Positions 1-50,848 of a stretch of 50,848 nt of DNA are shown here, piece after piece. Location of the stretch: NCBI GenBank assembly GCA_038245905.1, contig JBBRRY010000029.1, forward strand, positions 1 through 50,848, written 5' to 3'. This DNA comes from Thermoanaerobaculia bacterium. Lineage in GTDB: Bacteria > Acidobacteriota > Thermoanaerobaculia > UBA5066. How positions within the stretch are numbered: the stretch's first letter is position 1; each line of letters opens with the position of its first letter. The position numbers and the translations under genes were made by a program. The notes beneath the pieces were generated by a model, which saw only the letters and a list, made by a program, of their open reading frames with translations, had not been told where the DNA came from and did no database searches.

Positions 1-165
1 GGCCCCGGATTCGCCCGAAAGCGGCGGATCAAGACGAAAAGTAGGAGTCGAAACCGCCGCCCTCGGCAATCTCTTCCCTCTAAGAATCTCTTCTCTCGCC
101 TTCGTCTCCAGAAAACAGGCCCTTCTTCAACAGCCTGCTAGCGGGCGCTTGCGGCGGACAGGACA

Positions 166-182
166 TAAGTATTTAATACATA
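166..182. promoter_or_regulatory. AT-rich palindrome, probable autoregulatory operator of the toxin-antitoxin operon
   Basis: TA-a-GTATT-T-AATAC-a-TA lies directly before the antitoxin ATG at 184 and overlaps a TTTAAT -10-like box. Type II antitoxins usually bind such sites. Confidence 0.5.
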
Positions 183-183
183 C

Positions 184-429
184 ATGAAACGCAAGCTCGT
201 CCAGGCCGGCAGCTCCCTCGCCGTGACCCTTCCCGCCGAAGTCGTGCACGCCTTCAGCCTCAAGAAGGGTCAGGAGGTGGATGTGACCGTCCACCCCGTC
301 AGCGGCGCGGTGATCGTCCGCGCCGGCGCCCTGCACTTCGAGGGGGGTGAGGTCACTCCGCGATTCGGCCGAAAGGTCGCTTCTCTCCTGAAGCGACGGG
401 CCGGGGTCTACCGGACTCTCGCGAAGTGA
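184..429 (+). CDS. AbrB/MazE/SpoVT-family antitoxin
   Basis: 81 aa; N-terminus RKLVQAGSSLAVTLP..LKKGQEV has the swapped-hairpin AbrB pattern; GTGA overlap with the downstream toxin. Confidence 0.85.
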   Translation: MKRKLVQAGSSLAVTLPAEVVHAFSLKKGQEVDVTVHPVSGAVIVRAGALHFEGGEVTPRFGRKVASLLKRRAGVYRTLAK

Positions 430-818
430 TCGTCACGCTCTCGGTGCCGCAGCTCGTCGCCCTCCATGGCGAGCTCCTGAGCGCGTTCGGCGGGCGCCGG
501 GGCTTGCGCGACCGGTCGGCTCTCGAGTCGGCCGCGTCTCGGCCGGGCATGACATTCGACGGCGAGGATCTCTACCCGGACCTCGCCGCGAAAGCGGCGG
601 CGCTGATGCACTCTCTCGTCGTCAACCATGCGTTCGTGGACGGGAACAAGCGCGTGGGAGCGGCGGCGGCCGAACTCGTGGTCGAGGTCAACGGCTACCG
701 TCTCCGCGCGGCGGACTCCGATCTCGAGGACCTGACGCTCGCCGTCGCCCGGGGCGAGCGGTCCGCGGAGGCGATCGCAATCTGGTTTCGCCAGCGGCTC
801 GAGCCCGCGGAAACGTGA
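426..818 (+). CDS. doc: Death-on-curing (Doc/Fic) family type II toxin
   Basis: Doc-type Fic motif HAFVDGNKR, plus GLRDRSALESA and LYPDLAAKAAAL; 130 aa; coupled to the antitoxin. Confidence 0.9.
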   Translation: MIVTLSVPQLVALHGELLSAFGGRRGLRDRSALESAASRPGMTFDGEDLYPDLAAKAAALMHSLVVNHAFVDGNKRVGAAAAELVVEVNGYRLRAADSDLEDLTLAVARGERSAEAIAIWFRQRLEPAET

Positions 819-828
819 CGCCGCGAGG

Positions 829-1848
829 CTATTTGCCGGCGGGCTTCTCCACGTGCCCGCCGAACTCGAACCTCATCGCCGACATGATCTTGTTCGCGAA
901 GTCGGCCTGTCCCTGCGAGGCGAAGCGCTCGTAGAGAGCCGCCGTGAGGACCTCGGCGGGGGTTCCTTCGTCGATCGCGGCCAGGATGGTCCAGCGTCCC
1001 TCTCCCGAGTCCGAAACGCGCCCCGAGAAGTTCTCGAGCTGGGGTGACTTCTGGAGCGCGATGGCCGTGAGATCCAGTAGCCACGACGCCACGACGCTTC
1101 CGCGCCGCCAGACCTCGGCGATGTCGGGGAGGTTCATGTCGTACTGGTAGTGCTCCGGGTTGCGGAGCGGCGTCGTCTCGGCGTCGAGCTCGCGCCCCTT
1201 CTTGCCCACGTTCGCGTGCCTGAGGATGTTCAGGCCTTCCGCGTACGCCGCCATCATTCCGTACTCGATGCCGTTGTGGACCATCTTGACGAAGTGTCCC
1301 GCTCCGCTCGGTCCGCAGTAGAGATATCCCAGCTCGGCGGTGCCCGAGGCCTTCTCGCGCCCTGGCGTGCGCGGAATGTCGCCGATCCCCGGCGCGATCG
1401 TCCGGAAGATCGGGTCCAGGCGCTGAACGGCGTTCGCCTCGCCTCCGATCATCATGCAGTAGCCCCGCTCGAGGCCCCAGACGCCGCCGCTCGTCCCGAC
1501 GTCCAGGTAGTGGACGCCCCTGGCGCGGAGGTCCTTCTGGCGGCGGATGTCGTCGACATAATAGGAATTGCCGCCGTCGATGAGGACGTCGTCCGCCTGC
1601 ATCTTCGGAGCGAGATCCGCAAGCAGTCCGTCTACCGCCGCGGCCGGAACCATGAGCCACGCCGCGCGCGGGGGCGTGAGCTTCGCCACGAACTCGGAAA
1701 GCGAAGACGCCCCGACGGCGCCTTCCGAAACGAGCTGCTTCACGGCTTCGGGATTGCGGTTGTACACGACGCACGTGTGCCCGTTCTTCATCAGGCGCCG
1801 CACGATGTTCGCGCCCATCCGTCCGAGTCCGATCATTCCGAGCTGCAT
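829..1848 (-). CDS. gnd: 6-phosphogluconate dehydrogenase, decarboxylating (short YqeC type)
   Basis: GMIGLGRMG Rossmann motif, [36 protein letters not shown]-terminal FGGH; AAGGAG RBS. Confidence 0.95.
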
Positions 1849-2000
1849 GACTTCTCCTTACGCGGTCGCGCTTCAGGCGGCGCATTCTTTCACGGCGCTG
1901 GATGCGACGCGGGATGGAGACTATGCTTGAAGATCGCGGCCTAGACCGTTAGACCAGTTCGCGGGGAGGCACTTCGATTCAGAAGGTTCTGCGCGCCCTC

Positions 2001-4703
2001 ATGTCTTGTTCCCGTTCGGCGGCCTTTCTCTTGATGACGTGCATGACGAGTACGGTGGCGCACGCGCAGCGCTGCGCGCCCAGCTTCTACGACAGCGTCC
2101 GGCTCGATCTGCACGGTGCGCAGAACGTCGTCGCGGCCCCGGACTTCGATCGTGACGGGCGGCCCGATCTTCTGTTCGTCGACACCGACGGCGTTAAGGT
2201 CGCGATGAACCTCGGCGGCGGCTCCTTCGGCGCTCCGCAGACCGTTCTCCCGGCCGGCTACACCGCCCTGGTCGGCGACATGGACGGCGACGGGATTCCC
2301 GATCTCGTGGGTTTCCGCAAGGACTCGGCCTCGAGCTCCATCGAGGTCTACAAGGGATCGGGGCAGTCGTTCCGGCGCGTGTCTTCCGCGGCGGTTCCGG
2401 CCGCGGCCGGCTCGCCCGTCCTCGGGGATTTTGACGGCAACGGGACCCTCGATCTGGCGATCCTCGTTGGAAGCTTCGACCTCTGGGTCTTTCCCGGCGA
2501 CGGCCACGGCGGACTCGGACCGCCTCGAGTTCAGGTCATCCTCCCGGGCGCAGACAATCCGTTCAGTCTCTTCACCGCCCATGCGTACCAGCTCTGGGCG
2601 CAGGACGTGGACGGCGACGGCCGCGCGGATCTGCTGGTCGGAGTTTCGACTTACAAATACAACGGCCTCATGACACTGATCTCAGGCCCGGCCGGCGTCT
2701 TCGCGCAATCTCCGGCCGGGCCCGTCGGCGGGGGCTATATCAGGTCTCCCCGTGTTTTCTCGGGGGACCTCGACGGAGACGGCCACGCCGATACCGTCGT
2801 GTTGTCGGGCTTTATGCCTGGTCCCGATTGGATCGACGTCTATCTCTGGCGCCCAACGGGGCTTCTCGACGTCCCGGGACAATCCACGGGAAAGACCGAC
2901 TCGGAGTTCGCGAATTTCGGCCCCCTCGCCGACCTCGACGGGGACGGTCACCTGGATCTTCTCGAGACGCGCGGCGCCGGGCCGGGCGCGCGGCTGGTCC
3001 TCTGGCTCGGGGACGACGCTGGCCACTTCCGCCGCGACCGGAGCTTTCCGCTACCGTTCCTGCCCTGGGGAACCCCGATCGTCGCGGCGGATTTCGACGG
3101 GGACGGCCGCGTCGACCTCGTCGTCGGCGGCGCCTATCCGCGCTTCATCCCGAACGCCTGCTGGAGCGGGTATCAGCGCACGGTCGTCGTCCCCGTCCTT
3201 GTCTCGACGGCCGGAGCGGCCGGGACCTTCTGGACCTCGGACCTCACGATCACAAATTCCGGCTCCACACCGGCGCGTGTGGATCTGACGTACACCGCCT
3301 CCGCCGGCGGCGGCGGCGGAACCGTCACGACAACGCTCGCGCCCGGAGTGCAGCTTTCCGACGCCTCCGCGTTCGACCTCCTCGCTCGTCTCGGACTCGA
3401 GCTGCCGCCCGCCGGATCCCGGATCGCAACGCTCAGCGCCGTCTTCCACGGGCTATCGTCCGAGGCCTCCGGGAGCCTGGCCGTTCGCACGTCGTCCGGG
3501 GGGGCCGGCGTCTCCTATCCCGCGATCGTGCCCTCCTCCCGCATGGCCTCCCCCACCGTGTTCTTCTCGCCGTCGACGCCCACGGTCGTGACGGGCCTGA
3601 AGCAGGACGGCGAGGACCGCAGCAACCTCGGCGTTTCGCACACCGGCCGGCAGGGTGACGACCCTCTGACGCTCGCGATCACCGTCAGCTCGACGGACCC
3701 GTCCGCGCCCGGAGAGGTCCACCTCCCGCCGATCACGCTCAAACCGGGCGAGACCCGGCAGATCGACCGCGTGCTCACGGCGTCCGGGCTCAACGCGGCT
3801 TCCGGATATGCGCGGATCGTTTCGACGGGACCCGGCGCCCCCGCCCCGTTCGCCTCGTGGGGAGTCGTCAACGACAACACGGGAACGTCGGACGGCAGTC
3901 TCGTGCTCGGTCGCGACGACGCCGGCGGATACTACGGGAACGGCTGGGTGATTCCGTCCGTCACCGAGAGCGGCTCGTACAGGACGGAAGTCGTCCTCAC
4001 GGCCCTCGACAACGTCTCTTCGGGAACGGTCTCCTCGTCGGTCACGCTTCGGTACCGCTCTCCGGACCTCGCGTCTTCCAGCGGGAGCGTGTCGATGTCC
4101 GTCGCGGTTCCCCTCCAGAGCGGAGTCCGGATTCCGAATGTCGTTGCGGCTCTTCGCGCCGCCGATCCGGCCGGCGTCGGCCCGATCGGGCCGACTTATG
4201 CCGGCATCCTCGAGATCCAGCCCGACGGCTATCCGATAAACGCCTTCGCGCGGGTTCTCGGAGAGCCGCGGAGGTACGGAGTGTCGATCGCGCCCGTCGA
4301 GAGGCCGGCCTATCCGAAAAGCTTTCCCGCCCCCGCGCGGTCCGCGATCGTGCCCGATCTGCGGCAGGACGCACGGTTTCGCTCGAACCTCGTCATCGCG
4401 GAACTCTACGAACTCTCGCAGCCTGCACTCTACCGGGTCGAACTCTTCGACGCGGGGGGACGGCAGGTCGCGTCCCGCGAAGTCCGCCCGGCGGGCGCGG
4501 GCTGGCTGCAGATCAACCGGATCCTCGCGGACTGGGCTCCGGGGACGCAGCGTGGATGGGCCCGCGTCACGCAGATCGAGCCGCTCTCCACGGAGGATCT
4601 GACGCACGCCGGATTCGTGACGTACGCCGTCATCAACGACGGCGCCGCGCCCGGACTCGGAACGGGCGACGGCTCGATCGTATGGATGGAGACGGAGCCG
4701 TAG
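2001..4703 (+). CDS. Secreted FG-GAP/VCBS repeat beta-propeller protein with a large C-terminal module
   Basis: Signal-peptide-like N-terminus (..VAHA/Q); seven DxDxDGxxD-type repeats in the first ~375 aa; then a ~500-aa beta-rich region with an internal duplication. Confidence 0.85.
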   Translation: MSCSRSAAFLLMTCMTSTVAHAQRCAPSFYDSVRLDLHGAQNVVAAPDFDRDGRPDLLFVDTDGVKVAMNLGGGSFGAPQTVLPAGYTALVGDMDGDGIPDLVGFRKDSASSSIEVYKGSGQSFRRVSSAAVPAAAGSPVLGDFDGNGTLDLAILVGSFDLWVFPGDGHGGLGPPRVQVILPGADNPFSLFTAHAYQLWAQDVDGDGRADLLVGVSTYKYNGLMTLISGPAGVFAQSPAGPVGGGYIRSPRVFSGDLDGDGHADTVVLSGFMPGPDWIDVYLWRPTGLLDVPGQSTGKTDSEFANFGPLADLDGDGHLDLLETRGAGPGARLVLWLGDDAGHFRRDRSFPLPFLPWGTPIVAADFDGDGRVDLVVGGAYPRFIPNACWSGYQRTVVVPVLVSTAGAAGTFWTSDLTITNSGSTPARVDLTYTASAGGGGGTVTTTLAPGVQLSDASAFDLLARLGLELPPAGSRIATLSAVFHGLSSEASGSLAVRTSSGGAGVSYPAIVPSSRMASPTVFFSPSTPTVVTGLKQDGEDRSNLGVSHTGRQGDDPLTLAITVSSTDPSAPGEVHLPPITLKPGETRQIDRVLTASGLNAASGYARIVSTGPGAPAPFASWGVVNDNTGTSDGSLVLGRDDAGGYYGNGWVIPSVTESGSYRTEVVLTALDNVSSGTVSSSVTLRYRSPDLASSSGSVSMSVAVPLQSGVRIPNVVAALRAADPAGVGPIGPTYAGILEIQPDGYPINAFARVLGEPRRYGVSIAPVERPAYPKSFPAPARSAIVPDLRQDARFRSNLVIAELYELSQPALYRVELFDAGGRQVASREVRPAGAGWLQINRILADWAPGTQRGWARVTQIEPLSTEDLTHAGFVTYAVINDGAAPGLGTGDGSIVWMETEP

Positions 4704-4706
4704 CCG

Positions 4707-6173
4707 TCACGCGATCGCGCCCAGCTCCCGCGTAACCTCCAGCACCTCGTCCACCGTCGCGTCCGCGTCCGCGAGCGTCGACCGCGGGTTGATGAAGCAG
4801 GGGCGGATCGCGAAGCGGCCGTTCACGCGTGTGTGGGACGGGATCGCACGGCCGCGCGCGCGCACCCCGAGGAGAATCTTCTCGTTCAGCACGTCGAGCG
4901 CGGCTTCGTCCGTCATGCCCTTCGGCTTCACGCGGAAACAGCAGATCGAGAGGACCGGCTCGGCGAGGAGCTCGAGCGCCGGATGCGCGCGCACGCGTTC
5001 CGCCACGCGGCGCGCGCAGTCGTGGTGGCGTACGACGCGTTCCCGCATGCCCGAGGCGCCGATCTCCTTGAGCGCGGCCCAGACGGTGAGGCCCCGCGGC
5101 GGTGCCGAGTGATCGATCGAGAAGTCGGGATTGCCCTCGCCGCGCTCGTCGAAGGGCGAGGCGAGGTCTCCGGTGCCGGTAGGCGCCATCTCGACGTAGG
5201 CCGCGGGCTCGAGCGTGAGAGCGCGTGCGAGGAGCCCGCCGTCGCGCACGAATCCCGCGCCGCATCCGATCGGCACGGCCATCCACTTGTGCGGGTCTAC
5301 CGCGAACGAGTCGACCTTCGAGAGATCGCCGTAGAGCGGGGCGACGCGCGGATCGAGAACGCCGAAGCCACCGTAGGCGCCGTCCACGTGCAGCCACACG
5401 CCGCGCGCGTGCGCGATCTCGCGCATCGCGTCGATCGGGTCGACGACCCCGGTGTTCACGTCGCCCGCGGATGCGACGACGGCGACGGGTGTTCGCCCGG
5501 CCGCGAGGTCCTCGTCGAGGGCGCGCTCGAGCGCGCTGAGGTCGAGCCTCCTGTCCCCGTCGATCGCGACGAGGCAGAGGGCCCGCCTCCCGAGGCCGAG
5601 GACGCCGCAGGCACGGTGAACGACGTGATGCACCTCGGTCGAGGCGTAGACGCGCGGCCGGGCGAGCCTTCCGAGGCCGTCCAGAGAGGGGTCGAATCCG
5701 CGGCTCTCGCCCGCGTGCTGGCGGGCGGCGGCGAGACCGAGGAGGTTCGCGAGCGACCCGCCGCCCGTGAACGCGCCTTCGAAGTGATCCGGCAGCCCAA
5801 CGAGGCGTCCCAGCCAGCGAAGCGCCAGGACCTCGAGGAAGTTGCCGGGGCTTGCCCACCAGCGTTGCGGGCTCGCGAGGGCGCCCGCGAGCTGGGCCAC
5901 GACCGGCACGGTCGTCGGCATCGTCGTGACCCATCCCGAGAATCCGGGCGCGCCGATCCGGAGCCCGTTCGAGACGACGACCGTGCGTAGCACCTCGAGG
6001 ACGGCCTCGCGACCGGCTCCCGTCTCAGGCAGCCGCTCGTCGAGCACGGCCCGCCAGAGCGTCCGGCGCCTGGCGGGGTCGGGGCCTTCGAAGCGCAGGA
6101 ACGCTTCGAGGTCGGGCAGTATCCGCGCCAGAGAATCACCAAGAGCGTCCATTGCCGCGGCGTCCGGGCGCAT
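4707..6173 (-). CDS. Group II PLP-dependent amino-acid decarboxylase
   Basis: GGGSLANL, AGDVNTGVVD, WLHVDGAYGG, PLP-lysine motif DPHKW, IRPCFINPRS; GAGGAGG RBS. Confidence 0.9.
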   Translation of the reverse strand: MRPDAAAMDALGDSLARILPDLEAFLRFEGPDPARRRTLWRAVLDERLPETGAGREAVLEVLRTVVVSNGLRIGAPGFSGWVTTMPTTVPVVAQLAGALASPQRWWASPGNFLEVLALRWLGRLVGLPDHFEGAFTGGGSLANLLGLAAARQHAGESRGFDPSLDGLGRLARPRVYASTEVHHVVHRACGVLGLGRRALCLVAIDGDRRLDLSALERALDEDLAAGRTPVAVVASAGDVNTGVVDPIDAMREIAHARGVWLHVDGAYGGFGVLDPRVAPLYGDLSKVDSFAVDPHKWMAVPIGCGAGFVRDGGLLARALTLEPAAYVEMAPTGTGDLASPFDERGEGNPDFSIDHSAPPRGLTVWAALKEIGASGMRERVVRHHDCARRVAERVRAHPALELLAEPVLSICCFRVKPKGMTDEAALDVLNEKILLGVRARGRAIPSHTRVNGRFAIRPCFINPRSTLADADATVDEVLEVTRELGAIA

Positions 6174-6213
6174 CGTTCCACCTCCTCGGGAGCGCTATTA
6201 TGGGGATTGATCA

Positions 6214-8703
6214 ATGGCTTCCTTTGCGCGTTTTCCCGGCTTGCCTCTTCTCAAGGCGTTCGACGGCGCCCTCAAGGAGGGCCTTCTCCTCGACGAGGCG
6301 CTTGGCGGCATCCTGACGGCGGCCCTCCATTTCTTCGACGCCCCGGTCGTCGCCCTGCTTCCCGGAGCCGGCGTTCCGCCCATGACGCGCTCCGGCCGAT
6401 CCAGCGTCGCCGCTGCAGCCGAGGCCCGGCTCAACCAGCACCTCTCCGAGGTCCTCGCGCAAGGGCGTCCGAAGAAAGTCAGCGAGGGAGGGTTGTCTTT
6501 TTTTGCAGCGCCTGTGAAGGTGAAGGACCAGGTGCAGGCCGTCCTCGGCGTCGTCATGGAGGCGATGCCCGCCGGCGAGGCCGAGGCCGAAGAAGCCATC
6601 CGTATCTTCGCGCGTTCAGTGGGCCACGTCCTCGAGCGCGAGCGCACGATCGGAACACTCATGAAACGGCGCGAGGAAGCCGTCGCCCTCTTCGAGCTCG
6701 CCTCCGGTGCGTTCCTCTCCCTGAACCCGGACGAAGTCATCCGCCTCACTGTCGCCTCACTATCGCGCGAGCTCGAATTCGACCGCGTGACGGCCTATCG
6801 ATTTCACCCGGAGGCGCGCGAGGTCACGGAGATCCTCAACCAGGGCGGATCGACGAGCGGCGAACGTTCGCGGACCGGCCGCCGCCCTCTCGACGCGGAC
6901 GAATTGCTCGGCCGCGCCCTCTCGGCGCACGGACCCGCCTTCGAGGACGAGCCCGGCTCGAATCCTCCGCGCCGCCGCCGCATGTGTCTGCCTCTCCACG
7001 CGGGCGACCTCGTGTTCGGCTTCCTCACGATGTCGCGACGCGGCGGCTTCGCCCTCACGCCGCAAGAGCTGCGGCTCGCGCAGGAGCTCGCGAAGCTGGC
7101 GGCGGGCGCCCTCGACAAGGCGCGGCTCCTCGACGCCGAACGCCGGCACAGCGAGCGCAATGCGTTCGTGGGCCGCCTCCACACGGCCCTTTCGGGTCAG
7201 ACGGACGTCGCCACGATCGCGGCGCGCACCGTCGACGAGCTGGGGCCGCAGTTCGACTTCGACGTCTGCGTCCTCAGGCTCCTCCCCGCGGGCGAGCTCC
7301 CGGGCACCCAGGTCGCCTTCGTCAAGGGCGGCGGGAGCTCCGCCGCGGTGGAGATCTCGAACACGCTCGTCGCCCACCTCGCGACGGAGACCTCCCATCT
7401 CCTGCTCCCCGACGTCGGGAAAGACCCGCACGGTGCCGCACTCCTCCCGTCGGGCGCGGCCATCACGAATCTCACCCCTCCTCTCGGCCTTCTCGCGGTG
7501 CCGCTCGTGTACCGCGGCGCCCCCGCGGGCGTCCTTTGCGCGATCACGGGCGCGCGCGCACACGCCCTCTCCTCGGAGGACCTGCGCTCCTTCGAGGCGC
7601 TCGGCGTCGAGGTCTCCCTGGCCATCACCTCGGCCCGCCTCCTTCAGCAGGAGCGCGAGTCGTACCGTTTCCTCGACCGCCTCCGCGAGGTCGGCCGTTC
7701 ACTGGCGACCACGTTCGACGTCGAACGCATCAAGCAGACGCTCTGCGAGCAGGCGGTCACGCTGCTCAAGGCGGATGCGGCGCAGTTCTGGGACGCCGAC
7801 CCGGCTTCGAAGTCCGCGAAGATTTCGACGCGATGGGGCGCGGACGTGGGCGACGAGGTCGGGCGGGCTGTTGCCTTCGAACAGACGGGGCACCCGATCG
7901 TCCGCACGTTTCTCGACAAGACACTCTCGGTCGCCGGCCCCGGCGAGGGCGCGACGTTCTTCCCGGGCAACGCCGGTGGCGCCAACGCGCCGCTCATCCG
8001 CGCGGCCGCCGTGCCGCTCGCGTATCACGACGAGCTCATCGGCGTTCTTTCCGTCGGCGCGCGCCGGGGAAGCGAAGATTGGCCGGTCGACCTCAAGGAA
8101 CGGCTCGACCTCCTCGCCGACGCCGCCGCCGTAGCGCTTCACAACGCGCGCCTCATGAAGCTCATCGAGCAGCAGACCGAACGCGACAGCCAGTCGGGTC
8201 TTTACAACCGGTCGTCGCTCGGCAAGCGCCTCGAGTCCGAGCTCCGGCGGGCCGAGCGCAACGGCCAGTCGATCGCCGTCGCGCACCTGCGCATAGACGG
8301 CCTGCAGGAAGCGATCGCGAAGCTGGGACCGGACTCGGGCGATTCCCTCATGCCGAAGCTCGCCGCGAAGCTCGTGCGGGCGACGCGCGCGGTCAATTTC
8401 GTCGCGCGTGACGAGGACGACCGCTTCTACATCCTCATCTTCGAGGCCGGGAAGGTTCAGGCGCACCGCGCCCTCCACTCAGTCCAGAAGAACTTCCAAC
8501 AGGGGATGGACGAGCGGCTCGTGGCCGCCGGTATCCGGCTCGGCCTCAGCGCGGGGGTGGCGGTCTACCCCGACGACGCCTTCGACACGGCGACGCTCGT
8601 CCTCCGTGCGAGCGAAGCCCTCGAGCAGGCGATCCGCACGGGGCCGTCGTCCGTGATCCTGTACCACCCGCCCGGCGACTCCGACTCGGCCGCGGCCGGC
8701 TGA
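6214..8703 (+). CDS. Multi-GAF sensor protein with a degenerate C-terminal GGDEF domain
   Basis: About four GAF-like units (FFAAPV, MCLPLHAG, LAVPLVYRG, AVPLAYHDELIGVL); DSQSGLYNR entry motif; ARDEDDRF replaces ARxGGDEF; SAGVAVYPDD. Confidence 0.85.
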   Translation: MASFARFPGLPLLKAFDGALKEGLLLDEALGGILTAALHFFDAPVVALLPGAGVPPMTRSGRSSVAAAAEARLNQHLSEVLAQGRPKKVSEGGLSFFAAPVKVKDQVQAVLGVVMEAMPAGEAEAEEAIRIFARSVGHVLERERTIGTLMKRREEAVALFELASGAFLSLNPDEVIRLTVASLSRELEFDRVTAYRFHPEAREVTEILNQGGSTSGERSRTGRRPLDADELLGRALSAHGPAFEDEPGSNPPRRRRMCLPLHAGDLVFGFLTMSRRGGFALTPQELRLAQELAKLAAGALDKARLLDAERRHSERNAFVGRLHTALSGQTDVATIAARTVDELGPQFDFDVCVLRLLPAGELPGTQVAFVKGGGSSAAVEISNTLVAHLATETSHLLLPDVGKDPHGAALLPSGAAITNLTPPLGLLAVPLVYRGAPAGVLCAITGARAHALSSEDLRSFEALGVEVSLAITSARLLQQERESYRFLDRLREVGRSLATTFDVERIKQTLCEQAVTLLKADAAQFWDADPASKSAKISTRWGADVGDEVGRAVAFEQTGHPIVRTFLDKTLSVAGPGEGATFFPGNAGGANAPLIRAAAVPLAYHDELIGVLSVGARRGSEDWPVDLKERLDLLADAAAVALHNARLMKLIEQQTERDSQSGLYNRSSLGKRLESELRRAERNGQSIAVAHLRIDGLQEAIAKLGPDSGDSLMPKLAAKLVRATRAVNFVARDEDDRFYILIFEAGKVQAHRALHSVQKNFQQGMDERLVAAGIRLGLSAGVAVYPDDAFDTATLVLRASEALEQAIRTGPSSVILYHPPGDSDSAAAG

Positions 8704-8722
8704 GCGGGACCCGGGACCAACC

Positions 8723-10477
8723 ATGCCCGTCACCGCCGGAACCGTTCTCGGACGCTACCGCCTCCTCGACAAGGCGGGCGTCGGCGGGATGTCCGAGGTC
8801 TGGAGGGCCGAGGACGAGACGCTCAAGCGCATCGTGGCCGTGAAGGTCATCCTCGGGCCGGTCGCTGCCGACTCCACGTTTCGCGAGCGCTTCCTAAGGG
8901 AGGCTCGCCTCGTCGCCGGCCTCGAGCATCCGAACGTGCTTCCCGTCTTCGACTACGGGACCGCCATCATCGACGCCGCGGACGTTTCTTATCTCGTCAT
9001 GCCTCTCGTGGCCGGCGGCTCGCTCAAGGGCCGCGCCGTCGGACCCGTTCCCCCGGCCCTCGCGATCAGCTGGCTCTCGGCGGTCGCCGCTGCCCTCGAC
9101 CACGCGCATTCCAAGGGCATCCTTCATCGAGACGTCAAGCCGGGAAACGTCCTCATGGACGCGCAGGGCCGGCCGCTCCTCGCCGATTTCGGCCTTGCGC
9201 GGAGCGCCGAGGTCTCGTCGGGACTGACGGCCACTGGGACGGTGCTCGGCACGCCGCTCTACATGGCGCCCGAGCAGGCGATGGGGATGGCGCTGGACGG
9301 CCGCGCGGACCAGTACGCCCTCGCCGTGATCGCATTCGAGCTGCTGGCGGGCCGCGTACCCTTCTCGGCGGAATCGCCTCTCGCCGTCCTTCACCAGCAC
9401 GTCTCGACGCCGCCTCCCCCCCTCTCGACGCTCCTCCCCGGCACGGCCGCCTCGGTCGACGCGGTGCTCTCGCGCGGCCTCGCGAAGAAGCCCGAGGACC
9501 GGTTCGGGTCGTGCAGCGCGTTCGTCGCCGCCCTCGGTGCGGCGCTCGCCGTTCCGGGCGCCGCGGCCACCGTGCCGCAGGCCGTGCAGGACCAGTCGAA
9601 CATGGCGACGATCGTCTCCGCTCCCGCGCTTTCTGCCGGCGCGCTCGCGGCACCCGCGTCGCTCGGGAGTAACGTGCCGGAAGGCCCCCCGAAGGATCCG
9701 ACGCGCGGCGGGATGGTCCTTCTCGCGGCCCTCCTCCTCCTCAGCGCGGGCGCCGGGGTGTTCCTGCTTTTGCGCGGGACGGGCCGGACGGGCGCGACGA
9801 CAGGCGCCCCGACTCTCACGACACCGGAAATTTCTTCGATTGTGAAAGAGACTCCGGCCGTGAGCACCGCACCGGCCGTGCCCACGGCTGCGGCGGCGGC
9901 CGAGCCCAGCCCTCAATTACCCATCGAAGAAAAGAAGATCGCCTCCCGCAGCACCGCCGGCAACTCGACGCGCCCCGATGCCATCCCCGTGCGTCCGAAG
10001 CAAACCTCTTTCCCGCCCCTCCTCTCCGGCGCCGCGTTCTCGGGCGACACGCAGCTCTCGGCGGCCTGGGAGTCGCTCGACACGCACGGCCGCCAGCGCC
10101 TCACACGCGAGGACTTCGTCTCGGCGATGGGGAGCGCGCGCGAGGTGCTCGCCCGGAGGCCGACCGCCGAAGTCCGCTTCCTCGACGCGTACGCGCGCGC
10201 CGGCGTCGCCTACGCGGACGGCCGCAACGCCGAGGCGTGGCAGCTCCTGACGATGGCTCTCCGAAACTCCGGCCCCGCCGCCAACACGCGCGTCCTCAAC
10301 TTCGTCGCGGACGAAGTCCACGCGATGGGCCCGAACCCCGGGCCGGACGCGGAATGGGTCATGGGCCTCGCCTTCGGGGACGCGCGCGGCGAGCTTCGGT
10401 CCGAGCTCGACAAGGCTCAGGCCCGGGCTCCCCGCTCGGCTCGCGTGCAGGAAGCCCGGACACTCTCGAACCGTTAG
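8723..10477 (+). CDS. Membrane-anchored Hanks-type Ser/Thr protein kinase
   Basis: GVGGMSEV, VAVK, HRDVKPGN, DFG, GTPLYMAPEQ; one TM segment (MVLLAALLLLSAGAGVFLLL); Pro/Thr/Ala linker; helical C-terminal domain. Confidence 0.92.
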   Translation: MPVTAGTVLGRYRLLDKAGVGGMSEVWRAEDETLKRIVAVKVILGPVAADSTFRERFLREARLVAGLEHPNVLPVFDYGTAIIDAADVSYLVMPLVAGGSLKGRAVGPVPPALAISWLSAVAAALDHAHSKGILHRDVKPGNVLMDAQGRPLLADFGLARSAEVSSGLTATGTVLGTPLYMAPEQAMGMALDGRADQYALAVIAFELLAGRVPFSAESPLAVLHQHVSTPPPPLSTLLPGTAASVDAVLSRGLAKKPEDRFGSCSAFVAALGAALAVPGAAATVPQAVQDQSNMATIVSAPALSAGALAAPASLGSNVPEGPPKDPTRGGMVLLAALLLLSAGAGVFLLLRGTGRTGATTGAPTLTTPEISSIVKETPAVSTAPAVPTAAAAAEPSPQLPIEEKKIASRSTAGNSTRPDAIPVRPKQTSFPPLLSGAAFSGDTQLSAAWESLDTHGRQRLTREDFVSAMGSAREVLARRPTAEVRFLDAYARAGVAYADGRNAEAWQLLTMALRNSGPAANTRVLNFVADEVHAMGPNPGPDAEWVMGLAFGDARGELRSELDKAQARAPRSARVQEARTLSNR

Positions 10478-11394
10478 TTCTTGAGGGTGTCTCCCGCCTT
10501 GAAGCCGCTGCCGGAGACGGCCGCGGCCGTCGAGAGACGCGGTCCCTTCACGGCCGTGATCTTCACGCGGCCGACCTTGACCTCGTCCGCCCCGAGCACC
10601 TCGCCCGTGTCGGGGTCCTTGATCTGCTTGCCGACGCGGTAAACGGTCAGCTCCTCGCCTTCCTTGACGCCGCCTTCGGAACCCACGTTCAAGTAGAGCG
10701 TGCCACCCTCGACGTTCGCGACCTTCCCGATGATGCCCGACGCGTCGCCTTTGCCGCCCATGCCGGACGACTTCAGGTCGGCCTTCGAAAAGGATGCCGC
10801 GAGCTTCTGGACGACGGGACGCATCAGCTTGTCGACCTTGCCGTGGTCGGAGGCGCCGCCGCCGGCGCCCGCGACGTAGACGCTCGCGTCGGATTTCTCG
10901 TCCCGCGCCGTGTCGGCCCACACGATCTCGCCCGTCGTCGTCGAGAACGCACGCGCGTCGAGCGCGGCTTCGGCCTTCTGCGACTTCACGCTCACGGACG
11001 GGATCCCGAAGCGGCCGAGCCCGCCCGGCACGCTCGCACCGCGGTCCGTGACGCCGAGTTCCGTCACGGAGCCGGCGATGAGGTACTCGACGCCGAGCAT
11101 CTTCCCGATCTTGACGGCCGTGCGCGGGTCGATGTCGCCCGAGAGCGAGAGGCCCTTCTCCTGCATGATCGCGGCGAGCTGCTCGCGCTCGATCACGCGG
11201 TACTTCCCGCTCTTCACGAGCTCGGTCACGAGCATGTCCTGCGCGCCGCGCCCCGCCTCGTACCATGTCCACGTGTAGTGCGAAGCCTTGTTCTTGAACT
11301 CGAGGACGGCCACGCGCGGCTTGCTGCCTTGTGCGAGCATGGCCTGAGCCGAGAGGAGGGCGAGCAGGGAGAGTGCGGAGAGAATTCGCTTCAT
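10474..11394 (-). CDS. CsgG/HfaB-family exported protein with a FlgT-C-like C-terminal domain
   Basis: Signal peptide MKRILSALSLLALLSAQAMLA; RVAVLEF, YRVIEREQL..IMQEKGL, KIGKMLGVEYLIAGSV; C-terminal YLNVGSEGGVKEG..IKDPDTGEVLG. Start placed at ATG 11394 behind a GAGGTGA RBS. Confidence 0.8.
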   Translation of the reverse strand: MKRILSALSLLALLSAQAMLAQGSKPRVAVLEFKNKASHYTWTWYEAGRGAQDMLVTELVKSGKYRVIEREQLAAIMQEKGLSLSGDIDPRTAVKIGKMLGVEYLIAGSVTELGVTDRGASVPGGLGRFGIPSVSVKSQKAEAALDARAFSTTTGEIVWADTARDEKSDASVYVAGAGGGASDHGKVDKLMRPVVQKLAASFSKADLKSSGMGGKGDASGIIGKVANVEGGTLYLNVGSEGGVKEGEELTVYRVGKQIKDPDTGEVLGADEVKVGRVKITAVKGPRLSTAAAVSGSGFKAGDTLKN

Positions 11395-11505
11395 CGGTAT
11401 CACCTCGTCTGAACTTGAACGCTATTCTAGGACGATGGGGGGATTTGCGCCGCAGCAAAGGGGCTGACCCCGCGGTATTGCGAGGTATCCGCTAGACTCG
11501 GCCGC

Positions 11506-12603
11506 GTGAAAAATCTGACGCCCCCGGCGAAAAAAGAGCGCACCACCGTGATCCGGGGCTCGGGAATGTACGTGCCTCCCCAGGTCGTCACGAACGAAAT
11601 GATGGGCCGCATCATGGATACGAATGACGAATGGATCGTGCCTCGCACCGGCATCAAGGAGAGGCGCTTCGTCGAACCGGGAATCGGCTCGGCCGAGCTT
11701 GGGGCGCTCGCCTCCGAGGCCGCGCTCAAAGACGCCGGGCTCTCGGCCGACGACATCGACCTCGTCATTTTCGCGACGATGACGCCCGACCACTACTTCC
11801 CCGGAAACGGGGGACTCCTCGCGCGGCGCCTCGGAATGAAGAACACGCACGCGCTCGACATCCGGATGCAGTGCGCCGGATTCCTCTCGGGCCTCCAGAC
11901 GGCGGACGCCTTCATCCGCTCGGGCATGTACGAGCGCGTTCTCCTCGTGGGCGCCGAGGTGCACAGCGGCCTGATGCCCTGGCCCGAAAGCGTATGGGAC
12001 GTGATGCTCGGAAAATCGCCCGGGCCCTGCGACCCGTTCTGGTTCGAGCGTGCGACCGGCATGCGCGACCGCGCCGTGCTCTTCGGCGACGGCGCAGGCG
12101 CCATGGTTCTCGAAGCGAATGCCACGGGGGACGGGCGCGGCCTCCTGGGCTTCGCGATGTACACGGACGGCGAGCACTGGGACAAGCTCTACGTGCCCGG
12201 CGGCGGATGTAAGTCGCGCCCGTACTTCACGCCCGAGATGTTCGACAACCTCGGCACGATTCCAATCGTGGAGGGGCGCCAGGTCTTCCGGCTTGCGACG
12301 ACTCTCATGCCCACGGCCGTCAAGGACCTCCTTGCGGCCCACGACCGGACGCTAAGGGACCTCGACCTCCTCCTCATGCATCAGGCGAACCTGCGGATCA
12401 ACGAAGCGGCGCAGAAGGTGCTCGGCCTCACGGACGACAAAGTGTTCAACAACATCCAGAAGTACGGGAACACGACGGCCGCGACGCTTCCGATCGCGTT
12501 CCACGAGGCGAAGCTCGCGGGCAAGGTGAACCAGGGTTCCGTCGTCGTCTTTACCGCGCTCGGCGCGGGCCTTCACTGGGGTGCGGGGCTCGCGATCGTC
12601 TGA
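11506..12603 (+). CDS. fabH: 3-oxoacyl-ACP synthase III family
   Basis: Cys-His-Asn triad (QCAGF, HQANLRI, YGNTTAA), RTGIKERR, LFGDGAGA, GAGLHWG. Confidence 0.9.
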   Translation: MKNLTPPAKKERTTVIRGSGMYVPPQVVTNEMMGRIMDTNDEWIVPRTGIKERRFVEPGIGSAELGALASEAALKDAGLSADDIDLVIFATMTPDHYFPGNGGLLARRLGMKNTHALDIRMQCAGFLSGLQTADAFIRSGMYERVLLVGAEVHSGLMPWPESVWDVMLGKSPGPCDPFWFERATGMRDRAVLFGDGAGAMVLEANATGDGRGLLGFAMYTDGEHWDKLYVPGGGCKSRPYFTPEMFDNLGTIPIVEGRQVFRLATTLMPTAVKDLLAAHDRTLRDLDLLLMHQANLRINEAAQKVLGLTDDKVFNNIQKYGNTTAATLPIAFHEAKLAGKVNQGSVVVFTALGAGLHWGAGLAIV

Positions 12604-12635
12604 TCTCCCGGGACGTCGCGGTCATTCCCCCCGGC

Positions 12636-12673
12636 CGTCGCGAGCGTATCCCCCGCCCTGGCGCTCGACGACG
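12636..12673. terminator. Possible hairpin between convergent genes
   Basis: CGTCG-CGAGCG pairs with CGCTCG-A-CGACG; no U-tract. Confidence 0.25.
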
Positions 12674-13522
12674 CTAGGCCTCACCGTCGCGGTCGTCGTC
12701 CGGCAGGCTGCTCGCAGTCAGCAAGACAGGGGCCTCGGCGAGAGCGGGGTGCGTCGCCGCGAGTGCGATCGCGACGTCGATCGGGTCCTTCAGGAGCGCG
12801 ACCCGGCGGCGCGCGCGCTCGGCCTGGGGCTCCGGAAGAGAGCGCAGCACAGCTTCCAGGTCCAGTTGCGCGCGCCGCGCGCGCAGTGCGAGCTTCAGGG
12901 CGAACGGCCTTCCGTCCCCCGTCTCGACACCGGAGCGTGCCGCGGCGCGGAGGACTCCGGTGAGCCCATGGACGAGCACGTCGAAAAGCGGAATCTCTTT
13001 CGACAGGTCGTCGACGAAAAGCTCGAAGACGTGCCGGCCCACGGCCCGACGGACGCCGGGTCGCTGCCGCCCGCGGACATGGCCCGCACGAATGGCCGGA
13101 GGAGCCGCCCCCCGGCACCTTCGAAGACGCCCGCCCGCGCAACGTCCCGCATCGCGGTGACGAACGGGCGCGCGGAATGCGCGTAGAACCTCGTGAGACC
13201 CTTCTCGCGCGAGGCCACGAGGACGTCGGCCCAGAGGTCGAAGAACGCGAGCGCGATCGACGGCGAGCCGCTCGCGCTCGCTCGCCGAAGCTCCGAGGAG
13301 CCTCTCCTCCTGTGCGACGAGATACGCGGCATCCACGCGCGCAAGGGACGTCCCAAGAAGCATCTCCTGCGTAAGGAGGCGAGGGATGCGCCGGAACAGA
13401 CGCTCGAGCGCGATCACGTCCACACCGAACTCCACGACGCCGCCCAGAGACAGGAGGAGGATCGCCGTTGGGTTGTGCGAGACCGCCGGGGCCGGGTCGG
13501 AGCTCAGGAAAGCGCTCTTCAC
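12674..13522 (-). CDS. Hypothetical protein (~282 aa) with apparent compensating internal frameshifts
   Basis: GTG start overlaps the upstream TGA (GTGA). Both ends are protein-like with GC-rich third positions, while the ~13035-13258 middle looks coding only in the adjacent frame. Confidence 0.55.
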   Translation of the reverse strand: MKSAFLSSDPAPAVSHNPTAILLLSLGGVVEFGVDVIALERLFRRIPRLLTQEMLLGTSLARVDAAYLVAQEERLLGASASERERLAVDRARVLRPLGRRPRGLAREGSHEVLRAFRAPVRHRDAGRCAGGRLRRCRGAAPPAIRAGHVRGRQRPGVRRAVGRHVFELFVDDLSKEIPLFDVLVHGLTGVLRAAARSGVETGDGRPFALKLALRARRAQLDLEAVLRSLPEPQAERARRRVALLKDPIDVAIALAATHPALAEAPVLLTASSLPDDDRDGEA

Positions 13523-14733
13523 GCGGGCTTCAGGGCGACCGACGACCCCACCCACGTGAAGTCCTTGTTGAAGTCCACGCCGAGCATCTTCCCGCGCGAC
13601 AGGCGGCAGAGGTTCAGCCCGAGCGTCGGCATCGCGTCGCCGTCGGGGCGGAAGAACATCATCCGGATCTCGACCTTCACGCCGCCGCCGTCCGCCGCGA
13701 GGAGGCACGGGTCGTAGACGATCTTTTCCTGCAGACACCAGGAGCCGCGCTCGCTCTCGGGGATGCGCGCGAGATCTTCCGGCGTCGGGTCCACGTTCAC
13801 ACCGCCTCCCGCGAAGGAGAAGAGCGGCTTCAGCACGTAGCGTTCCGTGAGGTCCTTCGGAACGACCTCGACTTCGGAAAGGTACCGCGACTTCGGGACC
13901 GTCTCGTGAGACAGGAGCGGGAGGGAGTACTTGGACCACGTCCAGTACCAGTTCGGGTGCGGCACCCAGCGAACGTCGAGCTCCTCTCGGAAGTCGAATG
14001 GCAGCGCGGTGTCCTTCTTGATGAGCTCGTCGAAGACGATGCGGTTGTAAATCCGGCGAACCGGTATCCGGCGCCCGTCCTTCACGCGGAAGAGCCGCCT
14101 CCCCTCCTTCACGAGCATCCTCGGGTCCAGGGCGTCCACCCCGAGAAGACGTCGGGTGGCGTGGAAGTCGATCGCCGTCTTCTGCTCTTCCGGTTCCAGA
14201 TCGAGGAGCACGACCTCTTCGGGGTCCGCATCGCCCACGATCGTGCGGCGGAGGAGATCGAGGAGGCCGGCACGCGACAGACCCGAGAAGTACGGGCTCC
14301 ACGGACCCTTCGGGAGGCCGTTCACGCGGAAGAGAGCGTCGCTCCACGCGTCCGCCTGAAGAACTTCGAACGCCGAGAGAGAAGGAAACCCCTGAAGCTC
14401 GATGAGGCGCGGCGCGAGACGGCCGTCCTTCCCCTTCACGATCGCGAAATCCACCTGCGCGAGCGAGGGAAGAACGTCCATCCCGGGCGTCGCCCACCGC
14501 TCCGGAATCGCGCGCTTCATGCGTTGGAGGGCTTCTGGCCGCGTGAGCTGCGCGACGATCGCGCGCGCACCGTCCTCGAGCGCCGCCGTAAGCTCTTTCG
14601 TCAGGAAGACCGGCGTCTCGGCGAGACGGAAACCAGGCTCACAGCCGGCGCGCCCGACGAGGTCCGCCGTGTAAGAGGACGCGAGCCCGTCCGTGAACGC
14701 GGCGTTGAAAGCTGCCCGAAACTCCGGATGCAT
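13519..14733 (-). CDS. Circularly permuted ATP-grasp / glutathionylspermidine-synthase-like ligase
   Basis: VDFAI..PRLIELQ, RIYNR, YVLKPLFSFAGGGV, WCLQEKI, EIRMM: the motif order of permuted ATP-grasp ligases. Confidence 0.7.
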   Translation of the reverse strand: MHPEFRAAFNAAFTDGLASSYTADLVGRAGCEPGFRLAETPVFLTKELTAALEDGARAIVAQLTRPEALQRMKRAIPERWATPGMDVLPSLAQVDFAIVKGKDGRLAPRLIELQGFPSLSAFEVLQADAWSDALFRVNGLPKGPWSPYFSGLSRAGLLDLLRRTIVGDADPEEVVLLDLEPEEQKTAIDFHATRRLLGVDALDPRMLVKEGRRLFRVKDGRRIPVRRIYNRIVFDELIKKDTALPFDFREELDVRWVPHPNWYWTWSKYSLPLLSHETVPKSRYLSEVEVVPKDLTERYVLKPLFSFAGGGVNVDPTPEDLARIPESERGSWCLQEKIVYDPCLLAADGGGVKVEIRMMFFRPDGDAMPTLGLNLCRLSRGKMLGVDFNKDFTWVGSSVALKPA

Positions 14734-14741
14734 GGCGCGGA

Positions 14742-14760
14742 GTCTAGACCGGGTCTAGAC
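14742..14760. promoter_or_regulatory. Perfect inverted repeat GTCTAGACC-G-GGTCTAGAC, candidate operator
   Basis: Seen directly; overlaps the ychF stop codon and the TAGACT -10 box of the downstream gene. Confidence 0.4.
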
Positions 14761-15858
14761 GTTGAACTTGAAGAGCAGGACGTCGCCGTCTTTCACGACG
14801 TATTCCCTGCCCTCCTGACGCACCGCGCCGACGTCGCGCGCGGCAGCCATCGAGCCGGCTTTCAGGAGGTCTTCGAAGGCGACGGTCTCGGCCTTGATGA
14901 AGCCTCGCTCGAAGTCCGTGTGGATGACGCCGGCAGCCTGGGCTGCCGTGTCCCCGGCGTGGATCGTCCAGGCGCGCACCTCTTTCTCGCCCGCCGTCAG
15001 GTACGTGCGCAGGCCGAGGAGGTGGTATGCGGCATGGATGAGCTTTCCGACTCCGGACTCCTCGACGCCGAGGGACTCGAGGTACTCGTTCGCGTCTTTT
15101 TCCGGCAGCTCCGAGAGCTCGGACTCGATCTTTGCCGAGATCGCGACCGCCTCCGAGCCGTGGTGGGTCTCCGCCCATGCGCGCACCTTCTTCACGAGCG
15201 GCAGGTCGTCGGCGTTCTTGAGGTCGCCTTCGGCCACGTTGCACGCGAAGAGGGTCGGTTTCATCGTCATGAGGAAGAAGGGACGCGCCGCGTCACGCTC
15301 GAGAGAGTTGAGATCCACCATGAGCGCAGGCTTCCCGGAATCGAGGTGCGGAATGAGCTTCGCGGCGACTGCCCTCTGCGCCATCGCTTCCTTGTTGCCG
15401 ACGCGCGCGAGCTTCTCCAGCCGCTCCCTCTGCTTCGTCAGGGATTCGAGGTCCGCGAGGACGAGCTCCGTCGTGATGGTCTCGATGTCCGCGATCGGAT
15501 CGAGCGTGTCGGAGACGTGGACGACGTCCTTGTCCTCGAAGCAACGCACGACCTGGACGATCGCGTCCACCTCGCGGATGTGGGAGAGAAACTTGTTCCC
15601 AAGGCCCTCGCCCTTGCTCGCGCCCTTCACGAGGCCAGCGATGTCCACGAACTCGAAGGTGGCAGGGATGATGACCGAAGTCTTCGCGATCTTCGCGAGC
15701 GGCACGAGCCGCGCGTCCGGCACGACGACGATGCCGACATTCGGCTCGATCGTGCAGAACGGGTAGTTCGCCGCTTCGGCCTTGCGGGTTTTCGTGAGGG
15801 CGTTGAAGAGCGTCGACTTGCCGACGTTCGGCAGGCCGACAATTCCGGCTCTGAGCAT
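14755..15858 (-). CDS. ychF: Redox-regulated Obg-like ATPase YchF
   Basis: GIVGLPNVGKST, NYPFCTIEPN, DIAGLVKGASKGEGLGNKFL, IHTDFERGFIKAE, C-terminal FKFNV; start set at MLRAG. Confidence 0.97.
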   Translation of the reverse strand: MLRAGIVGLPNVGKSTLFNALTKTRKAEAANYPFCTIEPNVGIVVVPDARLVPLAKIAKTSVIIPATFEFVDIAGLVKGASKGEGLGNKFLSHIREVDAIVQVVRCFEDKDVVHVSDTLDPIADIETITTELVLADLESLTKQRERLEKLARVGNKEAMAQRAVAAKLIPHLDSGKPALMVDLNSLERDAARPFFLMTMKPTLFACNVAEGDLKNADDLPLVKKVRAWAETHHGSEAVAISAKIESELSELPEKDANEYLESLGVEESGVGKLIHAAYHLLGLRTYLTAGEKEVRAWTIHAGDTAAQAAGVIHTDFERGFIKAETVAFEDLLKAGSMAAARDVGAVRQEGREYVVKDGDVLLFKFNV

Positions 15859-15901
15859 CGCCGCGGAGAGTACCAGCCCGCGCGCGCTAGGATTCCGTTC
15901 C

Positions 15902-16381
15902 ATGAAGACAGCTCGCCGCCTCGCCGCCCTCGGCCTCGCGCTTCTCCTTTTTTCGTTCGCCCCCCTCGCCGCCGCGCGGAGGCCCTCGAAAAAGAGCCCA
16001 CACACGCAGATCGCCGCCGTGTGCCGCGTCGAGACGGCGCCCACCGAGAAAGCTCACAAGAACCAGCGCCGTTTCCTCGAGTTCGACGTGACGATCGTGT
16101 CGTTCACGCGGGTCCCGGGCGACCGGAGCGCGGACCCGAGCGTCCCGATTTTCCAGCGCGGCCGCGTACACATCGTCCACGACATGTCGTGCGGTGGCGA
16201 GCAGATCGCCCTTGCGCCCGGCGACGCCGCCGAGATCCGCGGCGAGTACGTGGCGATCCCGGACGGGAAAGACCTCATCCATTTCACGCACCCGGCCGAC
16301 GGCTCGTGCGGGCAGAAGGGCGGGCATCCCGACGGCGGGATCCGGAAGATCGACCGCGCCGCCCTGAAGAAGGCCGCCTGA
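15902..16381 (+). CDS. Exported protein, DUF3465-like
   Basis: Signal peptide MKTARRLAALGLALLLFSF; GDAAEIRGEY..LIHFTH..GHPDG resembles the DUF3465 GEY..IHWTH..H.G pattern. Confidence 0.6.
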   Translation: MKTARRLAALGLALLLFSFAPLAAARRPSKKSPHTQIAAVCRVETAPTEKAHKNQRRFLEFDVTIVSFTRVPGDRSADPSVPIFQRGRVHIVHDMSCGGEQIALAPGDAAEIRGEYVAIPDGKDLIHFTHPADGSCGQKGGHPDGGIRKIDRAALKKAA

Positions 16382-16397
16382 GCCCGGCCTCGCGCCC

Positions 16398-18137
16398 GTG
16401 AGCTTCGACGACGACGCCCGCGCCGGTGCCGAACGCCTCCTCGCCGCGTGGGACGCGTACGCGAGGGCGTTCGCGGCGATCACGCGGAGGGCTCCTGTGC
16501 GCTTCTCGGCGCGCGACTGGCGCGGCGGGCGCGCGGACGCGCTCGAGCGCCTCGAGCTCTACCGGGCGACCGTCGACCCCGCCGTCCAGGATCTCGCCCG
16601 GATCCTCGGCCCCGGCGTCGAGGACAAGCGCGTCTGGGCGGGCATGAAGGCGTGCTTTTCGGCGCTCGTCGCGGGGCGGCGCGACGCCGAGCTCCTCGAG
16701 ACGTTCTTCAACTCGTCCTCGCGCAAGATCTTCCACACCGTCGGAGTCGACGACCGCGCCGAATTCGTGACGCCCCAGCCCGCGCCGCTCCCAGTCGAGC
16801 CCGCTGGGCGCTTCCTAGCCTCATGGGACGGCCGGCCCGGCCGGGAGGCGGCGATCCGAAGCGCGCTGCACGCGGTCCCGTTCGCGGTCGGGTGGGAGGA
16901 CGTCGCGCGCGATGCCGCGCTTGCGACCCGGAAGCTCGACGCCGTCCTGACCGAGGCCTGGGGCGCGCCTGCCTTCGACGCGCTCGACCTCCTCAGGCCC
17001 GTCTTTTTCCGGAGCAAGGGCGCTTACCTCGTGGGGCGCGTCCGCAAGGGCGACCGGCAGCGCCCCGTCGTCTTCGCGCTCCTGAATCGGAGCGGCCGCG
17101 TCGTCGTCGACGCCGTCCTCTGCGACGAGGACGATGTCTCCATCGTCTTCAGCTTCACGCGCTCGTACTTCCACGTGGACGCCGAGCACCCGGCCGCGCT
17201 CGTCGCGTTCCTCGAGACTCTGATGCCGAAGAAACCCGTCGGCGAGCTTTACAACGCCCTCGGCTTCAACAAGCACGGCAAGACCGAGCTGTACCGCGGC
17301 CTCCTCCGCCACCTCGCGGCCTCGGACGACCGGTTCGTCGAGGCGCCTGGCGCGCGCGGCATGGTCATGCTCGTCTTCACGCTTCCGTCCTACGACGTCG
17401 TCTTCAAGGTCATCCGCGACTCCTTCGCGCCCCCGAAGACCGCGAGCCGGGGGGACGTCCTCGACAAGTACCGGCTCGTCTTCCGTCACACGCGTGCAGG
17501 TCGCCTCGCGGACGTGCAGGAGTTCGAGCACCTCTCCTTCCCGGTCGCGCGCTTCGACCCAGCGCTCCTCGGCGCCCTCCTGAAGAGCGCGGCCGAGACC
17601 GTCGAGGTCCGTGGGGACGAAGTCGTCCTCCACCACCTCTTCACGGAACGGCGCCTCACGCCGCTCGATCTCTACCTCCGGGACGCGTCTCCCGAGAGGG
17701 CCCGGGCCGCGATCATCGACTTCGGCGACGCGATCCGGGACCTGGCAAAGGCGAACATCTTCCCGGGCGACCTCCTCACGAAGAACTTCGGCCTGACGCG
17801 GCACGGCCGTGTCGTCTTCTACGACTACGACGAGATCGCGTTCCTGACAGACGTGAACTTCCGCGAGCTGCCGGCCGGGGCCGACGAGGACACCGGGGGC
17901 TCGGAGCCGTCGTTTTACGTGGGTGAGAACGACGTCTTCCCCGAGGAGTTCCTCACCTTCATGGGCCTCCGGGGCGCCGCGCGCGATGGATTCCTCGAGC
18001 GGCACTCCGACCTCCTCGGCGTGCGGTTCTGGCTCGAGACCCAGCGGCGGGAGCGCGCCAGCGAGATCGTGGACGTCTTCCCGTACCCGCCGGAGAGTCG
18101 CATCCAGGCGCACGATTCCGAGGAGCGGCGCACATGA
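16398..18137 (+). CDS. aceK: Bifunctional isocitrate dehydrogenase kinase/phosphatase
   Basis: ETFFNS, VFSFTRSYF, KHGKTELYR, APGARGMVMLVF, VFKVIRD, IFPGDLLTKNFG, RVVFYDYDEI, NDVFPEEF. Confidence 0.96.
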   Translation: MSFDDDARAGAERLLAAWDAYARAFAAITRRAPVRFSARDWRGGRADALERLELYRATVDPAVQDLARILGPGVEDKRVWAGMKACFSALVAGRRDAELLETFFNSSSRKIFHTVGVDDRAEFVTPQPAPLPVEPAGRFLASWDGRPGREAAIRSALHAVPFAVGWEDVARDAALATRKLDAVLTEAWGAPAFDALDLLRPVFFRSKGAYLVGRVRKGDRQRPVVFALLNRSGRVVVDAVLCDEDDVSIVFSFTRSYFHVDAEHPAALVAFLETLMPKKPVGELYNALGFNKHGKTELYRGLLRHLAASDDRFVEAPGARGMVMLVFTLPSYDVVFKVIRDSFAPPKTASRGDVLDKYRLVFRHTRAGRLADVQEFEHLSFPVARFDPALLGALLKSAAETVEVRGDEVVLHHLFTERRLTPLDLYLRDASPERARAAIIDFGDAIRDLAKANIFPGDLLTKNFGLTRHGRVVFYDYDEIAFLTDVNFRELPAGADEDTGGSEPSFYVGENDVFPEEFLTFMGLRGAARDGFLERHSDLLGVRFWLETQRRERASEIVDVFPYPPESRIQAHDSEERRT

Positions 18138-20461
18138 AGGAATGGGCACGCAGACATCCATTCGCCTTCTTTCTCCTCCTTCACTCCGCGGGCGTCGCAC
18201 TCTTCTTCTCGCCCGCGATCCCGATTCGCGGAATCGTCGTGCCGGCCGAGCTCCTTCATGCGTTCTATCCGTGGGGCTCCTACCTCCAGACGCACCTCGA
18301 CCACAACGCGGAGCTGCCCGACGTCATCCTGCAGTTCTATCCGTGGTTCGTGAGATGGGGTGAGGAGCTCCGCTCGGGCCACTGGCCGCTGTGGAACGCC
18401 GATTCGGGCCTCGGCCTGCCGTTCGCGGCAAACCCCCAGACCGCATCCTGGTTTCCGCTGACGTTCCTCGCCCTGCTGGGCCCCTGGGCATGGTCCCTCG
18501 TCCTCGCGAGCCGCCTCTTGGTCGCGGGAGCGTCCTCCTTTCTCTGGCTGCGCTCCCTCGGCCGTTCTCGCGCGGCTTCGACGCTTGGGGGTCTCGCGTA
18601 CGCGTACTCGCTTCCCTTCGTGACGTGGCTCGCATGGCCGCACGCGAACGTCAACATGCTGCTGCCGGTTCTCCTCCTGTGGGCGGTCAAGCTCGCGCGT
18701 GCCCCCGGCCCCGGTCCCGCCTGCGGCCTCGCCCTCACGCTCTTCGCGATGCATCTCGGCGGCCATCCGGAGTCGGCGTTTCTCGCCGTGCTCGCCGCCT
18801 TTCTCGTCTGGGCGTTCTCCCTGGCGAAGTCGCCCCGGGGGACAACCGCGCGGTCGGCCGTCTTCCTCGCCCTCGGAGGTGTCCTCGGCACTCTGGCCGC
18901 CGCGATCCAGCTCGTCCCCTTTCTCGAGTACTTCGCCCGCAGCCGAGTCCTCCTCGAGCCGGGTCACGAGTCGAAGATTCTGGCGAAGTCGTGGCTTGTG
19001 ACGTGGATCGTCCCGCTCTTCTTCGGCCGTCCGATGGACGGCACGAAGTGGCCCGACCACGCCGGCTTTCTCGACTCTGCAGCCTTCGCGGGTACTTCGA
19101 TGCTGTGCCTCGCGGGGATCGCGGTCGTCACGGTGCGCCTGCGCCGGATCGGGCCGATCCTCGCTTGCGGTGCGCTGCCGGTGGCCCTGGCCTACGGCCT
19201 TCCGCCCATTTCCCTCCTCGGAGCCGTCCCGCCGCTCGACCGGACGGCGACGCACCGGTCTCTCCATATCGCGGCGCTCGCCGTCGCGACGCTCGGAGCA
19301 TTTGGCTGGGATCGCCTTCTCGCGTTCGTGAGAGCGCGGAGGCGGCGAGACGTGTGGCGTCTCTTCGCCGTGCCTGCACTTCTCGCCGCCGCTGCGGTCG
19401 CCTGTGTCCTGACTCTCGGGCGCGCCGTGCCGGACCGACTCCTCGGCGCAACCGCGGTGCCGGAAACGCGACTCGCTCTCCTTTTCCTTTTCGGTCCACT
19501 CTTCCTCGCGCTCTTCTCGTCCCGGCCCGGGGCTCTGCGGACGCTAGCGGCCTTCACGCTCCTGACGTTCGATCTCTGGCACGTCGCATTCGACTACCAC
19601 GGCGCCGTGGCCCCCGGCCTCTCGTTCTTCCCCACCCGGCTCACCGACTTCCTGCGTCGGGACGCGGGCCACCCGAGGGTCGTGCCGCTCGGCCGCGTGA
19701 TGCCGCCGAATCTGAACCTCCCGTACGACATTGCGAGCGTCATGTCCTACGACGCGATCGACTCGCTCGAGCAGGCGATCTTCCTCCGGAAGCTCGGCGG
19801 CTTCGATGCCCGGTATTTCTTCAGCCCCGTCGATCTGGAGAGGCTCGCGAACCCGCGGGTCGCCGAGCTCGCGGCTCTCAAGTACTGGCTGGACCAACCG
19901 CTGAACCCGCGGCTCGACACACCGGAGTTCGAGGGGCGGACGGGTCTTAGGTTCTCGCTCGTTTACGACGAGCCCGACGGGCGGGTCTACGAGCTGTCTC
20001 ACGTGCTGCCGCGCGTGCGATTCGCGGGCCGCGCCACGGCCGACCCGGGCCTCAAGACGTTCGACCGTCTTCTCGAGGGCCGTGACGAGAGGGCGAGCCG
20101 GGAGCTCTTCGTGGACGCGGTGGGTCCGCCGGTTGGAGACGGAAGGCCCGGGCACGTCGCTCTCCTCTCTCGCCGCTCCGGCGCGGTCGAGACGATGGTC
20201 GAAAGCGAGGGCGGCGGCTGGCTCGTCCTCGCCGATGCCTTCGACCCCGGCTGGACCGCGACCGTCGGCGGCCAGCCCGCGCCGGTCTACCGCGTCAACG
20301 GTCCCTTCATGGCCGTTCCCGTTCCGGCCGGATCCTCGGTCGTGAGCGTTCGGTACCGCCCCAGATCCCTCCTCCTCGGCGCGGCGCTCTCACTCCTCGG
20401 GCTTGCCGCACTCGCCTTTCTCGGTCGTCCTCCGCGGGAAGCGCCGCGCGCTACTCGATGA
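18134..20461 (+). CDS. YfhO-family polytopic membrane protein (GT-C glycosyltransferase-like)
   Basis: D..LQFYPW, PLWNADSGLGLPFAANPQ, GGHPE, many TM helices, C-terminal LVLADAFDPGWTATV..VRYRP. Confidence 0.85.
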   Translation: MKEWARRHPFAFFLLLHSAGVALFFSPAIPIRGIVVPAELLHAFYPWGSYLQTHLDHNAELPDVILQFYPWFVRWGEELRSGHWPLWNADSGLGLPFAANPQTASWFPLTFLALLGPWAWSLVLASRLLVAGASSFLWLRSLGRSRAASTLGGLAYAYSLPFVTWLAWPHANVNMLLPVLLLWAVKLARAPGPGPACGLALTLFAMHLGGHPESAFLAVLAAFLVWAFSLAKSPRGTTARSAVFLALGGVLGTLAAAIQLVPFLEYFARSRVLLEPGHESKILAKSWLVTWIVPLFFGRPMDGTKWPDHAGFLDSAAFAGTSMLCLAGIAVVTVRLRRIGPILACGALPVALAYGLPPISLLGAVPPLDRTATHRSLHIAALAVATLGAFGWDRLLAFVRARRRRDVWRLFAVPALLAAAAVACVLTLGRAVPDRLLGATAVPETRLALLFLFGPLFLALFSSRPGALRTLAAFTLLTFDLWHVAFDYHGAVAPGLSFFPTRLTDFLRRDAGHPRVVPLGRVMPPNLNLPYDIASVMSYDAIDSLEQAIFLRKLGGFDARYFFSPVDLERLANPRVAELAALKYWLDQPLNPRLDTPEFEGRTGLRFSLVYDEPDGRVYELSHVLPRVRFAGRATADPGLKTFDRLLEGRDERASRELFVDAVGPPVGDGRPGHVALLSRRSGAVETMVESEGGGWLVLADAFDPGWTATVGGQPAPVYRVNGPFMAVPVPAGSSVVSVRYRPRSLLLGAALSLLGLAALAFLGRPPREAPRATR

Positions 20462-21599
20462 CGTGAATGTTCCGCTTCGCGCACATCTCCTTCAGGACCT
20501 TCGGCCACGCGGTGACGCTGACTTCGCCGAGATGCGCCTTCCGGAGCAGGAGCATCAGCACCCGCGATTGCCCGATACCCCCTCCGATCGACAGCGGGAG
20601 CGTGCCGTTCGCGATGCCCTGATGGTAGGGGTATTTCAGGAAGTGGAGCTGGTGCGTGAGCTCGAGCTGCTTCTGGAGCGTCTCGGCGTTCACGCGGACG
20701 CCCATGGACGAGAGCTCGTGGCGCCGCTTCGTGACCGGATTCCAGACGAGGATGTCGCCGTTCAGGCCATGCATCATCCGGCCGTCGTTCGTATGGGTCG
20801 GCGTGACCCAGTCGTCATAGTCCGCCGCGCGCATCTCGTGCGGATAGCCGTCCTTCAGTGTCCAGCCGATGCCGTAGATGAAGACCGCCGGATGATCCTT
20901 GAGGATGGCGTTCTCGCGGGCCTTGCGCGGGAGGTCGGGGAAGCGGTCGAGGATTTCCTCGGCATGCAGAAACGTGAGTTTCTCCGGCAGGCGCGGGAGC
21001 TGCTTTTTCTTCAGATCGGGGAAGGCGTCGAGCGCGAAGTCCTCGGCGCCCTTCAGGACCTTCCAGATGCCCTCGACCGTCTTCGTGAGGAATTCGAGAC
21101 TGCGCTGGTCCTGGGTGATGACTTTCTCCCAGTCCCACTGGTCGACGTAGGCGCTGTGATCGTGATCGAGGAAGTAGTCCTTGCGCACCGCGCGCATGTC
21201 GGTTACGAGCCCTTCGCCGGGCTTCATCCCGAACTGCTGGAGCGCGACCCTTTTCCATTTCGTGGCCGCCTGGACGACCTGCCCGTCTATGGGATGCACG
21301 CCGTGGTCGTTCGCGATGCGAAACGTGACGGGGCCCCGCGAACCGTCGCGGTCGAGGTAGTCGTTCACGCCGCTCTCGGCGTCGACGATGAGCGGGACCT
21401 CCACCCGCATGAGGTTCAGCTCACGGCAGAGGCCGTCTTCGATAAAGCGCTTGACGGCGGTGATGGCCCGCTGCGTTTCCTTCGGGTCGAGCAGCGGCTT
21501 GTAGTCCATCGGGAGCACCTTCTCAAGCTCCTCGTAGCTTCCAATGCCCGGACCTGCGAGGTCCGCTTTCTTGTCGAGAACTTCGGTTTTGATTTTCAC
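20451..21599 (-). CDS. asnA: Aspartate--ammonia ligase
   Basis: VQAATKWKR, DMRAVRKD, HSAYVDQWDWE, RAADYDDW, LNGDIL, ELSSMGVRV, SIGGGIGQSR. Confidence 0.95.
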   Translation of the reverse strand: MKIKTEVLDKKADLAGPGIGSYEELEKVLPMDYKPLLDPKETQRAITAVKRFIEDGLCRELNLMRVEVPLIVDAESGVNDYLDRDGSRGPVTFRIANDHGVHPIDGQVVQAATKWKRVALQQFGMKPGEGLVTDMRAVRKDYFLDHDHSAYVDQWDWEKVITQDQRSLEFLTKTVEGIWKVLKGAEDFALDAFPDLKKKQLPRLPEKLTFLHAEEILDRFPDLPRKARENAILKDHPAVFIYGIGWTLKDGYPHEMRAADYDDWVTPTHTNDGRMMHGLNGDILVWNPVTKRRHELSSMGVRVNAETLQKQLELTHQLHFLKYPYHQGIANGTLPLSIGGGIGQSRVLMLLLRKAHLGEVSVTAWPKVLKEMCAKRNIHVIE

Positions 21600-21735
21600 G
21601 GTGTGGGGTCCTTATCTTTGAGTCCATTCAAAACATGCTTCCGGGAGCCCACAGGGTGTCTGGTGCAGATGCATCAGGCGGCGAACGCACACCGCCCGTT
21701 CGCCTATGATTCGCGCCCACGAAGGAGGTTTCCTC

Positions 21736-23040
<1,305 letters not shown>

Positions 23041-23050
23041 GGAAGAAACG

Positions 23051-23908
23051 ATGAAGGTCCTCGTCCTCGGCGGCACGGGCACGGTCGGATCGCAGGTCGT
23101 GAGAGAGCTTCTTGCGCGCGGCGCGGGGGTCTCCGTGCTGACACGCGATCCGAAGAAGCATCTGCCCCCGGGAGTGAAGGCCGTGACCGGCGACCTGCTC
23201 GACCCCGAGACGATCCGCAACGTCTTTGCCGGACAGGACGGCGTCTTCCTGCTCAATGCCGTCAGCGCAACCGAGTGCCACGAGGGTCTCATGGCCGTGA
23301 ACGGCGCTCGGATGGCAGGCGTGAAGAAGGTCGTCTACCTGTCGGTGCAGGACGTCGACAAGGCGCCCCACCTCCCGCACTTCGGGGCGAAGCTCGGGGT
23401 CGAGGCGGCTCTCAGGGCCTCGGGTCTCGGGTTCACGATCCTTCGGCCGAACAACTTCTTCCAGAACGACGCCTGGTACAAGGACGTCATGCTCTCCTAC
23501 GACGTGTACCCGCAGCCTTTCGGCGACGTCGGACTGTCGCGCGTGGACGTCCGCGACATCGCCGAGGCCGCCGCGATCGCGCTCACGCCCGGCGCGGCGG
23601 ACGGCGAGACGCTGAACCTAGTCGGTCCGGACGTCCTGACGGCGACGGCGACGGCGGCGACGTGGGCCGGCGTCCTCGGCCGGAAGATCGCATACGGCGG
23701 GAACGATCTCGACGCATGGGAGAAGCAGTCTCTCGCGTTCCTCCCCGCCTTCCTGGTCTTCGACTTCAGGCTCATGTACGCGTTCTTCCAGGAGAGGGGC
23801 CTCAAGGCCACGCCTGCCGACGTCGCGCGTTTGACCGCCCTCCTCGGGCACCCGCCCCGGCGCTTCGACGAGTTCGCCGCCGAGACGGCGCGTTCCTGGA
23901 GCGTCTGA
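23051..23908 (+). CDS. NmrA-like NAD(P)-binding atypical SDR
   Basis: [34 protein letters not shown]. Confidence 0.88.
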
Positions 23909-23937
23909 CCGCTTCTCGAGAAGGTAGGATCGGGCCC

Positions 23938-24441
23938 ATGAAGAAGGCCGCGCGCCCGGGGCTTCCCCTCGTCGGCGTCGTCATGGGCTCGACGTCCGAC
24001 TGGGAGACGATGCAGTACGCCGCTCAGACGCTCGAGGCCTTCGGCGTGCCGCTCGAAAAGCGGGTCGTCTCGGCCCACAGGACGCCGAAGCTCCTCGCGT
24101 CGTACGCCGAGCGGGCCGAGACACGCGGGATCGAGGTCATCATCGCGGGCGCCGGCGGCGCGGCGCACCTGCCCGGCATGCTTGCGGCACAGACGGTTGT
24201 TCCCGTCCTCGGCGTGCCCGTCGAGAGCCGCGCGCTCGAGGGACTCGACTCGCTCCTCTCGATCGCCCAGATGCCTGCAGGCGTCCCCGTCGGCACGCTC
24301 GCGATCGGTAAGGCCGGAGCCATCAACGCCGCGCTCCTCGCGATCGGGATTCTCTCAATTTCGCGCCCCGATCTCCGAAAGCGGCTCCACGCGTTTCGAG
24401 CGAAGCAGACGAAGACGGTTCTCGCCGCGATCCTGCCGTGA
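23938..24441 (+). CDS. purE: N5-carboxyaminoimidazole ribonucleotide mutase
   Basis: [35 protein letters not shown]. Confidence 0.97.
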
Positions 24442-25574
24442 TCGTTCCGCCCGGTTCGGTCGTCGGCGTCCTCGGCAGCGGGCAGCTCGGACGCATGTTT
24501 GCGCTCTCGGCCCGCGCGATGGGCTACCGCGTCCATACGTACTCGCCCGAGGAGGACTCCCCGACGGGCCACATCGCCGATGTCGAGGTTTCGGCGCCGT
24601 ACGAGGATCTCGATCGGCTGAGAGACTTCGCGAAAGCGATTGACGTGCTCACGTTCGAGTTCGAGAACGTGCCGCGGGTCGCTCTGGATGCAGTGGCCGA
24701 AATCGTCACGATCCATCCCTCGGCCGAGGCGCTCTGGGTGAGTCAGAACAGGGAGAGAGAGAAAGATTTTCTTAGAAGGGTGAAAATCCCCGTTGCGCCG
24801 TGGGCGGTGGTGCGCACGAGCGAGGAGCTCGCGTCGGCCCTCGTGTCCGTCGGCGCCCCCGCCGTCCTCAAGACGGCCGCATTTGGGTACGACGGGAAGG
24901 GCCAAGCGAGGGTTCATTCGAAGAATCCCTCTGAGGCGGATGCGGGATGGGCCGCCCTCGGTCGTGTGCCCTGCGTCCTCGAGGCGTTCGTCGATTTCCA
25001 GCGTGAGGTTTCCGTCGTGGCAGCGTGCGGGCTCGCTGGCGACGTCGCATTCTTCCCGGTTTTCGAGAACGAACACTCCCGGCACATCCTCGACGTGACC
25101 CGCGCCCCGGCTCGTCTTTCACGATTCGAAGAAAAGCAAGCCCACGAAATAGCGCGGACAATTCTCGACGCGCTGAACTACGTTGGCGTTCTCTGCATCG
25201 AGTTCTTCCACACCCGGGACGGCCGGCTCCTCGTGAACGAGATTGCGCCGCGCCCGCACAACTCGGGGCACCTGACGATCGACGCCTGCGTCACGAGCCA
25301 GTTCGAACAGCAGCTCCGCGCCGTCTGTGGGCTTCCGCTCGGGTCGACGGAGCTGCTCCGGCCCGCCGCGATGGCGAACCTCCTCGGCGACCTCTGGGCC
25401 GGCGGCGCCCCCCGCTGGAAAAAGGCATGCTCGATCCCGGGCGTCGCGCTCCACCTCTATGGAAAGAAGGAGCCGCGCCCGGGCCGAAAAATGGGCCACC
25501 TGACCGCCCTCGCGAACACTCCGGACGAGGCGCGCCGCCTCGTCCTTTCGGCGCGCGCCGCGCTGACAACCTGA
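24438..25574 (+). CDS. purK: N5-carboxyaminoimidazole ribonucleotide synthase
   Basis: [48 protein letters not shown]; GTGA overlap with purE. Confidence 0.97.
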
Positions 25575-25596
25575 AATCCGCTCGAGGAAAACCGAC

Positions 25597-26133
25597 ATGC
25601 AAATCCGCGCTGCCGCTCTTGCCCTCGCCTCCGCGTTCGCCCTTTCCGGCTCCGCCCTTGCGGCCGGCATCCCCGAGAAGCTCGACGCCGCGAGCTACCA
25701 GCGCCTTTCGCCGAGTCTCGCCGTATCGGGCAAGCCCTCGAAGGGGGCCCTCGCGTCGCTGAAGGAGGCCGGCTTCCACACCGCGATCGACTTGAGGCAG
25801 CCGTCCGAGGGCGTGCCTTCCGCCCGCGCGGCCGTCGAGGCGCAGGGCCTCACGTTCGTTTCTGTTCCGGTGTCCCCAGAGACATTTTCCCTGGACGATG
25901 CAGAGAGAGTCGCGGCCGTCCTATCCGATCAGGGCACCGCGCCCGTCCTCCTCTTCTGCTCGAGCAGCAACCGCGTCGGCGGCGTCATCGCCGTCGTCGA
26001 GCGGATGCGGGGCCGGTCGAAGGAGGAGGCCCTTGCCGAAGGAAAGAAGGCCGGCCTCAAGAGCGCCGCAATGGAGAAGGCGGTCCTCAAGGTCCTCGAC
26101 GAGGCCCCCGCGAAGGCCGCCGTCGGGAAGTAA
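25597..26133 (+). CDS. Exported DUF442/PTP-like Cys-dependent sulfurtransferase or phosphatase
   Basis: Signal peptide; SGKP, IDLRQPSE, PVLLFCSSSNRVG (Cx4R loop). Confidence 0.75.
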   Translation: MQIRAAALALASAFALSGSALAAGIPEKLDAASYQRLSPSLAVSGKPSKGALASLKEAGFHTAIDLRQPSEGVPSARAAVEAQGLTFVSVPVSPETFSLDDAERVAAVLSDQGTAPVLLFCSSSNRVGGVIAVVERMRGRSKEEALAEGKKAGLKSAAMEKAVLKVLDEAPAKAAVGK

Positions 26134-26141
26134 AGCCTGGT

Positions 26142-27611
26142 TCAGTCCCCCGGACCTTCGGCGAGCGCGTCGACGACACGCTCGAGTTTCATTCCGCGGC
26201 TCCCCTTCACGAGGAGGACGTCTCCCGCGCGGAGGCACGGCCTCAGCCAGGCGAGAAGCGGCCCGATCTCGGTGAAGTGGGCCGAGGAAGAAGAAGAGGA
26301 GGAGGAAGAAGAAGATAGGAATTCTTTGAAGGTAAGAGAGGAACGGGGGCCGAAAAAGGCGGCCAGTCCGACGCCCGACTCATGCGCCCGCCGCCCCAGG
26401 TCGCGGTGCGCCTCCTCTTCGAACGCTCCCAGCTCGAGCATGTCGCCGAGAACCACGACCGCCCGCCCCTTGTTCGCGGCCGTGAGGCTCGCGAGTGTCG
26501 CGAGGGCTGCTTCCATCGAGGCGGGCGAAGCGTTGTAGCAATCGTCGAGGATCGTGACGCCGCCGGTCCCGGCGACGACGCGCGAGCGGTGCGAATAGGG
26601 ACGGGACGAAGAGAGACCCCGGGAGATTTCTTCGAGTGTGTAAGAGAGGGAAAGAGCCACGGCCGCAGCCGCCGCCGCATTCATGGCGTTGTGCTCTCCG
26701 ACAAAGCCAAGCCTCACGGTGACTCTGCGAAGCTGCAGCTCGATGCCGGGATGCGAACGGCGTGCGTCAGGGCCTCCCTCCCATTTTTCACCTTCCAAGA
26801 GAATTTCTTGCCCTTCCACACCGAGAGGCGTGATGGACAGAAGACGGACGTCCGCCAAGGCGCTCTTACCAAAAAATATCTTCTTCACGCCGCTCGCGAC
26901 CCTCTCCGCCTGCGCCATGCAGCGCGGGTCGTCCGCATTGACGACCGCGACCGAGCCGGGCAGCAGCCCACGGTACAGCTCCCCTTCCGCCTCGGCGACG
27001 CCGTCCAGGTCCTTCAAGAGCTCAAGGTGTTCGGCGGCGATGAGCGTCACCACTGCGACGTCCGGTTTCGCCAGGTCCGTGAGCCGTCGAAGCTCGCCCG
27101 GCGAGGACATCCCAAGCTCGAGTACGGCGGCGCGGTGCTCCGCCGCCAGACGGAAGAGCGTGAGCGGGACGCCCACCTCGTTGTTGAGGTTTCCCTCCGT
27201 CGCGAGCGCGGGCCCGCGAGTCTTGAGGATCGCCGCGAGCATCTCTTTCGTCGTCGTCTTGCCGTTCGATCCCGCGACTGCCGCAACGGGGATCGCGAAC
27301 CGCCGCCGGTGGAACGCCGCGAGCGACCCGAGCGCAGAGAGCGTGTCGTCGACCTCGAAGAGCGGGAGGCTCGGAACGTCCGGCGTCCCCTTCCGGACGA
27401 CGGCTCCCCCCGCGCCCTTTGCCCGCGCCTCGCCGAGGAAGTCGTGCGCGTCGAAGCGCTCGCCCTCGAGCGCGACGAAGAGCGCGCCGGGCACGAGCGC
27501 CCGCGTGTCCGTCGAGACCGACCCGAAGGCCTTCGGCGGCGCCGAGGGTCGCGCCGCCCCCGTCGCCAATGCCACTTCTTCGGCCGTGAAGAGAGGCTCA
27601 GCCCTTGACGT
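26142..27611 (-). CDS. murF: UDP-MurNAc-tripeptide--D-Ala-D-Ala ligase. Start uncertain: ACG 27611 or GTG 27575
   Basis: STDTR, LFVALEGERFDAH, VAGSNGKTTTKEM, NLNNEVGVPLT, NADDP, DDCYNASPASM, LGDMLELG, LVKGSRGMKLE. Confidence 0.93.
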   Translation of the reverse strand, partial: TSRAEPLFTAEEVALATGAARPSAPPKAFGSVSTDTRALVPGALFVALEGERFDAHDFLGEARAKGAGGAVVRKGTPDVPSLPLFEVDDTLSALGSLAAFHRRRFAIPVAAVAGSNGKTTTKEMLAAILKTRGPALATEGNLNNEVGVPLTLFRLAAEHRAAVLELGMSSPGELRRLTDLAKPDVAVVTLIAAEHLELLKDLDGVAEAEGELYRGLLPGSVAVVNADDPRCMAQAERVASGVKKIFFGKSALADVRLLSITPLGVEGQEILLEGEKWEGGPDARRSHPGIELQLRRVTVRLGFVGEHNAMNAAAAAAVALSLSYTLEEISRGLSSSRPYSHRSRVVAGTGGVTILDDCYNASPASMEAALATLASLTAANKGRAVVVLGDMLELGAFEEEAHRDLGRRAHESGVGLAAFFGPRSSLTFKEFLSSSSSSSSSSSAHFTEIGPLLAWLRPCLRAGDVLLVKGSRGMKLERVVDALAEGPGD

Positions 27612-27650
27612 AGCGTTCCTCTCCGACGTCTCTCCGGGAGGAAACCCGGC

Positions 27651-28613
27651 TCATTTCGTGAGACCGAGCAGGCGCGGCCACGTTCCCGTGCTCTCGAAGG
27701 CACGCGGATGCTTCGCGCGATCGATGAGGTACTCGGCCATCGCGCGCACGATCCACCGGAAATTCTCCTCTCCGACGGAGGCCACGTCGGCATCGGGCGC
27801 GCAATTCATGAAGTCGATCGCGTAGGGGATGCCGTCACGCACGGCGAATTCCACGGTGTTCAGGTCGTACCCGAGAGCCTCGCAGAGGGCGAGGGAGCCC
27901 GCCGTCACCTTTTCGGCCATCGCCGCCGGGACGCTCTTGTCACGCGCCGCTTCGTAGCGGAGGTGGTGCGGCTCCTTCGGGGCGTACCCCATGATCCGGA
28001 CGTGCTTGCGGCCCACGACGTAGCAGCGGTAGTAGTCGGTGAACTCGATGGCTTCCTGGGCCATCATCTCAAGGTCGCGCGTCTTGTCGTATGCGAGGAA
28101 GAAGTCCTCCGGCGTGTCGCACTTGTAGACGTCCTTCCATCCGCCGCCGTTCGCGGGCTTCATGAAGATCGGGAAGCCGAGATAGCCGAAGACGTGATCC
28201 CAGTCGACCATGTCCATGTTGCGGAAAGACTTCTCGGTCGTGTTCGGCGGACGTTCCTTGTGCGGAAGGAGAACCGTCTTCGGCACGGCGACGCCGGCCG
28301 CGAGGGCGACGACGTTGTCGAAAAACTTGTCGTCGGCCGACCACCAGATCGGGTTGTTCACGACCGTGACACCGCGGGCGACGGCGCACTTCAGGAAGGT
28401 GCGGTAGAAAGGGACCTCGTGGCTGATCCGGTCCAGGATCACGGAATCCTCGAAGGACTGCTCCTGGGTGAGGTGCGAGATTTTCACGGGGCCGCTTTCG
28501 ATCGCGTCGCCGCTCTTCTTCGCGAGCTCGTTGATCTCGTTCATGAGGGCCCAGGGAAACGTGTCCTCCATGCCGAAGAGAACCCCGATTCGTTTGTTCG
28601 CAACCTGCGTCAT
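27651..28613 (-). CDS. RimK-like ATP-grasp ligase of unknown substrate
   Basis: DDKFF, VPKTVLLP, PIFMKPANGGGW, AQEAIEF, TVEFAVRDGIPYAIDFMNCAPD; GAGGGGAG RBS. Confidence 0.8.
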   Translation of the reverse strand: MTQVANKRIGVLFGMEDTFPWALMNEINELAKKSGDAIESGPVKISHLTQEQSFEDSVILDRISHEVPFYRTFLKCAVARGVTVVNNPIWWSADDKFFDNVVALAAGVAVPKTVLLPHKERPPNTTEKSFRNMDMVDWDHVFGYLGFPIFMKPANGGGWKDVYKCDTPEDFFLAYDKTRDLEMMAQEAIEFTDYYRCYVVGRKHVRIMGYAPKEPHHLRYEAARDKSVPAAMAEKVTAGSLALCEALGYDLNTVEFAVRDGIPYAIDFMNCAPDADVASVGEENFRWIVRAMAEYLIDRAKHPRAFESTGTWPRLLGLTK

Positions 28614-28708
28614 CGCACTCCCCCTCGCGGCGCGTGCCGCGCCGCGGCATCCTAGCGGACTCCGGAGAAGGCGCGCAATTTCGAGCCCCCGCGCTAGACT
28701 TCCCGCCC

Positions 28709-29405
28709 ATGAAAAGAGAGTACGGATCCTGGATGAGCGGCGCGCTCTCGCGCCCGATGGAGTACCTGTGGTTCGGGGACCGGGGCCGCCCCGTCCTCTT
28801 CTTTCCGACGTCGATGGGGCGCTTCTACCAGAACGAGGATTTCGGCCTCACGGGAGCGCTCGCGGACAAGGTCGACGCGGGCTGGCTCCAGCTGATCTGC
28901 GTGGACTCCGTCGACGCCGAAAGCTGGTACAACAAGAAGGCTTCGCCGAAGGACCGCGCCCGCCGGCACGATCAGTACGACCACTATCTGCGCGACGAAA
29001 TGCTCCCGTACATCACGTCGCGAACGGGAGGCAATATCGTGACCGTCGGCGCCTCGTTCGGCGCGTACCACGCCGCGAACGTGGCCGCGCGGTACCCCGG
29101 CGTCATCACGAAGGCGATCTGCTTTTCAGGCCTGTACGACGTCTACCAGTTCCTCGACGGCTATTGGGACGACACGTGCTACTACCACACGCCCATGGCC
29201 TACCTCGCGAACATGGACGAGGCCTGGAAGGAGAAGCTTCGCCAGGTGGAGTGGGTCGTCGCGACCGGTGAGAACGACTCGCTCGTGAAGCAAAATCGCG
29301 AGTTCGCGGCTCTTCTCGAGCGCCAGGGACAGCGAGTTCAGGCCGAGTTCTGGCCAGGCGTCTTCGGCCACGACTGGCCGTTTTGGAAGGAGCACATCCG
29401 CCGCT

Positions 29406-29413
<8 letters not shown>
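28709..29413 (+). CDS. Esterase-family alpha/beta hydrolase
   Basis: FPTSMGRF, nucleophile elbow GASFG, SGLYD, C-terminal GHDWPFW. Confidence 0.85.
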
Positions 29414-31676
<2,263 letters not shown>

Positions 31677-31778
31677 CTGACCCCGATTCTCTCACTCCCG
31701 GCCCGGAAGAATCGACCGACACTCGCGCGCCTCTTTCGACGTAAAATTCTTTCTTTGGACTCTTCGACAGAGGTGCCT

Positions 31779-33572
31779 ATGAAACGCGTCTCCCTCGCGC
31801 CGGCCGCGGCCCTCGTGGTCCTCACGAGTCTCGCCGCATTCCCCGCCCGTTCTCAGGAGCTCAGGGTCGAGGAGCACGTGCTTTCGAACGGGATGAAGCT
31901 CTTGCTCGTGCCCCGGCGCGACGAGCCGGTCGTCTCCGGGGGCTGGGTCGCCAGAGTCGGGAGCGCCAACGAACGGCCCGGCATCACGGGGATCAGCCAC
32001 CTCTTCGAGCACATGATGTTCAAGGGCACGGAGGCGATCGGCTCGAAGGAGCCCGCGCGCGACCAGAAGCTGATGGCCGAGCAGGAGCGGCTCCGCGGCC
32101 TCATGCGGGACGAAGAGGCAAAGATGCGCTCGGCCCTCCGGCGCGGCGAGATCGACGACATCACGAAGCCCGAGAGCAAGACCCCGAGGTACAAGGAGCT
32201 CGAGAAGGACTTCGACGCCCTCGTGAAGGAGCAGCGCGACCTCCTCGTGAAGAACGAATTCGACCGCATCTATACGAAGCAGGGCGCCTCGGGGATGAAC
32301 GCATCGACGAACTCGGACCTCACCCAGTACTTCATCACCGTGCCGAAGAACAAGCTCGAGCTCTGGATGTGGATGGAGTCCGACCGCCTGAAGGCTCCCG
32401 TCTTTCGCGAGTTCTACGCCGAGCGCGACGTCGTCTTCGAGGAGCGCCGCCTCCGGACGGAATCGACACCCACGGGCCGGCTCGACGAGGCCTTCGAGGA
32501 GATGTTCTGGCACGGCCACCCATACACATGGCCCGTCGTCGGCTACCCCTCGGACATTTCTGCGATCACGAAGGCTGACGCCGACGCGTATTACGCCCTC
32601 TTTTACGCGCCGAACAACATCACGGCCGTCCTCGTGGGCGACTTCGACCCGAAGGACGCCCTCGCGATGGCCGAACGGTATTTCGGGCGGATTCCCCGCG
32701 GCAAGAACCCGCCGCCTGAAATGACGATCCTCCCGCCGAAGTGGGAGGCGGAAATGCGCCTCAACGGGGAAGCGGACACGAACCCGCAGGTCGGCGTCGA
32801 CTGGCACACCGTGCCGTTCCAGCACAAGGACTCGTACGCGCTTCAAGTCCTCGCGCAGCTTCTCAACGGCCGCACGGGCCGTCTCTACAAAGCGATGGTC
32901 GTCGGGGACGGCGCCGTGGCGACAAACGTGACGGCGGGCGCCTTCTCGCGCAAGTACGCCGGCGAGTTCACCGTCGAGGCCGAGGTCAAGGACGGCAAGA
33001 CGCCCGAGGACGCCGAGAAGGCGATCTACGTCGAGCTCGAGAAGCTCAAGAAGGACCTCGTTCCTGCCGAAGAGCTGCAGAAGGTGAAGAACAACTTCGC
33101 CGCGCAGGTGTTCCGCTCGCTCCAGTCGAACATGGGGATCCTGTACCAGCTCATGGGCAACGAGGGGCGCGGCGACTGGAAAGAGCTCAACGAGGGTCCG
33201 AAAAAGGTTCAGGCCGTGACCTCCGAGGACGTGCGCCGCGTCGCCAGGACCTACCTCACGAAGGAAAACCGCGGCGTTGCGACCTACACGCGCAGGGCGG
33301 CCGCGGCGGGAGCGGCGGGAGCCGCAGCCACGCCCGAGGATCCCGCGCTTCTCGCCGTGCCCGAGCAGATGCGCCCGATGGTCAAGCAGACGCTCGCCCG
33401 GCTCGCCGCTTCGACAGACGCCGATAAGCTGCGGCAGATGATCGCGCAGATGGAGAGCCAGTCCGGGCAGATGCCGCCGCAGATGAAACCGGCCACGGAT
33501 CTCATCCTCCAGAAGGCCCGGGAGCGGCTGACCGAGCTCGAGAAGAGCCCGAAGACGACGGAGAAGAACTAG
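31779..33572 (+). CDS. M16 zinc peptidase, catalytic subunit, exported
   Basis: Signal peptide; inverted zincin motif HLFEH; NAST; EERRLR; HPY.WPVVG; YAPNN. Confidence 0.92.
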   Translation: MKRVSLAPAAALVVLTSLAAFPARSQELRVEEHVLSNGMKLLLVPRRDEPVVSGGWVARVGSANERPGITGISHLFEHMMFKGTEAIGSKEPARDQKLMAEQERLRGLMRDEEAKMRSALRRGEIDDITKPESKTPRYKELEKDFDALVKEQRDLLVKNEFDRIYTKQGASGMNASTNSDLTQYFITVPKNKLELWMWMESDRLKAPVFREFYAERDVVFEERRLRTESTPTGRLDEAFEEMFWHGHPYTWPVVGYPSDISAITKADADAYYALFYAPNNITAVLVGDFDPKDALAMAERYFGRIPRGKNPPPEMTILPPKWEAEMRLNGEADTNPQVGVDWHTVPFQHKDSYALQVLAQLLNGRTGRLYKAMVVGDGAVATNVTAGAFSRKYAGEFTVEAEVKDGKTPEDAEKAIYVELEKLKKDLVPAEELQKVKNNFAAQVFRSLQSNMGILYQLMGNEGRGDWKELNEGPKKVQAVTSEDVRRVARTYLTKENRGVATYTRRAAAAGAAGAAATPEDPALLAVPEQMRPMVKQTLARLAASTDADKLRQMIAQMESQSGQMPPQMKPATDLILQKARERLTELEKSPKTTEKN

Positions 33573-33574
33573 TC

Positions 33575-35146
33575 ATGAAGAACAACTTCGCGCCGGCGGC
33601 CCTTACCGCCTTTTCCGCCGTCTTTCTCGCATCCTTTCTCGCCGCGCCCCTTGCCGGCGCCGACGCCATCCCCGCGAAGCCCGATCAGCTCGCATTCAAG
33701 CCGTTCTCGTATACGCCTCCCGCCGCGAAGGATCACCGTACGGTCCTGAAATCGGGCGTCGTCGCTTATCTCGCGGAGAACCACGAGCTTCCGCTCGTCA
33801 ACATCCAGATCATCCTCAGAGGCGGGACCTACCTGGATGCGCCCGGCAAGAGCGGTCTCGCGGACTTGACCGGCTGGCTCCTCGCGCGCGGAGGCACGAA
33901 GAACCGGAAGGCCGAAGACCTCGAGGAGCGCCTCGCCTTCCTCGCCGCACAGCTCAATCCCGAGCGGCCCGACGGCCGTCCGACCGACGTGCGCGCTTCG
34001 GGCTACATGGACGATCGCGGGATCGTCTCCTTGAATCTCCTCTCGAAGGATCTCGACGAGGGCCTCGCGATCCTCCGCGAGGTCCTCACGGAGCCGGCCT
34101 TCCAGGAGGATCGCCTCAAGCTCCGCAAGGAAAAGCTCCTCGCCGACATGAAGCAGCGGAACGACAGCTCCGCGGACATCGAGCGGCGCGAGCGTTCGTT
34201 CCTTCTCTACGGTGACGACTTCTACCTGAATCATTTCGAGACCAAGGCCTCCATCGAAGGGCTCACGCGCGAGGACCTCGTGGCATTCCATCGCAAGTGG
34301 GTCCACCCGAAGAACATGCTCATCGCGGCAGCGGGCGACTTCAAAAAGGCCGAGATGGCCGCGAAGCTCGACAAGCTCCTCGCAAACTGGCCTTTCAAGG
34401 GCGAGGCGGCGCCACCGGTGCCGAAGCCATCCCACACGATGACCCCCGGGACGTTCCTCGTCGACAAGGACGTCAACCAGGGACGCGTCTCGATCCTGCT
34501 GCCGGGCCTCCTGCGCACCGACCCCGACTTCTTCGCGGCCGCCGTCATGAACGACATCCTCGGCGGCGGCGGGTTCACGAGCCGCATCACGAACCGGGTC
34601 CGCTCAGACGAAGGCCTCGCGTACTCGGCGGGATCGCAGCTCCAGCCGGGTGTCTGGTATCCGGGCCGCTTCGGCGCCGCGTTCCAGTCCAAGGTGCGCA
34701 CCGCCGCCTACGCCTCGCAGATCGTGATCGAGGAAATGACGAAGCTTCGGGACGGCGACGCGACGGACGAGGAGTTGGAAACGGCGAAGCGTTCGTTCAT
34801 CGACACCCTCCCCCGCCGCTTCGCGACACGCGCGCAGGTCGTGGGCCTCCTCGCGGACGAGGAATACACGGGTCGTTACGCCTCGGATCCTCTCTATTAC
34901 GCGAAGTACCAGGCGAACGTCGAGAAGGTGACGAAGGCCGACGTGAAACGGGCGGCTCAGCGGCTTCTCAAGCCCAACGCCGTGACGCTTCTCGTCGTCG
35001 GGAAGAAAGCCGACCTCCTGAACCCCGACCCTAAACACCCCGTGAAGTTCGCCGATCTCACGAACGGGAAGTTGACCGAGGTTCCGTTGCGCGATCCCTT
35101 CACGATGAAGCCCCTGACGACGGCGCCGGGTGGAAGCGCGAAGTGA
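33575..35146 (+). CDS. M16 peptidase, non-catalytic partner subunit, exported
   Basis: No HxxEH; ILGGGGFTSR and RSDEGLAYS (R/Y pair); signal peptide. Confidence 0.88.
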   Translation: MKNNFAPAALTAFSAVFLASFLAAPLAGADAIPAKPDQLAFKPFSYTPPAAKDHRTVLKSGVVAYLAENHELPLVNIQIILRGGTYLDAPGKSGLADLTGWLLARGGTKNRKAEDLEERLAFLAAQLNPERPDGRPTDVRASGYMDDRGIVSLNLLSKDLDEGLAILREVLTEPAFQEDRLKLRKEKLLADMKQRNDSSADIERRERSFLLYGDDFYLNHFETKASIEGLTREDLVAFHRKWVHPKNMLIAAAGDFKKAEMAAKLDKLLANWPFKGEAAPPVPKPSHTMTPGTFLVDKDVNQGRVSILLPGLLRTDPDFFAAAVMNDILGGGGFTSRITNRVRSDEGLAYSAGSQLQPGVWYPGRFGAAFQSKVRTAAYASQIVIEEMTKLRDGDATDEELETAKRSFIDTLPRRFATRAQVVGLLADEEYTGRYASDPLYYAKYQANVEKVTKADVKRAAQRLLKPNAVTLLVVGKKADLLNPDPKHPVKFADLTNGKLTEVPLRDPFTMKPLTTAPGGSAK

Positions 35147-37248
35147 TCCTTTTCGCCGCCGTTCTCGCGGCGCAGGCCCTCACCCTGGAGACGATTTCCG
35201 CGCCGACCCCGGCCCCCTCGGCATGGGCTTGGCGCGACGCCACGCACGTCACTTGGATCGTGTCCGAGGGTCCGGGCTCCGAGACGCCCGCGACGCTTTG
35301 GGAGTTCGATACCGTGACTGGTTCGAAAGCGAAGCTGTTCGACGCCGTGAGCGTCAAGGACCGCTCGGGGAAGGACCGAAAGCTCTCTCCCCGCGGAGGA
35401 AAATGGAGCCCGAAAGGCGACGTCTTCCTCGTGTCCTTCGACTACGATCTCTGGCTCCTAGCGCCCGGCGGCGAGCCAAAGCGCCTCACGAACGACGCCG
35501 ACGACGAGGAATCCGCGACCTTCTCGCCGGACGGCTCGCGTGTCGCGTATGTCAAGAAGTCCGACCTCTGGACCATCGAGCGCTCGTCGGGCCGGGAGAC
35601 GCGCCTCACGACGACGGGCACCGACCATGTCTTCAACGGGAAGCTCGACTGGGTCTACGAAGAGGAGCTCGCGAACCGCCGCGGAAGCCCGTCCTACGAG
35701 TGGGCGCCCGACTCTTCGGCGATCGTCTACCTCCGTCTCGACGAGAACCGGGTGCCCACCTTCCCCGTCGTGGACTTCACGCCCGTGAACGGGAGGGTCC
35801 TCCCGCAGCGCTATCCGAAGGCCGGCGATCCGAATGCGATTCCTTCCGTCCACGTCGTCGACCTCGACGGAAAAGAGACAGCCTCCTTCGCGCCGAGCCC
35901 CGACGACGTCTACATCGCCCCCCAGCTCACATGGACCGCCGACGGAAAGCAGGCCTGCTTCCTCGTCCTCGACCGCCCGCAGACGACTGTCGAGGTCTGG
36001 CTCCTGCCGCGCGCGGGTGGTAAGCCTTCGAAGCTCCTGACCGAGACCGACGCCACGTGGATCAACGCCATCGAGCCTCCGCGCTTCCTCGCCGACGGCA
36101 CGTTTCTCTTCCGGTCAGAGCGCAGCGGCTTTCAGCACCTCTACCGCTACGCGGTGGACGCGACGCTCCGGAACGCCGTGACGAAGGGCGACTGGATGAT
36201 CGACGGGTCGATCGCGATCGACGAGAAGGGCGGCGTCGCGTGGTTCACCGCCACCGAGAAGGACCCGCGGGAGCGACACGTCTACCGCGTGAAGCTCGAC
36301 GGGACCGACTTCAGGCGCGTCACCGAGGAGCGCGGCGTCCACTCGCTGACGCTGTCGGCCTCCGGGAACGCCTTCGTCAGCACGTATTCGAACACGACGA
36401 CGCAGCCGAAGACGGTCCTCCGCACGGCGAACGGGAGCGTCGCCTCGATTCTCGACGAGTCTCCCGGCCCCCTCGCCGGCTACACCCTCGGCTCGATCGA
36501 GATGAGCTCGTTCAGGGGCTCCGACGGCACGCTCTTCTACACGAGGCTCGTCAAGCCGCCCGACTTCGACCCGGCGAAGAAATATCCCGCCATCGTCTAT
36601 GTCTACGGTGGGCCGCATACGCAGGTCGTGCAGGATCGCTGGGGAGCGGTCTCCGGCGTCGATCACCTTCTCGCGTCGAAGGGATTCCTCGTCTTCACGA
36701 TGGACAACCGCGGCTCGTGGGGCCGAGGCCACGCGTTCGAGACGCCGATCCTCAGGAACATGGGCGCCCAGGAGTCGAAGGACCAGCTCGAGGGCGTCGC
36801 CGAACTCGCGAAGAAGCCCTTCGTCGACACGACGCGGCTCGGGCTCTGGGGCTGGTCTTACGGCGGCTACATGACGCTCTATCTCGCCACGCACGCGGGC
36901 GAGAAGTTCAAGTGCGCGCTCGCGGGCGCACCGGTCGCCGACTGGAAGCTCTACGACTCCATTTACACAGAGCGCACCATGAAGAGTCCCAAAGACAATC
37001 CCGAGGGCTACAAGGCGTCCTCGCCGCTCGAGGCCGCGAAACAGCTCTCGACGAAGCTCCTCATCGTCCACGGCACGTCCGACGACAACGTCCACATGCA
37101 GAACTCGATCCGCTTCATCGACGAGCTCATGAAGGCGCGAAAGGACTTCTTCTTCGTGCCCCTGCCGCGGCAGCAGCACGGGCCCCGCCGGGAGGCGCTT
37201 CTCTACCGCAACCAGCGCCTCGTGGAGTGGTTCGAGAAGAACCTGTAG
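35143..37248 (+). CDS. S9B dipeptidyl-peptidase IV family
   Basis: DWVYEEE, YPKAGDPN, YGGP, GWSYGG, HGTSDDNVH, catalytic His in QQHG. Confidence 0.93.
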   Translation: MILFAAVLAAQALTLETISAPTPAPSAWAWRDATHVTWIVSEGPGSETPATLWEFDTVTGSKAKLFDAVSVKDRSGKDRKLSPRGGKWSPKGDVFLVSFDYDLWLLAPGGEPKRLTNDADDEESATFSPDGSRVAYVKKSDLWTIERSSGRETRLTTTGTDHVFNGKLDWVYEEELANRRGSPSYEWAPDSSAIVYLRLDENRVPTFPVVDFTPVNGRVLPQRYPKAGDPNAIPSVHVVDLDGKETASFAPSPDDVYIAPQLTWTADGKQACFLVLDRPQTTVEVWLLPRAGGKPSKLLTETDATWINAIEPPRFLADGTFLFRSERSGFQHLYRYAVDATLRNAVTKGDWMIDGSIAIDEKGGVAWFTATEKDPRERHVYRVKLDGTDFRRVTEERGVHSLTLSASGNAFVSTYSNTTTQPKTVLRTANGSVASILDESPGPLAGYTLGSIEMSSFRGSDGTLFYTRLVKPPDFDPAKKYPAIVYVYGGPHTQVVQDRWGAVSGVDHLLASKGFLVFTMDNRGSWGRGHAFETPILRNMGAQESKDQLEGVAELAKKPFVDTTRLGLWGWSYGGYMTLYLATHAGEKFKCALAGAPVADWKLYDSIYTERTMKSPKDNPEGYKASSPLEAAKQLSTKLLIVHGTSDDNVHMQNSIRFIDELMKARKDFFFVPLPRQQHGPRREALLYRNQRLVEWFEKNL

Positions 37249-37258
37249 GAGAGGCGAT

Positions 37259-38143
37259 CTAGCTCCTCCGCGCCGCGGCTCGCCTCACGCCCAGGAAGAC
37301 GCCGCCGAGGATCATCGCGGTCCCGAGGAAAGCGCGCGCTCCGAGACGCTCGCCGAGGACGGCCGCTCCGAGCGCGACCGCGAGAACGGGCGTCACGAGC
37401 GAGACGAGCAGCACCTTCGTCACGTCCATCCGCCGAAGGAGCCAGTAGAAGAGCAGGAACGCGACCACCGAGCCCACGAGGGCAAGGTACAGCAACGAAA
37501 GAACCGCGCGGGGCGTCCACCGGAACGCAAGCGGGCTGCCCTCGAGCACGAAGCCGGCGGCGACGAGCGGAACGAGGCCGAAGCTCATCTGCACGGCGGC
37601 GAGAATCACGGGGTCGAAGGAACCGCCCCGCGCCTTCACGAGGACATTCGCGACCGCCACGGCGAATGCGCCCACGACGATCGCGAGGCCCCCGCGGAGC
37701 GCGTCGAGTCCCGCGAGCGCCTGACGATCGGAGAAGATCACGGCAACGCCCGCGATGCCGAGAGCGACGCCGAGCACTTTCGGCAGCGTCATCCGGTCGC
37801 CCGGCAAAAGGAGGTGGGCGATCACGAGACCGAAGGCCGGGATCGTCGCCTGCAGGACGGCCGCGAGGCCCGAGGACGTGCGCGCCTCCCCCCAGAAGAG
37901 AAGCCCGTAGTTCAGGGAGAAAGCCAGGAAGCCCGTCAGCGCGAGAAACGCCCACGCCCGAAGTCCTTTCGGCAGGGGCGACCTTCGAATCGCCACGATG
38001 CCCCAGAGGACGGCCGAGGCGACGACGAATCTCAGGCCCGCGAAGCTGACCGGCGGCAGGTCGGCGAGGCCGAGCTTGATGAAGAGCCACGTCGAGCCCC
38101 AGATAAGGCAGAGGACGAGCCAGACGGCGACGGCGAGCGGCAC
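37259..38143 (-). CDS. EamA/DMT family transporter
   Basis: IWGSTW, two 5-TM EamA repeats, LGERL. Confidence 0.9.
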   Translation of the reverse strand: MPLAVAVWLVLCLIWGSTWLFIKLGLADLPPVSFAGLRFVVASAVLWGIVAIRRSPLPKGLRAWAFLALTGFLAFSLNYGLLFWGEARTSSGLAAVLQATIPAFGLVIAHLLLPGDRMTLPKVLGVALGIAGVAVIFSDRQALAGLDALRGGLAIVVGAFAVAVANVLVKARGGSFDPVILAAVQMSFGLVPLVAAGFVLEGSPLAFRWTPRAVLSLLYLALVGSVVAFLLFYWLLRRMDVTKVLLVSLVTPVLAVALGAAVLGERLGARAFLGTAMILGGVFLGVRRAAARRS

Positions 38144-38219
38144 GGTCCGAGGTTAGAAGAAGTCCCTGCCCGGCGGGAGCGCCGAGTCGACCAACCGCCG
38201 CTCGAACGCGTAGACGCCG

Positions 38220-38663
38220 TCAGAAGGGCTTCGGCGTAATGGTGAGCGCCAGCGAGCCCTTCACGGCCTTGGACACGATGCAGTACTTTTCGGCGAGGGC
38301 GAGCGTCTTCTCGACATCCGCCCGTCGCGCCTCCCAGAGAGCCGCGGGCACGTGCGGGGCGAGGTTCATCTTCGTGACGAGAAAACCTCCTGCAGGATCC
38401 TTGTCGACCTCGCACGATCCGTCCAGCGCCGGCCTCTCGATCGGAAGCTGCAGCTTCGCGAGGAAGATCGCCCACGTCTGGACGAAGCACGCCGAAACGC
38501 CGGCAAGGAGCAGCTCCTCGGGGTTCGGAGCTCCCGCCTTCCCGCCGAGAGACACGGCGCCCACGTGAACGACCTTCAGGCTGCCGTCCGAGGTCTCGAG
38601 CGTGCCTTCCTTCGAAGCGGGATCCCAGGTCGCGGCGATCGAGAACGTGTGCACGGTGGACAT
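38220..38663 (-). CDS. OsmC/Ohr-family protein
   Basis: NPEELLLAGVSAC and AEKYCIVS (two conserved Cys). Confidence 0.88.
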   Translation of the reverse strand: MSTVHTFSIAATWDPASKEGTLETSDGSLKVVHVGAVSLGGKAGAPNPEELLLAGVSACFVQTWAIFLAKLQLPIERPALDGSCEVDKDPAGGFLVTKMNLAPHVPAALWEARRADVEKTLALAEKYCIVSKAVKGSLALTITPKPF

Positions 38664-38696
38664 GACGATTCTCCCTCTTTCTGGGCCCCTGGGCCT

Positions 38697-40094
38697 TCAG
38701 GCCCGGATCACGAGGAGCCGGGGCTCGGTGAATTCTTCCATCGCGTAGGCCGGACCCTCGCGCCCCGAGCCGGACTCCTTCACGCCGCCGTAGGGCATCC
38801 GGTCCGCGCGCCACGTCGGGACGTCGTTGACGAGAACGGCGGCGACCTCGAGGACGTCCCAGGCGCGCTGGATGCGCCCCAGATCCCGCGTAAAGACTCC
38901 CGTCTGCATGCCGTATTTCGAGTCGTTCACTCGGCGAAGCGCGTCGTCCCAGTCGTCGTAAGGGACGAGCGTCACGACGGGCGCGAAGACTTCCTGCGAC
39001 TCGACCTTCATCGACGGCGTCGTGTTCTCGAGGATCGTGGGGATCAGGCACTCCCCTAGACGTGTCCCGCCGGACAGCGCCGTCGCGCCGCCCCCGACGG
39101 CTTCCTGGACCCAACGCTCGGCGCGGGCCGCCTCTTCGGGCGTGATCATCGGACCGACGTCCGTCTTCTCGTCGAGCGGATCTCCGACGACGAGCTCCGC
39201 CGCCCTTTGGAGCAGCTTCGCGCGGAACGCCTCGAGGATCGGACGGTGCACGAGCGCGCGCTGAACGGAAATGCACGACTGACCCGCGTACGAAAACGCG
39301 CCCGCAGCGGTGCGCCGCGCCGCGTCGTCGAGGTCCGCGTCGGAGTGGACGACGACGGCCGCGTTTCCACCCAGCTCGAGGGCGACGCGCTTTCCCGGCA
39401 CGAGCGCCTTGAGCCGCCATCCCACCGCGCCCGAGCCCGTGAAGGACACGACCTTGAGACGAGGGTCGAGGACGAGCGCCTCGGCGGCGGCTCCCGGGAT
39501 CGGGAGGACGATGTACGCGTCCTTCGGCCAGCCGGCGGCAAGCACGATCTCCCGGAGCGCGAGCGCCGAGAGCGGCGTCTGGGATGCGGGCTTCTGGACG
39601 ACCGGGGCGCCCACGGCGATCGCGGGCGCCACCTTGTGGGCCGTCAGGTTGAGCGGAAAATTGAAAGGCGTGATCGCGAGGACGGGCCCGAGCGGGACTC
39701 GCTTGACGACTCCCCACCGGCCGAGCGAGGCGGCGTTCACGTCGAGCGGCAGCATCTCGCCCGTCTCGGCCTCGAGCGCGGCGGCCGCCGCCGAGAACGT
39801 CGCCGCGGCGCGCTCGGACTCCGTGCGCGCGGCCTTCAGGGGCTTGCCGGCCTCGGCGGCGATCGTGCGCGCGAGCTCGTCCCGCCGCCGTTCGATCTCG
39901 GCCGCGACCTTCCGGAGGATGGCGACGCGCATGTACGTGGGAAGAGCCCGCGTCTCCTCGAAGGCGCGGACAGAGCGCTGGACCGCGGCCTCGATCTCTT
40001 CGGAGGACGGGCGAGGAAGTCGCGCCAGCTCCCGGCCGCCGAACGGTGCCCGCACGATCATGACGTCGGAGGACAGGACGTCGTAGCCGCTCAC
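38697..40094 (-). CDS. Aldehyde dehydrogenase family protein
   Basis: ITPFNFPLN, KPASQTP, SFTGS, LELGGN, AGQSCIS, EVFAP, PYGGVKESGSGREG; GTG start overlaps the upstream TGA. Confidence 0.93.
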   Translation of the reverse strand: MSGYDVLSSDVMIVRAPFGGRELARLPRPSSEEIEAAVQRSVRAFEETRALPTYMRVAILRKVAAEIERRRDELARTIAAEAGKPLKAARTESERAAATFSAAAAALEAETGEMLPLDVNAASLGRWGVVKRVPLGPVLAITPFNFPLNLTAHKVAPAIAVGAPVVQKPASQTPLSALALREIVLAAGWPKDAYIVLPIPGAAAEALVLDPRLKVVSFTGSGAVGWRLKALVPGKRVALELGGNAAVVVHSDADLDDAARRTAAGAFSYAGQSCISVQRALVHRPILEAFRAKLLQRAAELVVGDPLDEKTDVGPMITPEEAARAERWVQEAVGGGATALSGGTRLGECLIPTILENTTPSMKVESQEVFAPVVTLVPYDDWDDALRRVNDSKYGMQTGVFTRDLGRIQRAWDVLEVAAVLVNDVPTWRADRMPYGGVKESGSGREGPAYAMEEFTEPRLLVIRA

Positions 40095-41443
40095 GACTTT
40101 CCCTCTTCCCGGAGCAGGTCCGGGTTCCAGGCCCGGGAGGCGGTCCACGCGCGCGCCGAGAAGAACGCGGACAACGCACGGCCGACGAGCGGTGTCCGTG
40201 TCCGCGCCCAGAAGGAGTCCACGAGGCGCGCCACTTCGGGCGGGGCCGAAGCAGGCGCGGCGAGCCGCGCGAGCGAGAGCATTCCCACAGGGGCTTCGTT
40301 TCGGACCTTCTCCCACGGCTCACGAAGTCCCGACTCCTCCGCCGGCGGAAGCGGCGTCACGCCGGAGAGCGCGAGGCGTCCCGCCACCACCGCGAAGAGG
40401 AGCGGCAGGTCGCGCAGCACCGGAATCGCCGTCTCGAACTGAAACGTCGAGAACGACCTGCGTCCGCCTTCCGGCGCATTTCCCGCGAGCGTGACGGGAC
40501 GCCGGGCGTGGCCCGCGTTCGCGATCGCGCTCCAGAGTGCGGCCACGGGCCACAGCGGAAGTGAGAGCGCCAAGGCGACGAGGCCGAGGCCCCGGTTCGA
40601 AGACGAGGAGGCGTCCCGCGCCGCAGCCGGCAGCCGGTCGGTGAGAAGGCTCGTGGCGCCCGTCGACGCGTCGACGACGAGATTGCCCGAGACGACAGCG
40701 TTCTCGAGCGCGACGCCGGGCGGAATCGCGGTCCTGGGAAGAACACTCACCGCCGAAAGGCGCGCCCCCGAAAGAACGACGGCTTCTTCCGCCACGGTCG
40801 TGCCCGCCTCGAGCGCCGTCGAACCCTCCACCGTGGCCCTGTCCGAGAGCGAGGGCGACGGGCCGGCGGCGGCGCGGTCGGCGCGGTGGTACGAGGCAAC
40901 GTCGGTCAGGAGGATCGGTCCCTCGGCGAGCGGAAGCGCCGCGTAGACCTCATCCGCCGTCCACTCGGCCGCACCGGGCTCGCGCGGGAAGTCCTTCTTC
41001 TTGAGAGCGCCCGGCAAAAGACGCCAGAGGCCGGCCGGGCGTCCGCCCAGGAGTCCTTCGACAACCGGCCCGCGGGTGTCGTCCACCTTTCGGAGAAACT
41101 CGCCGAGGGCGGCATGGACGCCGACGTCGCCGCGCACGACGATCGTCTCGCCGTCCAGCCGGGGCTCGAGACGGCGCAGGACGTCGCCCGTCGTCTCGCC
41201 GTCTTCCCGCCGTACGATCTCGAGCGCGATGCCCCAGCGAATGCCCTTGCCGAACCGGCGCTCGATCTCGGGCGCGCGCGGGCCGACGACGAGGAGCGCC
41301 GAGCGGCGGCCCGCGCGAACGAGCGCCTCGAGCGCGTGCTCGAGCACGGGCACGCCCGCGAGCGGGAGGAGAGCGGGCACGATCCGCGCCCCGAGCGGGC
41401 CGAATGCCGCGCCGTCGCGATCGGCGAAGAGGACGGTGCTCAT
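40091..41443 (-). CDS. Fusion of degenerate sugar-1-phosphate nucleotidyltransferase, short LbH-like and degenerate phosphoglycosyltransferase domains
   Basis: VLFADRDG..PL..PALLPLAGVPVLEH resembles the NTP_transferase N-terminus; TM helix; LRDLPLLFAVVAGRLALSGVTP resembles the bacterial sugar transferase LDELPQL..V..G.MSLVGPRP motif. Confidence 0.65.
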   Translation of the reverse strand: MSTVLFADRDGAAFGPLGARIVPALLPLAGVPVLEHALEALVRAGRRSALLVVGPRAPEIERRFGKGIRWGIALEIVRREDGETTGDVLRRLEPRLDGETIVVRGDVGVHAALGEFLRKVDDTRGPVVEGLLGGRPAGLWRLLPGALKKKDFPREPGAAEWTADEVYAALPLAEGPILLTDVASYHRADRAAAGPSPSLSDRATVEGSTALEAGTTVAEEAVVLSGARLSAVSVLPRTAIPPGVALENAVVSGNLVVDASTGATSLLTDRLPAAARDASSSSNRGLGLVALALSLPLWPVAALWSAIANAGHARRPVTLAGNAPEGGRRSFSTFQFETAIPVLRDLPLLFAVVAGRLALSGVTPLPPAEESGLREPWEKVRNEAPVGMLSLARLAAPASAPPEVARLVDSFWARTRTPLVGRALSAFFSARAWTASRAWNPDLLREEGKS

Positions 41444-41453
41444 GGGACAGGGA

Positions 41454-43001
41454 TTATGGGACGAAGGCCCTGAGACCGGTGGCGCGGCCCGCCCGCGCGT
41501 TCACGTCGGCCGTAATCTCGCGCGCATGCACCGTCAGCCAGGCCCGTACTTCGGCCGGCGGCACCGCCGCGTTCTCTCGATACGCCCAGCACTCGATGCG
41601 CCCTCCGGGACGCGCCCAGGATCGCTCGCCCGCCTCGTCCGCGATCGAGGCCGCACTCACGCCGTCCCAGGACAGACCCGTGCGAAAAAGACGGAATTCG
41701 AGCCCCTCGGGCTCGTCGCTCCGGAAGGCCGGCTTCCCCGGCGCCACGGACGCAAGTGTCGGCGCGAGCTGGTCCGCGAGCTCCCGCGCGCCGGTCCGGT
41801 GCGTGAGGAGATCGTGACGTATCTGGCGTGCCGCCTCGATCCCGCCCCAGGCGAGGAGGACGAACAGGAGGCCCTTCACGATGCGGGCCGGATGCGGAGA
41901 CGTCCGCTCGCGCGCCGCGAACATGAGCCACGTGCCGCCCAGCCCGGTGAAAGCGGCCAGGGCGGGCAGCATCGGAATGGACGAGAGGCGGTACTTGCCC
42001 GCGACCGCGACGAGGATCACGAGCTCCACGACACACGCTCCCCAGAGGACGCCGTGCGCGAGACGGCGCTCGCCTCCGGTCGCCCCGGACGCGATCTCCG
42101 CATCGCGGACGGTTCGGCCGAGGAACACGACGCCGAGGGCCACCAGCGGCAGGAAGAAGAAAAGCGAGCGCACGAGCGTCCCCACGTCCGCCCCGAACGC
42201 GGTCGGAAGGGCTGCCGCACGAGACGCGGCCTCGGAGGCTCCGAACGACGTCGCGAGGTCGAAGGAGAAGGCCTCGCGCCGGAAGAGAAAGACCGCGAAG
42301 AGGTGGGAGAACCCGACGGCAACGAACGCGACGGAGAGGAACGTGAGGGAACGCTTCGTGCGGCCGAGACCGAAGAGACGCGGCCGCGCGAGGAGCGCGA
42401 GAAGAAGCGGAATCAGGTAGAGCCCGACGGCGTAGCCCTTCGTGAGGAACCCGAGGCCGAAGAAGACTCCCGAAACGGCGCCCTCGAACGGAATGTCCTC
42501 CTCGAACGCCCGGAGACCGAAGATGATGCCGGCGAGGCCCAGCGCGACGAGCGTGGGCTCCACGGTGGCCGCACGGGACGCGGCGACGAGCGGGGGAAAC
42601 AGGGCCGCGAAGGCGCCCGCGAGGTGCCCCGCGGGCTGGCCCCAGCCGCGCCGGATGACGCGCTCGAGCACCAACGCGCCGACGAGCCCGAGGATCGCCG
42701 ACGGCAGGCGTACCGCCCATTCCTCGGCGCCGAAGACGCGCACCATCGCGGACAGGACCCAGGGAAAGAGAATCGGCGTCCCGGACGCCGGGCCCATCGG
42801 CGTCGCCGAGAGACCTAGAAACTGGTCCGATCCTCCCGCGAGGATGTTGCGCGCGCCGATCGCCCAGCGCCCTTCGTCGGCGCCGAAGAGATCCGGCTGA
42901 CCGAGGAGGACGAGCCTGAGCAGGGCGCCCGCCGCGAGCGCAATCGCGAAAAGGATGCGCCCGGACGCTTCAGGATCATCGGAACGGCGGCCGGACGTCA
43001 C
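41454..43001 (-). CDS. ArnT/PMT-like GT-C glycosyltransferase
   Basis: ADEGRW, P.LFPW, EWAVRLPSA, LGFLTKG, multiple TM helices. Start placed at GTG 43001 behind a TATACT box; ATG 43058 is also possible. Confidence 0.8.
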   Translation of the reverse strand: MTSGRRSDDPEASGRILFAIALAAGALLRLVLLGQPDLFGADEGRWAIGARNILAGGSDQFLGLSATPMGPASGTPILFPWVLSAMVRVFGAEEWAVRLPSAILGLVGALVLERVIRRGWGQPAGHLAGAFAALFPPLVAASRAATVEPTLVALGLAGIIFGLRAFEEDIPFEGAVSGVFFGLGFLTKGYAVGLYLIPLLLALLARPRLFGLGRTKRSLTFLSVAFVAVGFSHLFAVFLFRREAFSFDLATSFGASEAASRAAALPTAFGADVGTLVRSLFFFLPLVALGVVFLGRTVRDAEIASGATGGERRLAHGVLWGACVVELVILVAVAGKYRLSSIPMLPALAAFTGLGGTWLMFAARERTSPHPARIVKGLLFVLLAWGGIEAARQIRHDLLTHRTGARELADQLAPTLASVAPGKPAFRSDEPEGLEFRLFRTGLSWDGVSAASIADEAGERSWARPGGRIECWAYRENAAVPPAEVRAWLTVHAREITADVNARAGRATGLRAFVP

Positions 43002-43069
43002 GGGCGAGGAGTATACGGAGGCTCGGCTCAGGCTTCTCTCTCCGGCGTCGCGGTTCATACTTCAACACG

Positions 43070-43930
43070 ATGGCGGCCCCCGGACAGCCTCTCCTCAGCG
43101 TCACGCTCATCGCCCGCGATGAGGAGGACCGCCTGCCGGACGCTCTCGCGTCGGTCGCCTTCGCGGACGAGCACATCGTCGTCGTGGACTCCGCCACCAC
43201 CGACCGGACCGAGGAGATCGCGCGTGAGGCTGGAGCGCTGGTCCTCGTGAGGAACTTCGACGGCTTCGGCCAGCAGAAGAACGCCGCGGCCGCACTCGCG
43301 AGCAATCGGTGGATCCTGTCCATCGACGCCGACGAGATCGTCTCGCCGAGGCTTGCCGTCGAGATCCGCGCGTGCCTCGCGGCGGCGGCTTCCGAGGCCT
43401 CGCCTCCCGCGGCCTTCCGGGTGCCCATCCGCCTCGAGTTCCTGGGGCGCGAGCTCCGGTTCGGGCGCGATACGGTCGTCAGGCCCGCGCGCCTCTACGA
43501 TCGCACGCGCGCGCATTTCTCGGACGAGCCCGTCCACGAGAAGATTCTCGCGACGGGCCGCGTCGAGTCCCTCCATGAATCGGTCCTTCACCGCTCCTAT
43601 CGCGACCTCGCGCACTATCTCGAGAAGCTCGACCGGTATACGACGCTCGCGTCCGAGGCGAAGTGGGCCGCCGGGAAGGGCGGCGGCGGATTCCTGCCGG
43701 CGCGCTTCCTCTGGGAGTTCTTCGACCGCTCGTTCCTTCGCCTCGGCTTCCTCGACGGCTCGGCTGGGCTCACGTTCGCGGCCCTCTCGTCGACGAACAC
43801 GCTCCTGAAGTACCTCAAGCTCCGCGAGCTCCAGCGAGCGATCGCACGCGGCGAACGCACGCCGCCCCAGAACGTGCGGATCGAAGATACCGCGGCGCTC
43901 CAGGTCCGCGCGCTCATCGGACGCCGGTGA
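43070..43930 (+). CDS. GT2 glycosyltransferase (WaaE/KdtX-like)
   Basis: LSVTLIARDEE, VVDSATTDRT, GFGQQKN, IDADE, VHE, KLDRYT, LGFLDG. Confidence 0.88.
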   Translation: MAAPGQPLLSVTLIARDEEDRLPDALASVAFADEHIVVVDSATTDRTEEIAREAGALVLVRNFDGFGQQKNAAAALASNRWILSIDADEIVSPRLAVEIRACLAAAASEASPPAAFRVPIRLEFLGRELRFGRDTVVRPARLYDRTRAHFSDEPVHEKILATGRVESLHESVLHRSYRDLAHYLEKLDRYTTLASEAKWAAGKGGGGFLPARFLWEFFDRSFLRLGFLDGSAGLTFAALSSTNTLLKYLKLRELQRAIARGERTPPQNVRIEDTAALQVRALIGRR

Positions 43931-43937
43931 CGGCCCC

Positions 43938-44732
43938 GTGAACGGCGCCCTCCTCGCGGCGGTCTCTCTCGGGGCGGCCGTCCTCGGCTTCTCGTTGCGC
44001 TTCAACTGGTGGCGCCCGAAGAAACCCGGCACTCCGATCCTCATGCACCACCAGGTCGGACCGCACCGGCCCGGCTCGCCCCTTAATCGGTGGCGCGTGA
44101 AGGAGCGGGATTTCGACTGGCAGCTCGGCACCCTTCAGCGACTCGGCTACCGGGGCGTGGCGCTCTCAGACCTCTTCGACTCGCCGGAGCGGGGCTCGAC
44201 GGCTACGCGGCGCGTCGTCCTCACGTTCGACGACGGCTATCGCGGTATCAAGGAACGCGCGCTTCCCGCGCTCCTTTCACGCGGCTTCACGGCGACGGTC
44301 TTCGTCGTTGCGGACCGCATCGGCGGCGTGAACGATTGGGACGGCGAGACTCCCCCAGAACCGCTCCTCACGGCGGACGAGATCCGCGAGATGCATGGAG
44401 CCGGAATCGAGATCGGATCCCACGGAGCCACGCATCGCGCGCTCACCGGGCTCGACGACGCGGACCTCGCACGCGAAGTCGCGGGCAGCAGGGAGACCAT
44501 CGAACGGATCACGGGAGCCCCCGTGACGTCTTTTTGCTATCCCTACGGCAACTTCGACGACCGCGTCGTCGAGGCGGTCAGGGCCGCGGGCTACCGTGCG
44601 GCCACCGTGATCCGCGGCGGCATCTCGAAGGATCTCAGCGACCCCTTCCGCCTGAAACGCGTCGCCGTGCGCGGCACGCACACGCGCCTCGACTTCCTCC
44701 TCGCACTCACGCGCGGGCGGTCGCGGCTATAG
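43938..44732 (+). CDS. CE4/NodB polysaccharide deacetylase with N-terminal anchor
   Basis: ILMHHQV, LTFDDGY, IGSHGATH, FCYPYG. Confidence 0.9.
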   Translation: MNGALLAAVSLGAAVLGFSLRFNWWRPKKPGTPILMHHQVGPHRPGSPLNRWRVKERDFDWQLGTLQRLGYRGVALSDLFDSPERGSTATRRVVLTFDDGYRGIKERALPALLSRGFTATVFVVADRIGGVNDWDGETPPEPLLTADEIREMHGAGIEIGSHGATHRALTGLDDADLAREVAGSRETIERITGAPVTSFCYPYGNFDDRVVEAVRAAGYRAATVIRGGISKDLSDPFRLKRVAVRGTHTRLDFLLALTRGRSRL

Positions 44733-44753
44733 CCCGCGAGCGTCCGTCCGCTT

Positions 44754-45947
44754 TCAGACGTTCGCGCTCCACGCGATCGCGCGCTGCCGGAGGGCTTCGC
44801 GCGGCGCGATGTCCGGAAGGTCGAGAAGCACGGGAACGATGGGAAGGTCGCCCGGATCCCAGTCCACGAGCGCCGCGACGGCCGGCGCGAGGCGCTCGGC
44901 GAGCGGCCAGCTCCGCGCCGACTTCCGCGCGAGCCGCGCCGTCGCCGCGAGGTCCGCCGCCGATTCCCCCCCGTCGCCGAAGAGCTCCGCCACGGCAGCG
45001 CCGCTCCGCCTCCTCGCCAGCGCGATCGCGTACTCCGTCCAGTTCGGCAAGGGCACGCCGAGCCGCTCCTCCTCGAACAGCCGGAGAACTTCCATGAACC
45101 GGTCTCCCGCGCGCGCCACCTGGCGGCGCGCGTCTGGAGTCTCGGCATTTTCCGGGACGCCGAGCGCGAGCGCGGCCGCGTGGTGCCGTTCGACGAGGTC
45201 CCGAAAGCGGGTCCAGTTCATCTGGGCGTGAAAGCCGGTCCGGCGCGGACCATCAGGGCCGGTCGACGCGAGCGCGCGAAGGGCTTCCTCGCGCGCGAGG
45301 GTCCCCGGCGTCCAGCCGCCTGCCGATAGGAGCACGACGGCCCCGAGCGCGAGGTCGGCGGCGCGGACCGTCCGGAGGGCCTCCCGCGCGCGGGCGCCCG
45401 TCGGCGAGCGATCCACAAGGCGCTCGGCAAGGAGAAGGTGCGCGCCCGTCTTCGCGAGAAGGCGCAAGCCCTCGGTGCGGTCGGGCGCGCCGCGAAAGAC
45501 CTCGGCGTACGGCGGGAGAATCGTGACCGGCCCCGCGACGACGCGCCGCGCCGCGACGAGCTCCATATTCCAGAACGTGGGCGGCAGGAGACGCAGGCCC
45601 CGCCGCGCGACGGCCGCGACAGAAACTTCCACCCGGCGGCTCTTCGCCGTCTCGAGTGCGGCCTTCATGAGATGCCGCTCGAGGGCAGGGACGTCGCGGA
45701 CGGGCGCGTCGACCACCGCGAGCAGCTCGAACCGGTCGCCGGGATGACCCGTGCCGTCGCGCGAGAGCACGGTCGTCCCTTCCCCGAGCCCGAGCGCTCC
45801 GCCGAGGGCCGCTCCAGCCCAAACGTCCCCGGCGGCGTCCGCGAGCGCGGAGACGAGCGAGCGCACCGCCTCTGCCGCGCGCGCTTCGGCGCCGGCGTCC
45901 CGCGCCCCCGTGAAGGGCCGGCCCGCTTCGCCCGTATCAGTCGCCAC
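44754..45947 (-). CDS. Hypothetical protein, degenerate Pol-beta-type nucleotidyltransferase-like fold
   Basis: LGGALGLGEG..GDRFELLAVV resembles hG[GS]..RGEG..D.Dh, with the catalytic DxD altered; helical C-terminus; start uncertain. Confidence 0.55.
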   Translation of the reverse strand: MATDTGEAGRPFTGARDAGAEARAAEAVRSLVSALADAAGDVWAGAALGGALGLGEGTTVLSRDGTGHPGDRFELLAVVDAPVRDVPALERHLMKAALETAKSRRVEVSVAAVARRGLRLLPPTFWNMELVAARRVVAGPVTILPPYAEVFRGAPDRTEGLRLLAKTGAHLLLAERLVDRSPTGARAREALRTVRAADLALGAVVLLSAGGWTPGTLAREEALRALASTGPDGPRRTGFHAQMNWTRFRDLVERHHAAALALGVPENAETPDARRQVARAGDRFMEVLRLFEEERLGVPLPNWTEYAIALARRRSGAAVAELFGDGGESAADLAATARLARKSARSWPLAERLAPAVAALVDWDPGDLPIVPVLLDLPDIAPREALRQRAIAWSANV

Positions 45948-45969
45948 GGCGTTCGGAGAGAATAGCCGA

Positions 45970-46770
45970 ATGCCGCCGCCTTCGGTCCTCCGGGCCACGC
46001 TCGAGTACGACGGGGGTCATTACCGCGGTTGGCAGGCGCAGATCAACGCCCGCACGGTGCAAGGCGAGCTCGTGCGCGCCTGCAAGCAGGTGCTCGGAGC
46101 GGACGTCCGGATCAACGGCGCGGGCCGCACGGACGCGGGCGTCCACGCCTTCGCGCAGGTCGCGTCACTACATGGCGTCCGCGTGAAGGCGGCAGACCTC
46201 GGCAAGGTGAGACAGGACCTGAACGACCTGCTCCCACCCGACATCAACGTGCTCAGGCTGGCCGTGGCCGCGCCTTCGTTCCACGCGCGCCATTCCGCCC
46301 AGGAGCGCATCTACCGCTACCGCATCTCGCGCAGGCGGACGGCGTTCGGCAAACGCTTCGTCTACTGGGTGAAGGACCGCCTCGATGCGTCGGCCATGCA
46401 GGCGGCGGCGGACCTCTTCGTCGGCCGGCACGATTTTGCGAGCTTCGCGGAGAACGCCGAGGGCCACGACTCCACGCTCGTGGAGGTCGCGTTCGCACGC
46501 GTCGAAACGCCGCCCGACGCGCCCGATCTCATCTTCTTTCGCATCGGCGCCTCGCACTTCCTCTGGAAGATGGTGCGGCGGCTCACCGGCACGCTCCTCG
46601 AGGTGGGGCGGGGGCGGCTCGACGCGGCGGGCGTCCGCGCGCTCCTCGAGAGCCGCTCCGGAAAGCCGGCCGAATGGACCGCCCCCCCCTCCGGCCTCTT
46701 CCTCGAATCGGTCGCGTATCCGGGCGATCCCCCGCCTCCGGCAATCGATCCCTTCCGTCCCGGGTTCTGA
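45970..46770 (+). CDS. truA: tRNA pseudouridine(38-40) synthase
   Basis: LEYDG..YRGWQ, GAGRTDAGVHA, FHARHSA..R.Y.Y, GRHDFASF, FLWKMVR, TAPPSGLFL. Confidence 0.96.
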   Translation: MPPPSVLRATLEYDGGHYRGWQAQINARTVQGELVRACKQVLGADVRINGAGRTDAGVHAFAQVASLHGVRVKAADLGKVRQDLNDLLPPDINVLRLAVAAPSFHARHSAQERIYRYRISRRRTAFGKRFVYWVKDRLDASAMQAAADLFVGRHDFASFAENAEGHDSTLVEVAFARVETPPDAPDLIFFRIGASHFLWKMVRRLTGTLLEVGRGRLDAAGVRALLESRSGKPAEWTAPPSGLFLESVAYPGDPPPPAIDPFRPGF

Positions 46771-46855
46771 CGGGGAATAAAGAAGAAGAGAATTTTCTTA
46801 GGAAGAGAAGAGAAAGAGTAAGAGAAGATTTCTCAGAAGGGTATTAAGGAGAAGG
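46771..46855. repeat. Intergenic purine-rich tract carrying two copies of a dispersed ATTT(T)CT(T/C)A motif
   Basis: AGAAGAAGAGAATTTTCTTAGGAAG and GAGAAGATTTCTCAGAAGGG; related copies at 69-97, 24751-24780 and 26301-26340. Confidence 0.55.
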
Positions 46856-46857
46856 TC

Positions 46858-48177
46858 TTGACACTTCCCGTTCTCGTCGTTGCGGTCGCCGCCGCGCTTG
46901 CAGCTTCACCGTCGGCACCGGCCCAGGCCAAGCCCTCGAGCCCCCACGTCCCGTTCATCGAGGGCAAGCCCTTCGCCGAGGTCCTCCGCCGCGCGAAGGC
47001 CGAGAGCAAGCCCATCATGCTCGACGTCGTGGCTTCGTGGTGCGGTCCGTGCAAGATCATGGACATGACGACGTTTTCCGACGCCAGCGTCGTCGACTGG
47101 GTTAGGAAGACCGTCATCCCCGCGCGCGTCGACGCGGAAAAGGGCGAAGGACGGCGCATCTCTGCGCGCTATCAGGCCTACTCGTTTCCGACGGTGGTCT
47201 TCCTCGACGGCGACGGAAACGAGATCGACCGTCTCGTGGGTGGATATGGGGCCGTCGAGTTTCAGCGCGGCTCCGAAGCCCTTCTCGCCGGACGGACCCA
47301 GCTCCTCACGAAGCTCGCGAGGCTGAAGGCGGCCTGGAACGCCGACGAAGCGCTCGCGGTTGCGAACGCCCTCGCCGCGCGGCGCGACCTCTCGCGCCTC
47401 CGCCCGATTGCGCTCCGTATCGTCGGCGACGAAGGCGATCTCGGCCGCCCCGAGATCTTCCAGCTCTTCACGCAGCTCGTTGCAGTCGAGGCGCTCGACA
47501 ACGACAATTCCGCCGAGACCGGCGATCTCATCGCGACCTTCCTCCCCCGTCTCGGGAACGACCCGCGTCGCGGCTTCCTCGCCGTCGCTCTCGTGACCGG
47601 CCTCGGAAAGCGTGGAGACGTCGCGGCGGCGCGCGCCGTGACGGCGGAGACCCTCCTCGCCCTGGGTGAAGCCTCCCCTTACTCCGCCGAAGTTCTCGCG
47701 GCTCTCGGTGCCGCCGAGCGTACGGCCGGCAACGGCCCGGACGCGCTTGCGGCTTTCCGGCGAGCCGCGGCTCTCGCCGAGAAGAACGGCGCCGCCCCGG
47801 GGTCGCGTGTCGAGCGGCAGTTCGACCTCGCCGAGGCACTCGCCGCGAGCGGAAAGCCCGCCGAGGCGAAGAGGGCCTACGCCGCCGGGAGCGCTATCGG
47901 GCCGCTCGACACGCAGCTCGCCGTGCGGGCGGCGCACGTCGCGCTGGTCCTGAAGGAGACGGCCGCCGCCCTCCAGCACGCGCGCCATGCCGTCGAGTTG
48001 TCGAGCGGGGAGGACGCAAGCGCCCAGGGAGCTCTCGCAACCGTCCTCCGCGCCACCGGAGACCGCGCGGGCGCTTCCGCCGCCCTCAAGAAGGCGGCGG
48101 CTCTCGACCCCGCCAACCCCGAGTACCGCGCGGGCTCTCCCGAGGCGCCGAAGAAGAGAGCCTCCAAGGCCTCCTGA
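46858..48177 (+). CDS. Exported thioredoxin-family protein with TPR-like C-terminus
   Basis: Signal peptide; WCGPC active site; SFPTVVFLD; helical repeats; TTG start behind TAAGGAG. Confidence 0.85.
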   Translation: MTLPVLVVAVAAALAASPSAPAQAKPSSPHVPFIEGKPFAEVLRRAKAESKPIMLDVVASWCGPCKIMDMTTFSDASVVDWVRKTVIPARVDAEKGEGRRISARYQAYSFPTVVFLDGDGNEIDRLVGGYGAVEFQRGSEALLAGRTQLLTKLARLKAAWNADEALAVANALAARRDLSRLRPIALRIVGDEGDLGRPEIFQLFTQLVAVEALDNDNSAETGDLIATFLPRLGNDPRRGFLAVALVTGLGKRGDVAAARAVTAETLLALGEASPYSAEVLAALGAAERTAGNGPDALAAFRRAAALAEKNGAAPGSRVERQFDLAEALAASGKPAEAKRAYAAGSAIGPLDTQLAVRAAHVALVLKETAAALQHARHAVELSSGEDASAQGALATVLRATGDRAGASAALKKAAALDPANPEYRAGSPEAPKKRASKAS

Positions 48178-48191
48178 GAAGAGGACGCAAC

Positions 48192-49079
48192 GTGGCGCGC
48201 CGATGGTCGCCCGCGGGCATCCTTCTTTCTCCGGTCGGACTCGCTCCCGCAACCGCCTCCGTCGAGGCCTTCCGGTCCACCGCGCGAGAGGCGGTCGGTC
48301 CGGCCGGATCTGTCGAAGTCTTCACCCACGACGGGGACCCTCGGGAACCGGCGCGCCTCTCGTCCCTCTTCGCGACGCCGGGCCGGCCGGAGACGCGCGG
48401 CACGGTCCTCTTCCTGCATGGCAAGGGCGGCTGCGGCGCCGAATGGACTCCCGACACGGTGCGCGCCCTCGGCCTCGGCTTCAACGTCCTCGTGCCCGAG
48501 TTGCGCGGGCATCCGCCCTCGACAGGCGAGCGCATCACGTACGGCATCTTCGAGACGGTGGACCTGGTGCTCCTCCTCGACTTCGCCGCCACCCGGTTCG
48601 GCGTGAACCGCGCGCGCCTCGGCATCGACGGCTGTTCGATGGGCGCCCTCCTCGCACTTCACCTCGCCGCCGCCGCCCCGCCCGCCGCGCTGTGGCTGCA
48701 GGCGCCGTTCGGCGACATGAAGGAAATGGCCGCGCACTATCTGCATCGCGCCACGGGGCTGCCCGCCGTTCTCTTTTCGCTCCCCGTGCGCTTCCTCATG
48801 CAGCGCATCGCACGCACCGAGGGTCTCGACCTCTCCCAAGCGGACCCGGTGCGCGCGGCCCGGCGCGTGACGTGCCCAACGGTCGTCGTGCACGGCGAGG
48901 ACGACGGCCTCGTGCCGATCCGCTTCGCGCCACGCGTTTACAAGGCGCTCGCCGGAGAGAAGACCTTCTGGCGCGTGCCACGCTGCGGCCACTGCCACCA
49001 CGCGGACGAGCCGCAGGTCCGGGAGCGGGCGGAATACGAAAGGCGCTGGACGGAGTTCTTCCGGCCGCTCCTCGCGTGA
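48192..49079 (+). CDS. Alpha/beta hydrolase
   Basis: FLHG, ELRGH, GCSMG nucleophile, VHGEDD, CGH. Confidence 0.85.
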   Translation: MARRWSPAGILLSPVGLAPATASVEAFRSTAREAVGPAGSVEVFTHDGDPREPARLSSLFATPGRPETRGTVLFLHGKGGCGAEWTPDTVRALGLGFNVLVPELRGHPPSTGERITYGIFETVDLVLLLDFAATRFGVNRARLGIDGCSMGALLALHLAAAAPPAALWLQAPFGDMKEMAAHYLHRATGLPAVLFSLPVRFLMQRIARTEGLDLSQADPVRAARRVTCPTVVVHGEDDGLVPIRFAPRVYKALAGEKTFWRVPRCGHCHHADEPQVRERAEYERRWTEFFRPLLA

Positions 49080-49082
49080 GCG

Positions 49083-49598
49083 TCAGTCCCTCGCGCGTCC
49101 AGGCCCAAGTTGTGAGAAGCCGGCTGTGAAGGCGCCGATTCCCGCCGCCAGCCGCACGAGAAGCGTCAGGGACGAGAGCCCGTGGAGCCTGCCCCACTGC
49201 TGCCTCAAGGGATCCGTCTTCAAGACGAGATCCATGGCGCCCATCCGCTCCCGGAGCGCCATCATCTCGGGCGTGATGACGTAGAGCGACACGATCGCGG
49301 CGACGGCCGCGACGGCAAGGAGCCGCAGGGCCAGGCCTCGCGCGCGAGAAGACCAGGGCTCCGTGCGGTTCCAGAAAACGAGGCCAAGCACGAGAAGGAC
49401 GGCCGCCCCGAGCGACACGGCGTCGAGGCCGTCGAGGAGCGCCCGGTTCACGGCTCCCGCGGCGTGACGGCTCGGGGCGGTCAGGAGGACGGTGCGGGCT
49501 CCGAACCCCCCGAAGAAGGCGAGCATTCCGCACCACAGGGCCGTCACGAACAGCCACGTGCCGGCGAGAAGCGTCCTGCTTCGTTCCATGTGTTCCAT
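49083..49598 (-). CDS. DUF4149-like 4-TM membrane protein
   Basis: LWCGM..F, R..AG.V, YVITPEM, WGRLHGLSS; start 49598 or 49589. Confidence 0.7.
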   Translation of the reverse strand: MEHMERSRTLLAGTWLFVTALWCGMLAFFGGFGARTVLLTAPSRHAAGAVNRALLDGLDAVSLGAAVLLVLGLVFWNRTEPWSSRARGLALRLLAVAAVAAIVSLYVITPEMMALRERMGAMDLVLKTDPLRQQWGRLHGLSSLTLLVRLAAGIGAFTAGFSQLGPGRARD

Positions 49599-49606
49599 CC
49601 GCGCGC

Positions 49607-50458
49607 TCAGGTCTCCGCGACCCACTCGGGTGTCACGAGGCTGGGGAGGAGGCCGGAGGCGTGCCCGCGCGAGAGAAGCAGGCGCACGGCCTCGCGTCCG
49701 CGTTCACCATACGAGCGAGTCCAGTCGTTCACGTACATCGCCACGAAGCGGTCCGCCTTCTCGCGCGGGAGCCCGCGCGCGAAGCGCATCGCATCCGTGA
49801 GGGCGGCTTCGCGGTGAAGGAGGGCGTACTCGATGGAACGCCCGAGCGCACGAGAGACGCGCGCGATGAGCTCCGGCCCGAGATCCTTTCGGACGGCATT
49901 GCCTCCGAGGGGCAGCGGTAGGGAGGTCTCTTCCTTCCAGACGACGCCGAGATCCGCCACGAGCCGGAACCCCTCGTCTCTCCAGGTGAGCTGGCCCTCG
50001 TGGATGACGACGCCGGCGTCCACGTCGCCCCGCGCCACGGCCTCGCCCACCCTGTCGAACGGCGTCACCACGGGTACTGACAAGGCGGAGTAGATCCTGA
50101 GCGCCAGGGCCGCGGTCGTGAGAGCGCCCGGAATCGCGACGCGAAGACCCGCGAGGTCGGCGAGAGTCCGCGGCGAGCCCGGCTCCTCGCGCGCGACGAC
50201 ACATGGCCCGTAGCCGTCGCCAAAGGATGCCCCGTGCGGCAGCAGCACGTATCGGTCCGCGAGAAACGCGTATGCGTGAAAGGACACGGCCGTGATCGCG
50301 AGCTCGCCCGAAAGCGCCCGCCGGTTCAGGGTCTCGATGTCGGCAAGCTCGTGACGATACGAAACGCCCTCGGTGTCGACCGCGTTCTCGCGCAGTCCAT
50401 AGAACATGAAGGCATCGTCGGAGTCGGGCGAGTGTGCGAGGACGAGTGTCTGGCTCAT
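49607..50458 (-). CDS. mqnD: 1,4-dihydroxy-6-naphthoate synthase (futalosine menaquinone pathway)
   Basis: HSPDSDDAFMF, DIETLN, GASFGDGYGP, PGALTTA, IHEGQLT, LPLPLG, MYVN; GGAG RBS. Confidence 0.9.
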   Translation of the reverse strand: MSQTLVLAHSPDSDDAFMFYGLRENAVDTEGVSYRHELADIETLNRRALSGELAITAVSFHAYAFLADRYVLLPHGASFGDGYGPCVVAREEPGSPRTLADLAGLRVAIPGALTTAALALRIYSALSVPVVTPFDRVGEAVARGDVDAGVVIHEGQLTWRDEGFRLVADLGVVWKEETSLPLPLGGNAVRKDLGPELIARVSRALGRSIEYALLHREAALTDAMRFARGLPREKADRFVAMYVNDWTRSYGERGREAVRLLLSRGHASGLLPSLVTPEWVAET

Positions 50459-50576
50459 GCGATGTCTCCGATTTTTCTCCGCGCGCGATCGTAGCCCGGA
50501 TGCGAAGTCGACATGGGTCTCGTGGAACCGGGTCCGAGGCGGCTGAAAAAAACTTCGCACGTCAAGAAAAAAATTC

Positions 50577-50604
50577 TTGATTCGCGCTCGAAACTCTCTA
50601 CAAT
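50577..50604 (+). promoter_or_regulatory. Sigma70-type promoter for the MPAKK gene leader
   Basis: TTGATT-16 nt-TACAAT, preceded by A-tracts; overlapped by the inverted repeat TCAAGAA-N5-TTCTTGA (50562-50580). Confidence 0.55.
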
Positions 50605-50614
50605 TCTCTTCAGC

Positions 50615-50660
50615 AAGAAAAAAGGACGGCGACGTGATCTTGAGTCACTTCACCGTCCTT
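50615..50660 (-). terminator. Intrinsic terminator on the minus strand
   Basis: Minus strand reads AAGGACGGTGAAGTGA-CTCAAGA-TCACGTCGCCGTCC followed by TTTTTTCTT. Confidence 0.7.
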
Positions 50661-50764
50661 ACGGAAAACCCCGAGCTCTTTTGAAATCGACCGACAACCA
50701 AATTTTTAGAGTTCTTTCGGCAGTCGGCAGATCCAGAAAACGCGAGGTTCCCGTCCTTCGAGGG
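50616..50764 (-). ncRNA. Candidate structured sRNA or attenuator leader (~150 nt), family not recognised
   Basis: Lies between a strong promoter and a terminator; by hand it folds into a ~94-nt irregular hairpin with multiple G-U pairs that form only on the minus strand; no plausible ORF. Ends are inferred. Confidence 0.55.
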
Positions 50765-50770
50765 GCGGCC

Positions 50771-50800
50771 AACCTAGCACGCGGCTTTCGGGACTGTCAA
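50771..50800 (-). promoter_or_regulatory. Sigma70-type promoter on the minus strand
   Basis: Perfect TTGACA (50800-50795), 18-nt spacer ending in TGC, then TAGGTT (extended -10). Confidence 0.65.
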
Positions 50801-50831
50801 TCAAATCTGCCAAGAGGAGGTGACAGTCCAC

Positions 50832-50848
50832 ATGCCAGCGAAGAAGAA
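50832..50848 (+). CDS. 5' end of a gene truncated by the window (MPAKK...), possibly a small basic protein
   Basis: Strong AGAGGAGGTGA Shine-Dalgarno before ATG CCA GCG AAG AAG; only five full codons visible. Confidence 0.6.

Follow-up and report, generated by a model that had tools for sequence, protein, structure and literature searches.

At the very end of the window, by which we mean the whole 50,848-nt stretch of DNA analysed here (one complete contig), begins a tiny lysine-rich gene whose long leader is predicted to adopt either of two folds beside the ribosome site, and which is faced on the opposite strand by a conserved promoter-like site. We see about an even chance that this is a self-contained small gene with a two-fold leader and a cis-antisense RNA that acts on that leader. 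Comparison of sequences establishes the ORF, both candidate folds, both promoter-like sites, both terminator-like sites and the synteny of the locus; the direction in which control would run and the role of the peptide are what we infer.

A conserved lysine-rich small ORF

The reading frame that starts with MPAKK runs off the end of the window and resumes in contig C35, which begins with the last 73 bases of the window. Translation of this adjacent sequence gave 20 codons (MPAKKKAAKKSTKKAKKGKK), followed by an intrinsic terminator, and the small, possibly Lys-rich protein anticipated in the preliminary description thereby took concrete form: 11 of its 20 residues are Lys. We assembled a comparative set of 63 loci from three families (f1, f2 and f3) of one order of Thermoanaerobaculia, and every one of them has a tiny Lys-rich ORF (18–28 aa) with a terminator behind it, a divergent mqnD upstream and a promoter-like site on the minus strand (Table 1). 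The 25 distinct peptides from these loci are built from K (52%), A, T, M, G, P, S and V only, so that their basic residues are Lys throughout, with zero Arg, in a genome of about 70% G+C. The ORF varies in length by whole codons, third codon positions account for most of its variable sites, 8 of 10 within the genus and 65 of 121 when all sets are taken together, and its start codon and extended Shine-Dalgarno sequence are preserved in all 63 loci. The terminator lies 10–59 nt 3′ of the stop codon, across a region that differs between genera, and the complete transcript would measure only about 355 nt. The gene is below the length that gene callers reach.

Across 289 nt, the locus retains 75–97% identity in 21 of the 24 other genomes of the genus. 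Covariance models of the leader core (R1 and R2) recovered it across the three families, with matches in 34 of the 36 other genomes of the same order at about one copy each, counts that overstate the independent support because the sequences are related, and with none in 114 genomes drawn from the class's other families. A scan of genome contigs with 18-mers returned 105 stretches, of which 26 were homologues, apparently all within the same genus, and the remainder chance matches. Upstream lies the ORF that we take, following the earlier reader's assignment, to be mqnD; the synteny check proposed with that assignment gave a match to its first 60 aa, upstream and on the opposite strand, at each of the 63 loci. 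Between the mqnD start and the leader core there are 129–325 nt over the 63 loci, and only 129 nt in family f3.

The element matches no described RNA or protein family. Rfam release 15 gave no match at E up to 1, either to window positions 48000–50848 or to five loci from other genera. Peptides of 20, 24 and 28 aa found no Pfam-A or NCBIfam family at E up to 10, a test weakened by low-complexity filters, and no PDB chain at E up to 10, likewise a weak test for a low-complexity query of 20 aa; three peptide variants had no match among about 15 billion predicted proteins. The titles and abstracts returned by literature searches contained nothing on this element, and one of the searches returned no paper that named Thermoanaerobaculia. 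Outside the order, the pattern GGAGG...ATGGCNACNAARAAR occurred at 12 loci, nine of them N-termini of 62–166-aa proteins and three of them small K-rich ORFs of 23 (L203), 42 and 45 aa. Because the peptide matches nothing, its role is a guess, and ours is that of an abundant nucleic-acid-binding polycation located on the ribosome or nucleoid.

Table 1. Features of the locus and RNA-library contigs that cover it (window coordinates unless a locus is named)
Feature	Position	Strand	Remarks
mqnD	49607–50458	−	divergent neighbour
A-tracts, UP-element-like, upstream of −35, together with the inverted repeat below	50546–50581	+	invariant in genus; putative function
Inverted repeat TCAAGAA-N5-TTCTTGA overlapping −35	50563–50581	+	invariant in genus
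Plus-strand promoter TTGATT-16-TACAAT	50577–50604 (−35 50577–50582, −10 50599–50604)	+	predicted start 50611
Predicted cis-antisense RNA, ~154 nt	50611–50764	−	predicted from promoter and terminator
A-run and hairpin (AAGGACGG...CCGTCCTT)	50615–50660	both	5′-proximal stem-loop in the plus RNA
Linker	50661–50718	+	least conserved leader part; holds invariant TCTTTTG (50677–50683); alignment and alifold
Rod-like leader core	50719–50811	+	covariation in 58 distinct sequences; models R1, R2
P1, GGCAG with CTGCC	50719–50723 with 50807–50811	+	100% paired
P2, GGCAG with CTGTC	50726–50730 with 50794–50798	+	100% paired
P3 and P4	inside P1/P2	+	
P5 hairpin, CCGTCC with GGGCGG	50751–50768 (50751–50756 with 50763–50768)	+	one U.G pair
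Promoter-like site TTGACA, 18 nt, TGC-TAGGTT	50771–50800 (50800–50795 and 50779–50771)	−	predicted start near 50764
Alternative hairpin GGACTGTCA/TGACAGTCC	50791–50829 (50791–50799 with 50821–50829)	+	Shine-Dalgarno in loop, spacer from Shine-Dalgarno to AUG in stem
Shine-Dalgarno sequence GGAGGTGA	50816–50823 (GGAGG 50816–50820)	+	invariant in 58 distinct sequences
20-codon ORF MPAKKKAAKKSTKKAKKGKK	50832–50848 (ATG at 50832), continuing in contig C35 (L002:57–119)	+	ORF in 63/63 loci
Terminator GGGGGCTGAATCAGCCCCC-TTATTTTTTT behind the ORF	about L002:165–192	+	terminator-like site in 63/63 loci
X7 record 23	L004:1578–1835		covers leader/ORF
X5 record 19	L004:1488–1817		bridges plus start
X3 records 10 and 12	L004:1551–1801		leader/ORF
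X1 records 3–6			leader/ORF coverage or bridging

The plus-strand promoter and the predicted leader folds

The plus-strand promoter lies where the preliminary description had placed it, and was the sole site in a promoter scan of a 97%-identical locus, L004 (1 site found against 0.2 expected from shuffles; the scan matches consensus and covers sigma-70-type promoters only). Equivalent promoters occur in 60 of the 63 loci; among the other three, the best-scoring site is non-equivalent in two (L174 and L193) and one had no site found. From the predicted start to the ATG the leader measures 221 nt, in agreement with the roughly 220 nt first proposed. The palindrome said to overlap the −35 is there as well, recurs in other families as CAAGA...TCTTG and is possibly an operator. 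In families f2 and f3, the 5′ hairpin of the leader stands right at the predicted plus start.

That the leader is structured, as suggested from the single sequence, is supported by covariation for a rod-like fold (P1–P5) on the plus strand. Among 58 distinct sequences, 85.9% of cells are paired and 14 pairs are altered on both sides, values that none of 500 shuffles reached, in an alignment (A3) that was fitted to the model and hence favours the modelled pairs. P1 and P2 together contain 37 plus-only G.U pairs, zero minus-only wobble and zero mismatches, whereas P4 is poorly supported (66.6% paired, 58 minus-only wobble positions). P5 is the G-U-containing hairpin that had been noticed earlier. 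The core of the leader is more conserved than the ORF, and conserved letters occupy its internal loops.

The second fold is the hairpin GGACTGTCA/TGACAGTCC, whose arms are, as had been pointed out, exact reverse complements that bracket GGAGG just ahead of the ATG. It excludes both P1 and P2. In family f1 this stem has 9 bp in 17 of 48 loci and at least 6 bp in 41 of 48; its outer three pairs covary (GC/CG/UA and UA/AU), with 24 cells altered on both sides compared with 11.4 in shuffles. The mean energy gap between the rod and the Shine-Dalgarno stem is 0.8 kcal/mol in the genus and 2.1 kcal/mol in the rest of f1; for the window's family the two folds, which are mutually exclusive, are thus predicted to be near equal in energy. 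In f2 and f3, by contrast, this stem is only 4–6 bp long and the rod is favoured by about 10 kcal/mol, so the switch may be confined to f1. A further pairing, GGCAGAT (50726–50732) with ATCTGCC (50805–50811), had been put forward as a pseudoknot or an exclusive fold. The letters are present, but the pseudoknot pairing is unsupported: its second pair is unpaired in 25 of the 58 distinct sequences and the pairing showed no excess over the shuffle control (40/500 and 77/500), and a nested pairing suits the data better. The linker can in turn pair with the 5′ strands of P1 and P2 (UCGAC with GUCGG in the minimum-energy fold).

A convergent promoter-like site and a predicted antisense RNA

The promoter-like site reported on the opposite strand recurs in all 63 loci as TTGACA, 17–18 nt and TGC-TAnnTT, invariant at 6 of 6 positions of the −35, at the TG and at 4 of 6 positions of the −10. 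Part of this invariance has another cause, because the letters sit in conserved RNA structure; the invariant positions that no helix explains are the −35 TT, the extended −10 T and the −10 TT. The scan found the site in L186 (10 of 12 matches, with TG) and missed it in L004 and L188, where the second hexamer matches at 3 of 6 positions only, as the minus −10 does in most loci.

About 150 nt further along the minus strand, the hairpin at the 5′ end of the leader is followed by UUUUUUCUU and resembles an intrinsic terminator. Compensatory changes in the alignment support the hairpin. Of 51 distinct examples, 41 are predicted to fold more stably as minus-strand RNA, and wobble positions are minus-only in 83 instances and plus-only in 46; in four of the 51 (L162, L164, L165 and L182) the script had picked another stem, and leaving these out gives 38 minus-favoured, 7 plus-favoured and 2 equal cases, with wobble at 70 against 40. 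An independent scan called the hairpin a minus-strand terminator in L186 and L188, both of the scanned loci of the other two families. Promoter-like site and terminator together delimit a predicted antisense RNA that folds with z = −4.2 and may read through into mqnD, and the same promoter may serve mqnD too, or instead. Of the antisense-controlled leader first proposed, then, the convergent and conserved promoter-like sites stand, together with a predicted overlap between the two transcripts, while transcription of the minus strand is inferred from sequence.

RNA-library contigs

Contigs from RNA libraries of four studies, from several habitats including soil, span or bridge the leader and the ORF (Table 1). 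These contigs are unstranded, and RNA libraries can hold DNA; because they carry no strand, antisense transcription stays a prediction. One X3 contig begins at L004:1551/1552 (window 50610/50611), which is the predicted +1, directly behind an Illumina adapter. This end lies 7 nt after TACAAT and 11 nt after the minus stem, and since the plus start fits slightly better, it lends no support to the antisense RNA. Some X1 and X5 contigs extend across the plus start, as expected of minus-strand read-through, and X1 record 1 extends from inside mqnD to L004:1524; the bridging contigs could equally be DNA carry-over. Contig cover in four runs is nil on L004:1922–2017, from the terminator to padR, and thin or absent on 1410–1473, gaps that carry no evidence. 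X5 contigs that end at 1908 run into unlike sequence and hence give no clean 3′ end. The four runs come from a list of 22, and the shares given for the other 18 (0.25–0.36) count as no evidence.

Two X3 contig ends at L004:1706, the equivalent of the predicted minus start at 50764, were considered as evidence and rejected as an overlap artefact, because they lie 29 nt beyond 1677, a point at which the assembly graph is split by an adapter junction. The X3 piece 1677–1801 has a depth of about 1000 and adapters at both ends, and is most likely one over-amplified fragment. In every orientation the X3 adapters put read 1 on the plus strand; the kit is unspecified, and the RNA strand is therefore not readable from them.

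Alternative explanations

Two alternatives give the minus-strand signals another meaning. One is that the minus promoter is chiefly that of mqnD, with 50764–50459 as a long mqnD 5′ leader in which the hairpin and U-run act as an attenuator, and that the overlap is one of head-to-head mRNAs, excludon-like, instead of a dedicated small antisense RNA; we regard this as an appreciable possibility, though an unlikely one. The invariable presence of divergent mqnD favours it, as does the spacing: in L186 (f3) the mqnD ribosome site and the plus −35 are, as we read the sequence, only about 25 nt apart, and two loci of the genus are missing about 70 nt of spacer, so that a conserved mqnD promoter of its own would not fit. 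The scan found no other minus promoter in L186 or L188, and among the contigs X1 record 1 starts inside mqnD and reaches L004:1524, while X5 record 19 spans the plus start. Yet a strong hairpin with a U-run between promoter and gene should stop most transcripts, the bridging contigs may derive from DNA, and the scan matches consensus for sigma-70-type sites only. The other alternative confines function to the plus-strand unit. The leader would then regulate in cis, as a riboswitch-like RNA or as an operator bound by a protein, for example by the peptide itself in the manner of ribosomal-protein leaders, the 5′ hairpin would stabilise the mRNA, and the promoter and terminator look-alikes on the minus strand would be by-products of conserved RNA letters. 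It is somewhat unlikely in our view. In its favour, both the rod and the ribosome-site stem covary, the wobble in P1 and P2 is plus-only, conserved letters in internal loops recall an aptamer, the f2/f3 hairpin at the predicted plus start recalls mRNA-stabilising hairpins, the X3 contig end suits the plus start best, and the minus −10 matches consensus at just 3 of 6 positions. Against this, a perfect TTGACA with a fixed 17–18-nt spacing and TG-TAnnTT in 63 of 63 loci is an unlikely by-product, invariant unpaired A residues fall on key promoter positions, and neither the conserved A-run before the hairpin nor the minus bias in its wobble pairs (83 to 46) has an obvious plus-strand use.

Other readings turn on the ORF. 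It could be incidental to a transcript that is mainly a non-coding or dual-function small RNA, as the short transcript and the greater conservation of the leader core might suggest; we think this improbable, given an ORF, start codon and extended Shine-Dalgarno sequence kept in all 63 loci despite whole-codon changes in length, and an excess of third-position changes. Still less probable is a Lys-codon leader peptide of an attenuator that senses charged tRNA-Lys and controls the terminator and a padR-like gene: the Lys content of the codons (52%) and the position of the terminator 10–59 nt after the stop codon in all loci would fit, but inspection of the alignments revealed no conserved alternative pairing against the terminator, the stretch between stop codon and terminator differs from genus to genus, the padR-like gene possesses a palindromic operator region of its own and was located downstream by tblastn in only 50 of 63 loci, no lysine biosynthesis gene follows, and a structured 221-nt leader ahead of the ORF is foreign to classical attenuators. 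The toxins of type I toxin-antitoxin systems are small hydrophobic or membrane-active peptides or other proven toxins, and such systems are patchily distributed and often multi-copy or mobile. The preliminary description likened the architecture here to theirs; the peptide would then be the toxin and the antisense RNA the antitoxin. A small ORF behind a long folded leader, a ribosome-site stem and an antisense RNA predicted to overlap the leader do resemble such systems. We nevertheless abandon this kinship as extremely improbable, for the peptide lacks any hydrophobic or membrane segment, there is about one copy per genome and all 63 loci occupy the same syntenic position, its near-universal presence in the order and its absence outside it among the searched genomes follow the pattern of a core gene and not of a mobile addiction module, and the gene combines a strong promoter with a perfect Shine-Dalgarno sequence.

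Discussion

Our preferred reading, a small gene with a two-fold leader and a cis-antisense RNA, would work as follows. A strong sigma-70-type promoter with A-tracts would drive the 221-nt leader, the extended Shine-Dalgarno sequence, the 20-codon ORF and the intrinsic terminator. In the rod, the outer helices would use the CUGUC and CUGCC just 5′ of the Shine-Dalgarno sequence while the ribosome site stays accessible; in the alternative hairpin, the same CUGUCA would pair with the UGACAG between the Shine-Dalgarno sequence and the AUG. The minus promoter, with its hairpin and U-run some 150 nt on, would yield a cis-antisense RNA complementary to the 5′ hairpin of the leader, the linker and the 5′ strands of P1–P5. 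By pairing, the antisense RNA would strip these 5′ strands off the rod, the freed CUGUCA would close the stem at the ribosome site (GGACUGUCA/UGACAGUCC), and the duplex of leader and antisense RNA would be exposed to RNase III. Interference between the convergent transcripts may play a part too, and read-through of the minus terminator into mqnD would tie both genes together. In a bolder version, which we consider quite unlikely, the 18–28-aa Lys/Ala peptide would be an abundant and hitherto unseen polycation of the ribosome or nucleoid, its synthesis set by a three-way switch between linker, rod and ribosome-site stem, flipped by an antisense RNA that is at once the attenuated 5′ leader of the menaquinone gene mqnD; were it true, a single intergenic region of 300 nt would link the making of respiratory quinone with the supply of a peptide that binds nucleic acid, throughout the order.

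The gene and its leader are kept in nearly every good genome of one soil and sediment order of Acidobacteria, and the leader is a new, well-defined RNA structure with two predicted folds in competition beside the ribosome site. Candidates for cis-antisense control are rare in an uncultured phylum, and this one has a whole promoter conserved at the base level. The ORF ranks with the shortest and most extreme of conserved bacterial ORFs, since half its codons are for lysine and none for arginine in a genome of about 70% G+C. To learn what the peptide binds, be it ribosome, DNA, RNA or polyphosphate, would extend acidobacterial cell biology by one component.

Among known systems, hok/sok and other type I loci likewise combine a small ORF with a long leader whose alternative folds close the ribosome site, and have a short antisense RNA, here predicted, from a promoter that faces that of the mRNA. 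The product here is in contrast a hydrophilic polycation without a membrane segment, encoded by a core gene that an entire order keeps in single copy and in synteny, and no overlapping helper ORF is seen. The predicted arrangement, face-to-face promoters with an RNA antisense to the 5′ part of an mRNA, has parallels in RNA-IN/RNA-OUT of IS10 and CopA/CopT of plasmid R1, the latter with a short ORF, the tap leader peptide, in its leader; here the ORF is followed by a terminator alone and not by a gene for a transposase or for replication, the predicted overlap measures about 150 nt, and the locus is chromosomal and conserved by descent. The leader peptides trpL, hisL and pheL share a short ORF rich in one type of codon and a close intrinsic terminator, but the present ORF has a long structured leader upstream, no antiterminator in sight and no cognate biosynthetic operon. 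As in excludon-type overlapping 5′ UTRs, divergent neighbours, mqnD and the small gene, have leaders that are predicted to overlap, in this case over a short stretch conserved base by base, with a terminator-like hairpin within it. Finally, a conserved structured leader next to the ribosome site is the usual setting for autogenous control, and ribosomal-protein leaders likewise combine it with a strong promoter with A-tracts. The ribosomal proteins bS22, bL37 and bTHX too are tiny and very basic products; the peptide described here differs from them in matching no PDB chain and in using only Lys and no Arg, and any ribosomal role for it is a guess.

A lysine-rich small gene behind a conserved leader

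The window is a complete contig (C29), and its last 73 bases are also the first bases of C35, another contig of the same assembly. This join is legitimate: 18 contiguous loci of related genomes are colinear across it. Read across the join, the MPAKK frame, for which the preliminary description had suggested a small, possibly Lys-rich product, is a complete 20-codon ORF, MPAKKKAAKKSTKKAKKGKK, followed about 45 nt past its stop codon by the hairpin GGGGGCUGAAUCAGCCCCC with a U-run and then by a padR-like gene. All 63 loci analysed share the following features: mqnD lies divergently upstream, an ATG stands 4–12 nt downstream of GGAGGTGA, the ORF is 18–28 aa long with only K (52%), A, T, M, G, P, S and V as residues, and a terminator lies 3′ of it. 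These loci encode 25 distinct peptides that differ in length by whole codons, with AAG used 667 times and AAA 43 times for Lys, and variable sites fall mainly in third codon positions (8/10 in the genus and 65/121 overall, a tally in which two sets are inflated by register shifts). The peptide has no match in Pfam, NCBIfam or PDB sequences, searches that have little power with a query of this kind, and a collection of 15 billion predicted proteins lacks the three variants looked up there; apparently the ORF has never been called as a gene. Our guess is that it encodes an abundant nucleic-acid-binding polycation.

The window’s genome and one more of its genus (end of G004:C9 and G004:C27) have their assemblies broken at the identical place, just within the Lys-codon run, and in each the two contigs share 73 bases (here window 50776-50848 and L002:1-73, the start of C35); the assembler was probably misled by AAG repeats or strain variants. 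Further downstream, a 3′ UTR motif, AAGG(T)ATTTCCGGGA(T/A)(T/A)CGGGGGC (L002:145-170), precedes and enters the terminator stem and is nearly invariant across the window’s own family, f1; it is missing from f2 and f3, two other families of the same order. A conserved palindrome, GTATGTAA-N4-TTATATAC (L002:255-285), stands just before the padR-like start codon, at the same place in other loci and as CTATATCT-N4-TGATATAG in the other families, and is probably that gene’s own operator.

Distribution

Of 24 further genomes in the genus, 21 contain the 289 nt of the element at 75–97% identity, and BLAST gave no real match in 16 genomes from other genera. Covariance models of the leader core reach further: R1 matched 54/62 in f1, 32/81 in f2 and 4/7 in f3, and R2, rebuilt from the 63 sequences, matched 13/15, 18/18 and 3/3, where the f2 and f3 tallies take in the unpublished genomes G025 and G030, from neither of which the analysed loci come. 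R2 matched none of 114 genomes from 14 other families of the class, and the element was not found in three genomes of the genus (82–96% complete) or in one genus of the family. Rfam held no match, and literature listings and abstracts gave no description of the element.

One genome of the genus carries two full copies of the mqnD–leader–ORF (MPAKKKAAKKSTKKGKKGKK)–terminator–padR block (L210, G011:C2:639700-641100, and G011:C2:177854-178140), about 74% alike in the leader; since contamination of this genome is 7%, two co-binned related strains are likelier than duplication. Genome G223, from a different family of the class, has a 23-aa ORF, MATKKKAKKSSKKSSKKSAAKKK, behind GAGGAGG (L203:1512-1583) with unrelated leader and neighbours. 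Loci L199 and L200 yielded two other short K-rich ORFs, of 42 and 45 aa. Tiny Lys-rich genes may have a wider distribution than the RNA motif does.

Competing folds of the leader

Window coordinates of features at the locus
Feature	Position	Strand	Observation
mqnD	49607..50458	−	
Predicted antisense RNA	50764-50611	−	~154 nt
A-run	50615-50623	+	U-run on the minus strand
Conserved hairpin (with a U-run)	50622-50660	−	~110–150 nt downstream of minus promoter-like site
TCTTTTGAAA	50677-50686		
Leader core (covariance model)	50712-50838		
Helix P1	50719-50723 with 50807-50811	+	paired in every sequence
Helix P2	50726-50730 with 50794-50798	+	paired in every sequence
−35 of minus promoter-like site	50800-50795	−	TTGACA

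All elements named in the preliminary description lie where it placed them, and its view of a structured leader able to close the ribosome site holds, with one pairing replaced. The wider alignment, which had been fitted to the covariance model, supports a rod of five helices (P1–P5, P4 weakly) on the plus strand: 85.9% of cells are paired, versus less than 45% with partners slid, 14 pairs are altered on both sides, and the observed values were reached by 0 of 500 shuffles. P1 and P2 together contain 37 G·U pairs that become mismatches when read from the opposite strand; the converse case does not occur. Also real is the 9-bp repeat GGACTGTCA/TGACAGTCC of the preliminary description, whose six inner pairs are nearly invariant and whose outer three covary between genera (GC/CG/UA and UA/AU). 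As this stem shares CUGUCA with P2, the two folds are mutually exclusive; in f1 their energies nearly coincide (mean differences 0.8 and 2.1 kcal/mol), and in f2 and f3, with a repeat stem of only 4–6 bp, the rod is favoured by ~10 kcal/mol. The proposed GGCAGAT/ATCTGCC pairing proved wrong: its second pair fails in 25 of 58 sequences and controls are not exceeded, and nested P1/P2 pairing accounts better for the same letters.

TCTTTTGAAA is invariant in the genus within an otherwise variable leader linker; alifold models offer the AAGAAG Lys codons or the 5′ A-run as possible partners. In f2, another promoter-like site on the plus strand (TTGACT or TTGACA, 17 nt, GAGAAT; L188:257-285) lies ~60 nt upstream of the first, and the small gene may there have tandem promoters.

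A predicted antisense RNA

The minus strand carries TTGACA, 17–18 nt and TGC-TAnnTT in 63/63 loci. Of the 37 core columns with no more than one deviating sequence, 13 fall on this promoter-like site (the complete −35 hexamer, the TG and four of six −10 positions), including A residues used by neither fold. Of the 51 distinct versions of the downstream hairpin, 41 fold more stably on the minus strand, with 83 minus-only versus 46 plus-only wobble positions (38/47, and 70 versus 40, once four mis-picked stems are left out). An independent scan, run on one locus each of f2 (L188) and f3 (L186), called the hairpin a minus-strand terminator in both; it called the minus promoter in L186 (10/12 matches, with TG) but not in L188. 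From site, hairpin and U-run we predict an antisense RNA, which folds well (z = −4.2). The facing promoter proposed earlier is thus present as a promoter-like site at every locus, but was rejected by a scan of L004, a 97%-identical locus, where its −10 matches only 3/6 positions and plus-strand TTGATT-16-TACAAT was the sole site reported. In one locus of another family (L186), as read from its sequence, only ~25 nt separate the mqnD ribosome site from the plus −35; two loci of the genus lack ~70 nt of spacer, and no other minus-strand promoter-like site was seen in the loci scanned; the minus promoter may therefore supply mqnD by read-through.

Part of the stretch is present in 18 RNA runs from 11 studies, and contigs of four runs from four studies, compared with the locus, cover or bridge leader and ORF. 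One contig of run X3 starts directly behind an adapter at 50610/50611, the predicted plus +1, though it may instead mark a minus 3′ end close by. Contigs of X1 and X5 run across the plus start, as either read-through on the minus strand or carried-over DNA would produce. As contigs are unstranded and DNA can be present in RNA libraries, the region is likely to be transcribed, and the antisense transcript is a prediction only. X3 also contains a 125-nt piece (L004:1677-1801, mid-rod to ORF codon 9) at depth ~1000, versus 60 over the leader’s 5′ part. Flanked on each side by Illumina adapters, this piece is either an over-amplified fragment or a stable product of processing.

The earlier interpretation is right in outline. 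The likeness it drew to type I toxin-antitoxin systems stands for the architecture, but extends to nothing beyond it.
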